Part shown: piece by piece, positions 1-25,336 of the stretch
How the letters are laid out: every line of letters begins with the position of its first letter
Numbering within the stretch: position 1 is the first letter of the stretch
Assembly: GCA_030841195.1 (NCBI GenBank)
Contig: JAVEDA010000208.1
Coordinates: forward strand, 1-25,336
Origin: Actinomycetota bacterium
GTDB lineage: Bacteria; Actinomycetota; Actinomycetes; JACCUZ01
Reading direction: 5' to 3'
Length of the DNA stretch: 25,336 nucleotides
Position numbers and translations under genes: made by a program
Notes under the pieces: model-generated
Database searches by the model: none
What the model was told of the DNA's origin: nothing
The model's input: the letters and a program-made list of their open reading frames with translations, nothing else

Positions 1-871
1 GGGGCAATCCGTACAGCTGCCGGCCGATGTCCTCGATCGTGGCCGCGGCGTCCGGGTCCTCGACGATCAGATCAGGTCGCGCCGCATGCACCCGCTGTCG
101 GAACAGCTCAGTCGCCGCGGAAGGGGACAACGGCCGCAAGAGCAGCTCCCGTTCGCCGCGCACCCGGAGCGGGGCACGCGAGGTGACCAGCAGGCGTAGA
201 CGAGTGGTGCGATCCAGCAACCCGGCGACCTCGTTGGCCGCCGCCAGCACCGGCTCGAACGTGTCAAGCACCAGAAGGCGCGTCTCGACCTCCAATGTGG
301 CGGCCAACACCTCGACCGACGCGTCACGAGGCAACCCGGCTACGGCCGCGATCGCCGACATGACGAACTCCGGTTGGCGCAACGACGCGAGCGACACCCA
401 GGCGACACCCTCGCCCGCTCGCACAGCGCACACTTCCGCCGCGAGCCGCGACTTGCCCATCCCACCCGGTCCCGTGACGCTGTGCATCCGCGGCCCGTCA
501 TCGCGCAACGAGCGGAGCAGAAAGGCCAGTTCGTCCTCGCGACCAAGCATCGGCGTGCGACGCATCGCCCGCCAATGTTCAGCGGCAACCAGTTCACTGC
601 TCCCGTCCGCAACGTGTGACGGTTGGTATCGCTGGCGTAGTTTGCGACCAGCCTGCGCGGCGCGCTCGAGCGCGGCACGCGCGTCACCGGCGAGCCCCAG
701 CGCATCGGCGAGCGCTTGTGCGGTGACCGGATACACCCGAGTCCGAAGGCCACGCTCGATGTCGCTGATCGCCCGCTCGCTGAGCCCGGCTCGGTCGGCG
801 AGTTCGGCCTGGGTCAGCCGAGCTGCGACCCGGTGGTGGCGCACCTGGTCAGCCAAGCCGGCGTCGGTCAC
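1..871 (-). CDS. XRE-type HTH fused to a P-loop (NB-ARC/STAND-like) ATPase regulator; 3' end runs off the window
   Basis: Manual translation from GTG 871 (absent from the ORF track because there is no stop in the window): MTDAGLADQVRHHRVAARLTQAELADRAGLSERAISDIERG (XRE HTH), Walker A VTGPGGMGKSRLA, Walker B LLVLDTFE, and LLVTSRAPLRVRGE. Confidence 0.88.
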   Translation of the reverse strand, partial: MTDAGLADQVRHHRVAARLTQAELADRAGLSERAISDIERGLRTRVYPVTAQALADALGLAGDARAALERAAQAGRKLRQRYQPSHVADGSSELVAAEHWRAMRRTPMLGREDELAFLLRSLRDDGPRMHSVTGPGGMGKSRLAAEVCAVRAGEGVAWVSLASLRQPEFVMSAIAAVAGLPRDASVEVLAATLEVETRLLVLDTFEPVLAAANEVAGLLDRTTRLRLLVTSRAPLRVRGERELLLRPLSPSAATELFRQRVHAARPDLIVEDPDAAATIEDIGRQLYGLP

Positions 872-985
872 CGGTGAGCCGCCCGCGTAAGTCGGTGGGT
901 CAGACGGTGGGACATGTCATGGCCCCGCTCCACACGTCTCGACATGCTCGCTCCTATCTAACCCGTCCCCATTCTGGAGCAGATC

Positions 986-1417
986 ATGAGCGTCGAACAG
1001 AACAAAGCCATCGTGCGCCGCTACTACGACGAGGTCCTCAATCGAGGTCATCTCTCCGTCCTGGACGAGATCGCCGCTGAGCACTACGTCGAGAACGATC
1101 CATTCCCCGGCCAGGGCGATGGCCGCAGCGAGCTGAAAGTGCGCGTCTCCACCCTGCTTACCGCGTTCTCGCCCTGCGCCTTCACTATCGAAGACATGGT
1201 CGCAGAGGGCGACCGCGTCGTCGTGCGCTGGCGCAGCAGCGGCAACCACTCCAGCGATTTCCTCGGCGTGCCGGCAACCAACCGCGACTACACCGTCGCC
1301 GGTATCGATATCCACCGCCTGACCGACGCCGGCATGGCCGAGCACTGGCATGTCGTCGATCAGCTCAGCCAGCTTCAGCAACTGGGTCTGATCCCCGCGC
1401 CGTCCTCCGCGTCCTGA
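986..1417 (+). CDS. SnoaL-like ester cyclase (NTF2 fold)
   Basis: NKAIVRRYYDEVLNRG start, IEDMVAEGDRVVVRW, FLGVPAT and EHWHVVDQLSQLQQLG match the ester cyclase pattern; GGAG SD upstream. Confidence 0.9.
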   Translation: MSVEQNKAIVRRYYDEVLNRGHLSVLDEIAAEHYVENDPFPGQGDGRSELKVRVSTLLTAFSPCAFTIEDMVAEGDRVVVRWRSSGNHSSDFLGVPATNRDYTVAGIDIHRLTDAGMAEHWHVVDQLSQLQQLGLIPAPSSAS

Positions 1418-1472
1418 CCGAACCCGTTGCCCGTGTCCCGGCCGAGACGCACCGGGCTCGCCAGTACGCCAG

Positions 1473-2660
1473 TCAGCGCGGCGTGAGCTCGAACGCCCAG
1501 TCGTCGACACCCTTGCGCGGCCCGGTGAGCTGCACCGGGTCGCTGCCGTCGTACTTCATCAGCACCAGCCCGTTGCGGAACTCCGAGGTCCCCTGGCACG
1601 GCTTGCTGCAGCCGGCGAGCGTCACGACGTGCTCGTCGTCGGCCCAGGCCAGCACCTGCAGCGCCTGCTGTCGGTAGACCCTGCCGGTCTGGTTGTCGGT
1701 GATGGCGGTCGGCAGGCCGCTGTCGCGGGTGATCGTGTACCGGCCGTCGGGCGACGTGAGCGAGAGAGCTGCTGCGTCGATGCCGATGTTGGCGTTGAGG
1801 TCGTTGCGGTTGCCGGTGGCGTGGCGGCCCTCAAGGTCGAAGAACAGCTCGTCCGGGGTCCCTGACGGGCTCCACACACCCTTGCCGTCCGCGGTCCAGC
1901 CGACGTCGGCCCGACCCACGTTCATCTCCCGGTTCGGCAGCGCGGTGAACGTCGCGGTCCCCGCCTCGGGATCGACCAGGACGAACCCGGTGCGCTTCGC
2001 GTCCCCCAGCCGGAACGAGTTGTTGCCCTCGGGCTTCTGCAGGTCGGGATCACCGTCGTACGCCGTCGCCAGCACCGTCGAGCCGTCCGGCGACCAGGCC
2101 AGCGAGGCGACCGGGTGGTCGAGCTCGACCCAGCGGGTCACCTTGCCGGTCGCCAGGTCGACGAAGCCGACCTGGGACGACGGCAGCGGCCCCTCGAGCA
2201 TCGCGGCTGTCGCCAGCCCGGGCGCCACCGCGGCGTAGGTCCAGTTCCTCGGCTCGTACCGACCGGTGGTCGGGTTGGCCACGGCGTACCGACGCTGCAG
2301 TGTCTGCCAACCGTCCGGCGGGGCGGGCACCTGCGTGTAGGTCACGATCGCCGACACGGCCACGTCGCCGGCCAGCACAACCTCCTGCGGCGGGTTGTGC
2401 GCGGTGTCCGCGTGCACGTCCCGCAGCCCGCCGCCCGCAGGTGTCCGGCCGCCGCCGTCGGTGCTCACCGGCCCGACCGTGCCGCCGGCGACCAGCGCGG
2501 CCACCACGACGGCCGCGGTCGCGAGGCCGGCCACTGCAGGCAGGACGAGCCGGCGCCGGCGCGCCTGCCGGCGGGCCAGCACCCGGTGGGCCAGGTCGTG
2601 CGGGACCTCGACCTCCTGCGACCAGTCCTGCAGCGTCTCGGCGAGCATGGTGTCGTTCAT
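1473..2660 (-). CDS. Membrane-anchored WD40/TolB-like beta-propeller protein, ECF-sigma-associated (possible anti-sigma/sensor)
   Basis: Short cytoplasmic N-terminus, Arg-rich patch, TM helix (LVLPAVAGLATAAVVVAALVAGG), then SLAWSPDGSTVLA and TSPDGRY propeller motifs; ATGA overlap with the sigma stop. Confidence 0.75.
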   Translation of the reverse strand: MNDTMLAETLQDWSQEVEVPHDLAHRVLARRQARRRRLVLPAVAGLATAAVVVAALVAGGTVGPVSTDGGGRTPAGGGLRDVHADTAHNPPQEVVLAGDVAVSAIVTYTQVPAPPDGWQTLQRRYAVANPTTGRYEPRNWTYAAVAPGLATAAMLEGPLPSSQVGFVDLATGKVTRWVELDHPVASLAWSPDGSTVLATAYDGDPDLQKPEGNNSFRLGDAKRTGFVLVDPEAGTATFTALPNREMNVGRADVGWTADGKGVWSPSGTPDELFFDLEGRHATGNRNDLNANIGIDAAALSLTSPDGRYTITRDSGLPTAITDNQTGRVYRQQALQVLAWADDEHVVTLAGCSKPCQGTSEFRNGLVLMKYDGSDPVQLTGPRKGVDDWAFELTPR

Positions 2661-3175
2661 CGGGTGACCTCCTCGGTCAGCTGCAGGTCGGTCAGCCCGG
2701 GTGTCCGGGTGCGGAGCTGGGCCAGCGCGCGGTGGGCGGTGCTGCGCACCGTGCCGACGGTCACGCCCAGCGCCTCGGCGACGTCCCGCTCGCTCATGTC
2801 CTCGAGGTAGCGCAGGACCAGCACCGCCCGCTGCCGGTGGGTCAGGGTGGACAGCGCCGCGCGCAAGGCCATCCGCAGGTCGACGGTGCCGGTGTGGTCG
2901 GGCGCCGCCAGCTCAGGTATCACGGCGGTGGCCGTCTCGTTCCGGTTGCTCGGCCGCCGCCACCAGCTGACCTGGTGCCGGTACATCGCCTGCCGCACGT
3001 AGGCCTCGGGCGCCTCGATGCCGCCCCAGCGGGGAAGCGCCTTGCCCAGGGCGGACTGCACCAGGTCCTCGGCGGCGTGCTGGTCGCCCCCAGTGAGCAG
3101 GTAGCCCAGCCGCATCAGCGCCGGCCCGCGCGCGACCACGAAGTCGCGGAAGCTGCGTTCCTCGTCGGCGTTCAT
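2657..3175 (-). CDS. ECF RNA polymerase sigma factor, actinobacterial SigE-like family
   Basis: MNADEERSFRDFVVARGPALMRLGYLLTGGDQHAAEDLVQ (region 2) and RQRAVLVLRYLEDMSERDVAEALGVTVGTVRS (region 4). Start placed at ATG 3175 behind GGAGG; the track's 3667 start is over-extended. Confidence 0.92.
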   Translation of the reverse strand: MNADEERSFRDFVVARGPALMRLGYLLTGGDQHAAEDLVQSALGKALPRWGGIEAPEAYVRQAMYRHQVSWWRRPSNRNETATAVIPELAAPDHTGTVDLRMALRAALSTLTHRQRAVLVLRYLEDMSERDVAEALGVTVGTVRSTAHRALAQLRTRTPGLTDLQLTEEVTR

Positions 3176-3362
3176 CCCCTGGACCCCTCCGTCGCCACAT
3201 CCTCCTAGACGCCTGGGAGTTCCGCCGCTATGCCTCACCGACGGCAGTTCGCGTGCCAGAGTGTCAGCGAGCCGACAGACGGCCACCGGACCGGCCCGGC
3301 ACGATCGTGCTACCAGCCGGAGGACCAGCGACCGGCGTAGGCGCAGGAGAGGAACCGAGACC

Positions 3363-3533
3363 ATGGCAATCCCCGGCAAGCGAGACCCGCGTAGCGACGC
3401 ACCCGTCGACGATGAGCAGGACGTGCAGGCCCACGGCCTGGACTTCGACGGTCTGGACGACTCCGGCCTGGCCGAGACCCAGGGCCCCGGGCGGGTCCGG
3501 GCGATGGACGACCCGCGCGCGAACCAGCAGTAG
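3363..3533 (+). CDS. Small acidic peptide, 56 aa (MAIPGKRDPRSDAPVDDEQDVQAHGLDFDGLDDSGLAETQGPGRVRAMDDPRANQQ), function unknown
   Basis: AGGAGAGG SD upstream of ATG 3363; only about 6 of 55 codons end in A/T, typical of real genes here; first gene of the co-oriented GAF-S8 unit. Confidence 0.72.
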   Translation: MAIPGKRDPRSDAPVDDEQDVQAHGLDFDGLDDSGLAETQGPGRVRAMDDPRANQQ

Positions 3534-3541
3534 CGACGCGG

Positions 3542-3599
3542 GTGCCTCCTGTGTGACACCGTGGTCGGGACAGATTCCGTCGACGGCAGCAGGAGGCAC
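3542..3599 (+). promoter_or_regulatory. Anti-SD/SD inverted repeat between the peptide and GAF genes
   Basis: GTGCCTCCTG (3542-3551) is the perfect reverse complement of CAGGAGGCAC (3590-3599), which contains AGGAGG. Confidence 0.55.
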
Positions 3600-4352
3600 G
3601 CGCTGAGCGAACACGCCGATCCGGTCCTGACGGACTTGACCGACCTGGCCGAGCTCGGCTCGGTCATTGGTCCTGCACTGGCGCCCTTCTCCGCCGCCGA
3701 GCGGCTGCAGGACCTCGTCGACGCGGCGCGTCAGGTCTTCGCCGCCGGCGCCTGCTCGATCGCCCTGCTCGACGAGCAGGAGCAGAACCTGGTCTTCGAG
3801 GCCGCCAGCGGCCGCGGTGCCGACCTCGTCCGCGGCACCGTGATCCCCATCGGGTCCGGGCTGGCCGGCTGGGTGGTGTCCTCCGGACAGACCCTCGAGA
3901 TCTCCCAGGTCGCCGACGACCCGCGGTTCGCCCGGGACATCGCCGAGCAGACCGGCTACGTCCCCCGCACCCTGCTCGCCGCGCCGCTGGAGACCCGCGA
4001 CGGCACCGTCGGGGTGGTCGAGGTGCTCGACCGGGGCACCGGTGACGACGCCGGCGAGCGCGACCTGGTGATCCTGGCGCTGTTCGCCCGGCTGGCCGCC
4101 GAGACGGTGGTGTCGGCGCGCCTGTTCACCCACATGGGCTCGCTGCTGCTCGGCTCGCTGGGCACCCACGCCTCCGACGGGTTGGCTGAGGCTCTCGAGC
4201 GGGCGGCTGAGCAGGCCGGCACCGACGCCGACCTGGCCGACCTGGCCAGCCTGTTCGCCCGCCTGCAGGCCACCGGCCCGCGGGAGCGACGGCTGGCCGT
4301 CGACGTGCTCACCCGGGTCATCTCGTACGCCGAGTCGGCGCCGCCCTCGTGA
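3561..4352 (+). CDS. Stand-alone GAF-domain protein with C-terminal helical extension; true start may be CTG 3603
   Basis: CSIALLDEQEQNLVFEAASG, GLAGWVVSSGQ, DDPRFARDIAEQTGYVPRTLLAAPL and GVVEVLDR are a GAF pattern; no kinase, cyclase or phosphatase output domain is visible. Confidence 0.88.
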   Translation: MVGTDSVDGSRRHALSEHADPVLTDLTDLAELGSVIGPALAPFSAAERLQDLVDAARQVFAAGACSIALLDEQEQNLVFEAASGRGADLVRGTVIPIGSGLAGWVVSSGQTLEISQVADDPRFARDIAEQTGYVPRTLLAAPLETRDGTVGVVEVLDRGTGDDAGERDLVILALFARLAAETVVSARLFTHMGSLLLGSLGTHASDGLAEALERAAEQAGTDADLADLASLFARLQATGPRERRLAVDVLTRVISYAESAPPS

Positions 4353-5161
4353 CCTGGACGCCCGCCTGGGCCTGGCAGTTCGCCGAGGGCCACCGCTCGG
4401 AGGTCGAGGGGCTGGGGCTGGCCGGTCCGATCTCGCGGGACTGGGCCTGGGACGGCGCGACCGGCGCCGGGGTCAAGGTGGCCGTGATCGACAGCGGGGT
4501 CGAGGACGGGCACCCAGCGGTCGGCCGGCTGGCCGGCGCGGTGGCCGTGGAGATCGACGGCGAGACCGGCGAGACCGTCTACGTCGACGGCCCGCACGAG
4601 GACCGGTTCGGCCACGGCACCGCCTGCGCCGGCCTGGTCCGGCGGGCCGCGCCGGACTGCGACCTCTACAGCGTGCGGGTCCTCGGCGCCAACCTGCGCG
4701 GCCGGGCGGCGGTCTTCGCGGCAGGCGTGCGGTGGGCGCTGGCAAACGGGATGCAGGTGGCAAACCTGAGCCTTGGCACCGGGCGGGCCTCGCAGTTCAG
4801 CGCGTTCCACCGGCTGGCCGACGAGGCGTACTTCGCCGGCTGCACGCTGGTCTGCGCGGTGAACAACATGCCGGCCCCGAGCTACCCGTCGGAGTTCGCG
4901 GCGGTCATGTCGGTCGCGTCGATCCGTGGCTCGGACCCGTTCGAGTACTACTACAACCCGGCGCCGCCCGCGGAGTTCGGAGCACCGGGCATCGGGGTGG
5001 AGGTGCCCTGGACGGCTGGGCGCACGATCCACGCCACCGGCAACAGCTTCGCGGCGCCACACATCACCGGGTTGATCGCCCGGCTGCTGTCCAAGCACCC
5101 TGGCCTGACCCCGTTCCAGGTGAAGACCGTGTTGCACGCGCTGGCGTCCAACGCCCGCTGA
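4349..5161 (+). CDS. S8 (subtilisin-family) serine peptidase, predicted cytoplasmic, no signal or propeptide
   Basis: Catalytic triad motifs VAVIDSG (Asp), GHGTACAG (His), GNSFAAPH (Ser); GTGA overlap with the GAF stop. Confidence 0.92.
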   Translation: MTWTPAWAWQFAEGHRSEVEGLGLAGPISRDWAWDGATGAGVKVAVIDSGVEDGHPAVGRLAGAVAVEIDGETGETVYVDGPHEDRFGHGTACAGLVRRAAPDCDLYSVRVLGANLRGRAAVFAAGVRWALANGMQVANLSLGTGRASQFSAFHRLADEAYFAGCTLVCAVNNMPAPSYPSEFAAVMSVASIRGSDPFEYYYNPAPPAEFGAPGIGVEVPWTAGRTIHATGNSFAAPHITGLIARLLSKHPGLTPFQVKTVLHALASNAR

Positions 5162-5172
5162 GCCCGGCCGCC

Positions 5173-5198
5173 CCGGTCAGGCGACGCCGCCTGACCGG
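5173..5198. terminator. Hairpin between convergent S8 and Crp-family genes
   Basis: CCGGTCAGGCG-acgc-CGCCTGACCGG, an 11-bp perfect stem 12 nt after the S8 stop. Confidence 0.55.
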
Positions 5199-5289
5199 CG
5201 TACGGCGGCAGTAGCGGATCTTGAGACGGCGCGCCGGGCGTACTGGGCATGCCGTCTCATGATCCGTCGCAGCTCCAGCCCGCCCTGCG

Positions 5290-5955
5290 TCAGGCGAGGA
5301 GGCCGCCGTGGCGGCGCAGGGTCGCCAGGTCGGTGACCTCGATCCGGCCCCGCTCCAGCCGCACCGCGCCGGCGTCGGCCAGCCTGCCGAGCACCAGGTT
5401 CGCCGTGGGGCGGGTGGTGCCCGCCATCCCGGCCAGGTCGTCCTGGGTGATCGGCACGACCACCCGGGCGGCACCGGACCGGTAGATCTCCGCGAGCTCC
5501 ACCAGCCGCCGCGCCACCCGCTCGTCCACGCCGAGGTACATCGCCTCGAGCAGCGCCTGGCTCAGGCGTTCGACCGTGTCGGCCAATAGCCGGTTCACGA
5601 CGTTCACCAGCGCCGGGTGCGACCGGCGGGCCTCCTCGAAGACCGCCCGCGACAGTGTCACGGTCTCGGTCGGCTCCAGCGCCACCACAGTCGCGGTGCG
5701 CGTGTTGTGCTCCTGCAGCAGCGCCAGCTCACCGAAGAACCGCCCGGGCGACAGGACGGCCAGGGTGGCCACGTCGCCGCCGGTCGAGGTGACCCGCACC
5801 GCCAGCCGGCCGCTGCGCACGATGTGCAGCGTCTCGCCCGGCTCTCCCTCGTGGAAGACGATCTCGTTGCGGGCGAAGGTCCGGCGCCCACTGACCGCGA
5901 GCAGGCGGTCGCGGTCCCGGTCGCTGAGCATGTCGAGCACGCCTGCCGTCACCAC
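5290..5955 (-). CDS. Crp/Fnr-family transcriptional regulator (accessory paralog); start GTG 5955 or ATG 5931
   Basis: cNMP-binding domain (VFHEGEPG, FFGELALL...RTATVVA) and HTH (ITQDDLAGMAGTTRPTANLVL). Confidence 0.92.
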   Translation of the reverse strand: MVTAGVLDMLSDRDRDRLLAVSGRRTFARNEIVFHEGEPGETLHIVRSGRLAVRVTSTGGDVATLAVLSPGRFFGELALLQEHNTRTATVVALEPTETVTLSRAVFEEARRSHPALVNVVNRLLADTVERLSQALLEAMYLGVDERVARRLVELAEIYRSGAARVVVPITQDDLAGMAGTTRPTANLVLGRLADAGAVRLERGRIEVTDLATLRRHGGLLA

Positions 5956-5981
5956 CGCAGTCGATCACAATTGTCCGGGTA

Positions 5982-6022
5982 CGACGAGGCCCCCGCGTGC
6001 AGGGTGCGCGGGGGCCTCGTCG
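5982..6022 (-). terminator. Strong 16-bp hairpin downstream of ORF 6031-6279
   Basis: CGACGAGGCCCCCGCG (5982-5997) / CGCGGGGGCCTCGTCG (6007-6022), perfect inverted repeat with a 9-nt loop. Confidence 0.65.
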
Positions 6023-6030
6023 GGTCGGGG

Positions 6031-6279
6031 TCAGGGACGGTGCGCGATCCCGGTGCTGCTGTGGCGGGCGCTGGCCGTGGCCGCGGTGCTACGGCCGTCA
6101 GTCGACTCGTCCTCGCCCGTGCTCGTGGCGGTGCTCGTTGTGGTGGGGGTCGGGTGCGGCAGACCGGCCTTGCTGCGACCCTCGGAGGCCAGGGCGGAGA
6201 TCGCGGCCCCCTTGTCGACGCCGGTGGCGTCGGTGGTACCTGGTGCCGACCGCGGCCCGGGCTCTCTGCAGTCGGGCAC
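6031..6279 (-). pseudogene. Probable 3' remnant of a Thr/Ser-rich protein gene
   Basis: Gene-like GC3-rich codons from about 6240 to TGA 6031 (DATGVDKGAAISALASEGRSKAGLPHPTPTTTSTATST...); followed by a terminator-like hairpin; its 5' end runs into an inverted-repeat element and there is no SD. Confidence 0.4.
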
Positions 6280-6344
6280 ACAATCCCGGCCGGCAGCGCG
6301 TCCGGCCGGCCCGATAAGGCCGCCATTGTGTGCTCGACTGCAGA
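6265..6344. repeat. 80-bp MITE/REP-like element with 20-bp terminal inverted repeats
   Basis: TCTGCAGTCGGGCACACAAT (6265-6284) vs ATTGTGTGCTCGACTGCAGA (6325-6344), 19/20 inverted match; inner CCGGCCGG stem; CTC flanks both ends. Confidence 0.6.
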
Positions 6345-6373
6345 CTCACCGCAGTTTCGCGGCCCCTGCACGC

Positions 6374-6413
6374 GACAGCCGGCGCTCCCGAGCTGAAAGG
6401 AGCACCGGCTGTC
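6374..6413 (-). terminator. Hairpin terminator after tRNA-Pro
   Basis: GACAGCCGGCGCTCC / GGAGCACCGGCTGTC, 15-bp stem with one G-U on the minus-strand RNA, 5 nt after the tRNA 3' end. Confidence 0.7.
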
Positions 6414-6418
6414 TTCTG

Positions 6419-6495
<77 letters not shown>

Positions 6496-6508
6496 GAGCC
6501 CGGCAAGT

Positions 6509-7435
6509 CTAGCGGAGCCCGGTCGGTGGTCTCTCCACCAGCGTCAGCAGGGTGGCCTCGGGCCGGCAGGCGAACCGGACCGGCGCGTACGGCGACGTAC
6601 CGAGGCCCGCGGACACGTGCAGCGGGGCCGTGTGGCCGCCCGCGGACCAGCTCGACAGCCCCTTGGCCAGGCGGCGGGGCAGGTCGCAGTTGGTCACCAG
6701 CGCGCCCAGAAATGGAACGCAGAGCTGCCCGCCATGGGTGTGGCCCGCCAGCACCAGGTCGAGCCCGTCGGCCACCATCGGGTCCAGGACCCGCCGGTAC
6801 GGCGCGTGGGTGACCCCGAGGGACAGGTCGGCCGCGGGGTCGGCCGGGCCCGCCACCTCGGCGTACCGGTCGGCCTTGATGTGGGCGTCGTCGGTGCCGA
6901 CAAGCTCGATCTCCCGGTGGTCGACCTTGAGCCTGGCCCGGGCGTTGTCCAGGTCCAGCCACCCGGCGGCGAGGAACCCCTCGCGCAAGTCCTCGGTGGG
7001 CAACCGCTTCTTGCCCAGCCGGACCTCGCGGGCGGGCAGCAGGTAGCGGGCCGGGTTCTTGAACATCGGCGCGTAGTAGTCGTTGGAGCCCATCACGAAG
7101 GCGCCGGGGCGCTCCAGCAGCGGCCCGAGGGCCTCCAGAACGGGCGGTACGGCGTCCAGATGCCCCAGGTTGTCGCCGGTGTCGATGACGAGGTCCGGCT
7201 CCAGGCCGGCCAGTGCGCGCACCCACTCGATCTTTCGCCGCTGGGTGGGCACGAGGTGCAGGTCGGAGACCTGCAGCACCCGCAGCGGCCGCTGGCCGGG
7301 AGCGAGCACGGGGACGTCGAACCGCCGCAGCCGGAAGGCGCGCACCTCGTACGCCGCGGCCCAGGTCACGCAGGCGGCACCCAGGGCGACCGTGCCCCCG
7401 AGCGTCGACAGGGGCACCGCGGCACGTCGTCTCAC
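6509..7435 (-). CDS. Calcineurin-like metallophosphoesterase (Rv3683/YkuE-like)
   Basis: SDLH, DTGDNL, MGSNDY, VTHAP, AGHTHGGQ, SAGLG and ACRPEATLLTL motifs; conserved position between yqeY and tRNA-Pro. Confidence 0.93.
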   Translation of the reverse strand: MRRRAAVPLSTLGGTVALGAACVTWAAAYEVRAFRLRRFDVPVLAPGQRPLRVLQVSDLHLVPTQRRKIEWVRALAGLEPDLVIDTGDNLGHLDAVPPVLEALGPLLERPGAFVMGSNDYYAPMFKNPARYLLPAREVRLGKKRLPTEDLREGFLAAGWLDLDNARARLKVDHREIELVGTDDAHIKADRYAEVAGPADPAADLSLGVTHAPYRRVLDPMVADGLDLVLAGHTHGGQLCVPFLGALVTNCDLPRRLAKGLSSWSAGGHTAPLHVSAGLGTSPYAPVRFACRPEATLLTLVERPPTGLR

Positions 7436-7460
7436 CCCACCATCCTGACAGGATGGTGGG
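7436..7460. promoter_or_regulatory. Palindromic divergent intergenic region (mirror-image -10-like elements or operator)
   Basis: CCCACCATCCTG-A-CAGGATGGTGGG, 12-bp perfect inverted repeat filling almost the whole 26-bp gap; CAGGAT lies 6-7 nt before each start codon. Confidence 0.55.
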
Positions 7461-7461
7461 C

Positions 7462-7917
7462 ATGAGCGAGCTCAAGGACCGCCTCCAGTCCGACCTGACG
7501 ACCTCGATGAAGGCCCGCGACGAGCTGCGGTCGGCGACCCTGCGGATGGTCCTGACGGCGGTGAAGACCGAGGAGGTCGCGGGGAAGACGGCCCGCGAGC
7601 TCGATGACGCCGAGATCGTCACGGTGCTCGGTCGCGAGGCCAAGAAGCGCCGCGAGGCTGCCGAGGCGTTCGCCGACGGCAACCGGCCGGACCGGGCCGA
7701 GCGCGAGCGAGCCGAGGAGGAGGTCATCGCGACCTACCTGCCGGCACAACTCTCGGACGACGAGCTGCGCGGCCTGGTTGCAGCGGCGATCACCGAGACC
7801 GGTGCGGCCGGGCCGCAGGCCATGGGTCAGGTGATGAAGTCGGTGACGCCGAAGACCAGCGGGCGGGCCGACGGGGGCCGGGTCGCGGCCGAGGTGCGGC
7901 GCCAGCTGTCCGGCTGA
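7462..7917 (+). CDS. yqeY: GatB/YqeY domain protein
   Basis: LKDRLQSDLTTSMKARD...LRMVLTAVK...EAKKRREAAEAF...YLPAQLS...MGQVMK...GRADG; start at ATG 7462. Confidence 0.93.
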   Translation: MSELKDRLQSDLTTSMKARDELRSATLRMVLTAVKTEEVAGKTARELDDAEIVTVLGREAKKRREAAEAFADGNRPDRAERERAEEEVIATYLPAQLSDDELRGLVAAAITETGAAGPQAMGQVMKSVTPKTSGRADGGRVAAEVRRQLSG

Positions 7918-7920
7918 CGC

Positions 7921-10308
7921 TTACCGGCAGCCGGGCCGGTTGGAGCTGCCGCAGGTGTCGCCGGGACTGGGCTGTGGACCAGGGCCGGGGCCGGCGCTCG
8001 GCACCGTGGTCTCCGCCGCCGGGGGACCGGCGCGCACGTAGATGACGACCCGTTGCCCCGGGTACACCGACGCGTCCCGCCCCGGGTAGGAGTAGGCGAC
8101 CGTGCCGGCCGGCGCGTAGGAGACGTAGACCTTGTTCCCGCTGACGACCGGGTCCAGCTTGGCCGCCCGCAGCAGCGCCTTGGCCTCGTCGACCGACTTG
8201 CCGGTGACCGACGGCACGGTGATCGAGTCGCCGTTGCGGACGGTGTCCTCGGCGTTGGTGAACGAGCTGACGGGAGTGTCCGCCAGGGTGGCGCTCATCA
8301 TCTGCTTCCAGATCGGCCCGGGCAGGCAGCCACCGCAGACGTCGCCGTAGAACACGCCGCCGATCGAGATGTTGCTCAGCGGGTAGCCACCCTTGGGCGG
8401 GCTGGGGTTCCCGGCCCACACCGCAGTCGCGAGGTCGGGCGTGTAGCCGACGAACCAGACTTGGTACCGGCTGTCGGTCGTTCCCGTCTTGCCGGCCGCG
8501 GGGCGCCCGATCGCGGCCCGGACGCCGGTGCCGCGGGTCATGACGCCCTGCAGCAGCTCGTTCATGCCGTCCGCGATGTTCTCGTCCAGCACCTGCTGGC
8601 AGTCGGCGTTGGGCACCGGCAGCCGGTTGCCGGACGGGTCGGTCACCTCGAGGATCGCGATCGAGTTGCAGTGGGTGCCGCGGGCGGCGAAGGTCGCGTA
8701 GGCCTCGGCCATCGACAGCGGCGACACCAGGTTGGTGCCCAGGGTGAACGACTTGATCTGCGCCAACGGCTTGCCGTCGGCCGTGGTCACGCCGAGGTCG
8801 GCCGCGATGTGCGCCGGCCGGCAGACGCCGACCCGTTCCTCGAGCTGGGCGAAGTAGGTGTTGACCGAGTCCTCGATGCCCGTCTGCAGCGTGTAGGTGC
8901 CGTTCTCGCTGCTGGACTCGTTCGCCGGGTCCCACTGGTCGGTGAGGGTGCCGCCGCACCACTTCACGTCCCCGATCTCCTTCTTGTACGGCGAGTAGAT
9001 CGGGTAGCTGAACGGATAGCCGTCCTCGAGTGCGGCCGCCGCGACGAAGACCTTGAACGTCGACCCGGCCTGGAAGCCGTTGCTGCCGCCGTAGGCACGG
9101 TCGGTCGCCGGGTTGAACTTGATCTCGCCCTTCTTCTTGCGGTCGCCGTAGGCACGGCTGACCGCCATCGCCCGGATCTGCCCGGTGCCGGGCTGCACCG
9201 ACACCAGCGCGGAGGCGACGTCGTCGGTCGCGTTCACGTGGTCGGCCAGCGCCTGCTGGGCGTTGGCCTGCGCATCGCGGTCGAGCGTGGTGGTGATGGT
9301 GAGGCCGCCGCGCAGCAGCAGCCGGACCCGGTCGTCGCGCTTGGCGCCGAAGGTCTTGTCGTTGAGGATCGTCTTGAGGACGAAGTCGCAGAAGAACGCG
9401 ACCTTGGAGTCCTGACAGCCGTTCTGCCCCACCCGCTTGGGCGGGTTCAGCGCCAGCGGGGTGGCCGCGGCCGCGTCGGCGTCGGCCTTCGGGATCAGCC
9501 CTACCGTGGCCATCCGGGCCAGGACGATGTTGCGCCGGGTCAGGGCCGCGTCCGGGTTGCGTGTCGGGTCGAACGCCGTCGGCTGCTGCACGATCCCCGC
9601 GAGCAACGCGGCCTGCGGCAGGGTCAGGTCGCGGGCATGGGTGTTGAAGTACCGCTTGGCGGCCGCCTCCACGCCGTACGAGCTGGCTCCGAAGAACGCG
9701 ATGTTGAGGTAGCGCTCGAGGATCTCCTGCTTGCTGTACTGCTCCTCCAGCGCCACGGCGTAGCGCAGCTCGCGCAGCTTGCGGGTGTAGGTCTGCGCGG
9801 TCGCGGCCTTCTGCGCCTCGGCGCGCTTCTTGGGGTCCTGGATGTTGGAGGCGGTCTCGAGCAGCACCTGCTTGACGTACTGCTGGGTGAGGGTCGAGCC
9901 ACCCTGGACGTCCTTGCCGGACTGGTTGTTCACCAGCGCCCGGATGGTGCCGCGCAGGTCGATCCCGCCGTGGTCGTAGAAACGGGAGTCCTCGATCGCG
10001 ATGACGGCCTTGCGCATGACGGGGGCGACATCGGAGATTGGCACCGAGATGCGGTTCTCGTAGTAGAACGTCGCAATCAGCGAGCCGTCGGCAGCCAGGA
10101 TCCGGGACCGCTCGGGCAGCGGGGGGATCTCGAGCTCGGCCGGCAGCGACTCGAACCCGTTCGCGCTGTCCCGCGCGACCAGCCCCACCCCGCCGAGGAT
10201 CGGCAGCGTGATGCCCGCGACCAGCAGGCCGCACAGCATGCTGATGAGCACGAACAGGACCAGCCGGGACACGAACCCGGCGTCGTCCCGCGGACGCAGA
10301 CGTTCCAT
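7921..10308 (-). CDS. ponA2: Class A bifunctional penicillin-binding protein (transglycosylase + transpeptidase + PASTA)
   Basis: TM anchor, EDSRFYDHGGID, GGSTLTQQYVK, RKLRE, YLNIAFFG; SxxK (STFK), SxN (SVN), KTG(T); C-terminal PASTA (VPSVTGKSVDEA). Start placed at ATG 10308. Confidence 0.95.
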   Translation of the reverse strand: MERLRPRDDAGFVSRLVLFVLISMLCGLLVAGITLPILGGVGLVARDSANGFESLPAELEIPPLPERSRILAADGSLIATFYYENRISVPISDVAPVMRKAVIAIEDSRFYDHGGIDLRGTIRALVNNQSGKDVQGGSTLTQQYVKQVLLETASNIQDPKKRAEAQKAATAQTYTRKLRELRYAVALEEQYSKQEILERYLNIAFFGASSYGVEAAAKRYFNTHARDLTLPQAALLAGIVQQPTAFDPTRNPDAALTRRNIVLARMATVGLIPKADADAAAATPLALNPPKRVGQNGCQDSKVAFFCDFVLKTILNDKTFGAKRDDRVRLLLRGGLTITTTLDRDAQANAQQALADHVNATDDVASALVSVQPGTGQIRAMAVSRAYGDRKKKGEIKFNPATDRAYGGSNGFQAGSTFKVFVAAAALEDGYPFSYPIYSPYKKEIGDVKWCGGTLTDQWDPANESSSENGTYTLQTGIEDSVNTYFAQLEERVGVCRPAHIAADLGVTTADGKPLAQIKSFTLGTNLVSPLSMAEAYATFAARGTHCNSIAILEVTDPSGNRLPVPNADCQQVLDENIADGMNELLQGVMTRGTGVRAAIGRPAAGKTGTTDSRYQVWFVGYTPDLATAVWAGNPSPPKGGYPLSNISIGGVFYGDVCGGCLPGPIWKQMMSATLADTPVSSFTNAEDTVRNGDSITVPSVTGKSVDEAKALLRAAKLDPVVSGNKVYVSYAPAGTVAYSYPGRDASVYPGQRVVIYVRAGPPAAETTVPSAGPGPGPQPSPGDTCGSSNRPGCR

Positions 10309-10512
10309 AGGCGTCCAGGGTACGGGAGGCGGGCAGGCGCCCGGCACAGGCGGCGTCCCGGCGCCGGCAGGACGGGAGTGGCGGGAATGACGGGGCCGGG
10401 TAGTCCGTACTGACTAGGTCAATTTGGACCGAACGGTCCTGTCACCCGACGTGTCCTATTCCGTACCGTCCCACGAGGAAGATCAAGCACCAGAGCACAA
10501 GGGCGGTCCAGG

Positions 10513-10824
10513 ATGACGTGGAACGACGACTGGGCGTCGCGGGGGGCATGTCGGACCAGCGACCCTGACAGCTTGTTCGTGCAGGGAGCCGCGCAGAACC
10601 GCGCGAAGGCCGTGTGCATGGGTTGCCCGGTGCGCACCGAGTGCCTGTCGGACGCGCTCGACAACCGGGTCGAGTTCGGGGTCTGGGGCGGGATGACCGA
10701 GCGTGAGCGCCGGGCCCTGCTGCGGCGCCGGCCCAACGTCACCTCGTGGCGGGCGCTGCTCGAGACGGCGCGGGACGAGTACGAGCGCGGCCTGAGCACC
10801 ACGATCCTTCCGGTGGCCATGTAG
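10513..10824 (+). CDS. wblA: WhiB-family Fe-S transcription factor, WblA/WhiB4 ortholog
   Basis: Four Cys (C...CxxC...C), DPDSLFVQGAAQNRAKAVC and GVWGGMTERERR; divergent from ponA2 as in the conserved locus. Confidence 0.95.
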   Translation: MTWNDDWASRGACRTSDPDSLFVQGAAQNRAKAVCMGCPVRTECLSDALDNRVEFGVWGGMTERERRALLRRRPNVTSWRALLETARDEYERGLSTTILPVAM

Positions 10825-10864
10825 GCACCGGGCATGACACGGGTCCCTGAACGGTAGGGACAAT

Positions 10865-10894
10865 CGGGGCGGTCCTGGAGGGGAGGACCGCCCC
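10865..10894. terminator. Bidirectional hairpin between wblA and the ArsA pair
   Basis: CGGGGCGGTCCT-ggaggg-AGGACCGCCCCG, 12-bp stem. Confidence 0.65.
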
Positions 10895-10936
10895 GAACCG
10901 CTGTCCGGGGCCGTCTGCGTCTGCCGTCTGAGGGCT

Positions 10937-12070
10937 TCAGCCGCCGGCCAGGGCGGCGCCGACCGTGCGCAGCCCGGCCAGGTCGTGCACGTCGCCCGGC
11001 TGGGCCGGGACGTCCACCACCGGGACCCGGGGGTGCGCGGCGGTGAACCGGCCACGCAGGGACTGCTCCCGCTCGATGATCCGCATCCGCTCCGCGTGCA
11101 GCCGCAGCACACCGGCCGCCAGCGGGTGCCCGCCCTGCTCGGCCAGGGTCTCCGCGCCGGCTGTGGCCCGGGCTGCCGACAGCGTCTTCGCGCCGGTGGT
11201 GTGCACCCGGTTCAGGACCAGGCCGGCCAGCGGCATCCCCTCGGTGCCGAGCCGTTCGACGAAGTAGGACGCCTCCCGCAGCGCGTCCCGCTCGGGGGCC
11301 GCCACCACCACGAAGGCCGTGCCGGACGTCTTCAGCAGCTGGTAGGTGGCGTCGGCCCGCTCCCGGAAGCCGCCGAACATCGTGTCCAGGGCCGCGATGA
11401 AGGCCTGCAGGTCCTTGAGCACCTGGGCGCCCAGCACCCTCGTGAGCGCCCCGGTCACCACGCCCAGCCCGGTCCCCAGCACCTTGAGGTACGCCCGGCC
11501 GCCCTTGCCGGCCCCGCCCATCAGGATCCGGATGAAGCGGCCGTCCAGGAACGACCCGAGCCGCTTGGGCGCATCCAGGAAGTCCAGCGCCGACCGGCTC
11601 GGCGGGGTGTCGACGACGATCAGGTCCCAGCGGTCCTCGGCCCGCAGCTGGCCGAGCTTCTCCATCGCCATGTACTCCTGGGTGCCGGAGAAGCTCGACG
11701 ACAGCGACTGGTAGAACGGGTTGTCCATGATCGCCTGGGCCCGCTCCGGGGTGGAGTGGGCGAAGACGACCTCGTCGAAGGTCCTCTTCATGTCCAGCAT
11801 CATCGCGTCCAGCGAGCCGCCGGCCGACTCGTCGGCGCCTTTCACCCGGCGCGGGGTGTTGTCCAGCGCGTCCAGTCCCATCGACTGCGCCAGCCGGCGG
11901 GCCGGGTCGATCGTGAGCACCACGACCTGCCGGCCCTGCTCGGCCGCCCGCAGCCCGAGCGCGGCCGCTGTGGTCGTCTTGCCGACCCCGCCCGAGCCGC
12001 AGCAGACAACGACGCGGGTGCGCAGGTCACCGATCACGTCGTCGAGGTCCAGGCTGCGGCCGGCCGCCAT
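10937..12070 (-). CDS. ArsA/Get3-like ATPase, Rv3680 (BagB)-type
   Basis: [10 protein letters not shown] Walker [22 protein letters not shown] and VDTPPS; ATG 12070 overlaps the upstream TGA. The track's 13594 start is an artefact. Confidence 0.93.
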
Positions 12071-13080
12071 CAGGCTGCGCCCTGCGCGCAGAGCCGCTCG
12101 GCCAGCTCGTAGAGCGCGCCGAGGTCCACGCCCTCGGAGAGCAACGGCAGCTCGTACGTCGGTCGCGCCAGCCCCTTGAGGGTGCGTCGCTGGGCCTTCT
12201 CGAGAGCGACCCGCTCGGCGTGCTCGGCCACCTCGGCGAGCAGGCCGTCGATCGCGCCATCGCGCACCGAGACCCCCGCGGCGGCCAGCCCGTCGGCCAC
12301 CTCGGCCCGCGGCAGCCGGCCCTTGGCAGCGGCGGTGAGGTCGGCGACCTTCAGCAGTGGCTCGCGCACCGCGTTCACGATGATCCCGCCCACCGGCAGG
12401 CCGGCGGCGGCCAGCTCCGCGACGGCGTCGGCCGTCTCCTGCACCGGCATCTCCTCGAGCAACGTCACGACGTGCACCGCGGTCATCGGGGAGGTGAGCA
12501 ACCCCATGATGGCGTCGGCCTGGCCGCGGACCGGGCCGACCTTCGCCAGCCCCGCGACCTCCGCGTTGACCCCGAGGAAGCGGGCGATGCGACCGGTCGG
12601 CGGGGCATCCAGAACGACGGCGTCGTAGACGTGGGCACCGCTGCGGCCCGCCTTCCGCCGGCGTACGGCCTCGTAGACCTTGCCGGTGATCAGCACGTCG
12701 CGCATGCCCGGTGCGATGGTGGTGGCGAAGTCGATGGCGCCGATCTTGCGCAGCGCGCGGCCGGCCCGGCCGAGCTTGTAGAACATGTCGAGGTACTCGA
12801 GCAGTGCCTCCTCGGGGTCCACCGCGAGCGCGACGACCTCGCCGCCGCCGGGGCCGACCGCGACGGTGCGCTCCTCGTAGGGCAGCGGGGGAGAGTCGAA
12901 GAGCTGGGCGATGCCCTGGCGACCTTCGACCTCGACCAGCAGGGTGCGCCGGCCCTCGCCGGACAGGGCGATGGCCAGGGCCGCCGCGACCGTGGTCTTT
13001 CCGGTGCCGCCCTTGCCGGTGACGACGTGCAGGCGGACGCCCTCCCAGTCGGACTCCCGCGCTCCGGAGTCGCTGGCCAT
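12070..13080 (-). CDS. ArsA/Get3-like ATPase, Rv3679 (BagA)-type
   Basis: [38 protein letters not shown] and LDAPPTGRI. Confidence 0.93.
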
Positions 13081-13123
13081 GGCAGCGAGCGTAATCGGCG
13101 CCCGGGCGACCTAGAGTGCGCGG

Positions 13124-13627
13124 GTGCCCAGACCGACGTTGCGCACCGAGCGGCTGGTGCTCGTGCCGCAGACCATGGCGGCCGCCCGGGCGCTGCTCGC
13201 GGGGGAGGACCCGGGGCTGCCGCTGGCGGCGGGTTACCCGCACGCCGACTCGCTGGACGCGCTGCGGATGCAGGTGCAGCACGGCGGGCCGGACGACGGT
13301 GGCTGGTTCGTGACGCTGGCGGCGGACGGCCGGGTGGTCGGCGACTGCGGCACGTCCGGGCCGCCCGACGACGACGGCCGGGTCGAGATCGGCTACGGCC
13401 TCGCGGCGCCGTTCCGGGGGCAGGGCATCGGCACCGAGGCCGTCGCGGCTCTGGTCGAGCACCTGGTGGGCGAGCCCGGAGTCCGGGTGCTGAGCGCCTC
13501 GGTCGAGGTGGGGAACGAGCCGTCCCGCCGCCTGCTGGAGCGGCTCGGCTTCACCCTGACCGACGGTCCGGCCGGCACCGACCGCCACTGGCACCTCGAG
13601 CTCAACGGGGAAGGAGGGCGTCGTTGA
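13124..13627 (+). CDS. GNAT N-acetyltransferase, RimJ/RimL-like
   Basis: [29 protein letters not shown] and [14 protein letters not shown]. Confidence 0.88.
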
Positions 13628-14402
13628 TGGCGGCTAGGACGGAGGGCCAGGCGGGGGAGGTCGGGTCGACCAGGGCCATGTGGTCGGTGCCGGCGAGCTC
13701 GTGCAGGGCGACCTGCTGGCCGGCCGCGCCGGCCGCTGCGGTGTAGGAGCGGCTCACCTCGAGCGGCACCGCCTCGTCCCGGGTGCCGTGCACCAGCACG
13801 GTCGGTACGCCGGTGGGGAGCAGCCGCGCCGGGTCCGCGGCGGCGTACCGCTCGGGGCGCTCGTCGGGCTCGCCGCCCAGCAGCGCCTGGGTCGCGTCGC
13901 CACCGAGCCCGAGTGCGGCAGCCAGCGCCAGGTCGAGCACGCCGGCCAGCGAGACCACGCCGACGGGCAGCGGCTCGGCCCGGTGCCAGGGGGACGACGG
14001 CGGCAGCCGGTGCCGGGAGGCCGCCCAGGTCACCAGGTGCCCGCCGGCCGAGTGACCGACAAGGACCGTCCGTGTCTGGTCCACCGTTCCGGGCAGCGCC
14101 GCGGCCACCAGCGCCGGCACCGTGTCGGTCAGCAGCGCCAGGTCGTCCAGGGTCCCCGGCCAGCCACCGCCGGGCATCGCCACCCGGCGGTACTCCACCG
14201 TGGCCACGACGTAACCCGCGGCGGCCAGGCCGGCGCTCTGCGGCGCGGCGTGCGCGCGGTCCCACTCGGCCTTCCAGAACCCGCCGTGCACGACCACCAC
14301 CAGCGCCGCCGGCTCGAGCCCCTCGTCGGCGACCGGCAGCCGCACGTCGACGACGTGCTGGGGCAGCGGCCCGTACCACAGCGTGCGGTCGGGCTCGCTC
14401 AC
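13602..14402 (-). CDS. Alpha/beta hydrolase (HSL/esterase-like)
   Basis: HGGFW oxyanion motif, GHSAGG nucleophile, HGTRD and DH; start GTG 14402 overlaps the SDR stop (GTGA). Confidence 0.9.
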
Positions 14403-15178
14403 CCCTGGACGGCCCCGCCGTCGACGTTGATGCCCTGCCCGTTCAGCCCGCCGTTGGCCACGCAGAACCAGACCGTCTCGGCCACCTCGTCGACCGTGAT
14501 CAGCCGGCCGATCGGCTGCTTCTGCTCGAGGAACCGCAACGCGTCCGCCGGGCTGCGGCCGGTGAACTTCACGATCGCGCCGACCGCACCCTCGGTCATG
14601 GCCGTGTCCACGTACGCCGGGCAGACCGCGTTCGCGGTGACGCCGGTCGGGGCGAGCTCGGCGGCCGCTGCGCGGACCAGTCCGAGCACGCCGTGCTTGG
14701 CGGCGCAGTAGGCGCCCAGGTAGGGCTCCCCGCGTTTGGCCGCCATCGAGGCCACGACGACGATCCGGCCCCACCCGTGGTCGACCATGGCGGGCACCAC
14801 CCGGCGTACGGCCCGGAAGGGTGCGGTCAGGTTGAGCTCGAGCTGGGACGCCCACAGATCGTCAGACAGCTTGGCGACCGGGGCCGACGAGCCCGCGCCG
14901 GCGTTGGCCACCAGCACCGACACCGGCCCCCAGGCCTGCTCGACCGCGGCCGTGACGGTGTCGGGCGCGGTCGGGTCGAGCATGTCCGCGGGCAGCACCA
15001 GCGACTCGGTCGCCATCAGCGCGGCCGTCGTGCGCAGCTCGTCCTCGCTGCGCGCGGTCAGCGCGACCCGGTAGCCCTCGGCCGCGAGCCGGACCGCGAC
15101 GGCGCGGCCGATGCCCCGGCCGGCGCCGGTGACCAGGGCCACCCGGCGGTCGTCGGACTGGGGCGGGGGCGTCGGCAC
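14399..15178 (-). CDS. Short-chain dehydrogenase/reductase (SDR)
   Basis: TGAGRGIG, NAG, YCAAK, VCPAYVDT and INVDGG; start GTG 15178, with CATACT 6 nt upstream. Confidence 0.92.
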   Translation of the reverse strand: MPTPPPQSDDRRVALVTGAGRGIGRAVAVRLAAEGYRVALTARSEDELRTTAALMATESLVLPADMLDPTAPDTVTAAVEQAWGPVSVLVANAGAGSSAPVAKLSDDLWASQLELNLTAPFRAVRRVVPAMVDHGWGRIVVVASMAAKRGEPYLGAYCAAKHGVLGLVRAAAAELAPTGVTANAVCPAYVDTAMTEGAVGAIVKFTGRSPADALRFLEQKQPIGRLITVDEVAETVWFCVANGGLNGQGINVDGGAVQG

Positions 15179-15199
15179 CCGCGCAGTATGGTCCCTGCC

Positions 15200-15355
15200 A
15201 TGACGAAGTGGGAGTACGCCACCGTGCCGCTGCTGGTGCACGCGACCAAGCAGATCCTCGACACCTGGGGCGAGGACGGCTGGGAGCTCGTGCAGGTCGT
15301 GCCGGGTCCCGGCGGCGGTGACCAGGTCGTCGCGTACCTCAAGCGCGCCAAGTGA
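15200..15355 (+). CDS. DUF4177-family small protein (Rv3678A-like)
   Basis: MTKWEYATVPLLVHATKQILDTWGEDGWELVQV...AYLKR; GTGA overlap with the RidA-family gene. Confidence 0.9.
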   Translation: MTKWEYATVPLLVHATKQILDTWGEDGWELVQVVPGPGGGDQVVAYLKRAK

Positions 15356-15813
15356 GCACCCCCGACGAGCGGCTGGCCGAGCTCGGCCTGACGCTGCCCT
15401 CCGACACCCCGCCGCTGGCCGCCTACGTGCCGGCCGTGCGCACCGGCAACCTGGTCTACACTTCCGGCCAGCTCCCGCGCATCGACGGCGAGCTGACCCA
15501 CGTCGGCAAGGTGGGCGGCGAGGTCACGCCGGAGCAGGCCAAGGAGGCCGCGCAGGCCTGCGCGCTGAACGCGATCGCCGCCGTCAAGGCCGAGATCGGC
15601 GACCTCGGGAAGGTACGCCGGGTGGTCAAGGTCGTCGGCTTCGTCGCGAGCACCCCGGACTTCACCGGCCAGCCCGGCGTCGTCAACGGGGCCAGCGAGC
15701 TGCTCGGGAAGGTGTTCGGCGACGCGGGCGTGCACGCCCGCAGCGCGGTCGGTGTGGCCGCGCTGCCGCTGGACGTCCCGGTCGAGGTCGAGATGATCGT
15801 CGAGGTCGACTGA
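15352..15813 (+). CDS. RidA/YjgF/YER057c family protein
   Basis: AAYVPAVRTGNLVYTSGQLP, VVNGASELL and HARSAVGVAALPLDVPVEVE. Confidence 0.93.
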   Translation: MSTPDERLAELGLTLPSDTPPLAAYVPAVRTGNLVYTSGQLPRIDGELTHVGKVGGEVTPEQAKEAAQACALNAIAAVKAEIGDLGKVRRVVKVVGFVASTPDFTGQPGVVNGASELLGKVFGDAGVHARSAVGVAALPLDVPVEVEMIVEVD

Positions 15814-15820
15814 CCGAGGC

Positions 15821-16486
15821 TCAGGCCGGCTGGACGGTTCCGGGCTCCTGCTCGTCCCGGCTGGCTGCCGCGAGGAAGGCGATCTCGAACGCGGTCGCGC
15901 TGAGCTGGACGGCGATCTTCGCCAGGTCGTCGTGGCTGCGCGCGTCGGCCACGTGCTCGGACAGGTGCGCCCGCAGCAGCTCGCCCAGCGCGCGGGCGGC
16001 GTGGGCCGCGTCGAGCTGCAGGGCCGAGACCAGGGGCAGCGGCACGCCCTGCACGGACAGCATCCGGCCCACGCCGACCAGCAGGGTGTGGCTCACCAGC
16101 TGGCCGGTCTTGTCCCGCCAGGCCAGCCCGGTGTCGGTGAGGTCCGCCGGCAGGTCCGGCAGCAGCGAGCGGATGCGGTCCTCGGGGATGGGCACCGTCC
16201 GGGTGATGTCCGAGCTGCCGTCCCGGAAACGGCGCCGCCGGTCGGCCACGATCGCGGAGTAGCTGCTCGGCGTGGAGATCAGCCGCTTGATCGCGGCCAG
16301 CGTGAACCCCTCGCGCTGCAGCGAGGCGATCAGCTCGAGCCGGGCCAGGTGGGCGCCGCTGTACAGGGCCACCCGACCGCTGATCGTGGGCGGGAACAGC
16401 AGCCCCCGGGACTGGTAAGCCCGGATGTTGCGTGGTGTCATGCCGACCGTGTCGGCCAGCTCGGTCACGGTCATGCCCTCGGCCAT
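15821..16486 (-). CDS. MerR-family transcriptional regulator (Cys-free, non-metal type)
   Basis: MTVTELADTVGMTPRNIRAYQSRGLLFPP...LYSGAHLARLELIASLQREGFTLAAIK; GGGGAG SD before ATG 16486. Confidence 0.88.
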   Translation of the reverse strand: MAEGMTVTELADTVGMTPRNIRAYQSRGLLFPPTISGRVALYSGAHLARLELIASLQREGFTLAAIKRLISTPSSYSAIVADRRRRFRDGSSDITRTVPIPEDRIRSLLPDLPADLTDTGLAWRDKTGQLVSHTLLVGVGRMLSVQGVPLPLVSALQLDAAHAARALGELLRAHLSEHVADARSHDDLAKIAVQLSATAFEIAFLAAASRDEQEPGTVQPA

Positions 16487-16555
16487 GCGTCTCCCCCATG
16501 CGTCGGTCAGGTGCGACGGTACTGGGTGGCCCGGCAACGACCTACGATGCGCGAC

Positions 16556-17374
16556 GTGACGGACGTCCCACCAGCGCTGGTCGAGCGGGCCCTCGCGTTC
16601 ATGGACGCCGGCGATGCCGCCGAGGTTGCATCGCCCCGGCACGCGGCCACCGTGGTCCTGCTCCGAGACGTCGCCGCCGGACCGGAGGTCTACCTGCTGC
16701 GCCGGGCCGGGACGATGGCCTTCGCGGCCGGCATGCACGTGTTCCCGGGCGGCTCGGTCGACGCGCGGGATGGCGAGACGGCGACCGCTTGGAGCGGTCC
16801 GTCGGCCGGGCAGTGGGCGGCCTGGCTGGGCTGCGACGAGCCGCTGGCCCGGGCGCTGGTCTGCGCGGCCGTCCGGGAGACCTTCGAGGAGTCCGGTGTG
16901 CTGCTCGCGGGTCCGCACGCAGGCGATGTGGTCGCCGACACGACCGGCGACGACCTGGAGCGCGACCGGCTGTCATTGCTCGACCGCAGCGTGTCGATGG
17001 CCGAGATGCTGTCCCGACGCGGGCTGGTGCTGCGCAGCGACCTGCTCCGGCCGTGGGCGCACTGGATCACCCCAGAGTTCGAGCCCAAGCGGTTCGACAC
17101 CCGGTTCTTCGTGGCCGCGGTGCCGACCGGCCAGCGCCCGCGGGACGTCAGCGGCGAGGCCGACGACACGATCTGGCTGCCGGTGGCAGAGGCGGTGGCC
17201 CGGCACGACGCCGGCGGGCTCGCGATGCTGCCGCCCACCATCGTGGCCCTGCGCGAGATCTCGGCCTTCAGGTCGGTCGCCGAGGTGCTCGAGGCACCCC
17301 GGGAGGTCCGCCCGGTGCTGCCGCGGCTGGCCCGCGACGGCGACCGCCTGTGGCTGCAGCTGGAGGACTCGTGA
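16556..17374 (+). CDS. NUDIX hydrolase (NUDT19-like, long-insert type)
   Basis: AATVVLLRD, VFPGGSVD...AAVRETFEESGVLL, WITPEFEPKRFDTRFF and MLPPT; start GTG 16556 (alternative ATG 16547). Confidence 0.9.
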   Translation: MTDVPPALVERALAFMDAGDAAEVASPRHAATVVLLRDVAAGPEVYLLRRAGTMAFAAGMHVFPGGSVDARDGETATAWSGPSAGQWAAWLGCDEPLARALVCAAVRETFEESGVLLAGPHAGDVVADTTGDDLERDRLSLLDRSVSMAEMLSRRGLVLRSDLLRPWAHWITPEFEPKRFDTRFFVAAVPTGQRPRDVSGEADDTIWLPVAEAVARHDAGGLAMLPPTIVALREISAFRSVAEVLEAPREVRPVLPRLARDGDRLWLQLEDS

Positions 17375-18153
17375 CGGCGCTCCCCGGCTGGGCCGACCTG
17401 GTCCGGGCCGACAACCCGGGGCCGATGACGCTCGAGGGCACCAACACCTACGTGCTGCGGGCGGCGGGAGCCGGCGGGCACGAGGGCGCGATCGTGGTCG
17501 ACCCGGGCCCGCTGGACGAGCTGCACCTCGCGGCCGTGGTCGCCGCCGCGGACGGGCAAATCGGTCTCGTGCTGCTGACCCACGGCCACCCGGACCACTC
17601 CGACGGCGCCCTCCTGCTGCAGGAGATGACCGGTGCTCCGATGGCGGCGGCCGACCCGCGGTTCTGTGTGGGCGCCGAGCCGCTGCGGGCCGGCACCCAC
17701 TTCGACGGGGTCGCCGGACTCGACGTACGCGTCCTGGCGACCCCTGGGCACACCACTGACTCGGTCAGCTTCGTGGTGCCCGGCGACGAGCCCGGCCTGC
17801 TGACTGGCGACACCATCCTCGGGCGCGGCACCACGGTGGTCGCCCACCCCGACGGCCGGCTGGCCGACTACCTCGGGTCGCTGGCCGCCATCCGCGACCT
17901 GCCCGGGCCGCTCGCCCTGCTGCCGGGCCACGGCCCCGCGGGCGGCGTCGCGGGCGAGCGGTCCGCTGCCTACCTGGCGCACCGGGCCGAGCGGCTGGCC
18001 CAGGTGCGGGCCGCGCTGGCCGCCGGCGACACCACCCCCCAGCAGGTCGTACGCCGGGTCTACGCCGACGTCGACGAGTCGCTGTGGCCGGCCGCCGAGC
18101 TCTCGGTGCGGGCCCAGCTCGACTACCTGGCGGAGACCGAACCGTCCCCCTGA
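17371..18153 (+). CDS. MBL-fold metallo-hydrolase (LACTB2/Rv3677c-like)
   Basis: NPGPMTLEGTNTY, THGHPDH, TPGHT, TGD, PGHG and YLAHRAER; GTGA overlap with the NUDIX gene. Confidence 0.93.
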   Translation: MTALPGWADLVRADNPGPMTLEGTNTYVLRAAGAGGHEGAIVVDPGPLDELHLAAVVAAADGQIGLVLLTHGHPDHSDGALLLQEMTGAPMAAADPRFCVGAEPLRAGTHFDGVAGLDVRVLATPGHTTDSVSFVVPGDEPGLLTGDTILGRGTTVVAHPDGRLADYLGSLAAIRDLPGPLALLPGHGPAGGVAGERSAAYLAHRAERLAQVRAALAAGDTTPQQVVRRVYADVDESLWPAAELSVRAQLDYLAETEPSP

Positions 18154-18167
18154 CCCGCCGCCGCTTG

Positions 18168-18247
18168 CAAGATCGTTCGCGACGTTTGCGCGCAACACGC
18201 CGCACCCAAGCGCGGCGTGTTCCTGCGGAAGGTCGCGAACGATCTTG
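18168..18247. repeat. 80-bp long imperfect hairpin (REP/MITE-like or bidirectional terminator)
   Basis: CAAGATCGTTCGCGAC (18168-18183) / GTCGCGAACGATCTTG (18232-18247) perfect; inner AACACGCCGC / GCGGCGTGTT perfect. Confidence 0.7.
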
Positions 18248-18296
18248 GTACGGCGGTCAGCGAGGTACGGCGGTCAGCGAGTCCGGCGGTCAGCCG
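18247..18296. repeat. 17-bp tandem repeat, two exact copies plus one degenerate copy containing the crp stop
   Basis: GGTACGGCGGTCAGCGA at 18247-18263 and 18264-18280; GTCCGGCGGTCAGCCG at 18281-18296. Confidence 0.8.
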
Positions 18297-18988
18297 GCGC
18301 GGCGGGTGAGGCGCTCGACGTCGAGGATGACGACCGCGCGGCCCTCCAGCCGGAGGAACCCGCGGCCGGCGAAGTCGGCCAGTGCCTTGTTCACGGTCTC
18401 CCGAGAGGCCCCCACCAGCTGGGCGAGCTCCTCCTGGGTGAGGTCGTGGGTGACCCGGACGCCGTCGTCGGTCGGCACGCCGAACCGGCGGGCGAGGTCC
18501 AGCAGCGCCTTGGCGACCCGGCCGGGCACGTCGCTGAACACGAGGTCGGCCATCGCCTCGTTGGTGCGGCGCAGCCGGCGGGCCAGGGCGGCGAGCAGCT
18601 TGTTCGCCACCTCGGGGTGCTGCGCCAGCCAGGGCTGCAGGTCGGCGTTGCCGAGCCCGATCAGGGTGGTGTCGGTGACCGCGGTGGCCGTGGCGGTGCG
18701 CGGGCCCGGGTCGAACAGCGAGAGCTCGCCGAACATCTCGCCCGGCCCCATCACGGCCAGCAGGTTCTCCCGGCCGTCCGCGGCGGTGCGGCCGAGCTTG
18801 ACCTTGCCTTCGGTGACCACGTAGAGCCGGTCACCGGGGTCGCCCTCGTCGAACAGCGACTGGCCGCGGGGGAGGTGCACCTCGGCCATCTGGGCCCGGA
18901 GCTCCTGCTGAGCCGCCGGCTCGAGGGCGGCGAAGAGCGGTGACCTGCCCAGGCCTTCGACCGGCTCGTCCTCGAACGACCTGTCCAT
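18290..18988 (-). CDS. crp: cAMP receptor protein (Crp/GlxR ortholog)
   Basis: [48 protein letters not shown] and [23 protein letters not shown]; GAGGAGG SD; conserved position. Confidence 0.96.
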
Positions 18989-19063
18989 GCGTGTGTGCCT
19001 CCTCGAACCAGGCCCCGATGCGGGCCAGTCTGCCGCACCCAGGGGGTCAGGCGGCGACCAGCG

Positions 19064-19609
19064 TCAGGCGACGTCGCTGGTGGGGGGCAGCGGCAGGGCG
19101 CAGAGGGCCAGCGCGGGCTGTTCGCGGTAGCGGGCGATCAGCTCACTGGTGGCGTCGTCCAGCCGCTCGTGCAGGGCGCGGCGGTAGGCGGAGAGCTCGA
19201 CCTCGGCGGCGGCCAGCCGGACCACCATGTCGTCGTCCGCGGAGTCCCCGGCGCTGCCGGCACCGGACTCCCACAGCACGGTCAGGTCGGGCAGCGGCGG
19301 CACGCCCGCCGCGTCGTGCACCGTGTGCACCGCCAGGCGACGGCTCGACTCCTGGTGCTGGGACAGCACGGACTGCAGCTTCGGGGCCGGCGTGCGCTCG
19401 TCGCCACGACCGACTCTGGTGTCCAGGCGCGCCTGCAGGATGCGGCGCCAGTAGGAGACCCGGGACTCCTCGGTCAGCAGGTCCTGCCGGTACACGCGGA
19501 GGGCGCTGAGCTCGAGGTGCTCCAGGTGGGGCACCCGCTGCGCCGGGCGCCGGCTGGCCGCCGGGCGGCGGTCGTAGCCGGTGCTGCGAGTCGTGGTGCG
19601 GGTGGTCAC
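19064..19609 (-). CDS. rsiG: RsiG-like c-di-GMP-binding anti-sigma factor (twin-motif)
   Basis: ExxxSxxRxxxQxxxD in EESRVSYWRRILQARLD, a second copy E-VEL-S-AY-R-RAL-H-ERL-D, then ELIARYRE; AGGAGG SD before GTG 19609. Confidence 0.78.
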   Translation of the reverse strand: MTTRTTTRSTGYDRRPAASRRPAQRVPHLEHLELSALRVYRQDLLTEESRVSYWRRILQARLDTRVGRGDERTPAPKLQSVLSQHQESSRRLAVHTVHDAAGVPPLPDLTVLWESGAGSAGDSADDDMVVRLAAAEVELSAYRRALHERLDDATSELIARYREQPALALCALPLPPTSDVA

Positions 19610-19745
19610 GTCGAGCCTCCTGACCGGTGCTCCGCATGGCAGGGAGTCGGGGCCGGTCCACACCGGGATCGTCGGGTCTCGCAACCGGCTTGAGGGCAGG
19701 TCACCCGTACGGGTCACGGTCGGATCCGGACCGTAGGCTCTGCTC

Positions 19746-20483
19746 GTGACCAGCAGCCGCCCCTCCGTCCGGGCCGACGAGACCCCGCTGGCCCGCACCC
19801 GGCGGGCCCGCCGGATCGACAAGATCCTGGCCGAGACCTACCCGGACGCCCACTGCGAGCTCGACTTCAGCACCCCGCTGGAGCTGGCGGTGGCCACCAT
19901 CCTGTCTGCGCAGTCCACCGACGTGGGCGTCAACAAGGTGACGCCGGCGCTGTTCGCGAAGTACCCCACGGCCGCCGACTACGCCGCCGCCGACCGGGCC
20001 GAGCTCGAAGAGATGATCCACTCCACCGGCTTCTTCCGGGCCAAGACAAACTCGCTGATCGGGCTGGGCCAGGCCCTCGTCGAGCGGTACGACGGGGAGG
20101 TGCCGCCGCGGCTGCGCGACCTGGTCACCCTGCCGGGGATCGGCCGCAAGACGGCCAACGTGATCCTGGGCAACGCGTTCGGCGTCCCCGGCATCACCGT
20201 CGACACGCACTTCGGCCGGCTGGCCCGCCGGTTCGGCTGGACCACGCAGGACGACCCGGTCAAGGTCGAGCACGAGGTCGGCGCGCTGTTCCCGAAGCGG
20301 GACTGGACCATGCTCAGCCACCGGCTGATCTTCCACGGCCGGCGGATGTGCCATGCCCGCAAGCCGGCCTGCGGGGTCTGCCCGGTGGCCCGCCTCTGCC
20401 CGGCGTACGGCGAGGGAGAGCTGGACCCGGTCAAGGCCGCGAAGCTGGTCAAGTCCCCGGCCGAGGTGGCGACATCGGCGTGA
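19746..20483 (+). CDS. nth: Endonuclease III
   Basis: [25 protein letters not shown] (HhH), VDTH and the [17 protein letters not shown] 4Fe-4S motif. Confidence 0.97.
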
Positions 20484-21097
20484 CCCAGCGAGCGGGCCGC
20501 GTCGGGCCGGTCGCGGCCACGGTGCCGGCGCTGCTGGCGCTGCTCGGGCTGCTGGCCGGCTGCACCGCCGACGCGGCTCAGCCGAAGCGCGAGGGTGCCG
20601 CGCACAGCACGGCGAGCCCAGCGGCGTACGTGCTGCCGGAGTGCCCGCGGCTGCCCGCGGCGAAGCCGGTCGACGGTGGCCTGCCGGACCTGCGGCTGCC
20701 CTGCCTGGGCGGCGGCCCGTCGGTGGACCTCGCGGACCTGCGCGGCACGCCGACGGTGCTCAACGTGTGGGCCGCCTGGTGCGAGATCTGCAACGAGGAG
20801 ATGCCGGTGCTCGCGGCGGGGATGCGCCGGGCCGGCGACCGGGTGCGGTTCTTCGGCGTCCACTACAACGCGGCGGAGAAGTACGGCGAGCAGTCCGCCG
20901 CAGACTTCGGGGTGCCGTTCGCGTCGGTGCACGACGAGGACGGCGACCGGGTCGCCCGCGGGCTCCGCGTCGCCGGGCCGCCGCAGACCTTCTTCGTCAC
21001 CGCCGACGGCAAGGTCGCCGGCCGCAAGGTCGGCGCGATCCAGTCGCAGGCGGAGCTCGACCAGCTGGTCCAGCGCTATCTCGGTGTCCGGCTGTGA
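20480..21097 (+). CDS. TlpA-like thiol-disulfide oxidoreductase lipoprotein
   Basis: Lipobox [15 protein letters not shown] (CxxC) and GPPQTFFV; GTGA overlap with nth. Confidence 0.9.
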
Positions 21098-21819
21098 CGG
21101 ACCCAGACCGGGAGCAGAGTGGCGGGCTCGAGCCGGCGTACGACCGGCTGCCCGAGTGGCTGCGCCCGCTCGCGCACGCGGCGCTGCACGTGCGGCCCGA
21201 GGAGCTGAGCCGGTTCCTGCCGCCGGAGGAGGGCGGCCGCGAGTCGGCGGTGCTCATGCTGTTCGGCGAGTCGCGACCCGGCTGGGACGGGGCCGACGTG
21301 CTGCTGATCGAGCGCGCCCACGACATGCGCAGCCACGCCGCGCAGGTGGCCTTCCCCGGCGGGGCGGTCGACCCCGGGGACGAGGACGTGGTCGCTGCCG
21401 CGCTGCGCGAGTCGGTCGAGGAGACCGGGCTCGACCCCGCGGGCGTGGACGTCATCGGGACGTTGCCCGCGCTGTTCCTGCCGCCCAGCGGGTACGTGGT
21501 CACGCCGGTGCTCGGCTGGTGGCGCGACCCGTCGCCGGTGTCTGTGGTTGACACCCGTGAGGTGGCGTCGGTGCACCGGGTGCCGCTGGCCGAGCTGCTC
21601 GACCCGGCCAACCGTTTCCAGGTCGGCCACCCCAGCGGGTACGTCGGCGCGGCGTTCGACGCGGCCGGGCTGCTGGTCTGGGGCTTCACCGCGGGCCTGC
21701 TGGACCGGATGCTCCGGCTGGCCGGCTGGGAGCTGCCGTGGGACCGCACCGACGTGCGCGGCCTGCCGGCCGACCAGCTGCCCCGGATCCTGCCCGACGG
21801 CGAGGTGGGCAGCCGGTGA
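21094..21819 (+). CDS. NUDIX CoA pyrophosphatase (Rv3672c-like)
   Basis: RESAVLMLF, ERAHDMRSHAAQVAFPGG...AALRESVEETG and VWGFTAG. Confidence 0.92.
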   Translation: MTDPDREQSGGLEPAYDRLPEWLRPLAHAALHVRPEELSRFLPPEEGGRESAVLMLFGESRPGWDGADVLLIERAHDMRSHAAQVAFPGGAVDPGDEDVVAAALRESVEETGLDPAGVDVIGTLPALFLPPSGYVVTPVLGWWRDPSPVSVVDTREVASVHRVPLAELLDPANRFQVGHPSGYVGAAFDAAGLLVWGFTAGLLDRMLRLAGWELPWDRTDVRGLPADQLPRILPDGEVGSR

Positions 21820-22997
21820 ACTGGCTGGACATCGCGTTGCTGGTGTCGGCAGTCTCGTTCGCCTTCTCCGGCTACCGGCAGGGGTTCGTGGCCGGGGTGC
21901 TGGCGTTCACCGGCTTCCTGATCGGCGGCGTGGCCGGCCTGCTGCTCGCGCCGCGGGTGGTCTCCTCGCTGGACCCCGGTACCGGCCAGTCGCTGCTGGC
22001 GGTGGGCATCGTGCTGCTGGCGGCGACCGTCGGGCAGGTGGCGCTGGGCTGGGTCGGCGCGGTGGTCCGGGCCCGGATCACCTGGCGGCCGGCCCGGATG
22101 GTCGACGCCGGGATGGGCGCCGCCGTGAGCGTGATCGCGATGCTCGTCATCACCTGGTTCCTGGCGTCGTCGCTGCGGCCGGGACCGCTGCCGTCCCTGT
22201 CGCGGCAGATCAGCGACTCGCGGGTCGTCACGGCGGTCGACCAGGTGATGCCCGAGCGGGCCCGCACGCTGTTCTCCTCGTTCCGCCAGGTGCTCGACGA
22301 CAACGAGCTGCCGACCGTGTTCGGCGGCCTCTCCCCGGAGCGGATCCGCTCGGTGCAACCGCCCGAGCCCGGCATCACGTCCACCGCCGCGGTGCGCCGG
22401 GCCGCGGCCAGCGTGGTGGAGATCAGCGGCACCGCGGCCGAGTGCAGCCGGCGGCTGGACGGCAGCGGCTTCGTCATCGCGCCGAAGCACGTGCTCACCA
22501 ACGCCCACGTGGTGGCCGGCGTCGACCGGCCGCAAGTGAGGGTGGGCGGGGCCGGGCCGCGGCTCGCCGCCCGGGTCGTCGTCTTCGATCCCCGCCGCGA
22601 CCTTGCTGTCCTCTACGTGCCCGACCTGTCGGCGCCCGCGCTGGACCTCGACGACTCGGGCGGCCGCGGCGACCAGGCGGTCGTCGCCGGCTTCCCCGGC
22701 GGCGGTCCGTTCCGGCTCGGTGCGGCCCGCATCCGCGACACTCTCAACGCCCGCGGCGCCGACATCTACCACCGCACGCAGACCACCCGCGAGGTCTTCT
22801 CGCTGTACGCCGATGTGGAGCCGGGCAACTCCGGCGGTCCGCTGCTCAGCCTGAAGGGTGACGTGTACGGCGTCATCTTCGCGAAGTCGCTGGACGACTC
22901 GCTGACCGGTTACGCCCTGACGGTCGACGAGGCCCGCCCCGTGGTCAAGGCCGGCCGCAATGCCACCGCTGCGGTCGACACCGACACCTGCGCCTGA
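21816..22997 (+). CDS. marP: MarP-family membrane serine protease (CvpA-like TM domain + trypsin-like domain)
   Basis: MNWLDIALLV TM region; TNAHVV, RDLAVL and GNSGGP triad; Cys pair ECSRR / DTCA. Confidence 0.93.
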   Translation: MNWLDIALLVSAVSFAFSGYRQGFVAGVLAFTGFLIGGVAGLLLAPRVVSSLDPGTGQSLLAVGIVLLAATVGQVALGWVGAVVRARITWRPARMVDAGMGAAVSVIAMLVITWFLASSLRPGPLPSLSRQISDSRVVTAVDQVMPERARTLFSSFRQVLDDNELPTVFGGLSPERIRSVQPPEPGITSTAAVRRAAASVVEISGTAAECSRRLDGSGFVIAPKHVLTNAHVVAGVDRPQVRVGGAGPRLAARVVVFDPRRDLAVLYVPDLSAPALDLDDSGGRGDQAVVAGFPGGGPFRLGAARIRDTLNARGADIYHRTQTTREVFSLYADVEPGNSGGPLLSLKGDVYGVIFAKSLDDSLTGYALTVDEARPVVKAGRNATAAVDTDTCA

Positions 22998-23017
22998 CCC
23001 AGCCCCCGCCTCCCCCT

Positions 23018-23056
23018 TCCGCCCCTGCCGCCGTTGACGTGGTCAACAGGGGCGGA
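23018..23056 (+). terminator. Bulged hairpin after marP
   Basis: TCCGCCCCTG...GTTGAC-gtg-GTCAAC-AGGGGCGGA. Confidence 0.5.
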
Positions 23057-23170
23057 GCAGATCGGCTGGCGGACTGGTGACAGGGGGGCATTCCGGCTGG
23101 GGAACGTCCGGAACCGGACCTAACCTGCGGGCGACATCACCGACGAGACGTTGCGCGGAAGGAACCGAGC

Positions 23171-23554
23171 ATGCGCTCACGAATGGACGGCATGTGGTGG
23201 GGAACCGCCATCGAGGCCCCGGACCCCAGCAGCCTGGCGAGGTTCTACTCCGACCTGCTTGGCTGGCCGATCGGGCACGAGGAGCCGGGCACGGCCATCC
23301 TGGCCGCTCCGGAAGGCTCCATCTACATCGTCTTCCAGCAGGCGACCGACTACAAGGCCCCGGTCTGGCCGCCCGCCGACGGGGAGCAGCGTCCGATGAT
23401 GCACTTCGACTTCCAGGTCGGAGATCTCGGCTCCGCGGTCGACGAGGCGCTCGCCCTGGGAGCCACGCTGGCGACGCACCAGCCGCAGGAGAACGTGCGG
23501 GTGCTCCTCGACCCGGCCGGGCACCCGTTCTGCCTCTGCCGGGACGACGGCTAG
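23171..23554 (+). CDS. VOC/glyoxalase-like protein
   Basis: DPSSLARFYSDLLGW, IVFQQA, QRPMMHFDFQV, EALALGA and RVLLDPAGHPFCL. Confidence 0.9.
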   Translation: MRSRMDGMWWGTAIEAPDPSSLARFYSDLLGWPIGHEEPGTAILAAPEGSIYIVFQQATDYKAPVWPPADGEQRPMMHFDFQVGDLGSAVDEALALGATLATHQPQENVRVLLDPAGHPFCLCRDDG

Positions 23555-23572
23555 TCCGCAGCCGGCGAGGCT

Positions 23573-24568
23573 TTAGAGGTGGAGCTGCCACTCGACCCCG
23601 GTGAGGAGCACCTGGTAGCCGAGCAGCTCGTTCACGCCGACCATGTGCGTGTTCGACACGGCGTTCCAGGTATCCATCTCGCGCAGCTGGGGCTCCTGCT
23701 CGCGCAGCCAGCGCAGCATCGCGACCTTCAGCAGCACGCCGAGCCGGTGCCCGCGGTGGTCCCGGACGACGCTGGTGTCGTACTGCTCCGCGTGCCACGG
23801 CTGCTCGGAGTCGACCGACACGACAGTGACGCCGGCCAACGTGCCGGTGGCGGTCTCGCGGGCGACGAGCCGGTAGGTGCGGCGGCCCAGGAGCTCCTGC
23901 ATGTGCTCTGACGCCAGGAGCCGCTCGGGCGTGAAGGTCTCGTCCTCGATGTCGAGGCCGTCTGTCGGAGCATCGTTGATCGCTGACGTCAGCTCGCAGA
24001 CTGCCGACTGCATCGACTCCGGGACCCGACCAGGCAGCCGGACGAGCTCGTAGGCGGCGGCGTGCGCGCTCGCCTCGTCGTACGCCGTGTCCAGGCGAGC
24101 CCAGTCCAGTGCGGTCAGGTCCTGCCGGCGCTGGGCGACGTCCTGGGCCCGCTCGAACCCCAGGGCGGCGGCGAAGCCGACCGCCGGGCCGTAGTCGACG
24201 GACTCGGTCAGGACCATCGTGCGACCCTCCCTCCGAACCCGCTGCACCCCGGCCTGGAAGAGGGCACGGCCGATGCCCTGCCGGCGGTGACCGGGGTCGA
24301 CCCGTACGTCGAGGAGGCCGAGGTGCCGGTTGTCCCAGCACGGCAGGTCGATCCGGAGCAGCCCGACCGGTCGGCCGGTCTCGTCGCGCAGCAGGGCCGC
24401 TTCGGTCGGCTCCGCGTCCCAGCCGTAGGTCAGGTTGGCCGTCAACGACCGGGTCGAGTCGGTCATCCACATGGGGGTGTCGACGCGGCGCACGGCCTCG
24501 GTGACAGCGACGGCGCCCGCCACGTCGCGCGGGTCGAGGCGGGTGCGGTCCAGCCAGGTCAGGGTCAC
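23573..24568 (-). CDS. Tandem-GNAT acetyltransferase
   Basis: VDPGHRRQGIGRAL and TSVVRDHRGHRLGVLLK...TWNAVSNTHMVGVNELLGY; start placed at GTG 24568. Confidence 0.87.
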   Translation of the reverse strand: MTLTWLDRTRLDPRDVAGAVAVTEAVRRVDTPMWMTDSTRSLTANLTYGWDAEPTEAALLRDETGRPVGLLRIDLPCWDNRHLGLLDVRVDPGHRRQGIGRALFQAGVQRVRREGRTMVLTESVDYGPAVGFAAALGFERAQDVAQRRQDLTALDWARLDTAYDEASAHAAAYELVRLPGRVPESMQSAVCELTSAINDAPTDGLDIEDETFTPERLLASEHMQELLGRRTYRLVARETATGTLAGVTVVSVDSEQPWHAEQYDTSVVRDHRGHRLGVLLKVAMLRWLREQEPQLREMDTWNAVSNTHMVGVNELLGYQVLLTGVEWQLHL

Positions 24569-24572
24569 CCAG

Positions 24573-25091
24573 TCAGGAAAGCGGCTGTCGGTCGCCACCG
24601 CGACCGAATTCCGACCGGCGTCGCTGGGTCGTGATCCAGTTCGTCGCCCACGTGTCGCCGCCGTCGCGGGAGAACGCCTGCTCGAACCGTGGCTCGACGG
24701 CCTCGGCGAACCAGGAGTACCGGACCCGGACCGGCTGGCCGCCCACGACGTCGTCGCACTCGAAGGTCCCCTGCCCGTCGTCGAACCGGCCGACGACCGG
24801 CTCGTCGAAGACACCCGGCGCCCGGGTCGAGGACCACCAGATGCGCCACGTGTCGGTCCCGGGGTCGTACAGCCGCAAGGTGAAGCCCTCGAACGCCTCG
24901 GCGCCGTCCGCCGCCGGCATGAACAACCGGTCGATGTTGCCGAGACCGCCGAGGACCGGGAACGCCTCGGACGTCCCCTCGCTCTCGACCCACTCGGTGC
25001 AGTCCGGGTCGGTCGTGTCCCGCAGCTTCCGCAGGTGGAAGGTCCAGCTGCCGTGCAGGAAGTCGAAGTCGTGGGCTCCGTTGCTCGTCAC
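24573..25091 (-). CDS. DUF1579-like hypothetical protein
   Basis: HDFDFLHGSW...LGGLGNID...TLRLYDP...WRIWW...GRFDDGQG...FEQAFSRDGGDTW.TNW; start GTG 25091 or ATG 25103. Confidence 0.78.
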   Translation of the reverse strand: MTSNGAHDFDFLHGSWTFHLRKLRDTTDPDCTEWVESEGTSEAFPVLGGLGNIDRLFMPAADGAEAFEGFTLRLYDPGTDTWRIWWSSTRAPGVFDEPVVGRFDDGQGTFECDDVVGGQPVRVRYSWFAEAVEPRFEQAFSRDGGDTWATNWITTQRRRSEFGRGGDRQPLS

Positions 25092-25131
25092 GGTCGCGAG
25101 CATGCTGCGGCCCACCGACAAAGCGCTCTGG

Positions 25132-25336
25132 TCAGCCGCGCAGGCGCAGGGTTCGGGGCGGTTCGCCGTCCACCAACGGCTCGCTGGCCAGCGACCGGCC
25201 GGCGGCGACCACACCAGGCACGTCGATGCCGTACGGCGGCGCGCCGGCGTACGGCTCGATCCGGGCGGCGCCGCGCTGCAGCAGGGTCGAGGCCCCGGTC
25301 GGGTTGCCGCGGGCCCGGTGGGTCAGCCCGACCGCC
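25132..25336 (-). CDS. DUF309-family protein, C-terminal part (5' end outside the window)
   Basis: Manual translation AVGLTHRARGNPTGASTLLQRGAARIEPYAGAPPYGIDV...; stop at 25132-25134. Confidence 0.72.
   Translation of the reverse strand, partial: AVGLTHRARGNPTGASTLLQRGAARIEPYAGAPPYGIDVPGVVAAGRSLASEPLVDGEPPRTLRLRG

What the first reader, a model, noticed from the sequence alone, without database searches (positions are those of the whole stretch)
3363..5955. Candidate protease-based signalling module: small acidic peptide + GAF-only protein + cytoplasmic subtilase + dedicated Crp paralog
Seen: three co-oriented genes (56-aa peptide; GAF protein with no enzymatic output domain; S8 protease coupled by a GTGA overlap) converge on a second Crp/Fnr regulator, in the accessory zone behind tRNA-Pro. 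Established: GAF and Crp domains bind small ligands, and S8 proteases usually carry signal peptides and propeptides, which this one lacks. Inference: the GAF protein gates the protease in response to a ligand, and the peptide is a substrate, inhibitor or signal precursor. The Crp may be the transcriptional output or controller. No nucleotide cyclase is in the window, so any cNMP would come from elsewhere. I know of no characterised system with this architecture.
Basis: partly seen in the sequence, partly recalled or inferred. Interest (0 to 1): 0.82.

Follow-up and report, generated by a model that had tools for sequence, protein, structure and literature searches.

The report
Crp-controlled peptide with GAF-coupled subtilase
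A small acidic protein gene, a sensor (GAF) protein, a signal-peptide-less subtilisin-type protease and their own cyclic-nucleotide regulator form a conserved gene set found in hundreds of soil bacteria and described in no paper I could find; it most likely is a messenger-controlled protein-cutting module.

Summary
All four genes lie at the stated coordinates, with the stated domains and the GTGA overlap.

The cluster is one instance of a widespread module:
- The GAF gene sits directly upstream of the S8 gene in about 73 of 80 loci from Actinomycetota, Chloroflexota and other phyla. Some relatives fuse the two into one protein.
- The 56-aa peptide is a reduced, single-motif (DVQAH) member of the unnamed "DVEGH-repeat" small-protein family that accompanies the pair.
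- A palindrome, TGTCAGCGAGCCGACA (3262-3277), lies about 42 bp upstream of the predicted peptide transcription start, the position of a class II Crp activator. It recurs before peptide genes in other phyla and is unique in this genome.
- The linked Crp replaces the canonical recognition Glu with Pro, which fits the G-to-C change in the half-site.
- Soil metatranscriptome contigs cover the peptide gene heavily. Depth decays through GAF into S8, and the flanking genes are silent.

Most likely mechanism, partly inferred: a cyclic nucleotide acts through Crp to switch on the peptide gene, and the GAF-S8 complex cleaves or binds the peptide. Cleavage, ligand and output are untested.

This scan has reported the same module on other genomes. 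I found no literature on it.

The parts
3262..3277 (.). 16-bp palindromic operator TGTCAGCGAGCCGACA (consensus TGTCR-N6-YGACA), the probable binding site of the linked Crp paralog
   Evidence: TGT-N10-ACAGAC lies 75-101 nt upstream of the start codon of 12 of 12 family peptide genes. It is unique in the genome by PWM (31.8 versus next best 18.9). TGT-N10-ACA stands upstream of 28 of 41 peptide genes in other loci, against 2% expected. In Chloroflexota loci it lies 21 nt before TATAAT/TATAGT, so its centre is at -41.5.
3300..3305 (+). Probable -10 element CACGAT, 22 nt after the operator; predicted transcription start near 3312
   Evidence: CAtgaT-like hexamers stand at the same 21-22 nt spacing in the family loci (sequences). 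RNA contigs begin at 3340, 3355 and 3396, and none lies upstream. The start site itself is inferred.
3363..3533 (+). 56-aa acidic peptide gene, a single-motif (DVQAH) member of the DVEGH-motif small-protein family
   Evidence: Its N-terminus and motif are homologous to the repeat proteins of other genera. Fourteen lineage variants keep PGKRDPRxDAPVDDEQDV..HG...DG.DD and the C-terminal NQQ. Four of four population variants fall on third codon positions, and this gene has the highest RNA contig depth. Other pipelines call it a 56-59-aa hypothetical protein.
3561..4352 (+). GAF-only protein: a GAF domain (about residues 45-181) plus a conserved C-terminal four-helix extension. It is the partner of the protease. 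The exact start codon is uncertain.
   Evidence: Pfam GAF E=1.4e-14. AF2 pLDDT 82.9. Nearest solved relatives are 4MCW, 5W10 (Lcd1 GAF with cAMP), 1YKD, 2ZMF and 1MC0. It lies directly upstream of the S8 gene in about 73 of 80 loci.
4349..5161 (+). 270-aa cytoplasmic subtilase with catalytic D48, H89, S233 (GNSFAAP) and oxyanion N173, and an N-terminal PAWxWxF extension
   Evidence: Pfam Peptidase_S8 E=2.6e-26. The triad is invariant. AF2 pLDDT 91.5 with subtilisin BPN' as nearest fold. The PAWSxxF motif is conserved across phyla. The start overlaps the GAF stop (GTGA).
5290..5955 (-). Dedicated Crp/Fnr-family regulator with an intact cNMP phosphate-binding cassette (FGE...RTA) and a non-canonical recognition helix, R-P-T-A-N-L
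   Evidence: Pfam cNMP_binding + HTH_Crp_2. It is 33% identical to the canonical Crp of the same window, which has RETVNK. All module-linked Crps in 66 loci have R-[PQ]-[ST]-V at this place.

Best explanation
This is a four-part, cyclic-nucleotide-wired regulated-proteolysis module.

(1) The Crp paralog, when loaded with a cyclic nucleotide made by one of the genome's cyclases, binds the palindrome at 3262-3277. From about -42 it activates the promoter of the peptide gene.

(2) In this lineage transcription reads on from the peptide gene into the GAF and S8 genes at falling levels. The small protein is therefore made in large excess over the enzyme.

(3) The GAF protein and the subtilase, translationally coupled, form one complex in which the GAF domain controls the protease. 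The GAF is of the cAMP/cGMP-binding type.

(4) The acidic DV(E/Q)(G/A)H-motif protein is the protease's dedicated target and is cut at or next to the conserved motif.

Shown here: the gene linkage across phyla, the fusions, the promoter architecture, the altered Crp helix, and transcription in soil. Inferred: the identity of the ligand, GAF-S8 binding, the cleavage, and what the products do.
For: - GAF-S8 adjacency holds in 13 of 13 family genomes with the ortholog and in about 73 of 80 loci across phyla. The 4-nt overlap occurs in 39 of about 72 loci.
- Natural single-chain GAF-S8 fusions exist: P0003, P0005, P0018 and P0028. One of them is followed by a Crp gene and faces a class III cyclase gene.
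- Peptide genes of the DVEGH family lie next to the pair in 12 of 15 family loci, in three different arrangements, and in at least 43 of 80 wider loci against 0 of 80 in reversed-sequence controls. Motif clusters were seen only at module loci in the relatives listed. This genome holds no other copy.
- The operator is conserved, sits at the class II position and is unique in the genome.
- Module-linked Crps carry P or Q where CRP has Glu181. That fits TGTC instead of TGTG; the role of Glu181 in half-site specificity is from my own knowledge of E. coli CRP genetics.
- The GAF is closest, by sequence and by fold, to cAMP- or cGMP-binding GAF domains.
- In RNA contigs of four soil metatranscriptomes, depth is highest on the peptide gene (up to 577). 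It falls through GAF (189, then 32) to about 1 on S8 and is about 0 on the neighbouring sigma and Crp genes. One contig spans 3355-4463.
Against: - No assay or co-fold shows that GAF binds S8, or that S8 cuts the peptide.
- The window's peptide has only one, degenerate motif and evolves faster than its neighbours (dN/dS about 0.5 or more, against 0.07-0.24).
- A recognisable peptide gene was not found within 6 kb in about 45% of the wider loci, and a Crp gene not in about 25-30%.
- The RNA contigs are 93-99% identical to the window, so they come from close relatives. A contig across genes does not prove a single transcript.
- The canonical Crp, not the paralog, could be the protein that binds the site.
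- The GAF ligand could be something other than a cyclic nucleotide.
Confidence: 0.5

Rival explanations
1. Peptide-signal or RiPP-like pathway. The small protein is a precursor, multi-core in most genera. The subtilase cuts it into short peptides that are exported as signals or bioactive peptides, and Crp and GAF only time production.
For: - In most genera the protein is 3-13 near-identical units, often followed by basic pairs.
- The best NCBIfam hit of the S8 is the leader peptidase QhpE.
- A close S8 relative is fused to an ABC exporter and sits beside a protein that looks to me like an NHLP/Nif11-type precursor; I judged this by eye and ran no family scan.
- Earlier scan notes report cNMP-gated MFS transporters in other genomes (not tested here).
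Against: - No transporter or modifying enzyme lies next to the module in this window or in most family loci.
- The window's peptide has a single motif.
- The units are very acidic and hydrophilic.
- The QhpE score is below its cut-off.
Confidence: 0.2
2. The small protein is not the substrate. It is a pseudo-substrate inhibitor or regulator that holds the GAF-S8 protease in check, and the real substrates are other cellular proteins.
For: - Peptide mRNA is in large excess over S8 mRNA.
- The invariant short motif could be a docking site.
- Intracellular subtilisins are known to be blocked by short N-terminal segments (my own knowledge).
- A weak Atlas lead points to the Inhibitor_I10 family, with a score of only 0.52.
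Against: - Tandem multiplication of the motif, up to 13 copies, is more typical of a consumed substrate than of a stoichiometric inhibitor.
- There is no significant similarity to any known protease inhibitor family.
Confidence: 0.15
3. Metal-handling reading. The Asp/Glu/His-rich units bind metal. Cleavage after the conserved Val/Thr would expose X-X-His amino termini (ATCUN-type Cu/Ni sites).
For: His lies three residues after the conserved Val/Thr in DVEGH, DTEGH, DVQAH, EVAAH and EVSGH variants.
Against: - One locus has DVEGN repeats without His.
- There are no metal transporters or metal regulators in the neighbourhoods seen.
- The cleavage position is unknown.
- An earlier scan note also judged copper binding unlikely.
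Confidence: 0.05
4. The genes are neighbours by descent only and have no common function.
For: The wider flanks are variable, and not every locus has every part.
Against: - Linkage persists through inversions and re-orderings across several phyla.
- Fusions exist.
- The start and stop codons overlap.
- A dedicated operator is present.
Confidence: 0.03

Closest known systems
Cyanobactin maturation: S8 protease PatA acting on the multi-core precursor PatE
   Same: A signal-peptide-less S8 protease is encoded beside a small ribosomal protein that, in most genera, carries several near-identical cassettes.
   Different: There is no PatG macrocyclase, heterocyclase or PatA C-terminal domain. There is no GAF or Crp in cyanobactin clusters (my own knowledge). 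The window's peptide has one motif only. No export or modification genes are present.
Intracellular subtilisin proteases (ISPs) of Bacillus and relatives
   Same: A cytoplasmic subtilisin core with a short conserved N-terminal extension instead of a signal peptide and I9 propeptide.
   Different: The extension motif is PAWSxxF, not LIPY/F. The enzyme is coupled to a GAF protein. It has a dedicated neighbouring small protein and its own regulator.
QhpE, the leader peptidase of quinohemoprotein amine dehydrogenase
   Same: It is the best NCBIfam match and is of similar small size.
   Different: The score is 115.8, below the cut-off of 165. No qhp-like genes turned up in the ORF list or the Pfam scan of the neighbouring genes.
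Cyclic-oligonucleotide-activated proteases with a dedicated target (CalpL-CalpT-CalpS; SAVED-CHAT)
   Same: The logic is the same: a nucleotide-sensor domain coupled to a protease that acts on one dedicated partner protein (comparison from my own knowledge).
   Different: Every part differs: GAF instead of SAVED, S8 instead of Lon or CHAT, and a repeat protein instead of an anti-sigma factor. There is no CRISPR or CBASS context. PADLOC gives no match to any named defence system, only to generic subtilase and cNMP-domain models.
Class II CRP-dependent promoters (E. coli CRP, Mycobacterium Crp, Corynebacterium GlxR)
   Same: A 16-bp palindrome with TGT...ACA arms and N6 spacing is centred near -41.5/-42.5. 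The regulator has a cNMP-binding domain plus an HTH.
   Different: The half-site is TGTCR, not TGTGA. The recognition helix is R-P/Q-S/T-V, not R-E-T-V. The site appears to serve a single gene in this genome.

Membership tests
Peptidase S8 (subtilases) | Asp-His-Ser triad in that order, with the oxyanion Asn; Pfam PF00082 above its cut-off | tested here: met
   93 bits against a cut-off of 21.8. D48, H89, S233 and N173 are invariant in 62 sequences. The fold matches subtilisin BPN'.
Intracellular subtilisin proteases (ISP) | N-terminal LIPY/F pro-segment that blocks the active site | tested here: not met
   The N-terminus carries PAWxWxF / PAWSxxF instead. Whether it blocks the active site could not be examined.
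QhpE | NCBIfam NF049966 above its cut-off, and qhp neighbours | tested here: not met
   115.8 bits against a cut-off of 165. No qhp-like genes turned up in the ORF list or the Pfam scan of the neighbouring genes.
Mycosin (type VII secretion S8) | TIGR03921 above its cut-off, a signal peptide and C-terminal anchor, and an ESX locus | tested here: not met
   97.9 bits against a cut-off of 278.75. The protein has 270 aa and neither a signal peptide nor an anchor.
Cyanobactin PatA/PatE system | PatA-type protease with its C-terminal domain, a PatG macrocyclase, and a precursor with recognition sequences | tested here: not met
   Only a bare S8 domain is present. No second S8 or heterocyclase lies nearby.
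Crp/Fnr transcription factors | An N-terminal cNMP-binding beta-barrel plus a C-terminal HTH_Crp_2 domain | tested here: met
   PF00027 at 82 bits and PF13545 at 63.8 bits. Best solved relatives are Crp-family regulators.
Canonical cAMP-CRP (CRP/GlxR/Mtb Crp type) | Recognition helix R-E-x-x-x-R/K that reads TGTGA | tested here: not met
   The helix is R-P-T-A-N-L and the site is TGTCA...CGACA. The canonical Crp of this organism is a different gene, at 18290-18988.
Cyclic-nucleotide-binding GAF domains | Binds cAMP or cGMP in the GAF pocket | tested here: inconclusive
   The closest relatives, by sequence and fold, are cAMP/cGMP-binding GAFs (5W10, 1YKD, 2ZMF, 1MC0), but also the GAF of the HD-GYP protein 4MCW. 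Ligand-contact residues were not analysed.
DVEGH-motif small proteins (unnamed family) | A small acidic protein with one or more [DE]-[VT]-[EQ]-[GA]-H motifs, encoded beside a GAF-S8 pair, behind a TGTCR-N6-YGACA site | tested here: met
   The window has one motif, DVQAH; sister taxa have DVEGH or DVQGH. The N-terminus is shared with repeat members. The site is at -101. It is a reduced, peripheral member.
Known anti-phage defence systems (PADLOC) | Match to the component models of a defined system | tested here: not met
   Only a partial generic 'subtilase' model and cNMP-domain models match. Nothing matches the peptide or the GAF protein.

The most novel reading that the evidence does not exclude
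A bacterial counterpart of prohormone processing. A second messenger (cAMP or cGMP) both induces a multi-copy precursor, through a dedicated Crp, and unlocks a GAF-gated intracellular subtilase. The subtilase cuts the precursor at each DVEGH unit, releasing many copies of a short bioactive peptide that acts inside the cell or after export. In this lineage the system is reduced to a single-unit precursor.
Probability: 0.25. Interest if true: 0.88.

Novelty: new variant of a known kind. Interest (0 to 1): 0.77.

Why it matters
If the inferred mechanism holds, this would be a widespread way for soil bacteria to turn a cyclic-nucleotide signal into proteolysis of a dedicated small protein. It has not been studied. 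The protease family has 697 clusters at 50% identity and occurs in Actinomycetota, Chloroflexota and other phyla.

It would add three things:
- a new output class for cAMP/cGMP signalling;
- a new regulatory partner (GAF) for subtilases;
- a new family of repeat mini-proteins.

The module is compact, with four genes and one operator. It occurs in cultured strains: Phycicoccus flavus CMS6Z-2 has all four parts, and in Ktedonosporobacter rubrisoli SCAWS-G2 I confirmed only the S8 ortholog. Every step can therefore be tested with ordinary biochemistry and genetics.

Tried and rejected
- Island at tRNA-Pro: no att-like direct repeat of the tRNA end. I did not screen the flanks for an integrase. 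Rejected as unsupported.
- Simple sigma-70 promoter and intrinsic-terminator scans of 3100-6500 found nothing, as expected at 73% G+C.
- The S8 N-terminal 'FAEGH' as a pseudo-substrate copy of the DVEGH motif: 'xGH' is kept only in the closest genera. The conserved part across phyla is PAWSxxF. Dropped.
- A genome-wide search with one repeat protein as query found only the closest repeat genes. It is too insensitive for a presence/absence table. The degenerate DNA pattern has a background of about 5-10 hits per genome and its listing was cut, so only clusters could be read.
- The second-best operator-like hit in the genome (contig C113) has no peptide gene behind it.
- Defence-system reading: no PADLOC system match.
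- Literature: 'DVEGH', 'intracellular subtilisin' + 'GAF domain', and subtilase/GAF/Crp/cAMP/Actinobacteria gave nothing relevant.
- A co-fold of GAF+S8 or peptide+S8 was not possible with the tools. The models return no coordinates, so the position of the N-terminal extension could not be inspected.
Full report
**1. What is in the window**

The window is high-G+C DNA (about 73%) from an incomplete soil metagenome-assembled genome of 3.3 Mb in 526 contigs, 83% complete. It is an actinomycete. A same-family relative is labelled Sporichthyaceae (L056).

- a 56-aa ORF at 3363-3533 (+), behind AGGAGAGGA;
- a 263-aa protein at 3561-4352 (+);
- a 270-aa protein at 4349-5161 (+), whose GTG start overlaps the previous TGA (…TCGTGACC…);
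- a convergent 221-aa protein at 5290-5955 (-);
- tRNA-Pro(CGG) at 6418-6492 (-).

Pfam gives GAF alone for the second protein, Peptidase_S8 alone (from residue 39) for the third, and cNMP_binding + HTH_Crp_2 for the fourth. It gives nothing for the peptide. The S8 has no signal peptide and no I9 propeptide. Its best NCBIfam hits, QhpE and mycosin, are both below their cut-offs. No cyclase gene lies on the contig, but the genome has 7 class III cyclase-domain hits and 12 cNMP-binding-domain hits. The canonical Crp, with the helix RETVNK, is a different gene at 18290-18988.

**2. The GAF-S8 pair is a unit**

Thirteen same-family genomes have an S8 ortholog (≥50% identity to the window's S8). 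In all of them a GAF-only gene lies directly upstream on the same strand, while the wider flanks differ.

A scan of one genome per species with an S8 profile found more than 561 loci. Among the best 80 are Actinomycetota, many Chloroflexota and a Dormibacterota genome, with single genomes labelled as other phyla. Two are cultured strains, Phycicoccus flavus CMS6Z-2 and Ktedonosporobacter rubrisoli SCAWS-G2. GAF is directly upstream in about 73 of these 80 loci. The 4-nt stop/start overlap recurs in 39 of about 72 loci.

A profile search of 1.84 billion cluster representatives gave 697 clusters at E≤1e-30. Among them are single-chain GAF-S8 fusions (P0003, P0005, P0018, P0028). In the fusions the GAF domain runs almost straight into the conserved N-terminal S8 motif PAWSxxF. 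The roughly 80-residue helical tail of the free GAF proteins is missing or shortened. This suggests, by inference, that the tail and the PAWSxxF segment make the non-covalent contact.

One fusion gene is followed, with a 4-nt overlap, by a Crp gene. It also faces a gene whose product begins like a class III cyclase.

D48, H89, S233 and N173 are invariant in 62 orthologs, so the protease should be active. Its AlphaFold model (pLDDT 91.5) is nearest to subtilisin BPN', especially the variants that lack the calcium loop.

The GAF model (pLDDT 82.9) is a GAF core plus four long helices. Its nearest solved relatives, by sequence and by fold, are the GAF of an HD-GYP protein (4MCW) and several cyclic-nucleotide-binding GAFs. 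These are Lcd1 with cAMP (5W10), CyaB2 (1YKD), PDE10A GAF-B (2ZMF) and PDE2A (1MC0). This points to a cyclic-nucleotide ligand but does not prove one.

**3. The peptide belongs to a family**

Six-frame reading of the regions beside GAF in other genera shows small genes made of tandem units. Examples are DDDVEGHKKHLGL ×5, DDDVEGHKMKLPKA ×12 and DDEVEGHKKVRAI ×7. Their N-termini (MSGIQGNRDHDPRRDAPSDEVEGH…) align with the window's MAIPGKRDPRSDAPVDDEQDVQAH….

These genes are divergent from GAF in six family loci. They lie between S8 and Crp in three, and are co-oriented upstream of GAF only in the window's own clade. So the linkage has survived rearrangement.

In the wider set, at least two motifs in one ORF occur in 38 of 80 loci with the strict motif, and in 43 of 80 with a relaxed one. 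The same test on the reversed sequences scores 0 of 80. Chloroflexota versions have a helical N-terminus and EVAAHS or DEVEAHS units. In the relatives that were listed, clusters of DVEGH-coding words occur only at module loci. This genome has no second copy.

The window's peptide is a reduced member with one motif, DVQAH. The corresponding motif is DVEGH in a same-genus genome and DVQGH in a closely related genus.
- Fourteen variants from public data keep PGKRDPRxDAPVDDEQDV··HG···DG·DD… and the C-terminal NQQ.
- Indels between orthologs are in frame.
- dN/dS is higher than for the neighbours, about 0.5 or more against 0.07-0.24, on very few sites.
- Four of four population variants seen in RNA contigs fall on third codon positions.

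It is a real gene, under weaker constraint than the enzymes.

**4. A dedicated Crp-type promoter**

All 12 family peptide genes have TGT-N10-ACAGAC 75-101 nt before the start codon. In the window this is TGTCAGCGAGCCGACA at 3262-3277. A weight matrix built from ten of these sites scores 31.8 there, and the next best place in the whole genome scores 18.9.

In the wider loci, 28 of 41 peptide genes have TGT-N10-ACA, almost always TGTCR-N6-YGACA, within -170 to -30. The chance expectation is 2%.

In low-G+C Chloroflexota loci the palindrome is followed after exactly 21 nt by TATAAT or TATAGT. That puts its centre at -41.5, the class II CRP-activator position. In the window the spacer is 22 nt and the hexamer is CACGAT, which predicts a start near 3312.

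The linked regulator keeps the cNMP cassette (FGE…RTA), but its recognition helix is R-P-T-A-N-L. All module-linked Crps in 66 loci have R-[PQ]-[ST]-V, and none has the canonical R-E. In E. coli CRP that Glu reads the second G of TGTGA (my own knowledge). The site here differs at exactly that base, TGTC. This makes the paralog, rather than the canonical Crp, the likely binder, by inference.

**5. Transcription in nature**

Contigs of four soil metatranscriptome runs, 93-99% identical to the window, were laid on 2900-6200.

| Region | Contig depth |
|---|---|
| Sigma-factor gene | about 0 |
| Crp gene | about 0 |
| Peptide gene | highest, up to 577 in one run |
| GAF gene | 189, falling to 32 |
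| S8 gene | about 1 |

The most upstream contig ends are at 3340, 3355 and 3396. One contig runs from 3355 to 4463, across the peptide gene, the GAF gene and the S8 start.

Two caveats apply. Contigs are not single molecules, and they come from close relatives of this genome. The silent flanks argue against DNA carry-over.

The pattern fits a promoter just upstream of the peptide gene, strong expression of the small protein, and attenuated read-through into the enzyme genes.

**6. Mechanism**

The best-supported reading is a cyclic-nucleotide-wired proteolysis module:
- Crp-cNMP switches on the small protein.
- The GAF-S8 complex acts on it.

The direction of GAF control (activation or inhibition), the ligand, the cleavage site and the role of the products are all open.

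The rivals are:
- an exported-peptide pathway, supported by an ABC-S8 fusion next to a protein that looks to me like an NHLP-type precursor in a related clade, although no transporter is present here;
- an inhibitor or regulator role for the small protein;
- a metal-binding role.

**7. Comparison and novelty**

The module resembles three known systems:
- cyanobactin PatA/PatE, in pairing an S8 with a multi-core precursor;
- intracellular subtilisins, in the cytoplasmic S8 with a short N-terminal extension;
- cyclic-oligonucleotide-activated proteases such as CalpL, in the logic of sensor, protease and dedicated target.

It fails the defining features of each (see the membership table). PADLOC finds no defence system. 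Three literature searches found nothing on this architecture or motif.

The same module has been reported by this scan on at least six other genomes. I found the DVEGH family on my own, before reading those notes. Their mention of a Crp-like site prompted the operator analysis.

Tested here, on this window and its relatives; I read only the summaries of the earlier notes, so I cannot say which of these are new to the scan:
- the class II geometry of the operator;
- the match between the altered Crp helix and the altered half-site;
- the uniqueness of the operator in the genome;
- the fusions in which PAWSxxF sits at the GAF-S8 junction;
- the metatranscriptome profile;
- the finding that this lineage carries a single-motif form co-transcribed with GAF-S8.

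The unpublished genome G030 appears only in the tallies.

Noticed in passing
window 18290-18988 (-): The canonical Crp/GlxR-type regulator of this organism, with recognition helix RETVNK. It is 33% identical to the module's Crp.
   Followed up: partly
window 1473-3172 (-): An ECF sigma factor (2657-3172) and a 395-aa probable anti-sigma/membrane protein (1473-2660) lie divergent from the peptide gene. They are conserved only in the same-genus relative (L013), not in other genera. They were silent in the RNA contigs.
   Followed up: partly
window 5982-6022 and 6265-6344: Two strong hairpins lie between tRNA-Pro and the Crp gene: a 16-bp perfect stem with a 9-nt loop, and 27-nt arms that are 89% complementary. 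They may be terminators of the tRNA transcript or part of the Crp upstream region.
   Followed up: no
L015 9660-10013; L020 9700-10163 (= L027): In two relatives the DVEGH repeat array changes reading frame part-way: units continue in another frame. This is either a sequencing or assembly indel in a repeat, or a real frameshifted gene.
   Followed up: no
P0006, P0009, P0011, P0012, P0015 (L108 573-2480): A sister group of this S8 is fused at its C-terminus to a Ser/Thr protein kinase domain. In L108 a 184-aa upstream gene that looks GAF-like by eye (not scanned) overlaps its start by 4 nt.
   Followed up: partly
P0025 (L107 1317-4220) and L107 4217-4594: An ABC exporter is fused to a C-terminal S8 of this family. 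It is followed by a 125-aa protein whose N-terminus looks to me like an NHLP/Nif11-type leader (no family scan run). This may be a new type of peptidase-containing exporter.
   Followed up: partly
P0019: A LuxR-type (GerE) HTH is fused to the N-terminus of an S8 of this family.
   Followed up: no
L013 versus L014 versus window: The module's flanks are mosaic. The same-genus genome shares the sigma/anti-sigma side but not the tRNA-Pro/PBP side. A relative from another genus, with 94% S8 identity, shares the tRNA-Pro/PBP side but not the other. The module therefore sits at a rearrangement-prone place.
   Followed up: no
L028 1452-1604 and 4849-5061; L033 3340-3531 and 6611-6802; L064; L106: Some genomes carry two DVEGH-family genes near one GAF-S8 pair. 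In L033 they are near-identical copies on both sides, each behind the same TGTCGGGAGGATGACA site.
   Followed up: no
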